In this document: in pieces, positions 1 through 64,000 of the stretch
Position numbering within the stretch: position 1 is the stretch's first letter
Layout: every line of letters begins with the position of its first letter
Made by a program: the position numbers and the translations under genes
Assembly: GCA_022425195.1 (NCBI GenBank)
Contig: JAKMFX010000027.1
Coordinates: 1,511 to 65,510, forward strand
Length of the DNA: 64,000 nucleotides
Reading direction: 5' to 3'
DNA from: Flavobacteriales bacterium
Lineage (GTDB): Bacteria > Bacteroidota > Bacteroidia > Flavobacteriales > UBA7430
The notes under the pieces: model-generated
The model's input: the letters and a program-made list of their open reading frames with translations, nothing else
The model's database searches: none
Told to the model about the DNA's origin: nothing

Positions 1-393
1 CAAGCCAACCTTCATGAGCACATCTTTGGCTTTCGCATTGCGTTCATTCTTTCCGTAACCGGCATATATAAGTGGTAATGCAACATTTTCTAAGGCAGTC
101 AATCTGGGTAATAAATTGAAGGTTTGAAACACAAACCCTATTTCTTTATTACGAATTTGAGCCAAACGATCATCATTCAACAGACTTACATTCGTCCCAT
201 TTAAATGATAAGTACCGGCAGTAGGCGTATCCAAACAACCCAAAAGATTCATTAGGGTAGACTTACCACTTCCAGAAGGGCCCATCATGGCGAGATATTC
301 GTTTTTCGAAACAGAAACATCTAAACCCTTCAAAGCTCTTACAGTTTCACTTCCTACCTTAAATTCTCTTTTTAATCCTAAAATATCAATCAT
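1..393 (-). CDS. ABC transporter ATP-binding protein (MacB/LolD/FtsE-like); C-terminal part lies outside the window
   Basis: Hand translation from ATG at 393: MIDILGLKREFKVGSETVRALKGLDVSVSKNEYLAMMGPSGSGKSTLMNLLGCLDTPTAGTYHLNG... Walker A is GPSGSGKST. The frame stays open to position 1, so it is missing from the ORF track. Confidence 0.85.
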   Translation of the reverse strand, partial: MIDILGLKREFKVGSETVRALKGLDVSVSKNEYLAMMGPSGSGKSTLMNLLGCLDTPTAGTYHLNGTNVSLLNDDRLAQIRNKEIGFVFQTFNLLPRLTALENVALPLIYAGYGKNERNAKAKDVLMKVGL

Positions 394-402
394 GCTTTAA
401 TG

Positions 403-583
403 GGTACTTTACTTTTGGTAATGGTATTGTGTGCTAGGTACTTGGTATTAGGCACTTTGTACCTGGTACTTGGTACTTGGTATTGAGTACTTTGTAGCTG
501 TACTTGCTAATTTTCACTCTAATCTTGGTGCTTTCTACTTCATTCTTGGTACTTGATACCTGGTACTTTAATCTTGACTCCTT
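403..583. repeat. Degenerate 7-bp tandem array, consensus GTACTTG (about 26 units)
   Basis: Exact GTACTTG at 438, 466, 473, 500 and 549. Most neighbouring units differ from the consensus by 1-4 nt. There is one 1-nt register slip near 500. Stop codons occur in all frames. Confidence 0.8.
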
Positions 584-604
584 GAACAAATCTCTACATC
601 AAAC

Positions 605-1225
605 TCAACGCATCTTCACCACAAAATGCTGTTTGGCTTGATTTTTATTCAACAGCAAGATACCAAATTGAAATAAGTCTATTGAAATAGAAACCATATT
701 TAAGCGACATAAATCCCTCCAAACGCAGTCTTTATCCTTATCATCATGCGGTTTGTAAATAATTACACATTTGTAATCAGAAATCTCAGCCGCGGTATGT
801 GCATCAATTTCATCCAAATAAATTAAATCGGTCTTTTGATTTTCCAATACGGAAATATCTAACTGTTTAAAGATTCCTCTTTCATATTCTGAAAAACGTT
901 GAAGTGATAAAACCGATAATTCCTTTTGACAACTGGGAACAGACAAAGCAAGAGACACAGGGAAACTTGCAGACGGAATACAAACGGAATGAGGTTGATA
1001 AAATGCAGCCCAACGATACAGGAAAACTGCATTCCTTTCCGAAATCAAAGATGAATAAGGGGAGATGAGCTCTCGAAATTGTTTGAAAAAATAATACTCT
1101 TTTTGACTGGAAATGACTTCGTTGTAGAGATCAAAAAGAAAAGGGGAATGTAATCCGTGTGCGTTTTTAGCCTTCCAATGATAAGTGATATAGACCCGTA
1201 TTTGAAAAAGAAGATGAGTTAACAT
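605..1225 (-). CDS. Conserved hypothetical protein, methyltransferase-like family (function uncertain)
   Basis: ORF 605..1261 trimmed to ATG 1225, because the TTG at 1261 would overlap the upstream gene. N-terminal HGLHSPFLFDL and C-terminal IDLFQFGILLL..QAKQHFVVK resemble, from memory, a Bacteroidota family annotated as class I SAM-dependent methyltransferases. The glycine-rich SAM motif is not recognisable here. Confidence 0.45.
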   Translation of the reverse strand: MLTHLLFQIRVYITYHWKAKNAHGLHSPFLFDLYNEVISSQKEYYFFKQFRELISPYSSLISERNAVFLYRWAAFYQPHSVCIPSASFPVSLALSVPSCQKELSVLSLQRFSEYERGIFKQLDISVLENQKTDLIYLDEIDAHTAAEISDYKCVIIYKPHDDKDKDCVWRDLCRLNMVSISIDLFQFGILLLNKNQAKQHFVVKMR

Positions 1226-1233
1226 AACAAGAA

Positions 1234-3093
1234 CTAAACAAACTCGGCTAACTCCATCCAACGATTGGTTTTAATCGCAATCTCATCATCAATTTCTTTG
1301 ATACGTATCCCTAAACCTTTCACCTTTTCTGCATCTAGCTCCATGTTATTGAACTGTTCACCAATCTCTATTTTCTCTTGTTCAAGGTCATCAATCATCG
1401 ACTCAATGGTGTCATACTCCTTTTTCTCGTTGTAGGTCAATTTTCGTTTCTCTTGGGGAGCTTTATCCACAGTAATTCCTGTTTGTTCAGCCTTTACTTG
1501 GTTGGAACGCACATTAGAAGAAACACTGGATCTGTAATCAGTATAGTTACCCGGGAAATCTTTGACTTGGCCTTCTCCCTCAAAAACAAAAAGGTGGTCG
1601 ACCAAGCGATCCATAAAATATCGGTCGTGAGAAACCGTTATCATACATCCTTGAAATTCATCCAAAAAATCTTCTAACACCTTAAGTGTGATCAAGTCCA
1701 AATCATTCGTCGGCTCATCTAGGATTAAAAAATTTGGATTTTTCATCAAGATGGTCAGTAAGTACAATCTCTTTTTCTCACCACCACTAAGTACCGAAAC
1801 GTGTTTCCATTGTGCATCTTTAGAGAATAAAAAACGCTCCAACAATTGTGCAGCGGTCATCTTTCTACCTCCCACCAAGGGAATGTACTCTGCAATGTCA
1901 CGCACAATTTCTATAACACGTTTTCCCTCATCCATGTTCATTCCACTCTGTGTGTAATAACCAATAACAACCGTATCTCCAAGTATAATTTTCCCTGCAT
2001 CAATAGGTTCAGAGCCCGTTAACATATTCAACACAGTTGTTTTTCCAACACCATTCTTACCCACTATACCTATGCGGTCTCGCTTTTTAAAAGTGTAGGT
2101 AAACTGATCGAGAATCTTTAGTTCGCCGTATGCTTTTGACACCTTGTGCAGTTCTAATATTTTAGACCCCAAACGCGTCATCTGTATCTCAAGTTGAACC
2201 TTGTCGTTTTTAATTCTCTGTTTTGCAGATTTCTCTACCTCATAAAAACTTTCAATACGGGCTTTGGATTTTGTCCCTCTGGCCTTGGGTTGTCTTCGCA
2301 TCCACTCCAGCTCTTTAGAGTATAGATTCTTGGCTTTATCAATATTGGTTTGTAAGATGGCCTGCCGCTCTTCTTTCTTTTCGAGGTAATAGGTATAATT
2401 CCCTTTATAACGGTAAAGAGCGCCTTCTTCCAGTTCAAGGATTTCATTACAAATGGCATCTAAGAAATAACGATCGTGAGTCACAATAAAGAGCGTTACT
2501 TGCTCTTTAGTCAAATATTCCTGCAACCATTCAATCATTTCTAGATCAAGATGATTGGTAGGTTCATCAAGGATTAAGAAGTCGGGCTGTTCAATTAAAA
2601 TCTTAGCTAGAGAAAGTCTTTTTCTCTGACCTCCAGAGAGCACTGATACTTCTTGCTTCAAATCATCCAGTTTCAATTTGGACAAAATCGTTTTCACCTT
2701 AACCTCATAATCCCAAGCTTCCAGCTGATCCATAGAGTCAAAAGCCTTTTGGAAAGCACTCGCATCGTCAGGATTTAATAATGCCGCTTCATAGGATCTA
2801 ATGGCTAAAAGCATAGGATTTTCAGACTCATAGATAGCTTCAAATACTGTTTTTGCCTCTCCAAAATCAGACTCTTGTTGTAAAAAAGCAATTTGAACTC
2901 CTTTACGGTAAACAATCTCTCCAGTGTCTGCTGGCTCCACACCTGCTAAGGCCCTTAATATGGTTGTTTTTCCCGTACCATTTCTAGCGACCAATGCGAC
3001 TTTCTGACCTTGATCGATTCCAAAGTTCAAACCCTTGAAAAGCGTCTGAATCCCATATGACTTCCCTAAATCTTGTACTGATAAATAATTCAT
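1234..3093 (-). CDS. ABC-F family ATPase (two ABC cassettes, no membrane domain)
   Basis: Walker A motifs ARNGTGKTT and GKNGVGKTT. Signature motifs LSGGQRKRL and LSGGEKKRL. Charged C-terminal tail. Confidence 0.9.
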   Translation of the reverse strand: MNYLSVQDLGKSYGIQTLFKGLNFGIDQGQKVALVARNGTGKTTILRALAGVEPADTGEIVYRKGVQIAFLQQESDFGEAKTVFEAIYESENPMLLAIRSYEAALLNPDDASAFQKAFDSMDQLEAWDYEVKVKTILSKLKLDDLKQEVSVLSGGQRKRLSLAKILIEQPDFLILDEPTNHLDLEMIEWLQEYLTKEQVTLFIVTHDRYFLDAICNEILELEEGALYRYKGNYTYYLEKKEERQAILQTNIDKAKNLYSKELEWMRRQPKARGTKSKARIESFYEVEKSAKQRIKNDKVQLEIQMTRLGSKILELHKVSKAYGELKILDQFTYTFKKRDRIGIVGKNGVGKTTVLNMLTGSEPIDAGKIILGDTVVIGYYTQSGMNMDEGKRVIEIVRDIAEYIPLVGGRKMTAAQLLERFLFSKDAQWKHVSVLSGGEKKRLYLLTILMKNPNFLILDEPTNDLDLITLKVLEDFLDEFQGCMITVSHDRYFMDRLVDHLFVFEGEGQVKDFPGNYTDYRSSVSSNVRSNQVKAEQTGITVDKAPQEKRKLTYNEKKEYDTIESMIDDLEQEKIEIGEQFNNMELDAEKVKGLGIRIKEIDDEIAIKTNRWMELAEFV

Positions 3094-3136
3094 ATTGTGT
3101 GTAGCGTGCGGTAAATAGCACTAGGCTTCTAATGTG

Positions 3137-4102
3137 TTAATAATACTCATCCTTTAACAAGTAATTCCCCACATAGTCAGCAACCCCTTCTTCTAAAGTG
3201 TGAAAAGAATTTTCATACCCGACCCCTTTTAGTTTACTCATATTGGCCTGAGTGAAGTATTGATATTTATCTCTAATGTCAATGGGTGTATCTACAAAGC
3301 TTATCTCTTCTTTGACTGCCATACCCTTAAAGGTAGCCTTTGCTAAATCCAAAAAGGCTCTAGCATCTCCAGTTCCCAAGTTGTACAAGCCAGAATCCTT
3401 ACGATGATGTAAGAAGAAATACAATACGGAAACCACATCTTTTATATAAATGAAATCCCTCAATTGCATCCCATCTTCAAAGTTAGGATTGTGTGAACGA
3501 AATAATTTCATGGCACCGGTTTCCCCTACCTGCTTAAAAGTATGATAAACCACCGAAGCCATTCTACTTTTATGATACTCATTAGGGCCATATACATTGA
3601 AGAATTTAATCCCTGCCCAAAAATAGGGCTGTCGTTCCTGAGCCAATGCCCACTTATCAAAATCATTTTTTGAATCTCCATAGGGATTCAAAGGTATCAG
3701 TTGGTCAACGACTTCATGAGTGTCTTCATAACCTAACTCTCCCAACCCATAGGTGGCGGCTGATGAAGCATATAATAGTGGAATACCATAATCGATACAG
3801 GCATTCCACATCTTCTTTGAATAATTAAGATTTAATTTATCAAAAATCTCTACATCAAATTCACTGGTATCTGTGCGAGCACCCAGGTGGAATATGAATT
3901 GAACCAAATGCTCGTTTTCATCTAACCAGTTGAAAAAATCATCTCGATGAACTTTTTCTGAGTAAATTTTCCCTTCGAGATTTTTGTTCTTATCATCCCT
4001 TGAAAAGTCATCAACCAAAATGATGTCTTTGAAGTTCTCTTGGTTCAACTTGGAAACCATACAAGAACCTATAAAGCCTGCAGCGCCTGTAACTACGATC
4101 AT
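3137..4102 (-). CDS. hldD: ADP-L-glycero-D-manno-heptose 6-epimerase-like NAD-dependent epimerase
   Basis: [10 protein letters not shown] Rossmann motif. [25 protein letters not shown] and YQYFTQA blocks match E. coli RfaD/HldD as I recall it. Confidence 0.7.
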
Positions 4103-6153
4103 AATTTTTTATTCATCAATTCAAATGCCTTTTCTGTGTCTTCAGTGGGAATTTGGCACACCTTATTTTCACAAACAAAGATACGTGTTTGACCTTTGCT
4201 AAAACGATTTTCTAGTAGGGGAAGTTTACTCGGACTTTTACTTCCACAAATCATCTTATTTGGAAGGTAATCCGCGTGGAACTCTAATGACTTTTTCAGA
4301 GCTTCTTCACCAACAATTGCCACTTCATAAAATGGATAGATCTGATTCATTAATAAGTTCAACCAATTGGAGTATCCAGAAGGATAATTATGAATATCTC
4401 CAATAACATTGTTCAACATCTGATTGGCTTTTGCATGATAATCTTCTCTCCCAAAATGATGCCCTAACAAAAACAAATTATTTGCCATCACAGAATTTGA
4501 AGCGGGAATCACATTATCATTTACTTCCATTTTTCTTGCGATCAATGCTGGATCTTCATCAGAAGTAAAAAAGAACATTCCCGAAACTCCATCTTGAAAA
4601 TGCTTAATGGAATACTCCATCAGTGTCCCAGCTTGATTTAGCCATAAGGCATCAAACGTTGCCTCATATAGTTTCAAAAATCCTTCAATGACAAAGGCAT
4701 AATCTTCCAAATAACCATTAATGGTAGAACGCCCCTCTTTGTATGAGTGATTTAAACCCCCATCTTTTCGAAGTTGCTTGGTAAGGATAAATTGAGCATT
4801 GGCTAAAGCCAAATCTAAAAAGTGTTGCTCACCAAATGTCAAATAAGCATCAACACAACCTTTTAGCATCAAACCATTCCAGGAGGTTAAAGTCTTATCA
4901 TCCAAACCAGGTCGAACTCTCTTAGCTCTCGTTTCCATTAACACCCGCTCACATGCGGCTATTTTTAATTTCAATTCTTTTGGAGTAAGGTGGTGCCTCT
5001 CCGCCACTACAACATCAGGATCGGATCTCAATAAGATGTAATTACCATGCTCCCAATACCCTGTAGTGTTGACGTTGTAATAATCTGCAAAAACGTCATA
5101 ATCAATAGTCAACAAAGAAGTCAACTCCTCTTTTTTCCAAACATAAAACTTCCCCTCCTCTCCTTCACTATCGGCATCTAAAGCGGAGTAAAAAGCCCCT
5201 TCCTCGGAGCGTAATTCTCGCTCCACAAAAGCAAGAGTCCCGTAGACTAAATTCTTGTAATCTTCATTTTTAAACTTCTGATAGGCTTCACAGTACAAGC
5301 TTACTATTTGTCCGTTATCGTAGAGCATCTTCTCAAAATGAGGCACTTTCCATAGATGATCTGTGGAATAACGAGTCATCCCACCCCCCAAATGATCATA
5401 AATGCCCCCGTAGGCAATTTTATCAAGGCTTAGCTTTACATAGTCTAGTGCATCTTGATGAGCACCTAAATGTGCATACCTTAGTAAACATTGATAATTA
5501 TTCGGGATTGGGAATTTAGGTGATCTATCAGGTCCCCCATCTACAAAATCAAACTCTTTAGCCCAAGAGCGGTAGACCTCATCCAAATGAGATTTACCAA
5601 AGTGATTTTTTTGCTCATTCAATTCGACCTTTTCACTCTGCTGAACGCCATGAGTCAACCTTTGAGCATAATCGAGGGCTTTCTCCAAGTTTTGCTCATA
5701 AAAATCTGCAATGGTATTGATCTGCTCTATCCACTGATCTCTCCTAAAGTACGTACCCCCCCATATCGGTTTTCCGTCCGGCAATACGATACAATTTAAA
5801 GGCCAACCCCCTCTACCCGTCATCAATTGTACCGCATTCATATAGATTTGATCTACATCAGGCCGTTCTTCTCTATCGACTTTTACATTTACAAAACGAC
5901 CATTCATCACTTTGGAAGCCAAATCATCTTCAAAACTCTCATGTTCCATGACATGACACCAATGACAAGCAGAATAACCAATACTCACAATAACTAATTT
6001 ATTCTCTGCCTTTGCTTTTACAAATGCCTCATCACCCCATGGAAACCAATCTACTGGATTGTATGCATGTTGAAGTAAATAGGGAGAGGTTTCGTCTATT
6101 AATCGATTGCTTTGTTTCTTCTTCATGATTTTTTTGATTGTGACTGTACGCAT
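4099..6153 (-). CDS. Thioredoxin-domain protein of the YyaL/DUF255 type (thioredoxin-like N-terminus plus alpha/alpha-toroid domain)
   Basis: [18 protein letters not shown] and [14 protein letters not shown] motifs. 4-nt overlap with hldD. An alternative start is ATG 6126 (MKKKQSNRL). Confidence 0.85.
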
Positions 6154-6171
6154 GAAGGCTGGAGGCCCTAA

Positions 6172-6999
6172 TCAGATAAATAATAGGTTTTCTGAAGATT
6201 TCACATGACCCTTAGCCAACATAAAATCATACATTTTTTCTACAGCTTCTTTGCCTTTTTCGCCCAGAGATAAGCTGTAATCATTAACGTACAAATCAAT
6301 ATGCTTACGCATGACATCCTCATTCATTTCTTGAGCATTAGCACGCACAAAAGCAGAGCTATCCATAGGATTTTCAAAGGCATAAGAAATACTTTTGCGA
6401 ATGAGTCTCTGCACTTTATGTTGAATGTCTCTGTCTAAACTTCTATCTATAGCAATTCCTCCAAGAGGAATAGGTGTGTTTGTTTCTTGTTCCCAATAAG
6501 CTCCTAAATCACTCACTTTTTCAAAGCCACGATCCGAATACGTAAACCGATTTTCATGTATGATCAATCCCGCTTTTACTTCATTCTCTCTAACGGCAGA
6601 TTCAATATCAGAGAACAGCATTTCTTTTTTGTGCTGAAGACTAGGGAATGCAAAATTTAAAAGAAAATTTGCGGTCGTATACTTTCCGGGTATGGCGATT
6701 AAGTCTTCTGACAAAGGATTTGAATCGCCCTGATTTTTTATAAGCAAGGGCCCACAGTTCCTTCCTAAAGCCGATCCTGAATCCATCATAACATAAGTCT
6801 TCAAAACATGAAAAAATGCGTGATAGCTCAATTTTGTAATGGCCAAATCACCTCGAAAAGCTCTTTGGTTGAGCTCTTCAACATCTGCCATTATTACTTC
6901 AAATTTGAGCCCCTCAGTATCAATCTTATCATGAATTAAAGCATCGAAGATAAAGGTGTCGTTAGGACAAGGAGAAAATCCGATTTTCATCTTTTTCAT
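6172..6999 (-). CDS. mqnD: 1,4-dihydroxy-6-naphthoate synthase (futalosine pathway)
   Basis: N-terminus MKIGFSPCPNDTFIFDALIH is the MqnD hallmark. 4-nt overlap with the upstream mqnB-like gene. Confidence 0.85.
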   Translation of the reverse strand: MKKMKIGFSPCPNDTFIFDALIHDKIDTEGLKFEVIMADVEELNQRAFRGDLAITKLSYHAFFHVLKTYVMMDSGSALGRNCGPLLIKNQGDSNPLSEDLIAIPGKYTTANFLLNFAFPSLQHKKEMLFSDIESAVRENEVKAGLIIHENRFTYSDRGFEKVSDLGAYWEQETNTPIPLGGIAIDRSLDRDIQHKVQRLIRKSISYAFENPMDSSAFVRANAQEMNEDVMRKHIDLYVNDYSLSLGEKGKEAVEKMYDFMLAKGHVKSSENLLFI

Positions 7000-7664
7000 G
7001 AGGAGAGTAGTTTCACAATTTCATCATTTAAATTCTTCACTGCAGAAGGAATATCCCAATTGGCTTTATTTCTTCGCTCCACATAATTGGAAATAGCACG
7101 TATTTGAATGCATGGTACCTGAGCCATTTTACAGGCGAAAAAAAATGCAGCACCCTCCATAGTTTCGACCTGTGGATTTAGGCGTTGTCTAATTTTTTCG
7201 ATTTCATCTTCGGATCCATGAACCGTATTTACCGTTATTGCACGTAACTTTGGATAGGGTAAGTCTAATAAATTCTGACGATTCCTCAATACAGCATTCT
7301 TCATTGACAGATCATTACTCAAATCAAAACCTAATTCCGAAAGGGGAATGAATTCATTTCCGTCCTGAACACCCAACTCTGAAAACTGGTCTTCAACAAT
7401 TTCTACAACTTTACCCAGAGGAATCGAGGTATCAAAAGAGCCTGCAATGCCTACATTGATAACTCGATCATAAGTTCCAGAAACCAATACCCTCCCTAAA
7501 TGATATGAAGTAGCTACCATACCTACTCCAGTAAATAACACGTCAAAAGTATGACCGGCTATTTTATATGTCTCCAAAAAAGAATCAATAATTCGGAGCT
7601 TTTCTGCTCTTTTTAAAATTGGATTTAACTCCATTGGAGTCGCGGATACGACAAGTGTTTTCAT
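6996..7664 (-). CDS. mqnB: Futalosine hydrolase (nucleoside phosphorylase fold)
   Basis: About 220 aa with PNP/MTAN-like blocks GVGMVATSY and ETMEGAAFFFAC. Translationally coupled to mqnD. Confidence 0.7.
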   Translation of the reverse strand: MKTLVVSATPMELNPILKRAEKLRIIDSFLETYKIAGHTFDVLFTGVGMVATSYHLGRVLVSGTYDRVINVGIAGSFDTSIPLGKVVEIVEDQFSELGVQDGNEFIPLSELGFDLSNDLSMKNAVLRNRQNLLDLPYPKLRAITVNTVHGSEDEIEKIRQRLNPQVETMEGAAFFFACKMAQVPCIQIRAISNYVERRNKANWDIPSAVKNLNDEIVKLLSS

Positions 7665-7668
7665 AAGT

Positions 7669-7676
7669 CAAAGATA
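7669..7676 (-). promoter_or_regulatory. Candidate -7 box TATCTTTG, 4 nt upstream of the mqnB ATG (leaderless geometry)
   Basis: Plus strand CAAAGATA gives minus strand TATCTTTG, which matches TAnnTTTG. No -33 TTTG was seen. Confidence 0.3.
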
Positions 7677-7846
7677 AAGAATAGTTACGGGTTGTCGTTT
7701 TTTAGATCACGAGTTTTATTTGTTTTGAAAATCACAGCATATGCGCCTCGTTTTAGAGGATATAAAAACCTGCACCTGAACATAAAAAGCACTTTATTAT
7801 AGATTCAACGACTGGAATAATGTGCTTTCTTAGAAGCAAAATTGAT

Positions 7847-7854
7847 TATATTTG
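7847..7854 (+). promoter_or_regulatory. Candidate -7 box TATATTTG for the PTPS/queD gene
   Basis: Exact TAnnTTTG 23 nt upstream of ATG 7878. It lies inside the TTG-extended ORF-track model, which argues for the ATG start. Confidence 0.35.
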
Positions 7855-7877
7855 CACGGTTAAATTCAGAAATAAAG

Positions 7878-8291
7878 ATGGTTTACATCACAAGAAGAGA
7901 GCGCTTTTGCTCAGCACATAAATTGTACAATCCCGAGTGGGATGCTGCCAAAAATGAAGAAGTATTTGGGCCCTGCTCTAACGAGCACTGGCACGGACAC
8001 AATTTCATACTCTTCGTTACGGTTAAAGGCAAAGTGAATCCTGACACAGGATTTGTGGTTAACCTGAAGGATCTGAGCCCACTCATCAAAGAAAAAGTAG
8101 TCGACAAGCTCGACCACAAAAACATCAATTTAGATGTGGACTTTATGCACGGTAAAAGAGCCTCTACAGAAGTATTGGCCATGGAAATTTGGAAACAGCT
8201 ATACGCTCCAGTGAAAGCAATTGGTGTAGAGCTTCACCGTATCAAAATTCAAGAGACGGAAAACAACTCCGCAGAATATTTTGGAGAATAA
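7878..8291 (+). CDS. queD: 6-carboxytetrahydropterin / 6-pyruvoyl-tetrahydropterin synthase (COG0720), eukaryote-PTPS-like sequence
   Basis: FCSAHKL, GPCSNEHWHGHNF, LDHKNINLDV and C-terminal ETENNSAEYFGE blocks. Start moved from TTG 7842 to ATG 7878. Confidence 0.8.
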   Translation: MVYITRRERFCSAHKLYNPEWDAAKNEEVFGPCSNEHWHGHNFILFVTVKGKVNPDTGFVVNLKDLSPLIKEKVVDKLDHKNINLDVDFMHGKRASTEVLAMEIWKQLYAPVKAIGVELHRIKIQETENNSAEYFGE

Positions 8292-8369
8292 ATCAAGGAA
8301 TCATCTAGACAAATACTCCGCCTTAATAGGCCTAAGTAACAAGAACACAACCAAGCTGAAAAAGCAACT

Positions 8370-9251
8370 ATGAAAGCATACGTTTTCCCTGGACAAGGAG
8401 CTCAATTCACAGGAATGGGCAAAGACCTTTACGAAGCTTCGCAAGAAGCAAAAGAATTATTCGAACAAGCCAATAAAATTTTAGGTTTCCGAATTACTGA
8501 CATTATGTTTGATGGTGAAGCCGAACAACTCAAGCAAACCAAAGTAACTCAACCTGCGATTTTCTTGCATTCAACCATCCTTGCTAAGCTATTGGGAAGC
8601 AACTTTCAACCAGAAATGGTTGCTGGTCATTCGTTAGGCGAGATATCTGCACTTACAGCAGCCGGAGTATTGGCCTTTGAAGACGGTTTAAAATTGGTTT
8701 CTAAAAGAGCGCTGGCCATGCAAGCAGCTTGTGAGGCTGAACCCTCTACCATGGCCGCTATTTTGGGCTTAGAAAACGAAGTCGTTGAAGACATCTGTGG
8801 GAAAATTGATGGCATTGTGGTCGCTGCAAATTACAACTGTCCGGGGCAACTTGTAATTTCAGGTGCTGTTGATGCAGTAAATGAAGCCTGTGAACAACTA
8901 ACTGAAGCTGGAGCGCGAAGAGCATTAGTTCTTCCCGTAGGAGGAGCTTTTCATTCCCCTTTAATGGAGCCCGCTCGAGCGGAACTGGCAAATGCCATTG
9001 AGGCAACAACCTTTAACACTCCGATATGTCCGGTGTATCAGAATGTAACAGCCTCTGCAATCACAAGCCCTGATGATATTAAAAAAAATCTGGTTGCTCA
9101 ATTGACAGCTCCTGTTCGATGGACGCAAACCATGCAGCAAATGATCTCTGACGGCGTCTCTAGCTTCACTGAAGTCGGCCCCGGAAAAGTACTTCAAGGA
9201 CTGGTAAAAAAAGTAGATCGGAAAATGCCAACAGAATCGGCTGAAATCTAA
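8370..9251 (+). CDS. fabD: Malonyl-CoA:ACP transacylase
   Basis: FPGQGAQ N-terminus and GHSLGE active-site serine motif. Length 293 aa. Confidence 0.95.
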   Translation: MKAYVFPGQGAQFTGMGKDLYEASQEAKELFEQANKILGFRITDIMFDGEAEQLKQTKVTQPAIFLHSTILAKLLGSNFQPEMVAGHSLGEISALTAAGVLAFEDGLKLVSKRALAMQAACEAEPSTMAAILGLENEVVEDICGKIDGIVVAANYNCPGQLVISGAVDAVNEACEQLTEAGARRALVLPVGGAFHSPLMEPARAELANAIEATTFNTPICPVYQNVTASAITSPDDIKKNLVAQLTAPVRWTQTMQQMISDGVSSFTEVGPGKVLQGLVKKVDRKMPTESAEI

Positions 9252-9280
9252 AAAGAAGCTCTTCGGAGCTTCTTTTTTTT
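9252..9280. terminator. Bidirectional rho-independent terminator between convergent fabD and rfbB
   Basis: AAGAAGCTC-TTCG-GAGCTTCTT stem-loop, flanked by an A-run on one side and a T-run on the other. Confidence 0.8.
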
Positions 9281-9325
9281 ATCGATACAGTAGTCAACTG
9301 TGGAGATTAGACCCTATCTCTTCTG

Positions 9326-10363
9326 TTAATTCTCCTTATAAGCACCTGAAGCTACTCGCTCTAGCCAATCTGAGTTATCCAAATACCAGTCAATGGTTTT
9401 ACTCAGTCCTTGCTTAAAATCTACTGAAGGTTTCCACTTCAGCTCATTACATAATTTCGTCGCGTCGATCGCATATCTCTTATCATGACCAGGTCGATCC
9501 TTAACAAAGCTTATTAATGTAGCCGAACTTCCTTTCATGCGACCCAACTTTTCATCCATCAACTCACATAAGAGATGAATTAAATCAATATTTGTCCACT
9601 CGTTAATACCTCCAATGTTATAGGTCTCTCCTTGTTTCCCGTGATGAAAAATAGCATCTATAGCAATGGCATGATCTATAACATACAACCAATCTCTGGT
9701 ATACTGACCATCTCCATAAACGGGCAATTCTTTTTCTTCTATGATGTTGTTTATAAACAGTGGGATTAATTTTTCAGGAAACTGATTTGGGCCGTAATTG
9801 TTAGAACAATTGGATATCACAAAAGGCAATCCATAAGTGTTTCCATAAGCCCTAACAAAATGGTCTGAGCTGGCTTTAGATGATGAATATGGAGATTGAG
9901 GATCGTAGGCAGTCGCTTCTGTAAACAATCCACTCTCTCCAAGGGAACCGTATACTTCATCGGTAGAAACGTGATAGAATAATTTTCCCTCAAAGGCTCC
10001 TCCCCACTCCTCTTTAGCTACGTTTAATAAATTTACCGTACCCAATACATTCGTGTGAATGAAGGCCATAGGATCTTCTATAGAACGATCAACGTGAGAC
10101 TCTGCAGCCAAATGTATCACTCCATCAATTTGATGTTTCTCGAAAATATCTTTCACCAAGTCCTTATCTGTAATGTCACCCTTTACGAAGGTATAATTTG
10201 AGGCTGACTCTAAATCTTTTATTGAATCTAGATTACCCGCATAAGTGAGTAAATCCAAATTCACAAAATTAGACTCAGGGTATTTTAAGACCATTAATCG
10301 CAAAACATGGGAACCGATAAATCCGGCTGCACCTGTAATAAGTATGTTCTTTTTTGACGACAT
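9326..10363 (-). CDS. rfbB: dTDP-glucose 4,6-dehydratase
   Basis: [10 protein letters not shown], catalytic-Tyr region PYSSSKASSDH, and C-terminal DxxKxxxELGW-type block (ATKLCNELKWKP). Confidence 0.95.
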   Translation of the reverse strand: MSSKKNILITGAAGFIGSHVLRLMVLKYPESNFVNLDLLTYAGNLDSIKDLESASNYTFVKGDITDKDLVKDIFEKHQIDGVIHLAAESHVDRSIEDPMAFIHTNVLGTVNLLNVAKEEWGGAFEGKLFYHVSTDEVYGSLGESGLFTEATAYDPQSPYSSSKASSDHFVRAYGNTYGLPFVISNCSNNYGPNQFPEKLIPLFINNIIEEKELPVYGDGQYTRDWLYVIDHAIAIDAIFHHGKQGETYNIGGINEWTNIDLIHLLCELMDEKLGRMKGSSATLISFVKDRPGHDKRYAIDATKLCNELKWKPSVDFKQGLSKTIDWYLDNSDWLERVASGAYKEN

Positions 10364-10367
10364 AGAA

Positions 10368-10619
10368 TTAATCCTCTAGTTCCTCATAACGATCAATTTC
10401 TCTTTGGTAAAACTCATCAGCCTCTGCCAAAAGGTTACTTATCGCTGTGGTTAACTCAGCATCATTGTCAGTGCCCAACAATTCAGGCAAATCATCGTCC
10501 AACCACATCACATCGTCGTTATCTAAATTCAAGATAAAACGAGGGGACTCGGTATGAATAATAAAAACTGCATCATGACATTCAGTATTGTCTCCAACTA
10601 AAAATTTAGGTATTTCCAT
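10368..10619 (-). CDS. Small acidic hypothetical protein (83 aa)
   Basis: ATG 10619 lies 7 nt after the activator stop, and its own stop lies 4 nt before the rfbB start. Asp/Glu-rich. No domain recognised. The GTG 10676 extension was rejected. Confidence 0.55.
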   Translation of the reverse strand: MEIPKFLVGDNTECHDAVFIIHTESPRFILNLDNDDVMWLDDDLPELLGTDNDAELTTAISNLLAEADEFYQREIDRYEELED

Positions 10620-10626
10620 GTTTTTT

Positions 10627-11790
10627 TTATTTTCCAGCATGTAATTTAACATCTTCTTGACCAATATGATCTGCACACAAAATTATGAGTCTTTCAATGA
10701 CATTTCTCAACTCTCTGATATTACCAGACCAACTGTATTTTTTTAAGGCGTTCATAGCACCTGCACTAAACTGCTTCTCTATAATACCATGTTCACCACA
10801 AATCTTCTTGCTAAAGTAAGAAACCAACTTGGGTATATCTTCTTTTCTTTGGTCTAAAGATGGAGTTTTTATCAATATGACTCCCAGACGATGGTATAGA
10901 TCTTCCCGAAAGTTACCATCTCTAATCTCCTTTTGCAAATCTTTATTGGTGGCGGCAATCACCCGAACATTTACTTTAATTTGTTTATCGCTACCTACTC
11001 TTGAAATTTTATGCTCCTGAAGAGCTCTCAGCACCTTTGCCTGTGCCTTCAAACTCATATCTCCGACTTCGTCTAAAAAAAGTGTTCCTCCATCTGCCGT
11101 TTCAAACTTCCCTTTTCTTTGTTTTACGGCAGAGGTAAATGCACCTTTTTCATGTCCGAAGAGTTCCGACTCTATCAATTCTGAGGGAATGGCGGCACAA
11201 TTTACTTCAATCAAAGGCGCCTTACATCGTTCACTTTTCTCGTGAATGGCATGAGCTATTAACTCTTTTCCCGTTCCATTTGCTCCTGTAATTAGCACTC
11301 GTGCACCTGTAGGAGCTACACGATCGATCATCTCATGAATTTTTAACAATTCCGGCGAGCTGCCAATCATTTCATATTTCTTTCGGACTTTCTTCTTAAG
11401 AACTTTATTTTGAGTCACGAGCTTTTTGCGATCGAGACCATTTCGGATGGTACTGAGCAATCGATTCAAATCTGGAGGCTTTGAAATGTAATCAAATGCT
11501 CCCTTTTTGATGGAATCTACTGCCGTATCAATATCACCATGACCAGAAATCATAACGATGGTCAGATCTGGGTGAGTGCCTATTGCTTTCTCAAGTAATT
11601 CAATCCCATCCATCTTGGGCATCTTGATATCACACAGAACAAGATCGTATGTATTGACTTTGATTTTCTCTAAACCTTCTAGTCCATTTTCGGCCAGATC
11701 AACCTCATAAGTTTTATCTTCATCTTTGATGATATTCGAAAGCACATTTCTTATGGATTCTTCATCTTCTATAATAAGGATTTTTGCCAT
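10627..11790 (-). CDS. Sigma-54-dependent response regulator (receiver + AAA+), lacking the C-terminal HTH domain
   Basis: Receiver domain with DLVLCDIKMPKMDG. Walker A GANGTGKE. GAFTGA-variant loop GAFTSA. The protein ends 16 aa after GNIRELRNVIERLIIL. Confidence 0.9.
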   Translation of the reverse strand: MAKILIIEDEESIRNVLSNIIKDEDKTYEVDLAENGLEGLEKIKVNTYDLVLCDIKMPKMDGIELLEKAIGTHPDLTIVMISGHGDIDTAVDSIKKGAFDYISKPPDLNRLLSTIRNGLDRKKLVTQNKVLKKKVRKKYEMIGSSPELLKIHEMIDRVAPTGARVLITGANGTGKELIAHAIHEKSERCKAPLIEVNCAAIPSELIESELFGHEKGAFTSAVKQRKGKFETADGGTLFLDEVGDMSLKAQAKVLRALQEHKISRVGSDKQIKVNVRVIAATNKDLQKEIRDGNFREDLYHRLGVILIKTPSLDQRKEDIPKLVSYFSKKICGEHGIIEKQFSAGAMNALKKYSWSGNIRELRNVIERLIILCADHIGQEDVKLHAGK

Positions 11791-12728
11791 TGTTTTGGAT
11801 TTATTATTATTTCATTAATAAGCCCTTCTTTAAGCGCATAACTTGAAACACGTAAATCGTGAAGGGTCAATCTATTTAATATATAATTAATCATGACAAT
11901 ACAAATAACAATCATGTCAGCACGCATTGGGATTAAACCATCCATTTTTAATCGTTCGTCCAATGTTGATTCATAGATTATTCTTTGAATCTGGTTGTAG
12001 TCATGCATGTCAAATCTATAATATTTATTCTTTTTCCAATTCGTAGGAGATCCATTTTTACAACATATCATTTCTGCTAAGGTATCAAAAGAGCCCGAAG
12101 AACCAATAAGACAATTGACCTCATAGGCCTCAGTCATCTCAAACATTTCCTGTAACACCTCTTCAAAATGCGATTCAAGTATGCTCACATCTTCAGAGGT
12201 AATGGGATCTTTAGGCTGAAAAGTCTCTAGCAGTCTAGCCGCACCCAACTGATAACTTTTCCTCCAAAAAGATTGCTTTTGATTGGCTATGATAAACTCT
12301 GTACTTCCCCCACCTATATCAATTATCAATTTCGGCTTTTCTTCTAAGCTTATAGATTGCCGAACCCCTTTATAAATTAAATCTGCCTCCTGATCTCCAT
12401 CAATGACATGAATGTGTATACCCAATTTGTCTTTTGCATCCTTCACAAATTGAGGTCCATTATTCGCACACCTAATGGCCGAAGTTGCCACCGCATAAAA
12501 CTCATCTACCTCGAACTTTTCTAGGGTGTTCTTATAGGCTTGTAAGGCGCTTAGACCTCTTTGGTAAGCCTCGGAGGTTATGAAATCTTTTGTGATTCCG
12601 CCTTCACCTAATTTCACAGGAATTTTTTTCTTTTTTAAAATCGTGTAACCCGATGTATTCAGCTCTGCAATGAGTAGATTAAAGGTATTCGTCCCCAAAT
12701 CTATAATGCCTATTTTCTTCATTTTCAA
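11769..12728 (-). CDS. Ppx/GppA-family phosphatase (exopolyphosphatase-like, short form)
   Basis: IIDLGTNTFNLLI and IDIGGGSTEF actin-fold ATPase motifs. 22-nt overlap with the downstream activator gene. Confidence 0.8.
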   Translation of the reverse strand: MKMKKIGIIDLGTNTFNLLIAELNTSGYTILKKKKIPVKLGEGGITKDFITSEAYQRGLSALQAYKNTLEKFEVDEFYAVATSAIRCANNGPQFVKDAKDKLGIHIHVIDGDQEADLIYKGVRQSISLEEKPKLIIDIGGGSTEFIIANQKQSFWRKSYQLGAARLLETFQPKDPITSEDVSILESHFEEVLQEMFEMTEAYEVNCLIGSSGSFDTLAEMICCKNGSPTNWKKNKYYRFDMHDYNQIQRIIYESTLDERLKMDGLIPMRADMIVICIVMINYILNRLTLHDLRVSSYALKEGLINEIIINPKQWQKSLL

Positions 12729-12904
12729 TATATCTAATTCATTCCACCGGGGATATCAAGACCATCAGACTCTTGATAAAAAATTCTAGGTACTCAAAGA
12801 AAAATATCTCAATAGTAAAGATAACCAATAATTCACAAAACCATCGAGATTTCAATGAACTGGAAAATCAGTAAACCCGAAAGAGTGTGTTCATAAATAA
12901 CAGG

Positions 12905-12934
12905 AAATAAAAAGGCTGAGCAATTGCTCAGCCT
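12905..12934 (-). terminator. Rho-independent terminator after gltA
   Basis: Palindrome AGGCTGAGCAATTGCTCAGCCT, followed on the minus strand by TTTTATTT. It starts 10 nt after the gltA stop. Confidence 0.8.
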
Positions 12935-12944
12935 GAATAAATTC

Positions 12945-14231
12945 TTAACGTTCGTTAATTGGAATATAAGGTCTGTCATTATGACCTGTATATACTTGAC
13001 GAGGACGACCGATAGGATCACCGTTCTCACGCATCTCCTTCCACTGAGCAACCCATCCTGGTAATCTACCTAGCGCAAACATTACCGTAAACATATCGGT
13101 TGGGATTCCCAGGGCACGATAAATAATACCCGAGTAGAAGTCGACATTTGGATACAATCCTCTATCGATAAAGTATTGATCTTTCAAAGCGACACCTTCC
13201 AATTCTTTTGCAATGTCTAATACAGGGTCACTAACTCCTAAAGCGCCCAACACATCTTCAGCAGCTTTCTTGATGATGCGTGCACGCGGGTCAAAGTTTT
13301 TATAAACTCTGTGCCCGAATCCCATCAGGCGGAAAGGGTCTGACTTGTCCTTGGCTTTAGCGATGTATTTAGTCACATCCCCACCATCGGCCTTAATGGC
13401 TTCCAGCATTTCGATAACAGCTTGATTTGCACCACCGTGAAGTGGACCCCAAAGAGCGGCAATACCTGCAGAAATTGAAGCATACAAGCTGGCGTGTGAT
13501 GATCCTACAATACGAACTGTAGATGCGGAACAATTTTGCTCATGATCTACATGAAGGATTAATAATTTGTTTAATGCATTGGATACAACTGGATCTATTT
13601 TATATTCTTCAGTAGGCAATCCAAACATCATTCTTAGAAAGTTTGAACAGTAATCTAAATTGTTATCTGGATAAACAAGCGGCTGACGCATTCTATTTTT
13701 AAATGCCCATGTAGCTAATGTAGGTAGCTTTGCAATGATTCTAATGATGGTACCATTGACTTCTTCGGCAGAACGATTTGGATCTAATGACTTCGGATAG
13801 AAAGCCGTTAGTGATGACACCAAAGATGAAATAACTCCCATTGGATGGGCTTGTGATGGAAAACCTTCTAAAATAGCTTTCACATCTTCATGAACTAAAG
13901 TGTGATGGGTAATTTCTAATTGAAAATCGTTCAGCTGTTCTTCTGTTGGTAGCTCTCCATAAATTACTAAATAAGCAACTTCAATGAATGAGGACTTGTC
14001 AGCTAGTTCTTCAATACTGTAACCTCTGTGACGTAGAATACCTTTCTCTCCATCTAAAAAAGTGATTGCACTCTCAGTAGAACCGGTGTTTTTAAACCCT
14101 TTATCAATAGTAATAAGACCAGAAGTACTCCTTAGTTTACTGATATCAATAGCCTTTTCTCCCTCACTACCCTCAACAACAGGTAGTTTGTAGGCCTTAC
14201 CTTCATAATTTAATTCTGCAAAATTTGACAT
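12945..14231 (-). CDS. gltA: Citrate synthase
   Basis: 428 aa with GPLHGGANQ, MGFGHRVYK and DFYSG blocks. Confidence 0.95.
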   Translation of the reverse strand: MSNFAELNYEGKAYKLPVVEGSEGEKAIDISKLRSTSGLITIDKGFKNTGSTESAITFLDGEKGILRHRGYSIEELADKSSFIEVAYLVIYGELPTEEQLNDFQLEITHHTLVHEDVKAILEGFPSQAHPMGVISSLVSSLTAFYPKSLDPNRSAEEVNGTIIRIIAKLPTLATWAFKNRMRQPLVYPDNNLDYCSNFLRMMFGLPTEEYKIDPVVSNALNKLLILHVDHEQNCSASTVRIVGSSHASLYASISAGIAALWGPLHGGANQAVIEMLEAIKADGGDVTKYIAKAKDKSDPFRLMGFGHRVYKNFDPRARIIKKAAEDVLGALGVSDPVLDIAKELEGVALKDQYFIDRGLYPNVDFYSGIIYRALGIPTDMFTVMFALGRLPGWVAQWKEMRENGDPIGRPRQVYTGHNDRPYIPINER

Positions 14232-14307
14232 CTATCCGTTTATTGATCGTTAATCCATTATGTAATCGATGTAGCCGAGAAATCGCATCCGCTACGTTGT
14301 TTGTTTT

Positions 14308-15600
<1,293 letters not shown>

Positions 15601-15605
15601 CTAAG

Positions 15606-16715
15606 CTAATTTTTGTGTGTTTTGAGATGATCGACAAACTGGTCAAACAGATAACGTGAGTCGTGAGGCCCTGGTGATGATTCTGGATGAAATTGCACCG
15701 AAAAACAGTTTCGATCTTTCAGACGAATACCTTCAACCGTGTTGTCATTTAAATTTTTGTGTGTGAGAATAATGTTGTCATGTCCCTCTAGACTTTTCAT
15801 GTCTATAGCAAATCCATGATTCTGTGAAGTAATTTCACCAAGCCCAGATTCTAAATTGAGAACAGGATGATTGATTCCACGATGACCATTATGCATCTTA
15901 TAGGTTGTTAAACCAGAAGAAAGGCCTATCATCTGATGTCCAAGACAAATTCCAAAGATAGGAAGTCCCGCATCTAAGATCTTAGCGACTTCAGCAATGA
16001 CGTTTGGCATAGCACTAGGGTCTCCAGGTCCATTCGAAAGGAAAAAACCATCTGGATTCCAGGCCAGCATGTCATCCATGGTGGTATGCATTGGGAAAAC
16101 TTTAAGCAAACAACCTCTATCAGCAAGACATCGTAAAATGTTGGTCTTGACACCTAAGTCAAGAACAGCTACTCTGTATTTGGAATTTTCGTCACCAAAA
16201 GTGTAGGGCTCTTTGGTCGATACCGACGAAGACAACTCAAGACCTTCCATACTTGGAACTTTGGCCAACGTTGCTTTCAAAGATTCTACATCTGTATTCT
16301 CTGAAGAAATAATCGCATTCATAGCACCTTTGTCACGTATGTATCGTACAAGAGCACGTGTGTCAACATCGCATATAGCGACCAGTCCTTCCTTCTCGTA
16401 GTATTCCTGAAGAGACATACTAGAACTTGGTCGTGAATTGTGATCATTAAAATCTTTACAAATCAAACCAGATATTTTAACACCAGAGGACTCAACTTCT
16501 TCTTCATGAACCCCATAATTACCAATATGTGCATTGGTCGTCAACATCAGTTGACCCGTATATGAGGGATCGGTAAAAATCTCTTGATAACCTGTCATTC
16601 CGGTATTAAAACATACCTCTCCAGTTGCAGTACCTCTGAGTCCTGCTGCACTTCCATAAAAGATAGCACCATCTTCTAGAAGTAAAATTGCCTTTTGTTT
16701 TGCTTGGTATTTCAT
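15606..16715 (-). CDS. carA: Carbamoyl-phosphate synthase small (glutaminase) subunit
   Basis: GICLGHQ catalytic Cys motif and the FHPE block. 369 aa. Confidence 0.95.
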   Translation of the reverse strand: MKYQAKQKAILLLEDGAIFYGSAAGLRGTATGEVCFNTGMTGYQEIFTDPSYTGQLMLTTNAHIGNYGVHEEEVESSGVKISGLICKDFNDHNSRPSSSMSLQEYYEKEGLVAICDVDTRALVRYIRDKGAMNAIISSENTDVESLKATLAKVPSMEGLELSSSVSTKEPYTFGDENSKYRVAVLDLGVKTNILRCLADRGCLLKVFPMHTTMDDMLAWNPDGFFLSNGPGDPSAMPNVIAEVAKILDAGLPIFGICLGHQMIGLSSGLTTYKMHNGHRGINHPVLNLESGLGEITSQNHGFAIDMKSLEGHDNIILTHKNLNDNTVEGIRLKDRNCFSVQFHPESSPGPHDSRYLFDQFVDHLKTHKN

Positions 16716-16731
16716 TAAAGTTTAAACCTAT

Positions 16732-16761
16732 AAAAAAAGGGATAGAGCCAAAGCTCCACCC
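16732..16761 (-). terminator. Rho-independent terminator closing the ribosomal superoperon (after rplQ)
   Basis: Minus strand reads GGGTGGAGC-TTTG-GCTCTATCCC followed by TTTTTTT. Confidence 0.7.
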
Positions 16762-16797
16762 TTTTAGTTTTATTTAAAGAATGATATAGTAGTTCCC

Positions 16798-17358
16798 TTA
16801 TGCATCTTTATTTTCGTCATTCGAATCGTCAGACTTTTTTTCTTCAGCAGCAGGAGCTTCTTCAGATTTGGACTCTACAGCTGGTGTTTCTTCAACGACT
16901 TGAGCGTCTTCAACAGCAGGAGCGTCTTCCACCTTAGCTGTAGCTTTCTTACGTCTACGCGTTTTGGTTTTCTTAACCTCTTTTCCATTCGTGTAAACCT
17001 CATTGAAGTCTACCAACTCAATCATACACATCTCTGCATTATCACCAGGACGATTTCCTGTTTTGATGATGCGTGTATAACCTCCAGGACGATCACCCAC
17101 CTTAGATGAAACAGCACCAAACAACTCCTTGATGGTTTCCTTTTGTCTTAGGTAACTAAATACAACCCTACGTGAATGTGTAGAATCGTCTTTTGCTTTT
17201 GTGATTAAAGGCTCAACATATCTTTTCAATGCTTTTGCTTTCGCCACTGTTGTGTTAATTCTTTTGTATTCAATCAATGAACAAGCCATGTTTGACAGCA
17301 TCGCTTTACGATGTGCGGCTTTTCTTCCTAAGTGATTGATTTTCTTTCCGTGTCTCAT
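16798..17358 (-). CDS. rplQ: 50S ribosomal protein L17 with a long acidic C-terminal tail
   Basis: [22 protein letters not shown]-terminus. The tail is rich in E/A/K/D (…[20 protein letters not shown]…). Confidence 0.95.
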
Positions 17359-17363
17359 GACTA

Positions 17364-18356
17364 CTATTCGTTATCTAATTTGTACTTGGAAGTGTCCATT
17401 CCGAAGGATAAACCTTTCAAAGCAACTAATTCATCTAATTCAGTAAGCGATTTTTTACCAAAGTTTCTAAACTTCATTAAATCGCTTTTATTGAAGGTGA
17501 CAAGATCTCCTAAAGTCTCAACTTCAGCAGCTTTCAAGCAGTTTAATGCTCTTACTGAAAGATCCATTTCCGTTAATTTTGAATGAAGTAGCTGTCTCAT
17601 CTTCAGTGACTCTTCGTCATACTGATTTTCAGATGCGGTTTCTTCATCCTCCAACGAAATACGATCGTCAGAAAACAACATGAAGTGGTGAATTAAAATC
17701 TTAGAAGCCTCAGTCAAGGCATCTTTTGGATTGATAGAACCGTCCGTACTCAATTCTAAAACCAATTTTTCGTAATCGGTTTTTTGCTCCACACGGAAGT
17801 TTTCAATTTCAAACTTTACATTTTTTATCGGCGTGAAGATTGAATCTGTTGCAATCGTCCCCAAAGGTACTTCTTCAATATTGTGTTCCTCGGCAGTAAC
17901 AAAACCACGTCCCTTGATGATGGTAAGAACCATATCGATAGACACCTTGGAATTCATGTTACAGATGACCAAATCCGGATTTAAAACTTGAAAACCAGAA
18001 ATGTACTTACCAATATCTCCAGCAGTCAATTGATCTTGCTTGGATACGGATATGTGAACCGTTTCGTTTTCAACATCCTCAACTTGCTTCTTAAAACGCA
18101 CTTGTTTTAAGTTCAAGATGATTTCTGTAACATCTTCTACGACACCTTCAATGGTTGAAAATTCATGTTCAACACCTTCGATGCGAACAGAGGAAATAGC
18201 GAATCCTTCTAATGAAGAAAGTAGCACTCTACGTAGAGCATTTCCAATTGTTAAACCATAACCTGGTTCCAATGGGCGAAACTCAAATTGACCAAAACTA
18301 TCAGTCGAGTTTACCATAAATACTCTATCCGGCTTTTGGAAATTTAATATTGCCAT
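17364..18356 (-). CDS. rpoA: DNA-directed RNA polymerase alpha subunit
   Basis: 330 aa with the [11 protein letters not shown] motif and a C-terminal domain carrying [10 protein letters not shown]. Confidence 0.97.
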
Positions 18357-18386
18357 ATGCTAAATCTTTAACGTGTCTATATTATT

Positions 18387-18992
18387 TTACTTAGAATACA
18401 ATTCTACAATCAGCTGTTCCTTGATCGCCTCAGGAATTTGAGCACGTTCTGGGATTGCAACAAATGTACCTTTTAGTGAATCAGAGCTAAACTCCAACCA
18501 CTCGTAACTTCCTGCATTCGCTTTTAAAGAATCTGTAATCGCCTCAAGCGCTTTTGACTTCTCACGAACTTCAATTACATCGCCAGGACGTAAAGAGTAA
18601 GACGGTACGTTTACAATACCACCATTCACCGTGATGTGTCTGTGAGAAACCAATTGACGAGCTCCACTACGTGTAGGGGAAATACCCATTCTATACACTG
18701 TATTGTCTAGTCTTCTTTCACATAATTGCAACAGAATCTCACCCGTTACACCTGTTTTTGAAGATGCTTTCTTGTATAAATTACGGAATTGCTTTTCAAG
18801 TATTCCGTATGTGTATTTTGCTTTTTGCTTTTCTAAAAGCTGAACTGCATATTCAGACTGCTTTGAGCGTCTTCTTGAGTTTCCGTGTTGTCCTGGAGGG
18901 TAACTTTTCTTCTCCAAGGATTTATCAGCACCAAATATTGCCTCACCGAATCTACGTGCAATTTTAGTTTTAGGACCTGTATATCTTGCCAT
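18387..18992 (-). CDS. rpsD: 30S ribosomal protein S4
   Basis: [18 protein letters not shown]-terminus. Position in the alpha cluster. Confidence 0.97.
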
Positions 18993-19011
18993 TTCTTAGG
19001 TTTTAAAAGGA

Positions 19012-19392
19012 TTAAACTCTTCTACGTTTTGGGGGTCTACAACCATTGTGCGGTTGTGGAGTAACATCTACAATTTCAGAAACCTGAATTCCGTTGTTGT
19101 GTAAGGTACGGATTGCAGATTCACGACCATTACCTGGTCCCTTCACGTAAACTTTAACTTTTCTCAAACCAGCTTCATAAGCGATTTTCGCACAATCTTC
19201 AGCAGCTGTTTGAGCAGCATAAGGAGTATTCTTTTTAGAACCTTTAAATCCTTGCTTACCTGCAGAAGACCATGAAATTACTTGACCTGCATTGTTGGTA
19301 AGTGAGATAATGATGTTGTTAAAGGACGCATGTATATGAGCCTGTCCTACAGACTCAACTTTTACGTTTCTCTTTTTGTTTGTCTTAGCCAT
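19012..19392 (-). CDS. rpsK: 30S ribosomal protein S11
   Basis: [14 protein letters not shown] and C-terminal [13 protein letters not shown]. Confidence 0.97.
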
Positions 19393-19401
19393 AGCTACCT
19401 A

Positions 19402-19776
19402 CTATTTAGTTGCTTTCTTTTTGTTAGCAACAGTTTTTCTTCTACCCTTTCTCGTACGTGAGTTATTTTTAGTCCGTTGACCTCTCAACGGTAACCCAGA
19501 ACGATGACGTTGCCCTCTGTTACATCCAACATCCATCAATCGCTTGATGTTCAATTGAACTTCAGATCTCAACTCACCCTCGATAGTGTAGTCTGATATG
19601 ATGGTACGAATTTGACTCAATTCGTCATCATTCCAATCCTTTACCTTAGTGTTTAGATCAACACCGGCTTTTGTAAGGACTTCCTGTGCACGTGTTCTAC
19701 CTATACCAAAGATATAAGTTAACCCGATTTCTCCTCTTTTATTTGTGGGTATGTCTACCCCTGCAATTCTTGCCAT
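19402..19776 (-). CDS. rpsM: 30S ribosomal protein S13
   Basis: [11 protein letters not shown]-terminus and a basic C-terminus. Confidence 0.97.
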
Positions 19777-19798
19777 AGAATTTTTTTTTGATCAAGGA

Positions 19799-19915
19799 CT
19801 AGCCTTGTCTTTGTTTAAATTTAGGGTTCTTCTTGTTGATTACATAAAGTCGCCCTTTTCTGCGCACTATTTGGCAGTCAGCACTTCTTTTCTTAATTGA
19901 TGCTCTTACTTTCAT
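19799..19915 (-). CDS. rpmJ: 50S ribosomal protein L36 (38 aa; single-Cys, zinc-independent type)
   Basis: Hand translation: [38 protein letters not shown]. It is below the ORF-track length cut-off and sits between infA and rpsM as expected. Confidence 0.9.
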
Positions 19916-19928
19916 CTTTTTGACTTAT

Positions 19929-20144
19929 TTAGTATCTGTAAGTAATTCTTCCTTTGGTTAAATCGTAGGGAGACATAGCTAATTTAACCTTGTCTCCTGG
20001 CAACAATTTAATGTAGTGCATGCGCATCTTACCTGAGATGTGAGCTGTTAGAACGTGACCGTTTTCCAGTTCTACTCGGAACATTGCATTTGAAAGTGAT
20101 TCTGTAATCACTCCATCTTGCTCTATTGATGCTTGTTTAGCCAT
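19929..20144 (-). CDS. infA: Translation initiation factor IF-1
   Basis: 71 aa with ...[23 protein letters not shown]... (S1-like fold). Confidence 0.97.
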
Positions 20145-20147
20145 ACA

Positions 20148-20927
20148 CTAATTTTTATTTTTTAACACCTCGTCAATGTATTCAAATGACGATAATATTT
20201 CTGCTTTACCCTTTCGAACAACAACAGTGTGTTCGAAATGTGCCGAAGGTTTTAAGTCGGCCGTTTTAATCGTCCAACCATCGTTTAACTGAATGATCTC
20301 TTTCACTCCCATATTGATCATGGGTTCAATAGCAATCACCAGCCCTTCTTGTAATTTAACACCTCTTCCTCTTTTACCATAATTGGGAACTTCTGGACTT
20401 TCATGAAGGTTTGCACCAACTCCGTGTCCTACTAACTCCCTAACAACAGTGTATCCACTATCTTCTGCGTGTTTTTGTATGGCGTAACCAATGTCTCCAA
20501 TTCGGTGACCAGCAACTGCAACTTCGATTCCTTTGTAAAGTGACTCTCTAGTAACTTTAAGTAAATCTTGTACCTCCTTAGCAACTTCTCCTACCTCATA
20601 AGTGAAGGCAGAATCGCCAAAGAAACCATTTTTTTTAACACCACAATCTAAAGATAAAATGGTTCCGGATTCTAAAGGCGTACTGTTTGGGATTCCATGA
20701 ACGACTTCTTCATTCGGAGAAACACATAAAGTGTTTGGGAACCCACTGTATCCTTTGAAACCTGGAATACCACCATGGTCTCTGATAAACTCTTCAGCAA
20801 CTTTATCTAACTCAAGGGTAGTGACACCCGGTTGGATTAGTTTCGCTACTTCAGCGTGTGTTTTTGCAACAAGTAAAGAACTTTCTCGTATTAATTCAAT
20901 TTCATCTTCAGTCTTATAATAGATCAT
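20148..20927 (-). CDS. map: Type I methionine aminopeptidase
   Basis: Blocks VCHGIP-like (VVHGIP), D..V..DG, and GHGVG / FTIEP-like (IAIEP). Confidence 0.95.
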   Translation of the reverse strand: MIYYKTEDEIELIRESSLLVAKTHAEVAKLIQPGVTTLELDKVAEEFIRDHGGIPGFKGYSGFPNTLCVSPNEEVVHGIPNSTPLESGTILSLDCGVKKNGFFGDSAFTYEVGEVAKEVQDLLKVTRESLYKGIEVAVAGHRIGDIGYAIQKHAEDSGYTVVRELVGHGVGANLHESPEVPNYGKRGRGVKLQEGLVIAIEPMINMGVKEIIQLNDGWTIKTADLKPSAHFEHTVVVRKGKAEILSSFEYIDEVLKNKN

Positions 20928-20936
20928 CGGAGAATT

Positions 20937-22244
20937 TTACATTCCTGATCTACCCGTCAAACGTCCCGATTTCATCAAACCATCATAATGACGATTCAAT
21001 AGGTAACCCTCAATTTGTTGTAGTGTATCTAAAACAACACCTACCATAATCAAAAGAGAGGTCCCTCCAAAGAATTGTGAGAAGGACTGGTTGATACCAG
21101 CATTCATTGCAAAGGCCGGAAGAATAGCAATAAATGCTAAAAATACAGACCCTGGCAATACAATTCTCGACATCACTCCATCTAAGAAAGTAGCCGTATC
21201 CTTACCGGGCTTAACCCCAGGAACGAAACCACCATTACGTTTTAAATCATCAGCCATTTGGTTCGTATTCACCGTAATTGCTGTATAGAAATAAGTAAAC
21301 AGAATGATCAAAAGTGCGAATGCAAAATTATACCAAAAACTTGAGAAATCAGAGAAAGTAGTTACGAAATTTTGTACACTTTCAGACTCTGATAATCCAG
21401 CAAAAGTAATGGGTATAAACATAATTGCTTGTGCAAATATAATAGGCATCACTCCGGAAGCATTTACCTTCAAAGGAAGATATTGTCTAGCGGCAGAAGC
21501 TTGTGCTGTAGCACCTCGTTTTGCATATTGAATCGGAATTCTTCTCACCCCCTGCACCAATAGCACAGAAGCAAAGATTACCACCAATAAAATTAACAGT
21601 TCTACGAGAATGACTAAAGGATTCACTCTACCTACTTCGAACAAGAATGCCTGAGGTAGGACTGCAATAATACCCACCATAATAAGTAGTGAAATACCAT
21701 TACCAATACCTCGATCCGTAATCTTCTCACCTAACCACATCGCAAACATAGTTCCGGTAACCAAGATGATAATACTAGAAAACCAGAAAGTACCACTAGA
21801 CAACAAGAACGCCTCAGCTGGAAGCGTGGCTTTTAGGTTAGCAATGTAACCGGGCGCTTGAAAACAGGTAATTACAACCGTTAGATATCGGGTAATCTGA
21901 CTGATTTTCGTACGACCACTTTCTCCGTCTTTTTGCAATTTCTGCAAGTAAGGTACAGCCATCGTCATTAACTGAATAACAATAGATGCTGAGATGTAAG
22001 GCATAATACCCAAAGCCATAATAGAGGCTTGAGAAAATGCGCCACCGGTAAACATATTTAATAAGCCTAATAGACCGTCAGAGGTTTGATTCTGTAAAGC
22101 ATCAAGCTGCTGCGGATCAATACCTGGTAGTGCGACAAAAGAACCCAATCGGTAAATGAGCAAGAACCCTAGTGTTGTAAGGATTCTATTTCTTAGTTCT
22201 TCTATCTTCCAGATGTTCTTAATTGTCTCGATCAATTTCTTCAT
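20937..22244 (-). CDS. secY: Preprotein translocase subunit SecY
   Basis: 435 aa polytopic protein, between rplO and map. GIMPYISASI and GGTSLLI motifs. Confidence 0.97.
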   Translation of the reverse strand: MKKLIETIKNIWKIEELRNRILTTLGFLLIYRLGSFVALPGIDPQQLDALQNQTSDGLLGLLNMFTGGAFSQASIMALGIMPYISASIVIQLMTMAVPYLQKLQKDGESGRTKISQITRYLTVVITCFQAPGYIANLKATLPAEAFLLSSGTFWFSSIIILVTGTMFAMWLGEKITDRGIGNGISLLIMVGIIAVLPQAFLFEVGRVNPLVILVELLILLVVIFASVLLVQGVRRIPIQYAKRGATAQASAARQYLPLKVNASGVMPIIFAQAIMFIPITFAGLSESESVQNFVTTFSDFSSFWYNFAFALLIILFTYFYTAITVNTNQMADDLKRNGGFVPGVKPGKDTATFLDGVMSRIVLPGSVFLAFIAILPAFAMNAGINQSFSQFFGGTSLLIMVGVVLDTLQQIEGYLLNRHYDGLMKSGRLTGRSGM

Positions 22245-22259
22245 GATAATGAGAGCCTA

Positions 22260-22709
22260 TTAAAGGGTTGTAGCTGCACCGCCTGCTGCTTCGATAGCTG
22301 CTTGTGCTGTAGCTGTAAATTTATGAGCAGAAATGGACAACTTAGCTGTCAAAGCCCCTCTACCCAAAATTTTAACTAAATCGTTTTTACGTGCCAAACC
22401 ATTAGACACCAAAACTTCTAGCGTTACCTCATCTTTAATTTTCTTCGTGTCAACTAGAGCTTGAAGTGTATCAAGGTTTATCCCCTTATATTCAACACGA
22501 TTGATGTTCTTAAATCCAAATTTAGGAACACGACGTTGTAAAGGCATTTGACCACCTTCAAATCCAATCTTTCTCGAGTAACCCGATCTAGATTTTTGTC
22601 CTTTATGTCCACGAGTGGAAGTACCACCGTGACCAGATCCTTGTCCACGTGCAATACGTTTTTTATTTTTCACCGAGCCCGTAGCCGGTTTCAAATTACT
22701 TAAATTCAT
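22260..22709 (-). CDS. rplO: 50S ribosomal protein L15
   Basis: RGQGSGHGGTSTRGHKGQKSRSG block. Confidence 0.97.
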   Translation of the reverse strand: MNLSNLKPATGSVKNKKRIARGQGSGHGGTSTRGHKGQKSRSGYSRKIGFEGGQMPLQRRVPKFGFKNINRVEYKGINLDTLQALVDTKKIKDEVTLEVLVSNGLARKNDLVKILGRGALTAKLSISAHKFTATAQAAIEAAGGAATTL

Positions 22710-22731
22710 CTTACGATTCCTTTAATAGTTC

Positions 22732-22914
22732 TTACTTAACTTCTTCTACTTCTACCAAGTGCTTTATCGCATTCACCATTCCTAAAATCTGAGGAGTAGC
22801 TTCTTGCTCAACAACTTGATTGATCTTCTTGAGACCTAATGCCGTTAAAGTTCTCTTTTGACGCTCTGGTCTATCGATCTTACTTCGGACTTGTTTGATT
22901 TTTATCTTGGCCAT
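22732..22914 (-). CDS. rpmD: 50S ribosomal protein L30
   Basis: 60 aa with MAKIKIKQVRS...TLTALGL. Confidence 0.95.
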   Translation of the reverse strand: MAKIKIKQVRSKIDRPERQKRTLTALGLKKINQVVEQEATPQILGMVNAIKHLVEVEEVK

Positions 22915-22922
22915 CTCTGTAC

Positions 22923-23450
22923 TTATTTAGCGTTAAAGACCTTACTCATCGAAATACCTCTTTGAGCGGCTACAGAACGAGCATCTCTAAGTTGCAATAA
23001 AGCATCCATCGTTGCTTTCACAACGTTATGAGGGTTTGAAGAACCTTTAGATTTTGCCAAGATGTCGTGAATACCTACAGATTCAATTACTGCACGCATC
23101 GCACCACCGGCGATAACTCCTGTACCATGAGATGCAGGTCGCATAAAGATACGAGAACCACCAAATTTACCGTTTTGTTCGTGAGGAATGGTTGCATTCA
23201 CTACAGGAATACGGTATAAGTTTTTCTTTGCATCTTCAGTTCCTTTGGTAATTGCAGAAACAACTTCCTGAGCTTTCCCCATTCCGTGTCCTACCACTCC
23301 ATCTTCGTTTCCAACAACCATAATCGCTGAAAAACTGAATGTTCTACCACCCTTAGTCACTTTAGTAACACGTTGTATACCTACTAAACGCTCTTTAAGT
23401 TCTAAGCCAGATGGCTTTACCTTTTCTAGGTTGTAATATTTACTTGCCAT
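22923..23450 (-). CDS. rpsE: 30S ribosomal protein S5
   Basis: [14 protein letters not shown] block. Confidence 0.97.
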
Positions 23451-23456
23451 AATTTC

Positions 23457-23810
23457 TTAGAATTTAAGTCCGCCTTCTCTAGCTCCATCGGCCAAAGATT
23501 TAATTCTTCCGTGGTATAAATAACCGTTTCTGTCGAAAACACATTGCGTGATTCCTGCAGCAACAGCTTTTTCAGCAAGGGCCTTACCAACAATGTTGGC
23601 TTGTTCTATTTTCGTCCCCTCAGCCTTAACAGCTTTATCAGTAGATGCAGCAGCTAACAATGTAGTTCCTGCCAAATCATCGATCAACTGAGCGTAAATC
23701 GATTTGTTACTTCTAAAAACTGAAAGTCTTGGAGTCGTAGCTGTACCATCGATGTTCTTACGAACACGCATTTTGATACGCTTTCTTCTGTATTCTTTTG
23801 ACAATGCCAT
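23457..23810 (-). CDS. rplR: 50S ribosomal protein L18
   Basis: [19 protein letters not shown] and [13 protein letters not shown]. Confidence 0.97.
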
Positions 23811-23821
23811 AGCTTCTATTT

Positions 23822-24373
23822 TTAGCCTGCAGTTTTACCTGCTTTTCTTCTAATCTCTTCACCAACAAACTTCACACCTTTTCCTTTGTAAGGTTCAGGC
23901 TTTCTCATTGATCGGATTTTTGCCGCGACCATTCCTATGAGTTGCTTGTCATGAGAACTTAATTTAACAATTGGGTTTTTACCCTTTTCAGATACAGTTT
24001 CTACTTTTACTTCAGCACAAACTTCAAACACAATGTTGTGAGAGAAACCTAAACTGAGTTCAAGTTGTTGACCTCTATTAGAAGCACGGTAACCTACTCC
24101 GACAAGTTCGAGTTCTTTTGTATACCCTTTTGAGACTCCTTCAATCATATTAAAAATCAAAGCCCGGTATAAACCGTGTTTTGCTCTAGATTCTTTTTGA
24201 TCATTAGGTCTTTCGAGAGTAACAACTGAATCCTCGACTCTTACGGTGATGGGTTCTGTGACCTGCAGAGATAATTCCCCAAGCTTACCTTTAACAGTCA
24301 CTTCATTTGATGAAGATACTGCTATGGTAGTTCCTTCAGGGACTACGACCGGTTGTTTACCTATTCTTGACAT
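23822..24373 (-). CDS. rplF: 50S ribosomal protein L6
   Basis: [15 protein letters not shown]-terminus. Confidence 0.97.
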
Positions 24374-24393
24374 TTCTTAACGTTTTCCGTTGA

Positions 24394-24792
24394 TTAATAA
24401 ACGTAACATATTACTTCTCCACCCACATTCAGTGAGCGTGCTTCTTTATCCGTCATCACCCCTTTAGAAGTTGAAACGATGGCTACACCTAGACCATTCA
24501 ATACTCTTGGCATGGAAGCCGAAGAAGAATACTTACGTAGACCAGGTTTGGAAGCTCTTTTCAAAGAGGTAATCGCAGGCATTTTTGTAATTGCGTTGTA
24601 TTTCAAAGCAATCTTAATACTACCTTGTGCATTGTTACTTTCGAACTTATAGTTCAAGATGTAACCTTGATCTTTTAAGATCTTAGTTATTTCTTTCTTT
24701 AGATTTGATGCAGGTACTTCAACAACTCTGTGGTTCGCCATGATGGCGTTACGAAGTCGCGTTAAGAAATCTGCTATTGGATCTGTATACAT
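24394..24792 (-). CDS. rpsH: 30S ribosomal protein S8
   Basis: [13 protein letters not shown] block. Confidence 0.97.
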
Positions 24793-24813
24793 AATTTTGT
24801 AAGTTTTATCAGT

Positions 24814-25083
24814 TTACCAACTTGCTTTTTTAACACCTGGAATTAATCCGAAGTTAGCCATCTCACGAAATGTTACACGCGAAACGCCAAACTGACGCAT
24901 ATATCCTTTAGGTCTTCCTGTCAACTTACAACGATTGTGTAGTCGAACTGGAGAAGCATTCTTTGGGAGTTTTTGCAAACCCTCATAATCTCCAGCAGCT
25001 TTTAACGCTGCACGCTTTTCAGCGTATTTGTCAACCATTTTTTGTCTTTTAAGCTCTCTGGCTTTCATTGATTCTTTTGCCAT
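24814..25083 (-). CDS. rpsN: 30S ribosomal protein S14 (long, zinc-independent form)
   Basis: 89 aa with [21 protein letters not shown] and terminal KASW. Confidence 0.95.
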
Positions 25084-25088
25084 CCTTC

Positions 25089-25637
25089 TTATTTTTTAAA
25101 TGGTAAACCAAATTCCTTTAACAATTCAAAAGCTTCTTTATCGGTATTTGCTGATGTTACCATCGTGATGTCCATACCAGTAATCTTATTCACCTGATCA
25201 ATAAAGATTTCAGGAAATATGATTTGCTCTTTGATACCTAAGTTGTAGTTTCCTCTTCCGTCAAAACCTTTTGGATTGATACCGTGAAAGTCACGAACCG
25301 CAGGTAAAGCAGTAGATACTAAACGATCTAAGAATTCATACATTCGCTCACCGCGTAACGTAACACGAACACCTACAGGCATCGCCTTTCTTAGTTTAAA
25401 GTTAGAGATATCCTTCTTAGAAAGTGTAGGCACTGACTTCTGTCCCGTAATACGAGACATTTCGTCGACAGCAACATCAACTAATTTCTTATCTGTAGTT
25501 GCTTCACCAACACCTTGGTTGATACAAATTTTCTCTAGCTTTGGCACTTGCATGATGTTTTTGTAACCCATGCGCTCCGTGAGAGCCGCAACAATCTCGC
25601 TGCGATATTTCTCTTGTAGTCTTGGAGTGTACGACAT
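25089..25637 (-). CDS. rplE: 50S ribosomal protein L5
   Basis: Position and family blocks ([21 protein letters not shown]). Confidence 0.97.
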
Positions 25638-25951
25638 TATAGAACCTCCCCTGATTTTTTAGAGTATCTCACCAACTTACCCTCTTCGTTCAATTTTCTT
25701 CCTATACGGCTCGCTTGACCTTTCGAATCAACCACCATAAGGTTAGAAACATGAACAGAAGCTTCACTCTTAACAATTCCTCCTTGAGGACTTGCAGCGC
25801 TAGGCTTTGTATGTTTCGATACCATGTTAATACCTTCTACGAAGGCTCTTTTTTTCTCGAGATCGACAGAAACTACTTTTCCAGTTTTACCGTTGTCGGT
25901 TCCTGCAAGTACTTTTACTGTATCTCCTTTTTTAATGTGTAATTTCGACAT
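25637..25951 (-). CDS. rplX: 50S ribosomal protein L24
   Basis: [25 protein letters not shown] motif. Confidence 0.97.
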
Positions 25952-25962
25952 CCTAAATGGTT

Positions 25963-26331
25963 TTATAACACCTCTGGTGCTAGTGAAACTATTTTCATGT
26001 ACTGCTTATCACGTAATTCACGGGCAACGGGCCCAAAAACACGTGTACCTCTCATTTCTCCAGTAGTGCTCAACAATACACAAGCATTGTCATCAAATCG
26101 AATATACGATCCATCTTGACGACGTACTTCCTTTTTTGTACGAACAACCACAGCAGTAGAAACTTGACCTTTCTTTACAGTACCAGCAGGTATTGCTGCT
26201 TTAACCGTAACGACAATCTTGTCTCCCAATGAGGCATATCTTCTGCGAGTACCACCTAATACACGAATACAAAGTACTTCTTTGGCTCCGGTATTGTCGG
26301 CTACTTTTAAACGACTTTCCTGTTGTACCAT
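25963..26331 (-). CDS. rplN: 50S ribosomal protein L14
   Basis: [19 protein letters not shown]-terminus. Confidence 0.97.
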
Positions 26332-26332
26332 T

Positions 26333-26590
26333 TTACTTTGCTCTTTCTAGGATTTCTACTACTCTCCAATTCTTGGTCTTACTCAACGGACGAGTTTCCA
26401 TGATGCGAACGGTATCACCGATATTGCAGTCATTTTTGTCGTCGTGAGCAACAAACGTAGAACTTTTCTTTACAAACTTTCCGTACATCGGGTGTCTCTC
26501 TTTACGTTCGATAGATACCGTTACGGACTTGTCCATTTTGTTGCTTTTTACAACACCAACACGTTCTTTTCTAAGATTTCTAGTTTCCAT
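26333..26590 (-). CDS. rpsQ: 30S ribosomal protein S17
   Basis: 85 aa with [13 protein letters not shown]...HPMYGKF. Confidence 0.95.
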
Positions 26591-26597
26591 TGTTGTT

Positions 26598-26792
26598 TTA
26601 TGCTTCTAGTTCTCTTCTTCTAACTTCTGTTAGAATACGCGCAACTGTTTTCTTTGTTTCACGGATTTGAACAGGGTTTTCAATAGGAGATACTGCATGA
26701 GCCAAGTTTAACTTGTTCAATGTAGCTCTTTCCTCTTTGAGTTTTCCTACCAACTCCTCAGTTGACATTTCAATTATTACAGCTTGTTTCAT
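26598..26792 (-). CDS. rpmC: 50S ribosomal protein L29
   Basis: 64 aa helical protein located between rplP and rpsQ. Confidence 0.9.
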
Positions 26793-26809
26793 CGCTAATA
26801 TTTTGTCGC

Positions 26810-27232
26810 TTAAGCTTCAACGTAATCTCTTCTGACTACGAACTTAGTTGTTATAGGTAGCTTCTGTGCAGCCAAGCGAAGTGCTTCTTTAGCAACTTCC
26901 AAAGGCACACCGTCTAACTCGAACATGATTCGTCCTGGTCTTACAACGGCAGCCCAATATTCTGGAGCACCTTTACCTTTACCCATACGTACTTCTGCGG
27001 GTTTCTTTGTAATCGGTTTGTCTGGAAAAATACGGATCCACATTTGTCCTTCACGCTTCATGTAACGCGTTGCAGCGATACGTGCAGCTTCAATTTGACG
27101 AGAAGTGATCCAACATTCATCCAAAGCTTTGATAGCGAAAGATCCAAAAGCAATCTGGTTACCACGTCCGGCATTACCCTTCATGCGGCCCTTTTGCATT
27201 TTACGGAACTTCGTTCTTTTTGGTTGTAACAT
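26810..27232 (-). CDS. rplP: 50S ribosomal protein L16
   Basis: [20 protein letters not shown]-terminus. Confidence 0.97.
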
Positions 27233-27260
27233 CTTTCTTACGTTTTAGTAGAGCTTATTA

Positions 27261-27980
27261 CTACTTTCTTTTTCTACGTTGTGAACCACCTCTGGCTCCA
27301 CGACCTGACTTCTTCGGTCCTTTCGATAGTGTCTCGATAGGCGTTAAGTCACGTTTACCATACAATTCACCTTTGCATATCCAAACCTTCACTCCTAATA
27401 CACCATAGGTCGTGTGAGATTCAACAAGGGCATAATCAATATCTGCACGGAAAGTATGTAAAGGCGTTCTACCGTCTTTATACATTTCTGAACGAGCCAT
27501 TTCTGCACCATTCAAACGACCAGAAACTTGAATTTTGATCCCTTCAGCACCCATACGCATCGCAGAAGCAATCGCCATCTTTACCGCACGACGGTAAGAG
27601 ATACGTCCTTCAATTTGGCGAGCAATAGATTGACCTACTAATTTGGCATCAATTTCAGGTCTTTTGATCTCATAGATATTCACTTGAACATCTTTTTGAG
27701 TTAGCTTCTTCAGCTCTTCCTTCAAGCGATCTACTTCTGAACCACCTTTACCGATAATGATACCGGGTCTTGCCGTACAAATGGTAATCGTAACGAGCTT
27801 TAAGGTACGCTCGATAATCACTTTAGACACGCTTGCTTTAGCTAAACGAGCATCAATATACTTTCGTATTTTACTGTCTTCAGCTAATTTATCACCGAAG
27901 TCTTTTCCGCCATACCATGCCGAATCCCATCCTCTGATGATTCCCAAACGGTTTCCAATTGGATTAGTCTTTTGTCCCAT
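27261..27980 (-). CDS. rpsC: 30S ribosomal protein S3
   Basis: [14 protein letters not shown]-terminus, a KH domain and a basic tail. Confidence 0.97.
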
Positions 27981-27986
27981 ATCAGC

Positions 27987-28391
27987 TTATTCTTTTTCTG
28001 ATTTGCTTCCCACCACGATGGTAACGTGATTTGAACGCTTTCTAATTCTGTGAGCTCTCCCTTGAGGAGCCGGACGTAAACGTTTCAATACTCGAGCACT
28101 GTCGACTTGAATTTCTTTTACAAATAAACCGCTATCTTCCATTCGAGCGTCTTCATTCTTGGCTTGCCAATTGGCAACAGCCGAAAGAAGAAGTTTCTCT
28201 AACCGATTGGAGGCCTCTTTGGTGTTGAATTTAAGTATCTGGAGAGCTTTGTTTACCTCAACTCCACGTACTAAATCAGCCACAAGACGCATTTTTCTCG
28301 GGGAAGTAGGGCAATTGTTTAGCTTTGCAAAAGCCACGTTTGCACGCGCTTCTTTCAACGCTACTGCCGTATTATGTTTTCTTTTTCCCAT
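27987..28391 (-). CDS. rplV: 50S ribosomal protein L22
   Basis: [14 protein letters not shown] block. Confidence 0.97.
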
Positions 28392-28409
28392 GATTAAGGC
28401 TTAATTCTG

Positions 28410-28688
28410 TTATCTTTTACCTTTATCTTTTTTACCACCATGACCTCTGTAGGTTCGGGTAAGGGCAAATTCGCCCAACTTATGACCTACCATGTTTTCA
28501 GTTACGAATACAGGTATGAACTGACGACCGTTGTGTACAGCAATCGTTTGACCTACAAAATCAGGCGTAATCATCGAGGCTCTAGACCATGTTTTGATTA
28601 CCGATTTTTTGTTAGCCGCAGCATTTGCTAGAACTTTCTTTTCTAGCTTGAAGTGTACGTAAGGTCCTTTTTTTAGTGAACGCGCCAT
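28410..28688 (-). CDS. rpsS: 30S ribosomal protein S19
   Basis: [11 protein letters not shown] and VHNGRQF...GHKLGEF. Confidence 0.97.
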
Positions 28689-28694
28689 AACTTT

Positions 28695-29519
<825 letters not shown>

Positions 29520-29526
29520 AACTTAA

Positions 29527-29817
29527 TTAAATATTGCTATAAAAATCAATACTTTCTCCTTCAGCTATATCAACAATAGCTTTTTTGTAAGAATTGGTTC
29601 TACCACTCACAACGCCACCTTTCGTGTTACGTGACTTTGCTTTACCAGGGTAAACCATTGTTCTAACTTTTTCAACAGAAACGCCGTACATCTTCTCTAC
29701 AGCATCCTTGATTTCGAGCTTATTAGCTCTTCTATCAACGATAAAACCAAAGCGATTGTACTTTTCGCTATCATCTGTCATCTTCTCGGTAATAACCGGT
29801 TTAATAAGAATGTTCAT
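29527..29817 (-). CDS. rplW: 50S ribosomal protein L23
   Basis: 96 aa, located between rplD and rplB. ITEK...F.V block. Confidence 0.93.
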   Translation of the reverse strand: MNILIKPVITEKMTDDSEKYNRFGFIVDRRANKLEIKDAVEKMYGVSVEKVRTMVYPGKAKSRNTKGGVVSGRTNSYKKAIVDIAEGESIDFYSNI

Positions 29818-29824
29818 CGTCTGT

Positions 29825-30451
29825 TTAACTTAAAATGTTCTCAATTTTCTCTACGGCACCTTCAGTCAATAAAACGGTCCCAGAGTTAAGTATCTTGTAA
29901 GTGCTTAATTCTGTGGCTGTTACAACCTGAGCGCGTTGTAAATTTCGCGACGACAAATATACATTTTTATTTGTATCCGCAACAACCAACAACGTTTTTT
30001 TGCCGTTCAAACCAAGGTCTCCAATCATTTTTGAATAAGCAGAAGTTTTAGGAGCTTCAAAATTAAAATTCTCTAAAACAACAATAGCTTCTTCTTTTGC
30101 TTTAATGGTAAAAGCAGATTTACGAGCTAAAGTCTTCAACTTTTTATTCAATTTGAAAGAATAACTTCTTGGACGAGGTCCAAAAGCACGACCACCACCA
30201 CGAAATACAGGAGACTTAATACTACCTGCACGCGCTGTACCCGTACCTTTTTGCTTCTTGATTTTTCGCGTACTACCTGTAATCTCAGCTCTCTCTTTAG
30301 ACTTGTGCGTACCTTGACGTTGATTGGCCAAATACTGCTTCACATCTAAATAAACAGCGTGATCGTTAGGTTCGATTGCGTAAATCGCATCATTTAAAGA
30401 TACTTTTCTTCCCGTATCTTTACCTGAAATATCTAATACTACTGCTTCCAT
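29825..30451 (-). CDS. rplD: 50S ribosomal protein L4
   Basis: [16 protein letters not shown] loop. Confidence 0.97.
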
Positions 30452-31068
30452 TATTTCTCGATCGTTAAGAGTGAGTTTTTCGGTCCTGGTACAGAACCTT
30501 TAACAACTAAAAGGTTTTTATCCTTGATCACTTTTAAGACCTCTAAGTTGGCAACCGTAACTTGATCACCACCCATTCTTCCAGCCATGCGCATTCCTTT
30601 GAATACACGTGCCGGATAAGAAGCCGCACCAATAGAACCTGGAGCACGTAAACGGTTGTGCTGACCGTGCGTAGCATCACCTACACCACGGAAGCCATGA
30701 CGTTTAACAACCCCTTGAAAACCTTTACCCTTTGAAACACCAGTTACATCGACATATTCACCTTCGACGAAAAGCTCCACATCAACAACATCTCCTAAAT
30801 TCAATTCAGCATCGAAACCATCGAATTCCTGAACTTTTACTTTAGGGGTTGTTTTAGCTTTAGCAAAGTGACCGGTAAGTGCCTTACCTGTATTCTTTAC
30901 TTTCTTTTCGCCATAACCCAGTTGAATAGCCTCGTAACCATCTGTGTCGAGGGTTCTAACCTGTGTCACTACACAAGGACCAACTTCTAGGACCGTACAA
31001 GGGATGTTTTTCCCTTGGTCGTTGAAGATACTGGTCATTCCTACTTTTTTTCCAATTAAACCTGGCAT
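30451..31068 (-). CDS. rplC: 50S ribosomal protein L3
   Basis: [11 protein letters not shown]-terminus and [11 protein letters not shown]. Confidence 0.97.
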
Positions 31069-31093
31069 TTTTGTTTATTTAATGGATAAATAA

Positions 31094-31399
31094 TTAAACC
31101 TTGATTTCTACTTCAACACCACTTGGCAACTCTAATCTCATCAAAGCATCAACTGTTTTTGATGAAGAGTTGTAGATGTCTAGTAAACGTTTGTAAGAGC
31201 TCAACTCGAACTGCTCACGTGCCTTCTTGTTCACGTGTGGTGAACGAAGAACTGTATATATTCTTTTGTGTGTTGGAAGTGGGATCGGCCCATTAACAAC
31301 AGCACCTGTAGTCTTAACAGTTTTCACGATCTTCTCAGCAGACTTGTCTACTAAGTTGTGGTCGTAAGACTTTAGTTTGATTCTAATCTTTTGACTCAT
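31094..31399 (-). CDS. rpsJ: 30S ribosomal protein S10
   Basis: [12 protein letters not shown]...PLPT block. Confidence 0.97.
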
Positions 31400-31409
31400 T
31401 ATATCCGAA

Positions 31410-33524
31410 TTAAGAGTTACCGTTAACTTTAGAAATCACATCTTCTGCAATGTTCTTTGGACAATCATCGTAGTGCGAAAACTCCATGGTTGAAGTTGCT
31501 CTACCAGAGGTTACCGTACGTAATGCGGTAACGTATCCAAACATCTCAGAAAGCGGTACAGTCGCTTTTATCACTTGTGCACCATTACGTGAGTCCATAC
31601 CTGCAACCTGACCTCTTCTACGATTCAAGTCGGCTACTACATCCCCCATATTTGCTTCAGGAGTAACCACCTCAAGCTTCATGATAGGTTCTAACAATGT
31701 TGGTGTAGCTTTCTTACAAGCTCCTTTGTATCCAATCTTAGCAGCAAGTTCAAATGACAAAGCATCTGAATCGACAGCGTGGAATGAACCATCAAAAAGA
31801 GTCACTTTCAAACTGTCCATAGGGTATCCAGCCAAAGGACCATTTACCATAGCTTGTTCGAAACCTTTTTGCACAGAAGGAATGAATTCTCTAGGAATTG
31901 CTCCACCTTTAATCTTATCTACGAATTCCAATCCTTCTTTCACTTCTTCTCCCTCTGCCGCAACAACAGGTTCGATTGTAAATTGGATATCGGCAAATTT
32001 ACCTTTACCACCGGATTGTTTCTTGTACGTTTCTCTGTGATCAACTGTACCACGGATCGCCTCTTTGTATTGTACTTGAGGCGCACCTTGATTACACTCA
32101 ACCTTGAACTCACGCTTCATACGATCAATTAGGATGTCTAGGTGTAATTCACCCATACCCGAAATTACCGTCTGACCTGTTTCTTCGTTGGTCGCTACAC
32201 GGAATGTTGGATCTTCCTCAGAAAGTTTACCAAGAGCCAATCCCATTTTATCCATGTCAGCCTTTGTTTTAGGCTCAACAGCAATACCAATTACCGGCTC
32301 AGGGAAAGACATCGATTCAAGAACGATAGGGTCTTTCTCAGAGTGAAGTGTATCACCCGTACGAATGTCTTTGAAACCTACACCTGCACCGATGTCTCCG
32401 GCACCAATATTGGTGATCGCATTTTGTTTGTTAGAATGCATTTGGAAAATACGAGAAATACGCTCTTTCTTTCCTGTTCTTGAGTTCCATACATAAGAAC
32501 CCGCATCTAAGTTACCTGAATAGACTCTGAAGAAACAAAGACGTCCTACAAATGGATCCGTCGCAATTTTAAAGGCTAAGGCCGCAAAAGGCTCCGTTAC
32601 ATCTGGCTTACGCTCTTCTTCTTCTTCTGTTTTAGGGTTGGTCCCTACAATAGAATCAATGTCCATAGGAGAAGGCAAGAATTCCATAACGGCATCTAAT
32701 ACTGCTTGAACTCCTTTATTCTTGAAGGCAGAACCACAGAACATTGGTGTAATCTTCATGTCATGAACAGCAGCTTTGATGGCCGCTTCAATCTCATCTT
32801 GTGTGATTGAATCTGGATCATCAAAGAACTTCTCCATGAGGTTGTCATCGTATTCAGCAACGGATTCGATTAACTTCTCTCTCCATTCTGCAACCACATC
32901 AACCAAATCCTCAGGGATTTCGATTTCATCATAAGTCATCCCTTGTGTGTCGTCATTCCAAACAATTGCCTTGTTCGAAATTAAATCAACCACTCCTTTA
33001 AAAGTGTCCTCAGCACCAATAGGTACTTGAAGAGGCACAGGGTGTGCTCCTAATCGCTCTTTAACTTGGGCAACCACGTTAAAGAAGTCTGCACCCGCAC
33101 GGTCCATTTTATTTACAAACCCAATACGCGGCACATTGTATTTATCCGCTTGACGCCATACCGTTTCAGATTGAGGTTCTACCCCACCAACGGCACAAAA
33201 TAAAGCAACAGCACCATCCAAAACACGTAATGAACGCTCTACCTCAACGGTAAAGTCAACGTGACCTGGGGTGTCAATAATATTCATTTGGTAATCACTA
33301 TCGCGATACTTCCAAAAACAGGTTGTCGCAGCAGAAGTAATGGTAATACCTCGCTCCTGCTCTTGCTCCATCCAGTCCATTGTAGCGGCACCGTCGTGAA
33401 CCTCACCAATTTTATGAGAAACACCTGTATAATATAATACACGCTCTGTCGTAGTGGTTTTTCCGGCATCAATATGTGCCATAATACCAATGTTACGAGT
33501 GAATTTTAGATCTCTTTTAGCCAT
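31410..33524 (-). CDS. fusA: Elongation factor G
   Basis: 704 aa with [12 protein letters not shown] (G1) and DTPGHVDF (G3). Only 10 nt separate it from rpsJ, and there is no tuf gene in between. Confidence 0.98.
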
Positions 33525-33543
33525 TTTCTTAACTCTTTAACAA

Positions 33544-34017
33544 TTAAAATCTAAAATGCGAGAACGCCTTATTGGCTTCCGCCATACGGTGAACATCAGT
33601 TTTCTTCTTAACAGACGCGCCCTCTTCTCTAGAGGCTGCCAGAACTTCATTAGCCAATCTCAGCGCCATGGTTTTTTCGTTTCGCTTACGCGTAAAAGAA
33701 ATTAACCATTTCATGCCTAAAGACAACTTCCTGTCTGGACGAATCTGCATTGGAATTTGGAAAGTTGCTCCACCCACTCTTCTACTACGTACTTCTACGT
33801 GAGGGGTAACGTTTTGCAACGCTTTTTTGAAAATTTCCAATCCAGTCTCTTCGTCTCCGCTCTTTTCTTCTACAATGTCAATGGCATCGTAAAAAATTCT
33901 GAACGCAGTACTCTTCTTACCGTCCAACATTAGGTTGTTCACGAAACGGGTTACTACCGTATCGTTAAACCTTGGATCTGGCAACAAGACTCTTTTTTTA
34001 GCTTTTGCTTTTCTCAT
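33544..34017 (-). CDS. rpsG: 30S ribosomal protein S7
   Basis: Family blocks ...[15 protein letters not shown]... Confidence 0.97.
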
Positions 34018-34043
34018 TTTACTTTTTCTTCAGATTACTCTGA

Positions 34044-34418
34044 TTACTTTTTAGGTTTTTTAGCTCCGTACTTAGAACGTCTTTGGGTACGCCCATCAAC
34101 ACCTGCTGTATCCAAAGCACCACGAACGATATGGTAACGCACACCTGGAAGATCTTTTACTCTTCCACCACGTACCAAAACGATTGAGTGCTCTTGTAAG
34201 TTGTGTCCTTCACCCGGTATGTATGCATTTACTTCGTTTCCATTGGTCAACCTCACCCTTGCTACTTTACGCATCGCAGAGTTAGGTTTCTTCGGAGTCG
34301 TAGTATATACACGAGTACAAACACCTCTTCTTTGAGGACAAGCATCTAATGCGGCCGATTTACTTTTCTTAGTAAACTTTTCACGACCTTTTCGTACCAA
34401 CTGCTGAATAGTAGGCAT
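34044..34418 (-). CDS. rpsL: 30S ribosomal protein S12
   Basis: [13 protein letters not shown]-terminus and [14 protein letters not shown]. Confidence 0.98.
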
Positions 34419-34475
34419 ATTGCTTTTTTTGTTTATAATTCGTTAACTTCAACATTCCCTAATTTTTAGGGATTG

Positions 34476-34506
34476 CAAATGTATAACTTTTAAGCTAGTA
34501 TACAAA
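34476..34506 (-). promoter_or_regulatory. Bacteroidota-type promoter of the ribosomal superoperon (TTTG-N19-TACATTTG)
   Basis: Minus strand: TTTG at 34506-34503, a 19-nt spacer, then TACATTTG at 34483-34476, which matches TAnnTTTG. About 57 nt upstream of the rpsL ATG. The inverted repeat CCCTAAAAATTAGGG (34471-34457) would sit at the 5' end of the transcript. Confidence 0.6.
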
Positions 34507-34697
34507 TAGGGTTTCCCTTTTATTTACCAAGAGTTTTTGTTTTGATAAAAAACAAGACGCTGCAGCGGAGATTATCAAGCTAGCAATTAAAAATCATCCC
34601 TTTGAAAACAGGGTAAAACGGTGCGCCATATCCGCATTAAATCAATCGTATAATGACCATTTAAAGAAGGGATTTTAATCAGGTTTTTTGGCAATCG

Positions 34698-35132
34698 TTA
34701 ATCGAGGAATAAAAAGGAAGAAATACTAACCGACCAAAGAACGACAGAAATGGACATCACTGCCAAAGCCACGTATTTTTGATTATCGAAAAAACGCGCT
34801 GCCAGAAAAGCACCCACCGGAATCGAGATCAATACCGGAGAGAATATACTCAGCCCAAATAAGCCGTAGTTACGAATTACGTTCACAAAAAATTTATTCT
34901 TCCTCGTGAAAATCTTTTTCTTCTTTTTAATAGGTTTAAAGAAGTTTGGGAAAAAACTAACAATTCTAGTTCCTAGATTATAAAATAAAAATACACCAAA
35001 AACGCCCCCCAATGAGCTGACAAATACCGTAGACAAATAACTAAACCCTAAAGACTTCGCTAAGATAGGCCCAGCAAAAAACTTTACTGAACTCAGAAAA
35101 AAAACACTCAACACTTCGAACCAAAACTCCAT
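34698..35132 (-). CDS. Small integral membrane protein (about 4 TM segments), uncharacterised
   Basis: 144 aa. Hydrophobic segments are separated by a KKKKKIFTRKNK loop. The start lies 8 nt after the stop of the upstream gene. Confidence 0.6.
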   Translation of the reverse strand: MEFWFEVLSVFFLSSVKFFAGPILAKSLGFSYLSTVFVSSLGGVFGVFLFYNLGTRIVSFFPNFFKPIKKKKKIFTRKNKFFVNVIRNYGLFGLSIFSPVLISIPVGAFLAARFFDNQKYVALAVMSISVVLWSVSISSFLFLD

Positions 35133-35140
35133 AAAAGCTC

Positions 35141-36061
35141 TTACTTTAAATATTTTATAACCCCTGGCAAACGATTTATCTTTAGAGATTGATATGCCTG
35201 ATCCTCTGCACCAAAACCGCTGTAAAATCGCATTAGGTTTGGATCATTAGAACCTTCAAAATCAAAAGTAAAAGAACTATTTGCCGATGATCTTATAAAT
35301 TCATCTATCAAAAAAGGCATAGCAGCACGAGCTCTTCCCTCCTGACTGTTTCCCGTAAACAACAACACAATACTCTTTAGACCAAACAACAAAAACATTC
35401 CGGCAACAGGTCTATTCCCCTCATCATAAACCATCCATATCTGTCCGCAATGCTTATATATAGCAACATGCATAACCTGCTCTAAAATTTTATAATCGTT
35501 CGCCGAAAGGTGCTTTAAAGAACTCCCCTTATCCGATTTGAATAATTGAATTAAATTTTGAGGCGCATCGTTCTTAAAAATCTCAAGACCTAATGAATGG
35601 GCTTTTTTCAAATTTCTTCTCAGATTCTTAGAGTAATATGAAATTTGATCTTGATAGGGTTTGTCGAGTTTCAAAACGAAATTGTGATTGCTTTTAAGAT
35701 GAATCCCATCAACTTCTTTTACGGCTGCTTGGTGATTCATATTAAGCTCTACAAAGCGATATTCCTGAGGGATTTTAGCAATGAAATCATTAATTCTACG
35801 CAAGCCCTTGTAGGTTTTCGAAAACAAACCTAACTGCTGCACCCAAAAAGGAGTGTAGGCGTAGGTAAATAGAAACTTTTTTCGAGTGGGCAAAGGGAAG
35901 ACCGCCTCATAATCGTTTAGGATTAATGCATTCCAATGCGCTACAACAATATCTAGATACCAAGAAAAAGCATAGGGCATGGTATTCACGGAGCTCTTGA
36001 TGCACTCGTCCCACTTATCCGTATCAACCTCACTGTGTTTTACAAAACGTATCATAGGCAA
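35141..36061 (-). CDS. FemAB-like / GNAT-fold acyltransferase family protein (uncharacterised)
   Basis: 306 aa. The C-terminal ...NLMRFYSGFGAE resembles the FemAB-family RFKxGFG block. Weak, by-eye assignment. Confidence 0.5.
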   Translation of the reverse strand: MPMIRFVKHSEVDTDKWDECIKSSVNTMPYAFSWYLDIVVAHWNALILNDYEAVFPLPTRKKFLFTYAYTPFWVQQLGLFSKTYKGLRRINDFIAKIPQEYRFVELNMNHQAAVKEVDGIHLKSNHNFVLKLDKPYQDQISYYSKNLRRNLKKAHSLGLEIFKNDAPQNLIQLFKSDKGSSLKHLSANDYKILEQVMHVAIYKHCGQIWMVYDEGNRPVAGMFLLFGLKSIVLLFTGNSQEGRARAAMPFLIDEFIRSSANSSFTFDFEGSNDPNLMRFYSGFGAEDQAYQSLKINRLPGVIKYLK

Positions 36062-37356
36062 GCTTCTTCTAAAGTAAATTCATACACTTGTTTCCATTCT
36101 TTCCAGTGGCGGTTATCGCTGACCGTTTCATTGTGCCACAAACTCATAAAGATGCCATCAACCTCTTTCACCCGATCCATCAAATCTTTAATCAAATACT
36201 GCGCATCATCTACAGGAAGACTCATGTATTCATTGAGTGTGCCATCCATTACCGCAAAAGGTCTTACCCATAATTTGGTCTCAACTTCCATGTCTAAGTC
36301 ATAAAAATAAAAAGGAAGCGAAGTACCTGCCCTAAAACCGACCTCTGAGGCATAACCCATGCTAAAATCCTCAGTAACCCCAACATCAATCAATCTTCGA
36401 TAGGTCGTAGGTAAATCAATTCTTAAAAAATGTTGCCGACTTCGAATTACCTCACGCTTCACGATATGCTCTAAACGCTTTATCTCAGTGAGCAATTTGC
36501 TGGGCTGTGCGTTTGAAGCCCATGAAGGATGGATTCCAACCTTTGCATAATCACTCATAGACTTAACCAAAGATTGAAACTTTTTACTCGTATGCGAAAT
36601 GTTCTTGTCATTGTAACCATAATCAGCGAGCAAAAAGAAATAAATCGATTCAAAGTCGTACTTCTTTTGCAAAGACAACAGATAATCAAAAGTGTCGTAA
36701 GGATCTTTCTCCTTGTTAAGTAGAACCTTAAACCTTTGCATAATATCGTTCAAGTCAAAGTTCAATAGAGCGCGAACCACAGCTCCTGAAGTTCTCAAGA
36801 AACCTTTCTCTAAATAACAAAATGCATTGTCTACATCCACCGTGTTCACAAATTTAAAAGAACGAGGCTTCGGAGTAAATTCAGGGAATTTGTCCTGTAT
36901 AATATGCACCAAATCCTTCACCCAATATTCAATGATGGGTAATCTTAAAAAACCGTTTTGATAGGCCACACTTTCTTTTGCTGGAAATCGCTGAAATCGA
37001 TCCTTGATGTGAGGCAAATACTCCTCGTACCTACTCAACAAGTAAAAGGTCGCAGCAAAAACATCAAAAGGCATGGCTGAATTTTCAGACTGTCCAAAAA
37101 AAACTTTATGCCCATTCCAAGACTTCACCTGAAGATCTTGATTTGATATTCCCTTTTCGAATAAGAGAGGATGAGACCGAAAGAACAATTCACTACCTAA
37201 GGGATTTTTTGAATAAGAAATCTTAACCCCGTCATAAGCAATAAACTCCTCAACTTGATTTGTAAAGCGCACCTCACAAGACAAGAATTGGACAAAAATA
37301 GTTCGAAATACATACTGAACCCGAGCGCTAACTTGATGCGTATAAACTAGAATCAT
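36052..37356 (-). CDS. Polysaccharide-deacetylase-like protein with a conserved Bacteroidota N-terminal domain (uncharacterised)
   Basis: N-terminus MILVYTHQVSARVQYVFRTIF and the HPSW...RQHFLR core resemble, from memory, proteins annotated as polysaccharide deacetylase family. Overlaps both neighbours (10 nt and 4 nt). Confidence 0.5.
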   Translation of the reverse strand: MILVYTHQVSARVQYVFRTIFVQFLSCEVRFTNQVEEFIAYDGVKISYSKNPLGSELFFRSHPLLFEKGISNQDLQVKSWNGHKVFFGQSENSAMPFDVFAATFYLLSRYEEYLPHIKDRFQRFPAKESVAYQNGFLRLPIIEYWVKDLVHIIQDKFPEFTPKPRSFKFVNTVDVDNAFCYLEKGFLRTSGAVVRALLNFDLNDIMQRFKVLLNKEKDPYDTFDYLLSLQKKYDFESIYFFLLADYGYNDKNISHTSKKFQSLVKSMSDYAKVGIHPSWASNAQPSKLLTEIKRLEHIVKREVIRSRQHFLRIDLPTTYRRLIDVGVTEDFSMGYASEVGFRAGTSLPFYFYDLDMEVETKLWVRPFAVMDGTLNEYMSLPVDDAQYLIKDLMDRVKEVDGIFMSLWHNETVSDNRHWKEWKQVYEFTLEEACL

Positions 37357-38483
37357 TGAATTTCTTTTACAATTTTATCACAGATGAACTCTGCACTTTT
37401 TCCGTCACCAAACAATTCAGGGAAATATAATTTTTTTGATATTAATTGTTGATATTTTTTACTCAAATCATCAAAATCTGGAGCAACGAGTAGTGCTACA
37501 CCTTGATCAATGATTTCTACCCATTCTGTTTCAGACCTCAGTATTAAACAGGGCTTTTTAAAGAAGTACGCTTCCTTTTGCACCCCACCTGAATCTGTGA
37601 TAATGAACTCGCAATTCTTTTCTAGAGAAATCATCTCATGAAATGAAACAGGATCCACAACATTTATAAATTTATGATTTCGAAAAGAATTCCACTCACC
37701 CTCTGTTAAAGCATGCATCATGGCTTTTTTGGTTCTTGGGTGAATAGGGAAAATAATGTGTTTCTCAAACGTTTCAGAAAACTCACACAAGCACGAATAA
37801 ATTGCCTTTAATCGATCTGGATCATCTGTATTTGAAGGACGATGAAGCGTGAATAAGGTGTAACTGTCTTGAGCCAAATGACCGGCAGTACCCTCTTTTA
37901 CTTTATCTGAGAAATAGAGCGAATTATCATACATGACATCTCCACACAAATAAACCCCAGGATCGTCTGAATTACATGGTCCATCCCGATGAACAATCCC
38001 TTCTTTTTTCAGATTATCCACAGCGGTTTTACTGGGGCAAAACAACAATGAGGAGCAGTGATCGGTAAGGATACGATTGATCTCCTCCGGCATCTTTTTA
38101 TTGTAGGATCTAAGCCCAGCCTCAACATGTATTAAAGGAATGTTATTTTTTGACGCGACCAATGCACCTGCCAAGGTGGTATTGGTGTCTCCATAAACAA
38201 GAAGGGCTTTTGGATTTTCAAGATCTATAATCTTTTCAAGCTGATGAATTATTTCAGCGGTTTGGTCAGAATGACCTCGGGCCGACAGTTGGAAATGATG
38301 ATTAGGCGTCGGCAAGGTTAATTCTTCAAAAAAAACAGAAGACATGTTTTCGTCGTAATGTTGACCACTGTGTACAATGACTTCCTCCAATCTATCTGAA
38401 AAGGTACCTCGAATTGCACGACTGATAGCCGCCGACTTGATAAATTGTGGACGCGCTCCAATGAGCGTGAGTATTTTTAACAT
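37353..38483 (-). CDS. wecB: UDP-N-acetylglucosamine 2-epimerase (non-hydrolysing)
   Basis: LTLIGARPQFIKS N-terminus, plus YGDTNTTLAGAL and DSGGVQKEA blocks. An alternative upstream ATG is at 38504. Confidence 0.9.
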   Translation of the reverse strand: MLKILTLIGARPQFIKSAAISRAIRGTFSDRLEEVIVHSGQHYDENMSSVFFEELTLPTPNHHFQLSARGHSDQTAEIIHQLEKIIDLENPKALLVYGDTNTTLAGALVASKNNIPLIHVEAGLRSYNKKMPEEINRILTDHCSSLLFCPSKTAVDNLKKEGIVHRDGPCNSDDPGVYLCGDVMYDNSLYFSDKVKEGTAGHLAQDSYTLFTLHRPSNTDDPDRLKAIYSCLCEFSETFEKHIIFPIHPRTKKAMMHALTEGEWNSFRNHKFINVVDPVSFHEMISLEKNCEFIITDSGGVQKEAYFFKKPCLILRSETEWVEIIDQGVALLVAPDFDDLSKKYQQLISKKLYFPELFGDGKSAEFICDKIVKEIQ

Positions 38484-38519
38484 GCCAACCAAAAGTTTAT
38501 ACAAATGTAACGAAAAGCA

Positions 38520-39206
38520 CTACATTCTCCCTTCGTCCGCGAAACTAAAATACGAATGATCGGTGATTATTAGGTGATCTAAAACCTGAATGTCCATACA
38601 TTGAGCCGCTTTCTTTATTTTATTTGTGAGAGACACATCTGCATGGCTTGGAGAGGAAACACCTGAGGGATGATTGTGACAAAGAATGATAGCGGTAGCA
38701 TTCACCTCTAATGCTCGCTTGAGTACAAGCCTTACATCAACAATCGTAGCCGTCATCCCTCCCTCACTGGCTTTTTGCTTCGCAAGCACCTTATTTGCAT
38801 TGTTTAAATAGACAACCCAAAACTGCTCTGTTTGCAAGTCTTCCACAAGGGGCTTCATAAGGGTGAAAACATCGGAACTCATGGTAATCACAGACTTTCC
38901 TTCTGCCTCACTCAAGCGCCGCCTTCTTCCCAGCTCCAGGGCCGAAAGTAATGTAATGGCTTTAGCGTTCCCCACCCCCTTAATGGTTAACAAATCTTTC
39001 ATTTGTAGCTTGGCGAGTAAGGATAAATTATCATCAGCCAAGGCCATTACATCTCTAGCGACAACAAGCGCTGACCTATCTTGAGTTCCAGATCTAATTA
39101 AAATAGCGAGTAATTCTGTATCGCTCAAAGCCAAAGCACCTTTACCTATAAACTTCTCACGAGGGCGATCATTTGCAGACCAATCCTTAATGGTTTTATT
39201 ATACAT
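38520..39206 (-). CDS. radC: RadC-family JAB/MPN domain protein
   Basis: ELLAILIRSG, plus the HNHPSG and SPSHAD JAMM motif. Confidence 0.9.
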   Translation of the reverse strand: MYNKTIKDWSANDRPREKFIGKGALALSDTELLAILIRSGTQDRSALVVARDVMALADDNLSLLAKLQMKDLLTIKGVGNAKAITLLSALELGRRRRLSEAEGKSVITMSSDVFTLMKPLVEDLQTEQFWVVYLNNANKVLAKQKASEGGMTATIVDVRLVLKRALEVNATAIILCHNHPSGVSSPSHADVSLTNKIKKAAQCMDIQVLDHLIITDHSYFSFADEGRM

Positions 39207-39235
39207 AACGAATCATAACATCTTATCATAAAGAT

Positions 39236-39267
39236 AAAAAAAAAGCCTTTCCAAATGGAAAGGCTTT
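39236..39267 (-). terminator. Rho-independent terminator after rpsT
   Basis: Minus strand reads AAAGCCTTTCC-ATTT-GGAAAGGCTTT followed by a T-run. Confidence 0.85.
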
Positions 39268-39289
39268 ATACAGTTATGATGTTTGCGAA

Positions 39290-39541
39290 CTATAGAGACG
39301 CAATTTTCTTAGCTAATTTAGATTTTAGATTTGCCGCTTTGTTTTTGTGGATGGTCCCACGTTTTGCCAGCTTGTCGATTTGGGCAACTAATTTTGGCAC
39401 AGCAGCTAAAGCAGTAGCTTTGTCTTCTTCGGAGCGAACGTCTCTAAGAGCGTTACGCATCGTTTTGTGGTAATACTTGTTGTTAAGAGCTTTCGGCTTA
39501 TCTGAGCGAATTCTTCTTAATGTTGATTTATGGTTAGCCAT
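39290..39541 (-). CDS. rpsT: 30S ribosomal protein S20
   Basis: [15 protein letters not shown]-terminus. 83 aa basic helical protein. Confidence 0.95.
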
Positions 39542-39566
39542 AATTTTTAGCTTTTTACTTTTTTAG

Positions 39567-39638
39567 TAGTCCGTAGGGGATTCGAACCCCTGTTGCATGG
39601 ATGAAAACCATGAGTCCTAACCCCTAGACGAACGGACC
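39567..39638 (-). tRNA. tRNA-Glu (anticodon TTC), copy 1
   Basis: Minus strand reads GGTCCGTTCGTCTAGGGGTTAGGACTCATGGTTTTCATCCATGCAACAGGGGTTCGAATCCCCTACGGACTA. Acceptor pairing is GGTCCGT/ACGGACT. The anticodon stem is CATGG/CCATG with loop TTTTCAT. The T-arm is AGGGG-TTCGAAT-CCCCT. No CCA is encoded. Confidence 0.92.
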
Positions 39639-39658
39639 TTGATCTTTGTTAAGGGCTG

Positions 39659-39689
39659 CAAATTTAATTAGAAAATTTTAACCCACAAA
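39659..39689 (-). promoter_or_regulatory. Promoter of tRNA-Glu copy 1 (TTTG-N19-TAAATTTG)
   Basis: Minus strand: TTTG at 39689-39686, a 19-nt spacer, then TAAATTTG at 39666-39659. The -7 box ends 20 nt upstream of the mature tRNA 5' end. Confidence 0.55.
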
Positions 39690-39718
39690 GGAAATACAAT
39701 AAAAGAACGTTTCTTTTG

Positions 39719-39790
39719 TAGTCCGTAGGGGATTCGAACCCCTGTTGCATGGATGAAAACCATGAGTCCTAACCCCTAGACGAACGGACC
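39719..39790 (-). tRNA. tRNA-Glu (anticodon TTC), copy 2, identical to copy 1
   Basis: 72/72 nt identical to 39567..39638. The two copies are separated by an 80-nt spacer. Confidence 0.92.
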
Positions 39791-39817
39791 GAAGCCAAGC
39801 TTTTACTTTAGCGAGTG

Positions 39818-39825
39818 CAAATCTA
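39818..39825 (-). promoter_or_regulatory. Candidate -7 box TAGATTTG for tRNA-Glu copy 2
   Basis: Exact TAnnTTTG 27 nt upstream of the tRNA 5' end. TTTC rather than TTTG is found 19 nt further upstream. Confidence 0.45.
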
Positions 39826-40056
39826 ATAAAATTGTAGAATCACAGAAATCTATACAGTGAAAATATTCTATTTTTTTACCGCCAATCGACATATGATAAA
39901 CGAGGCCCCTAATTTTTGAGATTTACTTGCCAAGCATCAACGGAAAATAACTGAAATATTTCTTATGCTTAAATTAAATTATTTATATTATTATTTATAT
40001 ATTTAAGGTAAGAGTTTTATCATTTTAATAATAAAATCGCCAAAAAGTAAAGCAAT

Positions 40057-40563
40057 ATGAATGTATCTGAATGGGAAAAATCATACTGGGAAAGAAGCTC
40101 AAGAAACATGCACCTTTTGTACATGGAAGACACCTACCTATTGGCAAAAACACATTTCTTGAAAGAAAAAAAAAGATGGGAAATATGTTTATACAAAAAG
40201 TATAGTGAAACGCATTTGAGTCCACAAATTCGAATTAAAGACTTTGATCGTGCCAAAAAATTTACCACGATGATTCTCGGAGAGGGGATTATTGACAATC
40301 CAAATTGGCGAGATTATGGCGGGACAACAGCTCATTTGTACGACAGCCTGGACGGAGAATTATTGGCCATGCTTAATTTTGACTTGGAAGTGAAAACTTG
40401 GCACGCTAAAGTACTAAGGAGGCATTACACTAGATGTTTAGACGAGAAAATAGTTGTTGAATGGGTTGATGAGGTAAAAAAAGTAACAAAAGATTTAGTA
40501 AAAGCAGACCCTTATGAATATATGAAAATCTTGGAAAATTTCAATACATCTATGCTCAAGTAG
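40057..40563 (+). CDS. Hypothetical protein (168 aa), no recognisable domain
   Basis: Long ORF with an ATG start. It is preceded by a very AT-rich stretch of about 200 nt. It has no signal peptide or TM segment and is rich in W/K/E. Confidence 0.55.
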   Translation: MNVSEWEKSYWERSSRNMHLLYMEDTYLLAKTHFLKEKKRWEICLYKKYSETHLSPQIRIKDFDRAKKFTTMILGEGIIDNPNWRDYGGTTAHLYDSLDGELLAMLNFDLEVKTWHAKVLRRHYTRCLDEKIVVEWVDEVKKVTKDLVKADPYEYMKILENFNTSMLK

Positions 40564-40644
40564 GCTAAACTTAGACAAAAGTGCTTTGATTAAAACTTAA
40601 AATAAGACGATTAATTCACTAAAGGTTTCTTCAAAGTGAGCTGT

Positions 40645-42120
40645 TTAATAAGCCTTTGCGAACAGTACCCTTCTTTTGGAAGGTGCACCCGTGAGAATAC
40701 ATTTCCCTTTCTCCTCTTTAACATCAAAAGGAATACAACGAATGGTTGCTTTGGTCAGGTCTTTAATTTTATCTTCAGTCGCTTTCGTTCCATCCCAATG
40801 GCAAGAAAGAAATCCTGTCTTAGAATTCAACAATTCTTTGAAAGAATCAAAATCGTCAACTTCAGTGATGTGATCATTTCTGTACTCAAGTGCTTTATTG
40901 TAAAGGTTGGCTTGAATTTCTTCCAACAAGGTAGGGACCTTGTTTTCAACTTGATCCATAGCCATAAACTGCTTTTCCAAGGTATCTCTTCGCGCTACCT
41001 CTACCGTTCCTTTTTCTAGATCTTTAGGACCTATTGCGATACGAACAGGAACACCCTTTAACTCATATTCATTGAATTTCCAACCGGGCTTGTGCGTTGT
41101 TCGATTGTCGTACTTCACACCAATCCCTTTAGCTCTTAATGCCTTGGTGATTGCGTTTGCTTTTTCGTCAATCTGAGCCAATTGCTCATCGTTACGATGA
41201 ATAGGAACAATAACAACCTGCCATGGGGCTAAGTTTGGAGGTAAAACAAGACCATGATCATCAGAGTGCGTCATGACCAAAGCACCCATTAATCGAGTTG
41301 AAACCCCCCATGAAGTCGCCCAAACATGCTCTAGGGCCCCTTCTTTCGATTGAAATTTTACATCAAAAGCTTTGGCGAAATTTTGCCCTAAAAAATGAGA
41401 AGTACCCGCTTGTAAGGCCTTACCATCCTGCATTAAAGCCTCAATACAATAGGTTTCCAAGGCACCCGCAAATCGTTCTGATTCAGACTTCACCCCTTTG
41501 ATCACGGGAATGGCCATAAAATCCTGAACAAAATCGGCATATAAATGACACATTTGTTCCGCTTCATTTAGAGCTTCTTGTTTCGTCGCATGGGCTGTAT
41601 GGCCCTCTTGCCACAAAAACTCAGCCGTTCTCAAAAATAAGCGCGTACGCATCTCCCATCGAACGACATTTGCCCACTGGTTGACCAAGACAGGAAGATC
41701 ACGGTAAGATTGAATCCACTTTCTGTAGGTATCCCAAATGATCGTTTCAGAAGTAGGTCTTACGATCAATTCTTCCTCAAGCTTCGCTTCTTCATCGACT
41801 ATAATCCCATTGCCGTCAGGATCATTCTTTAGCCGGTAGTGAGTTACTACAGCACATTCTTTGGCAAAACCATCTACATGGGAAGCCTCCTTACTAAAAT
41901 AGGATTTTGGGATAAACAAAGGAAAATAAGCGTTTACATGCCCAGTCTCTTTAAACTTTTTATCGAGTTCAGCCTGCATCTTTTCCCAGATCGCATAGCC
42001 GTAAGGCTTAATCACCATACAGCCACGAACACCTGAATTCTCTGCTAAATCGGCCATTACAACCAACTCGTTATACCATTTTGAATAATCTTCCGTTCTA
42101 TTAGTAAGCTTCTTTGCCAT
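40645..42120 (-). CDS. proS: Prolyl-tRNA synthetase (archaeal/eukaryote-like short type)
   Basis: 491 aa. Class II motifs are present, there is no INS editing insertion, and the C-terminus ...RRVLFAKAY ends in Tyr. Confidence 0.93.
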
Positions 42121-42266
42121 TTGTATATTGCGAAGTTTATGGAATAATATTTGCCAATTGTTAGTAAATTAGCCTCGCAAAGCTACTAAATTAAGGGTTA
42201 CAAAAAATCCACACATGGAATAAATCCTTAGGCAAGTAGATCTATTAACTGATAAGGGAATTATTT

Positions 42267-43178
42267 ATGAAAATTATTTCTTGGATTACAACACTATTAA
42301 TTGCCTTCTACATCGCTCCTGCATCTGCACAAGATCATCAGAAATGGTATGCAGATGACATCTACTATGATGTTTCTGAAAAAGAGATCAACTACTTTGA
42401 AATTACTTTTACCAGTTATACAGAAATTGAATCTGAAGAATCACCAAGAGAATCTTTTGAAGATAGAATGTCCTACTCTACTCGAATCAATAGGTTTCAC
42501 AGGAACTACTATGGGTCTTCTCTGAGTTTTAACTATGGATATTTTCACGAACCTTTTCATAATGATCTTTGGGGATATCACAGCTACAGGTACGACCCAT
42601 TTTATGATTACGGATGGAGCTCCATTCATTATGGATGGAATGCTCCGTACTCTAATTATCGATGGCATAGCGCATGGCATTACCCCAATACTTACCACAA
42701 TTGGCACCATCCCTATTATTACGAATACCCCTTCTACGGTCATCATAAAAATGAGCATACAACTAAAAATATACATTATGGTCCAAGAGAGGGGCTTAGT
42801 TCAAATGTACCTGGCAAAAGCAAACCATCTTATACCACTCGGACAAGCAACTCTTCGCGCTTGTCCAACCAAAGTCACCTGAGAAACTCAGAAATGAGAA
42901 TTTCTCAGCAGAGCGATGACTATCGCTATGACACCAGTAAGAGCCATTCAACATCGAATACCAGACCTAACAGGAATAATTATTCAAGTCAGGTAAAACC
43001 CAAGGTGACAAAAAATGTATCTGAATGGCTCAAAAAAGAAATTCGTACAAATACAGATTCACAGGAATCTAACTCTGGAAACTCTCCTGCATATCGACCC
43101 CTAAGGAGCTCCAAATCAAATAATACAGGGAACTCTAGAACAAACAGACCATCATCAAATACTAGAAAACCAAGATAA
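42267..43178 (+). CDS. Secreted low-complexity protein: aromatic/His-rich core plus Ser/Asn/Arg-rich basic tail
   Basis: Signal peptide MKIISWITTLLIAFYIAPASA|QD. In aa 77-160, 43 of 84 residues are Y/W/F/H by my count. The tail is S/N/T/R/K-rich. No domain recognised. Confidence 0.6.
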   Translation: MKIISWITTLLIAFYIAPASAQDHQKWYADDIYYDVSEKEINYFEITFTSYTEIESEESPRESFEDRMSYSTRINRFHRNYYGSSLSFNYGYFHEPFHNDLWGYHSYRYDPFYDYGWSSIHYGWNAPYSNYRWHSAWHYPNTYHNWHHPYYYEYPFYGHHKNEHTTKNIHYGPREGLSSNVPGKSKPSYTTRTSNSSRLSNQSHLRNSEMRISQQSDDYRYDTSKSHSTSNTRPNRNNYSSQVKPKVTKNVSEWLKKEIRTNTDSQESNSGNSPAYRPLRSSKSNNTGNSRTNRPSSNTRKPR

Positions 43179-43186
43179 GTCAAACT

Positions 43187-44650
43187 ATGAAGCATTTTAA
43201 TCATTTATGCTTATTCCTTTTATTGGGATACTCCATGCAAGCACAGAATCATGTTGATGTACTTCGCTTCTCTAATGAGAACCTATGGGGTACTGCTCGA
43301 TATGTTTCTATGGGAGGTGCTTTTGGAGCACTTGGCGCTAATGCCAGCTCAACAAGCTACAACCCAGCAGGAATTGCGACACACACCACAAACGAGCTTT
43401 CCGGGAGCATCAATTTCAGTGACCTAGAATCACAATCTATGTTTCAGCACTCTTCCAATAAATTCAATAAAAACAGAACGCTATCCATACCCAACATAAA
43501 CTATGTAAATGCTACTGTCTTTGACCCTGAGGATTTTGGAGATTGGAATCGATGGAATTTCGGCCTAGGCTTCAACAGACTTGACGACTATAATCAAGAC
43601 ATATATTTGGAACAGAACTTTTCTTCTTCTGATCAAAGCCAATTCCCACTGAGCGAACTGTTCTTGAGAAATGCCAGTGGGAAACCACACTATGATTTAC
43701 ATGATTTTAGGGAAAAATTAGCTTTCAACACCTACGTAATTGACAGCATAGGAGGCATTGGAAACTACAAATCAAATGCTAATTTTTCGAACACAATGCA
43801 AAGCTACAAATCCAATCAATCAGGAAGTAAAAATGAGTTTTACTTCAGTCTGGGAGCGGCTTACCAAAACAGACTCTTTCTTGGCCTAACCATTGGATTC
43901 CCGAGTATTGAGTTCAAACAAGTGACCACAACTACCGAAAGCAACTACAATCCCAGCCCTGGAGACACTACCCTATTGAGATCCTTTAACTACAAAACAA
44001 ACCTCTCAGTTTCAGGCTCTGGGGTCAACCTCAAACTCGGACTTATCTATAAATTGGATGAAAATATCCGCTACGGATTTGCACTTCACACACCTACCTA
44101 TTACGAACTTCAAGAAGAATATTGGGCAAGCATGACTTCAGACTTTGTCGATGAAGAGCAACTTAGGTATGATGAATCTACAGTAGGCATTTTCGATTAC
44201 GGACTCTACACACCCTTTAAAATGATGAACAGCCTGGCCGTCATCATAAAGAAAAAAGCCGTCATCAGTATTGATCATGAGTATCTAGACTATGGAACTT
44301 CTAAAATTACTTCAGATTTCTACAATTTTACAGAGACCAATAAAGACGTAAAGAATTACTACAAGAGCACATCCAATATAAAGATAGGTGGTGAATTCAG
44401 AATACATCCGCAACTCAGTCTAAGAGGTGGGTATGCATTATATGGCAGTCCTTTTGCCAACAACCTAAATGATGCGAGCAAGGAATATTTGACTTTAGGA
44501 TTGGGCTTAAAAGTAAAACAATACTTTTTTGATCTGACTCATGTCAGCTCACTGAGCAAAGAAGACTTATACATCTATGATGGGGCTTCCACAGCGAGTA
44601 TAGAATCAAACAACAGCCAACTCTTGTTCTCCGCCGGATTCAAATTCTAA
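43187..44650 (+). CDS. Outer-membrane beta-barrel protein, FadL/OMPP1-like
   Basis: Signal peptide ending ...SMQAQN. N-terminal ARYVSMGGAFGALGANASSTSYNPAGIA resembles the FadL-family hatch motif. The protein ends ...FSAGFKF with a terminal Phe, typical of an OMP beta-signal. Its start is 8 nt after the upstream gene. Confidence 0.55.
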   Translation: MKHFNHLCLFLLLGYSMQAQNHVDVLRFSNENLWGTARYVSMGGAFGALGANASSTSYNPAGIATHTTNELSGSINFSDLESQSMFQHSSNKFNKNRTLSIPNINYVNATVFDPEDFGDWNRWNFGLGFNRLDDYNQDIYLEQNFSSSDQSQFPLSELFLRNASGKPHYDLHDFREKLAFNTYVIDSIGGIGNYKSNANFSNTMQSYKSNQSGSKNEFYFSLGAAYQNRLFLGLTIGFPSIEFKQVTTTTESNYNPSPGDTTLLRSFNYKTNLSVSGSGVNLKLGLIYKLDENIRYGFALHTPTYYELQEEYWASMTSDFVDEEQLRYDESTVGIFDYGLYTPFKMMNSLAVIIKKKAVISIDHEYLDYGTSKITSDFYNFTETNKDVKNYYKSTSNIKIGGEFRIHPQLSLRGGYALYGSPFANNLNDASKEYLTLGLGLKVKQYFFDLTHVSSLSKEDLYIYDGASTASIESNNSQLLFSAGFKF

Positions 44651-44662
44651 ACCATTACTCAC

Positions 44663-44691
44663 AAAAAAAGGCATCCATGATGGATGCCTTT
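44663..44691. terminator. Bidirectional terminator between the convergent barrel gene and the zinc-ribbon gene
   Basis: AAAGGCATCCA-TGA-TGGATGCCTTT forms an 11-bp stem. A 7-nt A-run upstream gives a T-run on the minus strand. Confidence 0.8.
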
Positions 44692-44712
44692 ATGGGGTAG
44701 ATGGGTTTTTGT

Positions 44713-45459
44713 TTATTCAACGCCAGCCATCACTTTATCTACTAGTATGCGTCCACAGTGTTCACAAACCGTCACTTTCTTTCGTGCAGCAATATCCATC
44801 TGTCTTTGAGGGGGTACGGTGTTGAAACAGCCACCACAAGCATCTCTGAGAACAGGAACAACAGCCAAACCGTTTCTCACGTTACCTCTAAGCCTTTTGT
44901 AAGCATTCAGCAATCGTTCATCGATCACTTTTTCGGCAGTTACGGATTCTTTTGATAATTTCTCCTCATCTTTTTGAGTTTCAGAAATGATACTCTCAAG
45001 CTCAGAGTTTTTAGTTTTCAGATCCTCTTGGCGTTCCTCAAGACGAGTCTTAGCCGTAGAAATAACATCCATTTTACCAACAATAGAAGACTTAGCTTCT
45101 TTAATTCTCTTTTCTGCTAATTCAATTTCAAGGTTTTGAAATTCAATTTCTTTGTTCAAAGAATCAAACTCTCTGTTGTTACGAATGTTCTTTAACTGCT
45201 CTTCATACTTCGCGATCAAAGCTTTTGAATCTAAAATCATAGATTCTTTCTCTTTTACAGATGCATCGAAGTCTGCAATCTCATCGTTGATATTAGAAAC
45301 ACGAGTTTGCAAACCTGCAATTTCATCTTCTAAATCTTGTACCTCTAAAGGCAGTTCTCCACGTAAAATCTTTATTTTATCGATTTGCGTGTCTATGGTT
45401 TGAAGTTTATATAAAGCGATTAGCTTATCTTCAACGGTAGCTTGTTTTGCTTTTGCCAT
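44713..45459 (-). CDS. Coiled-coil protein with C-terminal C4 zinc ribbon (COG1579-type)
   Basis: Long heptad-rich region followed by CGGC...CEHCGRIL. The conserved pairing with the Nif3 gene is present. Confidence 0.8.
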   Translation of the reverse strand: MAKAKQATVEDKLIALYKLQTIDTQIDKIKILRGELPLEVQDLEDEIAGLQTRVSNINDEIADFDASVKEKESMILDSKALIAKYEEQLKNIRNNREFDSLNKEIEFQNLEIELAEKRIKEAKSSIVGKMDVISTAKTRLEERQEDLKTKNSELESIISETQKDEEKLSKESVTAEKVIDERLLNAYKRLRGNVRNGLAVVPVLRDACGGCFNTVPPQRQMDIAARKKVTVCEHCGRILVDKVMAGVE

Positions 45460-45462
45460 CTC

Positions 45463-46557
45463 TTACAAATAGTTGATTGGATTGGTATTTACCTTTGACA
45501 AATGAACTGCAAATCTAGGAAAATTTTTGCGAAGAAAATCAGCAATTAGGTCTATAGTGTATTGTTCACTTTCATAATGTCCTATATCGGCAATTACAAT
45601 GGATTTTTCAGCATCGAAAAACTCATGGTATTTAAAATCTGATGTAATGAAAATATCAGCGCCTGCCTGCTTTGCATCGCCAAGAAGGAAACTTCCTGAT
45701 CCACCACATAAAGCCACCTTTTTAATTTTTTTGTTGGGTAGTTTGGTATGCCGAATACAGTCGGTTTTGAGGCTTTCTTTGGTCAAATTCAAGAAATCTA
45801 CGTCTAGAATCGGTTCTTTAAGCGCTCCAATCATTCCAGAACCGACGAATGGATTTGTGTTCTCCAAAGAGATCACTTGATAGGCGACTTCCTCATAAGG
45901 ATGAGCAGATTTTAGAGTAGACAACAACTTAGTTTCAATACATGAGGGAAATATCAATTCTATACGTTCTTCTGTGACATGCTCACGAACTTCTTTTTCA
46001 CCGATTACTGGATTCGAAGCTTCAGAACCTTTAAAAGTACCTATACCCTCTGCCGAAAAAGCACACTCACTGTATGCTCCAAGCTTTCCGGCACCGGCAT
46101 CGAACAGGGCATTTCTGACCATTTCGGCATCTTGTTTGGGCACGTAGGTAATTAACTTCTTCAAGAAACCCCTTTTTGGCGCAAGCACTCGAGTATTAAC
46201 CAGCCCCAATCGATCAGCCATCTTCTTACTAACGCCAGTGTGAATGTTGTCTAAATTTGTATGCAGTGCATACAGGGCTATATCGTTTTTAATGGCTTTA
46301 AGAACCGTACGCTCTACATAATTTTTTCCCGTAAGGCTTTTCAATCCCTTAAATACAATGGGATGATGTGAAACAATTACATTACATTGGTTTTGAATCG
46401 CTTCTTCCACCACATCTTCAATTGCGTCCAAACTGACCAAAACACCGGTTACATCTCGGTTTGGATCTCCTACAATTAACCCGCTATTGTCGTAACCCTC
46501 CTGGTAAGCCAAAGGAGCCCAAGCTTCCAATTTATCACACAATTCCCTCAGTTTCAT
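45463..46557 (-). CDS. Nif3-like dinuclear metal centre protein (long form with inserted domain)
   Basis: WAPLAYQEGYDNSGL, VSHHPIVF and HYESE blocks. 364 aa. Confidence 0.85.
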   Translation of the reverse strand: MKLRELCDKLEAWAPLAYQEGYDNSGLIVGDPNRDVTGVLVSLDAIEDVVEEAIQNQCNVIVSHHPIVFKGLKSLTGKNYVERTVLKAIKNDIALYALHTNLDNIHTGVSKKMADRLGLVNTRVLAPKRGFLKKLITYVPKQDAEMVRNALFDAGAGKLGAYSECAFSAEGIGTFKGSEASNPVIGEKEVREHVTEERIELIFPSCIETKLLSTLKSAHPYEEVAYQVISLENTNPFVGSGMIGALKEPILDVDFLNLTKESLKTDCIRHTKLPNKKIKKVALCGGSGSFLLGDAKQAGADIFITSDFKYHEFFDAEKSIVIADIGHYESEQYTIDLIADFLRKNFPRFAVHLSKVNTNPINYL

Positions 46558-46627
46558 ATTTAATTTTTAAGCAAAATAATGGTTTTTTTTCAATAGCAAT
46601 CATCAATAGATTGTGTATTTTCGAAAA

Positions 46628-47680
46628 ATGAATAGGTTAAAAATCATCCTAAGCCCTCTCGCGGTTATTTATTTCATCATTACCTCCTTTAGAAATTCAC
46701 TTTTTAAATGGGGTGTATTGACCCAATACAAATCCAGTCTTCCCGTTCTTAGTATTGGAAATCTAAGCATGGGAGGGACCGGAAAAACACCACATGTTGC
46801 ATTTGTACTGGAAAACACACAACACCTCAAAAGAGCCGTCATCAGCAGAGGGTATGGTCGTAAAAACAAAAAACTCATAGAGGGGAACAGTGATATCCAC
46901 ACCAGCAAAGACATGGGAGATGAACCTATGGAGTTGCTGGAAAGATTTGAGGGCAATCATTTTAAAATGATTGTAGAAGGTAAAAGAGCAAAAGCCCTTC
47001 AATACTTAGAAAGTCATGACATCCCTACAGACCTGGTCATCCTTGACGATGGGCTACAACACCAATATGCTCACAGAGACCTGAACGTACTTTTGACAGA
47101 ACACAACAAACCCTTTTACAAAGACTTTGTCTTCCCAATGGGGACGCTTCGTGAGCACAGAAACGGAGCCAAAAGAGCTGACATCATCATTGTTACAAAA
47201 TGCCCTGAAAACATATCAATAAGCGATCGGGAAGAAATCATTAGCAAAATTACTCCATACAGCTCCGCGACTGTTTTATTTACTAAGATTAACCACCAAG
47301 GTTATTTGAATCGAGCGAATGAAGAAATCGAATTAAACAGACACAAAAACTACCTGCTTGTTACAGGCATTGCGAATCCAAAACCCCTATACAAACACCT
47401 TGATGATACAAACATTTCATATGTACCTATGAAATTCCCTGACCATCATAGCTTCTCTATAAAAGATTTGAAAGAGATTACAGAAAAGTCCAAGGACTTT
47501 GAGGGCATCATTACCACCGAAAAAGATTGGATGCGCTTGCGAGAGTCGTCAGAGATTCTCGGAAAATCAAAACCCATTTTTAGATTAAAAATTGGCGTAG
47601 AATTTATAAATGCCGAGCAATCTAAAGAATTTAATGAGCATTTACATTCAATACTTCTACCTCGTAAAAAACAAAACTAG
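46628..47680 (+). CDS. lpxK: Tetraacyldisaccharide 4'-kinase
   Basis: P-loop GNLSMGGTGKTP and LDDGLQH. Start moved from GTG 46613 to ATG 46628. Confidence 0.9.
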   Translation: MNRLKIILSPLAVIYFIITSFRNSLFKWGVLTQYKSSLPVLSIGNLSMGGTGKTPHVAFVLENTQHLKRAVISRGYGRKNKKLIEGNSDIHTSKDMGDEPMELLERFEGNHFKMIVEGKRAKALQYLESHDIPTDLVILDDGLQHQYAHRDLNVLLTEHNKPFYKDFVFPMGTLREHRNGAKRADIIIVTKCPENISISDREEIISKITPYSSATVLFTKINHQGYLNRANEEIELNRHKNYLLVTGIANPKPLYKHLDDTNISYVPMKFPDHHSFSIKDLKEITEKSKDFEGIITTEKDWMRLRESSEILGKSKPIFRLKIGVEFINAEQSKEFNEHLHSILLPRKKQN

Positions 47681-47809
47681 AACTTAGGAAAACACCTAAA
47701 TACAAAACCAATAGCAACGCATAGAGTAAAATATTGATTTTGAGTTTAACCAACATTCAAGACCCTAAATTATCACAGCCGAAGAAATGTGATGATGATT
47801 CCCTTTTTG

Positions 47810-47817
47810 TATCTTTG
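47810..47817 (+). promoter_or_regulatory. Candidate -7 box TATCTTTG for gatB
   Basis: Exact TAnnTTTG 20 nt upstream of ATG 47838. No clear -33 element. Confidence 0.4.
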
Positions 47818-47837
47818 GCGCTAAATTTTCACGACTT

Positions 47838-49292
47838 ATGTCTATAGATTACAACAAATATGAAACGGTAATTGGCTTGGAGATACACGTCCAACTCAAC
47901 ACCTTAAGTAAAACATACTGTTCCGACGCCACAAAATTCGGCGCCGCTCCCAACACAAACATCAGTCCTATATCACTCGGCCATCCCGGAACCCTTCCCG
48001 TTGCCAACGAAAAGGTAATAGAATACGCGGTACGTCTAGGAATTGCCTTGAATTGTGACATTAGAGAGCGAAATGAATATGCCCGTAAAAACTATTTCTA
48101 TGCCGATCTACCCAAAGGCTATCAAATCACACAAGATAAAACACCCATCTGCAATGGAGGTTTTGTCCAAGTAACAGATAAAGAAGGGAATCCCAAAAAG
48201 ATTGAATTGACCCGTGTTCACATGGAAGAAGATGCGGGGAAAAGTATTCATGACATCGATCCATTTGACTCTCTCATCGACTTAAACCGAGCAGGAGTTC
48301 CTCTACTGGAAATTGTCAGCGAGCCTGTTTTACGCTCCGGAGAAGAGGCATACAGCTTTATTACTGAAGTTAGGAAGTTGGTTCGGTACCTTGACATCTG
48401 TGATGGTAATATGGAAGAAGGATCTATGAGATGTGATGCAAACATTTCGGTTCGTCCAAAAGGAAGTAATGAATTATGGAATCGTGTAGAAGTCAAAAAC
48501 ATGAACTCCATCCGAAACGTTCAAAAAGCGATTGAACTAGAATCTAAAAGACAAATCGAAGTTTATGAGTCTGGAGGTGAAGTTGATCAGGAGACTCGAA
48601 GCTTTAATCCTGTAAAAAATGTGACCTCTGTATTGCGTTCCAAGGAAGATGCTCACGACTACAGATACTTCCCTGAACCCGATCTATCTCCGGTATTAAT
48701 CAGAGAAGATTATATCGAAAAAATCAGAGCAACGCTACCCGCTTTACCTGAAGAATTATTTAGCAAATACACCAAAGAATTTGGTTTATCCGACTATGAT
48801 GCTAGCAATCTTACAGACACCAAAGGCATAGCCCTCTATTTTAATCAGATTTCGAAACACACCCAAGAATACAAAATGGCCGCTAACATTGTCATGGGGC
48901 CTTTGAAGTCTTACCTGAACGACAAAGCCATTGAAATCGAAGAATTCCATTTATCCGCTTCACGTATTTCAGAAATGATACAGCTGATCAAAGAGGGTAA
49001 AATAGCGAACTCGAAAGCCAATCAAGAACTTTTTCCTCTGATGATTGAAAATCCAGAAGTAACGGTTCAAAAATTGGCAGAAGAGAACCAATTGATTCAA
49101 GAGTCTGATTCAGATGCGCTCCTTGGATTCGTTCAGCAAGCCATTGCTAAATTCCCTGACAAAGCAGAGGCCTATAAAAAGGGGAAAAAGAATTTATTAG
49201 GGCTGTTCATGGGAGAAGTAATGAAGCTTTCAAGAGGTAAAGCAGACCCTAAAGTTACCAACCAAATGATTCGAGAAGAACTCGAAAAATAA
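47838..49292 (+). CDS. gatB: Asp/Glu-tRNA amidotransferase subunit B
   Basis: YETVIGLEIHVQL N-terminus, MEEGSMRCDANIS, and a C-terminal YqeY-like domain. Confidence 0.96.
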   Translation: MSIDYNKYETVIGLEIHVQLNTLSKTYCSDATKFGAAPNTNISPISLGHPGTLPVANEKVIEYAVRLGIALNCDIRERNEYARKNYFYADLPKGYQITQDKTPICNGGFVQVTDKEGNPKKIELTRVHMEEDAGKSIHDIDPFDSLIDLNRAGVPLLEIVSEPVLRSGEEAYSFITEVRKLVRYLDICDGNMEEGSMRCDANISVRPKGSNELWNRVEVKNMNSIRNVQKAIELESKRQIEVYESGGEVDQETRSFNPVKNVTSVLRSKEDAHDYRYFPEPDLSPVLIREDYIEKIRATLPALPEELFSKYTKEFGLSDYDASNLTDTKGIALYFNQISKHTQEYKMAANIVMGPLKSYLNDKAIEIEEFHLSASRISEMIQLIKEGKIANSKANQELFPLMIENPEVTVQKLAEENQLIQESDSDALLGFVQQAIAKFPDKAEAYKKGKKNLLGLFMGEVMKLSRGKADPKVTNQMIREELEK

Positions 49293-49295
49293 GTG

Positions 49296-50408
49296 ATGAG
49301 AGGATTATTTCCAGCTTTATGTATCTTAACCTTAGTAGTGGCCTGTGAACCTAAGAGTGAAAAATACCAAGGAGACTTTACCGTTCAGGTGAATCTCAAA
49401 GGAGTTGACACCCTCATATTTGAACGAATTGAAGCAGAAGATTTGCGATTGGTGGACACCTTATTTACAGAAGAGGGTGAATTTACAGCGACTGATACCC
49501 TAAACGGCTCCGGATTTTTCCTCTTGCGAACACCTCAGGGAGATGGCATCAACCTTTTGATTGAAAAGGGTGAAGCGGTAAGCATTGCTGGCGACTCAAC
49601 AGATTGGGTCGAAAACAACCAGATTAAGGGTTCTATAGGTTCTGCTCTGACTTCAGAACTTCAAAAAAAACTTATTGATTTTGAAACGAAAATTGACCTG
49701 ATTTACGAAGAAGCTAAATACGCACAAAAAGAAGATTTTACTTCCCTTCAAAATCGATTCAACACGGACCTCAAAGAACATACAGACTACTTAAAGTCAG
49801 TCATAGATTCGAACCCAGAATCAAAAATCTCAGTATTGGCACTCTTCCAAACGTTAAAAGGAGAAACCATACTTAACATTTACGAGGATTTTGATTATTA
49901 CGAAAAAGTGGAAAAGCAATTTCAATTGAAATGGCCCGAGTCTTCTCATAGTAAAATTCTCAGCGAAATTACAAAAACAGCTTTTGCTCCTAACTTCACC
50001 ATGAATGACATTAATGGTGACTCATTTTCACTTAGCCAATTCGATGGAAAGGTAGTCCTCTTGGATTTTTGGGCATCTTGGTGTAGACCTTGTCGTTTAG
50101 CCAATCCAAAAGTTGTTGAATTGTATCACAAATACCACGCTAAAGGATTAGAAATTGTAGGGATCTCTCTGGATGGAAACCCTCGACAAAAAAATCCAGC
50201 AGAAGACTGGGTTAATGCTGTAAAAGAAGATCAATTACCGTGGACACATGTCAGTGATCTGAAAGGATGGGAAACGGAGATTCGAAATAGCTATGATTTT
50301 AGAAGCATCCCTCACACCGTCTTGTTAGACGCCAACAGACGTATTCTGGGAGAAAACCTTAGTTTCGAAATTTTAGATCGTAAAATCTCAGAAAGACTGA
50401 ATCCATAA
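49296..50408 (+). CDS. TlpA-family thiol:disulfide oxidoreductase lipoprotein (N-terminal beta-domain plus thioredoxin fold)
   Basis: Lipobox LVVAC and redox motif WASWCRPC. The ATG at 49296 is preferred over the GTG at 49293. Confidence 0.85.
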   Translation: MRGLFPALCILTLVVACEPKSEKYQGDFTVQVNLKGVDTLIFERIEAEDLRLVDTLFTEEGEFTATDTLNGSGFFLLRTPQGDGINLLIEKGEAVSIAGDSTDWVENNQIKGSIGSALTSELQKKLIDFETKIDLIYEEAKYAQKEDFTSLQNRFNTDLKEHTDYLKSVIDSNPESKISVLALFQTLKGETILNIYEDFDYYEKVEKQFQLKWPESSHSKILSEITKTAFAPNFTMNDINGDSFSLSQFDGKVVLLDFWASWCRPCRLANPKVVELYHKYHAKGLEIVGISLDGNPRQKNPAEDWVNAVKEDQLPWTHVSDLKGWETEIRNSYDFRSIPHTVLLDANRRILGENLSFEILDRKISERLNP

Positions 50409-51185
50409 ATGTCTACAAAAACAAATATATATTTCGCCTCAGACTTTCATTTAGGCGCTCCAAATCACTCCGAAAGCCTCGAGAGGGAAAAGAAAATTGT
50501 TTCTTGGCTCAACAAAATTGAACAGGATGCCAAAGCGATCTATTTGGTTGGAGATATATTTGACGTATGGTATGAATGGAAGCACGCCGTTCCAAAAGGG
50601 CATGTACGTTTGCTAGGAAAACTGGCAGAGATATGTGATTCGGGGACTCCGGTACATTTCTTTACAGGGAATCATGACCTGTGGACCTTTGGTTATCTTG
50701 AAAAAGAAATTGGACTGCAAGTTCACAGACACCCGATTCAAGTCGAGCATCAAGGAAAGAAGCTATACATAGGTCATGGTGATGGCTTGGGACCTGGAGA
50801 CAGGAGTTACAAATTCCTCAAGAAAATATTTACAAATCGTCTATGTCAATGGCTGTTCTCGAGAATTCATCCAAACACTTCTTTTTCGCTGGCCAACTAC
50901 TTCTCAAGCACTAGCAGGATAACGAAGAAAGATAGCGATGAACAATTCAAAGGCGAAGATCAGGAGTGGCTTGTTCAGTACTCAAAAGAAATACTAAACG
51001 CGGAGCACTTTGACTACTTGATCTTTGGACACAGACACCTTCCTTTAGATATTGAATTGTCAAAAAAGAGTCGGTATATCAACCTCGGGGAATGGGTAAA
51101 TCACAATGCCTATGCGGTATTGGAAAATGGTCTTCTCGACCTTAAATTCTACGACTCATCGTGGACAAAGGCCATCAACAAATAA
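50409..51185 (+). CDS. lpxH: UDP-2,3-diacylglucosamine diphosphatase (LpxH-type metallophosphoesterase)
   Basis: SDFHLG, GDIFDVW, GNHD and GHGD motifs in LpxH order. The start abuts the upstream stop. Confidence 0.8.
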   Translation: MSTKTNIYFASDFHLGAPNHSESLEREKKIVSWLNKIEQDAKAIYLVGDIFDVWYEWKHAVPKGHVRLLGKLAEICDSGTPVHFFTGNHDLWTFGYLEKEIGLQVHRHPIQVEHQGKKLYIGHGDGLGPGDRSYKFLKKIFTNRLCQWLFSRIHPNTSFSLANYFSSTSRITKKDSDEQFKGEDQEWLVQYSKEILNAEHFDYLIFGHRHLPLDIELSKKSRYINLGEWVNHNAYAVLENGLLDLKFYDSSWTKAINK

Positions 51186-51228
51186 TTTACCCCCTCAAGT
51201 TCGTCTGCTTATCGCAAAAGACAATCAC

Positions 51229-52215
51229 TTAAACGTGAACTCTTTTTATCAAATCCGCCAGACGATTTGAATAGCCCATCTCATTATCGTACCAAGAAAC
51301 GATTTTAACCATCTTTCCAAGCACAGAAGTCAACTGAGCATCAAAAAGGCATGAGGCAGAACTGCCCAATACATCAGCGGATACAATAGGATCTTCAGTG
51401 TAAGCGACAATGCCCTGATGGGAAGTTCTCGAGGCTTCAAAAAAGATGCGATTCACCTCTTCAATAGAGCAATCTTTTTTTACCGTAAATGTAATATCGG
51501 TAAGTGAACCATTGGGAACGGGAACTCGCATCCCACAACCTCCGATTTCCAGATGGGGAAATATCTTGGTAATGGCCTTTGCAGCACCTGTTGTTGTGGG
51601 AATAATTGATAAGGCACCCGCACGTGCTCTCCGCAGATCTTTGTGGGGCGTGTCTTGCAAGTTTTGATCTTTGGTATATGAGTGAATCGTGGTAATATAA
51701 GACTGTTCTACCCCAAAGTTTTCATCAATGAGCTGAACCATAGGAGCGGCACAATTGGTGGTACACGATGCATTAGAAAGTAACACATCATCTTTAGTAA
51801 TGATGGCGTCGTTAACACCTAAAACAACCATTTTTAAATCATCGCTTTGTGAAGAAGCAGACAAAATCACCTTTTTAGCCCCTGCTTCAATATGCTTCTG
51901 TAAATCTGCCTTTGTCAAAAATTTCCCTGTTGCCTCAATTACGACATCACAATCCTTCCAGGACAAACGCTCCAAATCAGACTCATGTGATAAACGAATC
52001 GGCACATCATCAACAGCAATCGACGCATCAGATGATCTTATATCTGCATCAAAAGTCCCGTGAACAGAGTCATACTTCAGCAGGTGAGCCAGTGATTGAG
52101 GATCGGCTACATCATTTATCGCCACAACCTCCATCCCCTTTCGTTGATGAATCACACGAAAAACAGTCCTACCTATTCTTCCAAAACCGTTTATACCAAT
52201 TCGAATATTCTTCAT
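51229..52215 (-). CDS. gap: Type I glyceraldehyde-3-phosphate dehydrogenase
   Basis: INGFGRIGR and SNASCTTNC active-site motif. Confidence 0.96.
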   Translation of the reverse strand: MKNIRIGINGFGRIGRTVFRVIHQRKGMEVVAINDVADPQSLAHLLKYDSVHGTFDADIRSSDASIAVDDVPIRLSHESDLERLSWKDCDVVIEATGKFLTKADLQKHIEAGAKKVILSASSQSDDLKMVVLGVNDAIITKDDVLLSNASCTTNCAAPMVQLIDENFGVEQSYITTIHSYTKDQNLQDTPHKDLRRARAGALSIIPTTTGAAKAITKIFPHLEIGGCGMRVPVPNGSLTDITFTVKKDCSIEEVNRIFFEASRTSHQGIVAYTEDPIVSADVLGSSASCLFDAQLTSVLGKMVKIVSWYDNEMGYSNRLADLIKRVHV

Positions 52216-52226
52216 AATGACAAGCT

Positions 52227-52250
52227 AAAAAAAGAGGCGCTTGCCTCTTT
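52227..52250 (-). terminator. Rho-independent terminator after lipA
   Basis: Minus strand reads AAGAGGC-AAGC-GCCTCTT followed by TTTTTAG. It starts 2 nt after the lipA stop. Confidence 0.8.
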
Positions 52251-52251
52251 A

Positions 52252-53127
52252 TTACTTTAAATGTTTTTCTGCCTTGTAAGAAGACCTAACTAATGGGCCG
52301 CTTTCAACATACTGAATGCCTAACTCTAAGCCTATCTCCTTGTACTTTTCGAACTGCTCAGGGCTCACAAACTCTTTTACAGGAAGGTGTTTAGGTGTCG
52401 GCTGTAAGTACTGACCGAGTGTCAACACATCCAGGCCAACAGCCACCAAATCTTTCATCGCTTCAATGACCTCACCCTCTGTCTCCCCCAAGCCAAGCAT
52501 AATTCCTGTTTTGGTTCGCATACCCCCCTTTTTTAAGGTTTTAAGAACTTCTAAAGACCTTTCATAACGCGCTTGTATTCGGACAGAACGAGTCAATCGC
52601 TTCACCGTTTCCATATTGTGAGAAACTACTTCTGGTGCAACATCTATGATGCGTTGTATTTGAGACTCATTTCCCTTAAAGTCGGGAATGAGTGTTTCCA
52701 TAGTCGTACTAGGACTGACTCTGCGAACGGCTTTAACGGTGTCTGCCCATATAATAGAACCCCCGTCTTTTAAATCATCTCTATCTACAGAAGTAATAAC
52801 GGCATGCTTTACTTCCATTAACTTCACCGATCGGGCAACCCTCTCAGGCTCAGACCAATCTACAGCGAGAGGTTTACCGGTAGCTACAGCACAAAAACCA
52901 CAAGAGCGTGTACATATATTTCCCAAAATCATAAAGGTAGCAGTTCCCGCTCCCCAGCACTCCCCCATATTCGGACAGTTACCACTCTCACAAATCGTAT
53001 GAAGCTTATGATCTGAAACCAACTTACGGACTTTCTTATAACTCTTTCCCGTAGGGAGTTTTACCCTTAACCACTTAGGTTTACTTTGGTACTTTTCCTT
53101 TTTCTCTATCGTAGTCTCTGTAGCCAT
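52252..53127 (-). CDS. lipA: Lipoyl synthase
   Basis: Two Cys clusters, [12 protein letters not shown] and CTRSCGFC (radical SAM). Confidence 0.96.
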
Positions 53128-53166
53128 TTTTTAGCATTCATTTTGGGGAAACCCAAATTCTAACAC

Positions 53167-53487
53167 TTATATATTTACTTTTAAGTCACTAAAATCAATC
53201 GCATTATGAGAAGCGTGGTATTTACATTCCCCATCTTGAATCAACATCAACTGAGGGGATTGATGAACCACATTAAAATCTGTAGCAAGTTGATTGGAAA
53301 TAGACCTAAATTGAATGAGATCTAAATGAAAAGCTTGCACATCATCTAAATCATAATTTCTTTCAAAGCGACTTTTGACCATACTCGAAATAGAGCAACG
53401 TGTACTGTGCTTAAACACCACAAAAGGCTTTGATGCTTGTAAAGCATTATTTATTTGAGAATACTCTTCGAGTTCAGTCCAATTCAT
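53167..53487 (-). CDS. ytxJ: YtxJ-type monothiol thioredoxin-fold protein (bacillithiol-system associated family)
   Basis: The FKHSTRCSIS motif corresponds to the TCPIS-type single-Cys site. 106 aa. Confidence 0.8.
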   Translation of the reverse strand: MNWTELEEYSQINNALQASKPFVVFKHSTRCSISSMVKSRFERNYDLDDVQAFHLDLIQFRSISNQLATDFNVVHQSPQLMLIQDGECKYHASHNAIDFSDLKVNI

Positions 53488-53606
53488 TTAAGAATTTGTT
53501 TGTGGAGTTTCTACCTCTGCTACGCCCGGACAACTAGCTGTAATACAACATGATTGAACTGAAACAGCCATAACAAACAAAGCGATGATGAATAAAATCT
53601 TTTTCA
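53488..53606 (-). other. ytxJ leader containing two overlapping small ORFs (possibly a frameshift-split lipoprotein-like peptide)
   Basis: ATG 53606 opens MKKILFIIACLLWLFQFNHVVLQLVVRA, with its stop at 53520-53522. The adjacent frame reads ...LFVMAVSVQSCCITASCPGVAEVETPQTNS. That frame ends at TAA 53488-53490, which directly abuts the ytxJ ATG (TAAATG). Confidence 0.3.
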
Positions 53607-53627
53607 TAGTATACGTTTTATTAAGTT

Positions 53628-53635
53628 GCAAAAAT
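53628..53635 (-). promoter_or_regulatory. Candidate -7 box TATTTTTG for the small-ORF/ytxJ transcript
   Basis: Exact TAnnTTTG 21 nt upstream of ATG 53606. Confidence 0.4.
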
Positions 53636-53732
53636 ACTAAAAATTAACCCATGAAATACATTGTAAAATGACTCCACAGTGTTAAACATAAGTAAATGTT
53701 ATTGATTTATACTGTTCAAACATTAAATCCCT

Positions 53733-53740
53733 TATTTTTG
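53733..53740 (+). promoter_or_regulatory. Candidate -7 box TATTTTTG, 4 nt upstream of the ung ATG (leaderless geometry)
   Basis: Exact TAnnTTTG. The sequence reads TATTTTTG-ATTC-ATG. Confidence 0.35.
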
Positions 53741-53744
53741 ATTC

Positions 53745-54446
53745 ATGCTTGATGACATAACCAATTCTTGGAAAATCCATTTGAAGGGCGAATTCGAGAA
53801 AGACTATTTCAAAAAACTTACAGCACTTGTAGAGAGGGAAAGAACTGTGCACACTATTTTCCCTCCCGAAAAACTAACTTTTGCTGCGCTCAACAAAACC
53901 GAACTTGAAGAAACCAAAGTAGTGATCATAGGTCAAGATCCGTACCACAATCATGGACAAGCAAATGGTTTAAGTTTTTCAGTAGCCAAAGGCATGAAGC
54001 TCCCTCCTTCGCTAAAAAACATATTCAAAGAATGGCAAAGTGATACAAATTCTTCCATTCCTAGCAGTGGTGATTTAAATGCCTGGGCAGAACAAGGGGT
54101 TTTACTCCTGAATGCAACGCTAACAGTGAGAGCTCATGAACCTGGCTCACATCAAAAAAAAGGATGGGAAACATTCACGGATAAAATCATTGAACTGATT
54201 TCCGAAAACTGCAAACATGTGGTGTTCATCCTTTGGGGAAATTTTGCTCAAAAAAAAATAACCCTCATTGATGAGAAAAAACATTTCATCATCAAATCTG
54301 TTCACCCATCACCTTTTTCAGCTCGAAATGGATTCTTTGGTTCCAAACCTTTTTCAAAATGCAATGAATACTTAACTTCGGTGAACAAAAAAAACATCGA
54401 TTGGAATTTAATTGACGAGGGTCAGCAATTGTCAATCCTAGATTAG
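53745..54446 (+). CDS. ung: Uracil-DNA glycosylase (family 1)
   Basis: GQDPYH water-activating loop and the HPSPFSA leucine-loop region. Confidence 0.95.
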   Translation: MLDDITNSWKIHLKGEFEKDYFKKLTALVERERTVHTIFPPEKLTFAALNKTELEETKVVIIGQDPYHNHGQANGLSFSVAKGMKLPPSLKNIFKEWQSDTNSSIPSSGDLNAWAEQGVLLLNATLTVRAHEPGSHQKKGWETFTDKIIELISENCKHVVFILWGNFAQKKITLIDEKKHFIIKSVHPSPFSARNGFFGSKPFSKCNEYLTSVNKKNIDWNLIDEGQQLSILD

Positions 54447-54467
54447 ATATTTGAACAAAAGATAATT

Positions 54468-55790
54468 ATGGAAATACTCTATTTACTCATCGGACTGCTT
54501 ACGGGGGCTAGTATTGGTGTTTTATACAGCAAAAACAAAGCGTCAAAAAACAGCAGTCCAACAGACCTCATCAATTTCGTCTCCAAAGACCTTTACGACT
54601 CTGAAAAAGAACGATCTGAAAAAGTAGAATTAACAAATCGCGATCAAGAAGAGCGAATCGGAAATTTAAAAGCAGACGTTTCTTCAAAAAACACCCTCAT
54701 TGAAACTTTACAATTAAAAATTGAAGAAGAGCGTAAGCGTCTGGTTGAGCAACAAGAACATTTGCAAACGCAGTTCGAAAATAGGGCCAATCAAATTTTA
54801 GAAAAGAAGTCCGAAAAGTTTGCTGAGCAAAATCAAAAGAGCATTGATCAAATTTTAAAACCCCTGGGTGAGAAAATAAAAAGTTTTGAAAAAAGTGTAA
54901 ACGACAAATACGAAAAAGACCAAACCAGCAGAGCAGGGCTTGCCACACAAATAAAAATGCTACAAGAGGCCAATCAAAAAATCAGTCAGGAAGCTCTAAA
55001 CCTCACAAACGCATTAAAAGGAGACTCCAAAATTCAAGGCGACTGGGGCGAGTTACAACTGGAGGTGCTTTTAGAGAAGTCTGGATTGAACAAAGGAATC
55101 CACTTTCGAACACAAAACTCAATGAAAGACGAAGAGGGGAATGAGAAACGCCCTGACTGCATCATAGATTTACCCGATAACAAGAATTTAATTATTGACT
55201 CCAAAGTCTCGCTAACCGCATATGAGAGGTACGTAAATGCTGCGGATGACCTACAACAGCAAGCCCATCTAAAACAACACCTTGAGAGTCTAAAAAAGCA
55301 CATCAAGGATTTGGCCAGTAAAGACTACCCTAACTTATACAGTATCAATGCACCAGACTACGTATTGATGTTTATTCCCGTTGAGGCTGCGCTCAGCACG
55401 GCACTTCAAGAAGATCCCGAGATCTTCAATCTTGGCCTCAATAAAAACATTATTTTGGTGAGCACCTCTACCCTAATGGCTACTATGCGAACCGTTTCTT
55501 TCATCTGGCAACAAGAAAATCAAAAGAAAAATGTACTTGAAATTGCCCGTCAGTCCGGTGCTTTGTATGAAAAGTTTATTGGCTTCACCTCAGATCTAGA
55601 AGGGGTAGGGAAAGCAATTGAGCAAGCCAATAAAAAATACGAGGCCGCACAGAATAAACTGGTAAACGGTCGTGGGAATTTGATAAAAAGCGTCGAAAAG
55701 ATAAAAAAATTAGGCGCCAAAACGAATAAAAGTATTTCTCAAGATTTACTCGACAAATCGGACATGGAATACTTGCCCGAAGGTGAATAG
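54468..55790 (+). CDS. rmuC: DNA recombination protein RmuC
   Basis: N-terminal TM segment, a long coiled coil, and a C-terminal nuclease-like domain (PDCIIDLP...IIDSK). Confidence 0.88.
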   Translation: MEILYLLIGLLTGASIGVLYSKNKASKNSSPTDLINFVSKDLYDSEKERSEKVELTNRDQEERIGNLKADVSSKNTLIETLQLKIEEERKRLVEQQEHLQTQFENRANQILEKKSEKFAEQNQKSIDQILKPLGEKIKSFEKSVNDKYEKDQTSRAGLATQIKMLQEANQKISQEALNLTNALKGDSKIQGDWGELQLEVLLEKSGLNKGIHFRTQNSMKDEEGNEKRPDCIIDLPDNKNLIIDSKVSLTAYERYVNAADDLQQQAHLKQHLESLKKHIKDLASKDYPNLYSINAPDYVLMFIPVEAALSTALQEDPEIFNLGLNKNIILVSTSTLMATMRTVSFIWQQENQKKNVLEIARQSGALYEKFIGFTSDLEGVGKAIEQANKKYEAAQNKLVNGRGNLIKSVEKIKKLGAKTNKSISQDLLDKSDMEYLPEGE

Positions 55791-55793
55791 TTG

Positions 55794-55801
55794 TATTTTT
55801 G
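55794..55801 (+). promoter_or_regulatory. Candidate -7 box TATTTTTG, 6 nt upstream of the rlmB ATG
   Basis: Exact TAnnTTTG. A TTG lies 18 nt upstream (55773-55775). The box overlaps the TTG-extended ORF-track start, which I rejected. Confidence 0.35.
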
Positions 55802-55807
55802 CCTGCT

Positions 55808-56566
55808 ATGAAGAAAGATCGTTTACAGAAAAGTTTGGAAATCTTCGGCCTACAAGCCGTTATAGATGCCGTCCACGAAGGGAAAGAGTTTGACAAGATT
55901 TTCATGGAGAAAGGCCTGAATACGGGTTTAGCCATGGAGCTGAGAGCGCTTTTAAAGGAACATCACATCATGTTTAAAGCCGTTCCAATTGAAAAGCTGA
56001 ACCGACTTACCCCTAAGGATCACCAAGGTGTTTTTGCATTTGTATCTCCTGTAAACTTCTATCAATTAGGTGATGTATTGATGCAAACTTATGAAGATGG
56101 AAAATCTCCGATTTTTTTAATGCTCGACCGAATTACCGATGTGCGTAACTTTGGAGCGATTGCTCGAACGGCCGAATCCTGTGGGGTGAACGCAATCATA
56201 TTACCTAAAGTAGGGGGTGCCCAGTTAAATTCTGACGCCATGAAAACTTCTACCGGGGCATTAATGCACATCCCCATCTGTAGGGAACAAAATCTTCATC
56301 ACAGTCTGAAATACTTAAAAAAGAGCGGACTCAAAGTAATCGCTTGTACCGAAAAATCGGACACGAATCTTTACGATGTTCCTTTTGTGGATCCTGTGGT
56401 CATTGTTATGGGCTCTGAGGAAGATGGTATTTCTGAGGAAATCTTGGAGCTAGCTGACGCCAGAACACGTATCCCTATGTTTGGAAAAACAGAGTCTCTT
56501 AATGTTTCGGTAGCCAGTGCTGTCATTCTCTACGAGGCTATACGTCAGAGACAACTGGAAGATTAA
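55808..56566 (+). CDS. rlmB: SpoU/TrmH-family 23S rRNA 2'-O-ribose methyltransferase (RlmB-like)
   Basis: N-terminal substrate-binding domain plus SpoU motifs (GAIARTA, VMGSEEDGIS, ESLNVSVA). Confidence 0.88.
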   Translation: MKKDRLQKSLEIFGLQAVIDAVHEGKEFDKIFMEKGLNTGLAMELRALLKEHHIMFKAVPIEKLNRLTPKDHQGVFAFVSPVNFYQLGDVLMQTYEDGKSPIFLMLDRITDVRNFGAIARTAESCGVNAIILPKVGGAQLNSDAMKTSTGALMHIPICREQNLHHSLKYLKKSGLKVIACTEKSDTNLYDVPFVDPVVIVMGSEEDGISEEILELADARTRIPMFGKTESLNVSVASAVILYEAIRQRQLED

Positions 56567-57639
56567 CCCCAAGTATTTTCTTGATAGAAATAGTTAGGAC
56601 TATGGGTTACATCTTCCATTTCTGTATGAAACACTTGCGTCGTTGAGCCCGAAGTTGGAGGTACAATCCAAGACCAATCTGCAGTCACATCTCTTCCTTC
56701 TTTAGCTTCCTGACGCATAAACTGCATAAACTGTTTTGATGCAGAATGATGATCGATGATTTTAACGCCTGCTTTTCGGAAAGAATATAGAACAGCCTGA
56801 TTCAATTCTACCAAAGCACGGTCCTTCCACAAGGAATTTTTATCTCTTATGTCCAAGCCCATTTGTTTTGCCACAACTGGCAATAGGTTATATCGATCCT
56901 CATCAGCAAGATTGCGAGATCCTATTTCTGTTCCCATATACCATCCGTTAAATGGTGAGGCCATGAATTCAATACCACCAACCTCTAGAGTCATGTTCGA
57001 TATGATGGGCGTAGAATACCATTTTAGCTTTAAATCACTAATGGCTTTTATGTTCGGATGTTCAATGGACACTAAGGTGATTATGTCATCTGGGATTTCC
57101 TTCCATGCGGGAGCTTCCCCTTCCTTCTTGATGACAATAGGCAACAGATCAAAAGCACCATTCTTAGGCGCCCAACCCAGCTTAACGCACTCTTTTGTGA
57201 ACCTAAGATGCTTAGGGTCGCCAATAATAGAGCCATCTTCCTGTTCGTAAGCAGCAAAACCTAAAAGTTGTGGATTCATGATTCGAATGCCTTTGTGAGC
57301 ATTAAAAACGCTGATGGTAGATCGAATATTCCCTCCATTGTAGGCAAAGTCAATATGCTCAAATAGGGCCGTAAATATAGCCTCCATTGAATCTACAGAA
57401 CGCTGATCCATGACCTCCATAGATCGCCAAAAAAGGCGACCAATACATTTATTGGAGTTCCGCCACGCTACCTTGGTTCCATAATCCAATTCAAAATCTA
57501 AAAGCTCATACATTCCTCGGTCACGAATGGATTGTTCAACTTCTTCCCAGCGCTTATCAAACAAATCTTGTTTGTTCAATTCGCGATAACACAAGGTTAA
57601 ATATGATTTTGCTTTTTCTCTGAGGGTCGGTTCTGTCAT
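56563..57639 (-). CDS. nos: Nitric-oxide synthase oxygenase (stand-alone bacterial NOS)
   Basis: Heme-thiolate loop AWRNSNKCIGRLFW with Cys65 (codon 57445-57447), GWYMGTEIGSRNL and WIVPPTSGS. 358 aa with no reductase domain. Confidence 0.88.
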   Translation of the reverse strand: MTEPTLREKAKSYLTLCYRELNKQDLFDKRWEEVEQSIRDRGMYELLDFELDYGTKVAWRNSNKCIGRLFWRSMEVMDQRSVDSMEAIFTALFEHIDFAYNGGNIRSTISVFNAHKGIRIMNPQLLGFAAYEQEDGSIIGDPKHLRFTKECVKLGWAPKNGAFDLLPIVIKKEGEAPAWKEIPDDIITLVSIEHPNIKAISDLKLKWYSTPIISNMTLEVGGIEFMASPFNGWYMGTEIGSRNLADEDRYNLLPVVAKQMGLDIRDKNSLWKDRALVELNQAVLYSFRKAGVKIIDHHSASKQFMQFMRQEAKEGRDVTADWSWIVPPTSGSTTQVFHTEMEDVTHSPNYFYQENTWG

Positions 57640-57720
57640 TACTGAGTAAAAATATAAATTTTAAGACTTCAAGATCGTACAAAGGGATAAAACAAAGTAC
57701 TCACTAGCAATCATTCGTCA

Positions 57721-59559
57721 TTAAAGTTTAGCCAAATCAGGATGATTTTTAAAAATCTCATCCACACGCTTCTCTACCTGATCATCTAAAATTAATGGTG
57801 GAGCATGGTGAGGTTTTATACGAGTGTCAATCATCAAACTCCCTTTACAAGCCCAGTGTTTTTTGTGCGTATACGAGTCTATCCCATAGATGTCATGTGA
57901 TGGATTTGCTCGAGTAAAAGTAGTCCACAGGAAATTACTATACGTTTCTGAGACAAAGTCAGCATCGTCACACATCAATAACAAAGGCAGGGAATCCATC
58001 TGATCACCAAGTATTTCTTTGATCGCTATTGACCATTTAGCCATTTCCTTTTCAGCACTTTCATAGGACTCAAAAGCACTACACGAAAGGGCCAAAATCC
58101 CTGGCGCCACTAACTTCCCTTTTGTAACTCCCTCAGGGAATTCAACTTTGGCTTGAAAATCATCCAAGAGATCTCTTCGCTTATCTCCAGCAGCAGCCAC
58201 AACAACTTTGGACCCCGTATTTAATCCTTCTCCAGAATAGTCTAGTGTATCCATGCTCGTTTTGGTGTAGAAATGTAAATCTCTTTCCCAATCCACGCGT
58301 TCGAGAATATGGTGTAAAAAGGCACTTTCTTCGTGAATATTCAAATCTTTATTGTCCTCTTCGGCAGCGATAAATAAAAACTTTGCCAAAGACATCTGTC
58401 CAAAGCCCAAAATATGATTGGCCTGAGTTAAAATTTCTGCAGGCTCTCGATGCTTTACATAAGGCGTGTAGCGTTCAGAACCGATGGCAAAAAGCAAAGG
58501 ATGTACTCCTGATGCATCAACGGCATGTACAGCTTTAACGCCAGGCAACTCGAGCTTAACGGTCTCTCCGGCCAACTCGTGAATCATTGCCCCAAAACTC
58601 GTATCCTCTTGCGGAGGTCTCCCCACAACAGTAAATGGCCATATGGCTTCTTTTTTATGATATACCTTGTGAACTTTCATCAATGGAAAGTCATGCGTCA
58701 AGCTGTAATACCCTAGATGATCCCCAAAAGGACCTTCTGGCTTCACGTCATGTGGCATCACTTCTCCGGTAATCACAAAGTCTGCATCCGCGCAAACAGT
58801 ATATCCATCTTCGACAAAATAACGCATTCGCTTACCTCCTAACATTCCTGCAAAAGCGAATTCAGGAAGGCCTTCAGGCAAAGGCATAACGGCAGAAAAA
58901 CTTAGCGATGGTGGACCTCCAACAAATATACTTACCTTAAGAGGTAAGCCTTTGGCGTTTGCCTTGGATTGATGTACACCAATACCTCTATGAATTTGGT
59001 AATGGAGTCCGATTTCTTCGTTTTGTATAAAATCATTTCCACCCAACTGAATACGATACATACCCATATTGGACTTCATCCATCCAGGTTGATCTGCATC
59101 TTCAGTGTACACAATGGGAAGAGTTACGTAGGGACCCCCATCGTTTTTCCAACATGTAATCTGCGGAAGTTTATCAATAGTAGTCTCTACCAAACCAGCG
59201 CTGCGCTTTGAAATTTTTCTTGGCAATGCATTCAGCAGATGTTTGGGTGTAGAGAAATATTTTGTTGGGTTTTTAAGCGCCAGAATAGGATCCTTTTTAA
59301 GCAGGGCTATACGTTGTACCATATCCATGGTATCTCTGAATAAAAACTTGGAGCGATTTACATCACCAAAAAGATTTGATAAGGCACGAAACTCGCAGCC
59401 CTTTATCTTTTCAAAAAGAATAGCAGGAGCGCCTTTTTCATAGGCTCTTAGTTGTATAGAAGACATCTCCAGATAAGGATCTACTTCTTCCTTAATTCGA
59501 ATGAGTTGTCCTGTTTTATCGAGATCTCGAATACATGCTTCTAAACTTTTGTAACCCAT
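57721..59559 (-). CDS. UbiD-family decarboxylase (menaquinone/ubiquinone-type prenylated-FMN decarboxylase, long form)
   Basis: 612 aa. UbiD-like N-terminus (…LIRIKEEVDPYLEMSSI…GAPAILFEKIKG) and core (YRIQL…, GGPP). Confidence 0.8.
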   Translation of the reverse strand: MGYKSLEACIRDLDKTGQLIRIKEEVDPYLEMSSIQLRAYEKGAPAILFEKIKGCEFRALSNLFGDVNRSKFLFRDTMDMVQRIALLKKDPILALKNPTKYFSTPKHLLNALPRKISKRSAGLVETTIDKLPQITCWKNDGGPYVTLPIVYTEDADQPGWMKSNMGMYRIQLGGNDFIQNEEIGLHYQIHRGIGVHQSKANAKGLPLKVSIFVGGPPSLSFSAVMPLPEGLPEFAFAGMLGGKRMRYFVEDGYTVCADADFVITGEVMPHDVKPEGPFGDHLGYYSLTHDFPLMKVHKVYHKKEAIWPFTVVGRPPQEDTSFGAMIHELAGETVKLELPGVKAVHAVDASGVHPLLFAIGSERYTPYVKHREPAEILTQANHILGFGQMSLAKFLFIAAEEDNKDLNIHEESAFLHHILERVDWERDLHFYTKTSMDTLDYSGEGLNTGSKVVVAAAGDKRRDLLDDFQAKVEFPEGVTKGKLVAPGILALSCSAFESYESAEKEMAKWSIAIKEILGDQMDSLPLLLMCDDADFVSETYSNFLWTTFTRANPSHDIYGIDSYTHKKHWACKGSLMIDTRIKPHHAPPLILDDQVEKRVDEIFKNHPDLAKL

Positions 59560-59761
59560 AATAAAGATAATATCAAAGATGAGTACTGGTCAAAACAGTC
59601 AAAAAGCGTTTGAAGCTTTAGCACTGTAAAGACATTAATTCAAACAACTAAACTTATAAATATTGAGCTTTTCACTCACGACGCTTACAACTCGCGCATC
59701 TATTCAACAACAGCTTATGATCTTTGATCATAAATCTCCGAAACCTAATGAGTGCCTTTGG

Positions 59762-60880
59762 CTATTGAAACATTTCTTTAACTCTGTCAAAGAATGATTT
59801 ATCATTCTTGTCAGGGTCAGGATTAAAATTACTCTCATCTCTATTGGCCTCAAAGAATTTTCTTTGGTCCTTATCAAGAGATTGTGGCGTCCATACATTT
59901 ACGTGGATTAACAAATCTCCAGTACCATAACTCTCAACACTCGGAAGTCCTTTCCCTCTTAGCCTTAAGAGCTTTCCCGATTGAATTCCTGGCTCTAACT
60001 TAATCTTTACTTTAGAGGATAGGGTTTGTATTTCAGGGTTTGCCCCCAAAACAGCGTCGGGATAACTGATGAATAAATCGTGGTGTAAATTCTTACCATC
60101 TCTTTTGAGAGATTCATGAGGAATTTCTTCAATGAGTACGATGAGGTCTCCAGCAATACCGTCTAGGGGAGCGTAATTTCCTTTACCTGAAACGGACAAC
60201 TGCATACCATCTTCAACACCCGCAGGTATTTTAATGCTTACCGTATCATCTTTGTGAATCATCCCATTGGCATCAGAACCAGCAGGTCGATTGTCTATAA
60301 TCCTTCCTGCGCCATTACAGGCAGGACATGTTGAAGAGGTTTGCATTCTTCCCAAAGGCGTGTTTACAATCTGTACCGTTTGACCAGAGCCATTACAATG
60401 TGTACATGTCTTGTGAGTAACACCCTCGGCATTGATGAGTCTTTTGACTTTGATTTTTTTCTCTACACCATTGGCAATTTCGTCTAAAGTAAGTTTCACA
60501 CGAACTCTCAGATTTGAGCCTCTAGATCTTCGACGACCTCCACGAGAGCCACCAAAGCCACCACCGAAGGCCGACCCGAAAATGTCACCAAACTGACTAA
60601 AGATGTCATCCATGTTCATTCCGCCACCGCCAAATCCGCCACCGAATCCACCGCCCTCAAGACCTGCATGACCGTACTGGTCGTAACGAGCTCTCTTGTC
60701 GGGATTGTTGAGGACTTCGTAGGCCTCGGCCGCTTCTTTAAATTTGGCCTCAGCACCTTTGTCATCCGGATTTTTATCCGGGTGATACTTAATCGCTAGT
60801 TTGCGATACGATTTTTTAAGCTCTTTGTCAGTAGCACCTTTGCCGACTCCCAATACTTCGTAATAATCTCTTTTAGCCAT
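59762..60880 (-). CDS. dnaJ: Molecular chaperone DnaJ (only two of four CxxCxGxG motifs)
   Basis: J domain with HPD, a G/F region, CTHCNGSG and CPACNGAG only, and C-terminal beta domains. Confidence 0.95.
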
Positions 60881-60889
60881 GGTTATTGG

Positions 60890-61450
60890 TTACTGCCCGA
60901 CGACAACTTTCGCGTAGCGTATTACTTTATCATTTAACATATATCCTTTCTCAGTCTGATCAATTACCTTTCCTTTCAGCTCATCAGATGGGGCTGGAAT
61001 TTGAGTGATTGCTTCATGAAAATCAGTATCAAAATCTGATCCAATGGATGACTCCATCTCTTTCAAACCTTTTTGCTCAAGAATACCTACAAGCTTGGAA
61101 TGAATCAGGTCAATTCCTTGGGTCAAGGCCTCAGCATCTTGGTCATCATCTCGATGTTTTGCCGCACGGTCAAAATCATCCAAAACTGGGAGCATGGACT
61201 CAAAAAATTCCAAACCTGCATTTCTGAACAAATCAATTCGTTCTTTCGCCGTTCTTTTCTTAAAGTTTTCGAACTCGGCGAACATCCTCAATTGTTTATT
61301 CTTTAATTCAGCAACTTCGCTCTCCAACTGCTCCTCTCTACTCAGCTCAATAACAGGCTCTTTTTCAACCGATTGATCTTCAGAAGCCTCAAGGGTTTCA
61401 TTTGAATCTTGTACTTCTTCTTGTTCTTTTTTAAGCTCTTTCTCTGGCAT
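60890..61450 (-). CDS. grpE: Nucleotide exchange factor GrpE
   Basis: Acidic N-terminus, a coiled coil with FENFKKR, and a C-terminal beta domain. 9 nt upstream of dnaJ. Confidence 0.95.
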   Translation of the reverse strand: MPEKELKKEQEEVQDSNETLEASEDQSVEKEPVIELSREEQLESEVAELKNKQLRMFAEFENFKKRTAKERIDLFRNAGLEFFESMLPVLDDFDRAAKHRDDDQDAEALTQGIDLIHSKLVGILEQKGLKEMESSIGSDFDTDFHEAITQIPAPSDELKGKVIDQTEKGYMLNDKVIRYAKVVVGQ

Positions 61451-61480
61451 CTTTATCGTATTAAAATGTAGAACATACTA

Positions 61481-61497
61481 AGCAAATTGTTTGCCAA
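61481..61497 (-). promoter_or_regulatory. Sigma-54-type -24/-12 element TTGGCAAACAATTTGCT upstream of grpE
   Basis: On the minus strand, GG and GC are separated by 10 nt (TGGCAA-N5-TTGCT against consensus TGGCAC-N5-TTGCW). The GC lies about 32 nt upstream of ATG 61450. Confidence 0.45.
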
Positions 61498-61598
61498 TAG
61501 CCTTCTTCTGACATTATGACGCAAAAATAACGAAATTCAGGCAGAATTGACGGGTTTTTGTTGCTTGAAATAGGAAAACTGAAAGGATGTCTTTTCGA

Positions 61599-61623
61599 CA
61601 AAAAAAACCTCATCAAAGAGGTG
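61599..61623 (-). terminator. Probable terminator after the thioredoxin-like gene 61651..62229
   Basis: Minus strand reads ACCTC-TTTGAT-GAGGT followed by a run of 8 T. The stem is short. Confidence 0.5.
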
Positions 61624-61650
61624 TTTATTAAAGACTACATGATGTCCAAA

Positions 61651-62229
61651 CTAGGGGGTCAATCTTTTTATGGTCGCGTAGAGTGCTGGCCCTTTAAGGT
61701 TCTTAGCGATGATGAACCCTTTTTCATCAATCAAAAAATTTGTCGGAAGACTATTGACCTCATATCTCTTGCTGATTTCAGAATCCCAACCGCTTAATTC
61801 GCTCCCGTGTGCATCCCAAATCAAGCCGTCCTCTTCTATCGCCAGCATCCAGTCTTGTTTGGCATTTTGCTGTTTGGAATTGCCTTGTCGATCCTTAAGT
61901 CCATCCAGAGAAATACTGATGACTTCAAAACCCTCTGCCATAGCGAATGAAGCTTGATGAAATTTATTGTAGATGGAAACTATATTTGGATGCCCCCTGC
62001 GACAAGGACCGCACCATGAAGCCCAAAAGTCAAGTAAAACAACCTTTCCTCTATAATCCGATAAGTGAAAAATGTTTCCGTCGGGTGAAGAAATAGAAAA
62101 ATCAGGGGCAAGGTCACCTATGTTTAATTGCTCATCATTTGCTGAGACATCAACATGCTCAGTTTTTACAAAGCCTAAACACAGGCAAATGGAAACTACA
62201 AACAGAAGTATGGAAATACGTTTCATCAA
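61651..62229 (-). CDS. Secreted TlpA/ResA-like thioredoxin-fold protein
   Basis: Signal peptide MMKRISILLFVVSICLCLGF and redox motif WASWCGPC. Confidence 0.85.
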   Translation of the reverse strand: MMKRISILLFVVSICLCLGFVKTEHVDVSANDEQLNIGDLAPDFSISSPDGNIFHLSDYRGKVVLLDFWASWCGPCRRGHPNIVSIYNKFHQASFAMAEGFEVISISLDGLKDRQGNSKQQNAKQDWMLAIEEDGLIWDAHGSELSGWDSEISKRYEVNSLPTNFLIDEKGFIIAKNLKGPALYATIKRLTP

Positions 62230-62248
62230 CTATATTGAAACTCTTTTT

Positions 62249-63556
62249 TTAATTCAAACGCGTGATGTCAGCACCAATCGCTTTCAATCGATTTTCAATG
62301 TCTTCATATCCGCGATCAATCTGCTCGATGTTGTGTATGGTGCTCTCTCCATCGGCTGATAAGGCTGCAATCAGCAAGGACACCCCAGCACGAATATCAG
62401 GAGAAGTCATCACCGTTGGCTTCAACATGCTCTTACGGTCTAATCCGATTACCGTAGCCCTGTGAGGGTCACAAAGAATAATTTGAGCCCCCATATCAAT
62501 GAGCTTATCCGTAAAGAACAATCGACTCTCAAACATTTTCTGATGAATCAAGACTGAACCTCTAGCCTGAGTCGCTACCACGAGAACAATACTCAATAAA
62601 TCCGGAGTAAACCCGGGCCATGGAGCATCTGAAATGTTCATTATGGAGCCATCAATAAAACTTTCAATTTCATAATGCTCTTGAGAAGGCACATAGATAT
62701 CATCGCCTACTCTTTCAAGTTTTATTCCGAGCTTTTTAAAGGTACCCGGTATCACGCCCAGTTCATCATAAGCTACATCTTTGATCGTCAAATCGGATTG
62801 GGTCATGGCTGCCAGGCCAATCCAAGATCCTATTTCAATCATGTCAGGCAGCACTCTATGTTCGCATCCTCCTAGCGATTCAACACCTTCAATGACCAAA
62901 AGGTTAGAACCAATGCCTGAGATTTTACCCCCCATTCGATTGATCATCTTACAAAGCTGTTGCAGGTAAGGTTCGCATGCCGCGTTGTATATTTTTGTTT
63001 CCCCCTTTGCCAGACAGGCAGCCATGACAATGTTAGCGGTACCAGTAACTGAAGCCTCCTCCAAGAGCATAAATGTACCCTTGAGCTGCTCAGCATAAAT
63101 CTGAAAAAATCCTTTTTTGTCGTCGTAATTAAATTTGGCCCCTAACTTTTCAAATCCTATAAAATGTGTATCTAATCTTCTGCGACCAATCTTATCACCT
63201 CCAGGCCTAGGGATGGCAGCCTTTCCAAAACGGGCAAGTAGAGGCCCAACAATCATGATAGACCCTCTCAAGCGCCCCCCTTTCACCTTAAAATCCTCAC
63301 TAGCCAAGTGGTCTAAATCAATCTCGTCTGCCTGAAAGCTATATGAGCCCTTGCCTAATTGTTGAATTTTCACGCCAAGGTCACCGAGAATTTCAATGAG
63401 CTTATTCACATCAACAATATTTGGAATGTTATTGATGATTACTTTTTCTGGAGTCAACAAGACAGCACTCAAAATTTGGAGCGCTTCATTTTTAGCTCCT
63501 TGTGGTGTTATTTCACCATGGAGTTTTTTTCCACCATTAATCTTAAATGAAGCCAT
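62249..63556 (-). CDS. murA: UDP-N-acetylglucosamine 1-carboxyvinyltransferase
   Basis: 435 aa. N-terminus FKINGGKKLHGEI..QGAKNEAL, plus the PGGDKIGRRRLD loop. That loop has Asp where many MurA enzymes have the catalytic Cys. Confidence 0.95.
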   Translation of the reverse strand: MASFKINGGKKLHGEITPQGAKNEALQILSAVLLTPEKVIINNIPNIVDVNKLIEILGDLGVKIQQLGKGSYSFQADEIDLDHLASEDFKVKGGRLRGSIMIVGPLLARFGKAAIPRPGGDKIGRRRLDTHFIGFEKLGAKFNYDDKKGFFQIYAEQLKGTFMLLEEASVTGTANIVMAACLAKGETKIYNAACEPYLQQLCKMINRMGGKISGIGSNLLVIEGVESLGGCEHRVLPDMIEIGSWIGLAAMTQSDLTIKDVAYDELGVIPGTFKKLGIKLERVGDDIYVPSQEHYEIESFIDGSIMNISDAPWPGFTPDLLSIVLVVATQARGSVLIHQKMFESRLFFTDKLIDMGAQIILCDPHRATVIGLDRKSMLKPTVMTSPDIRAGVSLLIAALSADGESTIHNIEQIDRGYEDIENRLKAIGADITRLN

Positions 63557-63562
63557 GTTAAC

Positions 63563-64000
63563 CTATTTTCTTTTTCCGTGATTTCTTCCTCGGTTATTTT
63601 TCTTGTGGGTTCTCTGAACTTTGACCTCTGAAAACGAAGAAAGTTTGAAGCCTTCTTTCATTTTCAATTGATCGCCTGACATCTGACTGAGATGTTTCAG
63701 AATAACTTCATCTTCAACCGTAGACTTATTCCATGTCAAATAGCACTTTTTCATGTGATTTGCTATGGTGTGAACAAGTAAATCTTTGTACTCACCTTCC
63801 TCTAAATCTATCGTTCGCTTAATGATTAGCGGTAAGATTTTTCCGTAGTGACGCAGTTTAATATTATTGTCTGAATACTTTAGAGGCTCTGGCTTTTCCT
63901 CAAAACTTTCTTTGGAAGGCTTTTCGTAGGGAGAGTCAACATCTAAGTTGAATTCTGACATGATAAAAAGGTGGTCCCAAAGTTTATGCTTAAAATCAGG
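63563..64000 (-). CDS. DUF4290-family protein, N-terminal part outside the window
   Basis: The ORF-track start (63961) is internal. The frame stays open to the window edge and reads PDFKHKLWDHLFI before MSEFNLDVDSPY. This matches my recollection of the family block DFKHKLWDHL..MSDF.LDIDxPY. The usual position 5' of murA is kept. Confidence 0.75.
   Translation of the reverse strand, partial: PDFKHKLWDHLFIMSEFNLDVDSPYEKPSKESFEEKPEPLKYSDNNIKLRHYGKILPLIIKRTIDLEEGEYKDLLVHTIANHMKKCYLTWNKSTVEDEVILKHLSQMSGDQLKMKEGFKLSSFSEVKVQRTHKKNNRGRNHGKRK

Follow-up and report, generated by a model that had tools for sequence, protein, structure and literature searches.

What drives transcription of the grpE-dnaJ chaperone operon in the Bacteroidota, a phylum that, to our knowledge, lacks the two textbook heat-shock circuits? 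The question is raised by a 64-kb stretch of DNA from a Flavobacteriales bacterium, referred to here as the window, in which an initial annotation placed a sigma-54-type -24/-12 promoter directly in front of grpE. We examined this motif within the window, in close relatives and across the phylum, and compared it with published promoters.

The grpE-dnaJ locus

The two chaperone genes lie on the minus strand. The first, grpE (60890..61450, 186 aa), is matched by Pfam GrpE (3.1e-40) and by the NCBIfam GrpE models, and dnaJ (59762..60880, 372 aa, by its open reading frame coordinates) carries the Pfam DnaJ, DnaJ_C and DnaJ_CXXCXGXG domains. Since dnaJ starts 9 nt past the grpE stop codon, the two are presumably co-transcribed. 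Upstream lies a thioredoxin-like gene with its end at 61651. On its 3' side, a hairpin that resembles a terminator and leads into a T run (61607..61622, minus strand) parts grpE from upstream transcription, so that grpE needs a promoter of its own. The gene order murA, thioredoxin-like, grpE, dnaJ is the same in the window and in its relatives, and the closest GrpE proteins, like the closest relatives of the sigma-54 activator discussed below, come from marine metagenomes and from metagenome-assembled genomes labelled Flavobacteriales.

A UbiD-family gene follows grpE-dnaJ in the window, unlike in one related lineage (L214/L215, 3760..4552), where clpP and the trigger factor gene lie directly downstream on the opposite strand. 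Several database GrpE homologs are annotated at 208-211 aa (P0018, P0019 and P0023-P0026), and in locus L212 (2001..2636) the called GrpE start lies 69 nt upstream of a conserved ATGCCA start. That called reading frame runs across the sigma-54 motif, and its start has probably been miscalled. Elsewhere in the window, a 358-aa open reading frame (56563..57639, minus strand) gives a full-length match to the nitric oxide synthase oxygenase domain (PF02898, 7e-156) and, by this match, is a bacterial nitric oxide synthase in a marine Flavobacteriales genome.

A sigma-54-type motif upstream of grpE

The motif, TTGGCAAACAATTTGCT, occupies 61481..61497 on the minus strand and was identified by reading of the sequence, by weight matrix and by conservation. 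It is intergenic and in the sense orientation, with its 3' end 30 nt before the grpE ATG. Read as TGGCAA-ACAAT-TTGCT, it differs from the consensus TGGCAC-N5-TTGCW at one of the 11 specified positions. The initial annotation's description of the site proved accurate: the GG (61495-61494) and GC (61483-61482) doublets are spaced by exactly 10 nt, and the C of the GC doublet lies 32 nt 5' of the ATG at 61450. The accompanying statement that the window holds no other correctly spaced TGGCA/TTGC pair was confirmed by a search of both strands of the 64 kb, in which TGGCA-N6-TTGCW occurs as a single copy, the grpE site itself. Shuffled sequence yields 0.36 such sites per window, which corresponds to about 0.0005 expected in the sense strand of the intergenic region of about 200 nt.

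A weight matrix trained on 60 grpE upstream sites from other Bacteroidota also places the grpE site at the top of the window, with 22.0 bits compared with a training median of 21.3 bits. Another site that scores well with this grpE-derived matrix, TGGCAAATAATTTG (4474..4487, minus strand, 20.0 bits), falls inside a DUF255 thioredoxin-domain gene (4099..6153), with 372 nt separating it from the next start codon. Because it is intragenic and has no copy of the upstream dyad described below, it is probably a chance match.

Conservation of the motif

In an alignment of the intergenic region from the window and eight relatives, with GrpE identities of 67-96%, the 15-nt core TGGCAAACAATTTGC is invariant in eight of the nine sequences. 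The exception, L216, reads TGGCAAACATATTGCC, with three substitutions. Two more blocks further upstream, GCGnCAnnnTGTCA and AAAnCCGTCAAnTCTnCC, are conserved in these close relatives, while the stretch from the motif to the ATG and the bulk of the remaining upstream region have diverged.

Conservation extends across the phylum. A GrpE-alignment scan with one genome per species gave 80 Bacteroidota loci, chosen on the GrpE protein alone, that cover Pedobacter, other Sphingobacteriales, Chitinophagales, Saprospirales, Bacteroidales and Flavobacteriales. TGGCA-N6-TTG is present on the sense strand within 300 nt upstream of grpE in 77 of them; in the remainder of these 80 loci, the same pattern has a background rate of 0.0099 per 300 nt. 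Two further loci carry it slightly beyond 300 nt, bringing the total to 79 of 80, and the last has TGGCT in place of TGGCA. Elsewhere in these loci the pattern falls almost exclusively inside genes, one recurrent match being in the Gly/Phe-rich region of dnaJ.

The -12 region is less uniform. Across 184 distinct composite sites, in which the motif is accompanied by the dyad (L001-L200), TTG is followed by A at 108 sites, by C at 39, by T at 31 and by G at six. With C at so few of these sites, the -12 element of the regulon departs from the textbook consensus; TGGCAAA-N4-TTTGA is commoner than TTGC in Bacteroidota chaperone promoters, and the window copy has the canonical C. We found no description of this relaxed -12 position, with TTGA as the commonest form, in the literature searched. 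Conservation of GG-N10-GC, which had been put forward as a check on the promoter, is therefore borne out for the core in close relatives and for TGGCA-N6-TTG throughout the 80 loci bar one, but not for the C of the GC doublet, which varies phylum-wide.

Transcription start and published promoters

Transcription starts have been mapped in Flavobacterium psychrophilum (Guerin et al. 2021, PMC9723704). These starts define a -24/-12 motif, SM4, that was assigned to sigma-54 and precedes groES-groEL, lon, dnaK, grpE-dnaJ, htpG, skp and clpB; mutation of conserved SM4 bases lowered the activity of a remF reporter. The chaperones form cluster B254, which has a high basal level, and in F. psychrophilum the -33 box is dispensable. 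Supplementary Table S2 of the same source lists promoters as 61-nt sequences in which position 51 is the start. For nine SM4 promoters taken from it, the start lies 12-15 nt past the G of TTG, the remF promoter having an irregular -24/-12 spacing. For glnS, one primary-sigma promoter of this table, the start lies 3 nt past the G of TAnnTTTG. Going by these entries, the TTTG of chaperone promoters is not used as a -7 box, and we rejected the idea that the TTTG of the -12 region is the -7 box of a primary-sigma promoter.

By analogy with the F. psychrophilum SM4 starts, transcription in the window is predicted to begin at 61468..61470 on the minus strand, probably at the A at 61469, so that the 5' leader would be about 18-20 nt long. 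The leader of about 20 nt first proposed from the motif is in line with the roughly 19 nt predicted from the SM4 spacing in the entries available from PMC9723704.

A comparative survey of sigma-54 regulons published in 2025 (PLoS One, PMC12316311) likewise reported an enrichment of predicted sigma-54 promoters in front of the Bacteroidota genes for GroEL, GroES, GrpE, DnaJ, DnaK and IbpA, with Flavobacteriia showing it most strongly. The initial annotation regarded RpoN control of a chaperone operon as unusual. That holds against Proteobacteria and Firmicutes, but within Bacteroidota it is the reported norm, judging from this survey and from PMC9723704. As sigma-54 chaperone promoters are already documented in the phylum, the grpE finding is correct without being new. 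We found no genetic proof of sigma-54 dependence and no rpoN mutant for Bacteroidota in the literature searched, and the Bacteroides thetaiotaomicron transcriptome papers in it make no mention of sigma-54 control of chaperones.

A fixed-phase dyad upstream of the -24 element

Anchoring the 80 grpE loci on TGGCA brought out a second element, a 13-bp dyad with the phylum consensus TGnCA-N3-TGnC(A). In the window this candidate regulator site reads CGTCATAATGTCA (61509..61521, minus strand), and 13 nt separate the C (61510) of its TGTC (61513..61510) from the T of TGGCA (61496). In the window and its closest relatives, C replaces the first T of the dyad, which is otherwise kept in close relatives. 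The full arrangement, TGnCA-N3-TGnC followed after 13-14 nt by TGGCA-N6-TTG, occurs on the sense strand in 76 of the 80 grpE loci and on the antisense strand in none. Spacing is rigid: in the 29 non-Pedobacter loci with the composite, TGnCA begins at -25 from the T of TGGCA in 23 and at -26 in six. The center of the dyad lies near -45, whereas classical enhancers bind much further from the promoter.

Further upstream, a distal element, CGTCAATTCTGCC (61540..61552, minus strand), lies about 31 nt from the proximal dyad and has invariant G-CA and T-C columns. It is conserved within the lineage of the window only; in Pedobacter the distal site is a different one and lies near -76. We rejected the idea that the whole phylum shares a distal dyad copy, since its position varies between lineages.

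The composite is not confined to grpE. A scan of metagenome contigs with the pattern TGNCANNNTGNC-N13-TGGCAA-N5-TTG returned at least 120 loci, and Pfam assigned the first downstream open reading frame to GrpE in 81 of 113 cases among the matches listed. The others among these matches include ClpB (about six), HSP20 (three), HSP70/DnaK (two), thioredoxin (two), HSP90/HtpG (one) and ClpP (one), while the rest of the 113 listed resemble chance or intragenic matches. Because grpE regions supplied the pattern, the predominance of grpE is to some extent circular; the recovery of other chaperone genes is not.

The F. psychrophilum promoters in the part of Table S2 used here (PMC9723704) point the same way. 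Those of groES and clpB have the dyad at the same offset, clpB being printed as ACATTTTGTCC, 13 nt and TTGGAA. The lon promoter is ambiguous, with TGCCA at -20 instead of -25/-17 and a poor fit to the composite. Seven non-chaperone SM4 promoters from these entries (skp, remF, Rfp1, T_0015, upstream-of-dxs, AsmA and THC0290_0455) do not have the dyad. Its presence in chaperone promoters and its absence from these seven separate a proteostasis sub-regulon from other sigma-54 promoters. The literature searched yielded no published description of the dyad.

The dyad most likely docks a regulator that makes the chaperone promoters respond together. Such a regulator could be an activator that acts without DNA looping, an adaptor for an activator that has no DNA-binding domain of its own, or a repressor. 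We propose more tentatively, at somewhat less than even odds, that Bacteroidota chaperone promoters form a distinct sigma-54 subclass and that the dyad is the docking site of a heat-shock or proteotoxic-stress regulator.

One candidate for the binding protein is RprY, an OmpR-type response regulator of Porphyromonas gingivalis that gel-shifts the groES, dnaK and clpB promoter regions (PMC3646045). Its binding to chaperone promoter regions in a member of the Bacteroidota is what makes it a candidate. The RprY paper defines no binding sequence, and for an OmpR-type regulator the 8-bp center-to-center spacing of the dyad would be unusual.

A candidate sigma-54 activator

Sigma-54 promoters do not fire without an ATP-driven activator. 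The window encodes a protein of this class (10627..11790, minus strand) that, by Pfam and its translation, consists of a receiver (REC) domain, an AAA+ domain and an AAA lid. The match to the sigma-54 interaction domain (PF00158) reaches 3.4e-71, and the loop that contacts sigma-54 reads GAFTSA, compared with the usual GAFTGA. The protein ends at residue 387, and NtrC-type models cover it only to about position 376 of 463. With REC, sigma-54 and AAA-lid as the only Pfam matches, a stop at 387 and no helix-turn-helix, the protein is, as first described, an activator without a DNA-binding domain.

At least 120 homologs, 80-100% identical, were found in marine Flavobacteriales, including Polaribacter; among the matches listed, all are 387-388 aa long except the first (506 aa), and none has an HTH_8 domain. 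Conservation of the activator exceeds that of GrpE itself, as would fit a core function. Because the activator gene overlaps at its start with the end of a Ppx/GppA phosphatase gene (11769..12728), they probably form one operon. Chlamydia CtcC and Helicobacter FlgR are likewise activators without a DNA-binding domain.

It is plausible that the 10627..11790 protein acts on the grpE promoter, and we regard it as a candidate activator. No rpoN gene was found in the window among the listed open reading frames of more than 120 aa, 30 of which were scanned with Pfam and gave no RpoN domain. The presence of a sigma-54 activator in the window implies an rpoN gene in the genome.

Other control elements and alternative readings

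Classical heat-shock elements are missing from the vicinity of grpE. The CIRCE repeat (TTAGCACTC-N9-GAGTGCTAA) has no match in the window with up to three mismatches, which upholds the original statement that no CIRCE-like repeat lies near the gene. No sigma-32-like CTTGAA-N12-18-CCCAT occurs near grpE either. This pattern is found three times in the window, at 3034..3056 and 27527..27554 on the plus strand and at 49209..49234 on the minus strand, against an expectation of 0.33, with three matches reached in one of 100 shuffles; all three copies are inside listed open reading frame spans, none of them near a chaperone gene. A scan for generic sigma-70 promoters gave nothing above shuffle level, with a model that is not the right one for Bacteroidota. 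At about 19 nt, the predicted grpE leader is too short for an RNA thermometer. An Rfam search of the whole window detected no known RNA element in this leader and returned two tRNA genes only (39567..39638 and 39719..39790, minus strand), both at 58.5 bits and 152 nt apart, apparently a tandem duplicate.

Of the alternatives to a sigma-54 promoter, transcription from a primary-sigma promoter survives best. The sequence TATTTTTG at 61522..61529 on the minus strand fits the Bacteroidota primary-sigma -7 box, TAnnTTTG, at every specified position and might mark a second, basal promoter. The grpE-dnaJ operon could then be transcribed wholly or basally from this box, the sigma-54 element being a second, inducible promoter or irrelevant, and the dyad, at about +1 to +13 from such a start, would be an operator. 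The box is kept in seven of the nine close relatives, and the high basal level of the F. psychrophilum chaperone cluster and the dispensability of the -33 box in that species (PMC9723704) would be compatible with a promoter of this kind. We nevertheless judge it unlikely. TAnnTTTG is expected by chance 0.13 times per 200 nt, no -33 TTTG is found at a suitable spacing from TATTTTTG, and the box has no fixed position 5' of the dyad across the phylum. It is also far less conserved than the TGGCA-N6-TTG core, and for grpE in F. psychrophilum a start of the sigma-54 type alone is listed in the entries used from PMC9723704.

The conserved core might instead be no promoter at all but a palindromic operator (GCAAA-N3-TTTGC within TGGCAAACAATTTGC) for a dimeric transcription factor of chaperone genes. 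It does hold a 5-bp inverted repeat, and CAAA-N4-TTTG is generally self-complementary, yet the pattern of conservation is asymmetric: the left TGG is invariant, the right CCA is usually missing, and TTGA is the commonest right-hand form. On this ground we rejected the core as a symmetric operator. In F. psychrophilum (PMC9723704), moreover, mapped starts fall at a fixed 12-15 nt downstream, as for a promoter element, and the remF reporter weakens when conserved motif bases are mutated. Taken together, an operator seems very improbable. That the grpE motif is a functionless chance match can be excluded on the conservation data, for although shuffled windows hold 0.36 matches each and the good-scoring site at 4487 is itself probably chance, the position, orientation and invariance of the motif in relatives and its presence in 79 of 80 orthologous regions speak against it.

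Discussion

The consensus match, the position and orientation of the motif, its retention in relatives, its phylum-wide presence and the start mapping in F. psychrophilum (PMC9723704) all fit the promoter that was first proposed. On this comparative evidence, the motif at 61497..61481 very probably serves the grpE-dnaJ operon as its sigma-54 promoter. We are similarly confident in the joint reading, in which this RpoN promoter belongs to a Bacteroidota proteostasis regulon whose promoters have a dyad for docking a regulator.

The mechanism that we infer for this organism can be outlined as follows. RNA polymerase with sigma-54 would sit on the TGG of the -24 element and the TTGC of the -12 element as a closed complex, which an AAA+ activator would open through ATP hydrolysis. 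Transcription would begin near 61469 and produce a leader of about 19 nt. The dyad CGTCATAATGTCA, at a fixed 13-14 nt 5' of the -24 element, would dock a regulator shared by chaperone genes, and the promoter, as one member of a proteostasis regulon common to Bacteroidota, would presumably be induced by heat.

The nearest known system is the B254 cluster of F. psychrophilum with its SM4 motif, which shares with the window the grpE-dnaJ operon, the class Flavobacteriia and the -24/-12 motif. The two differ in that F. psychrophilum has mapped starts, while the window belongs to an uncultured marine Flavobacteriales bacterium known here from sequence alone. In the sections drawn on here, PMC9723704 defines the -24/-12 motif only, and the dyad is not mentioned. 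The 2025 survey (PMC12316311) predicts promoters by weight matrix for whole gene families and describes neither an upstream element nor a relaxed -12 position.

Proteobacterial sigma-54 promoters such as glnAp2 with NtrC and pspA with PspF have the same GG/GC spacing, the same need for an AAA+ activator and the same position relative to the start. Their enhancer sites lie at -80 to -150, whereas the sole conserved upstream site of the Bacteroidota regulon lies near -45 at a fixed spacing. The Bacteroidota regulon also often replaces the C of the -12 element, unlike canonical TGGCAC-N5-TTGCW promoters. With the sigma-32 and HrcA/CIRCE systems, it has in common the target genes grpE, dnaJ, dnaK, groESL and clpB, but the control logic differs, the grpE region having neither CIRCE nor a nearby sigma-32-like promoter.

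The grpE locus adds an abundant uncultured marine lineage to the evidence for sigma-54 promoters of core chaperone genes in Bacteroidota. Being short and specific, the fixed-phase dyad could be used as a DNA bait and as a search pattern to find the regulator and the full regulon. If the proposed role of the dyad is true, it would be the cis-element of a phylum-wide heat-shock control apart from sigma-32, HrcA/CIRCE, HspR and CtsR.
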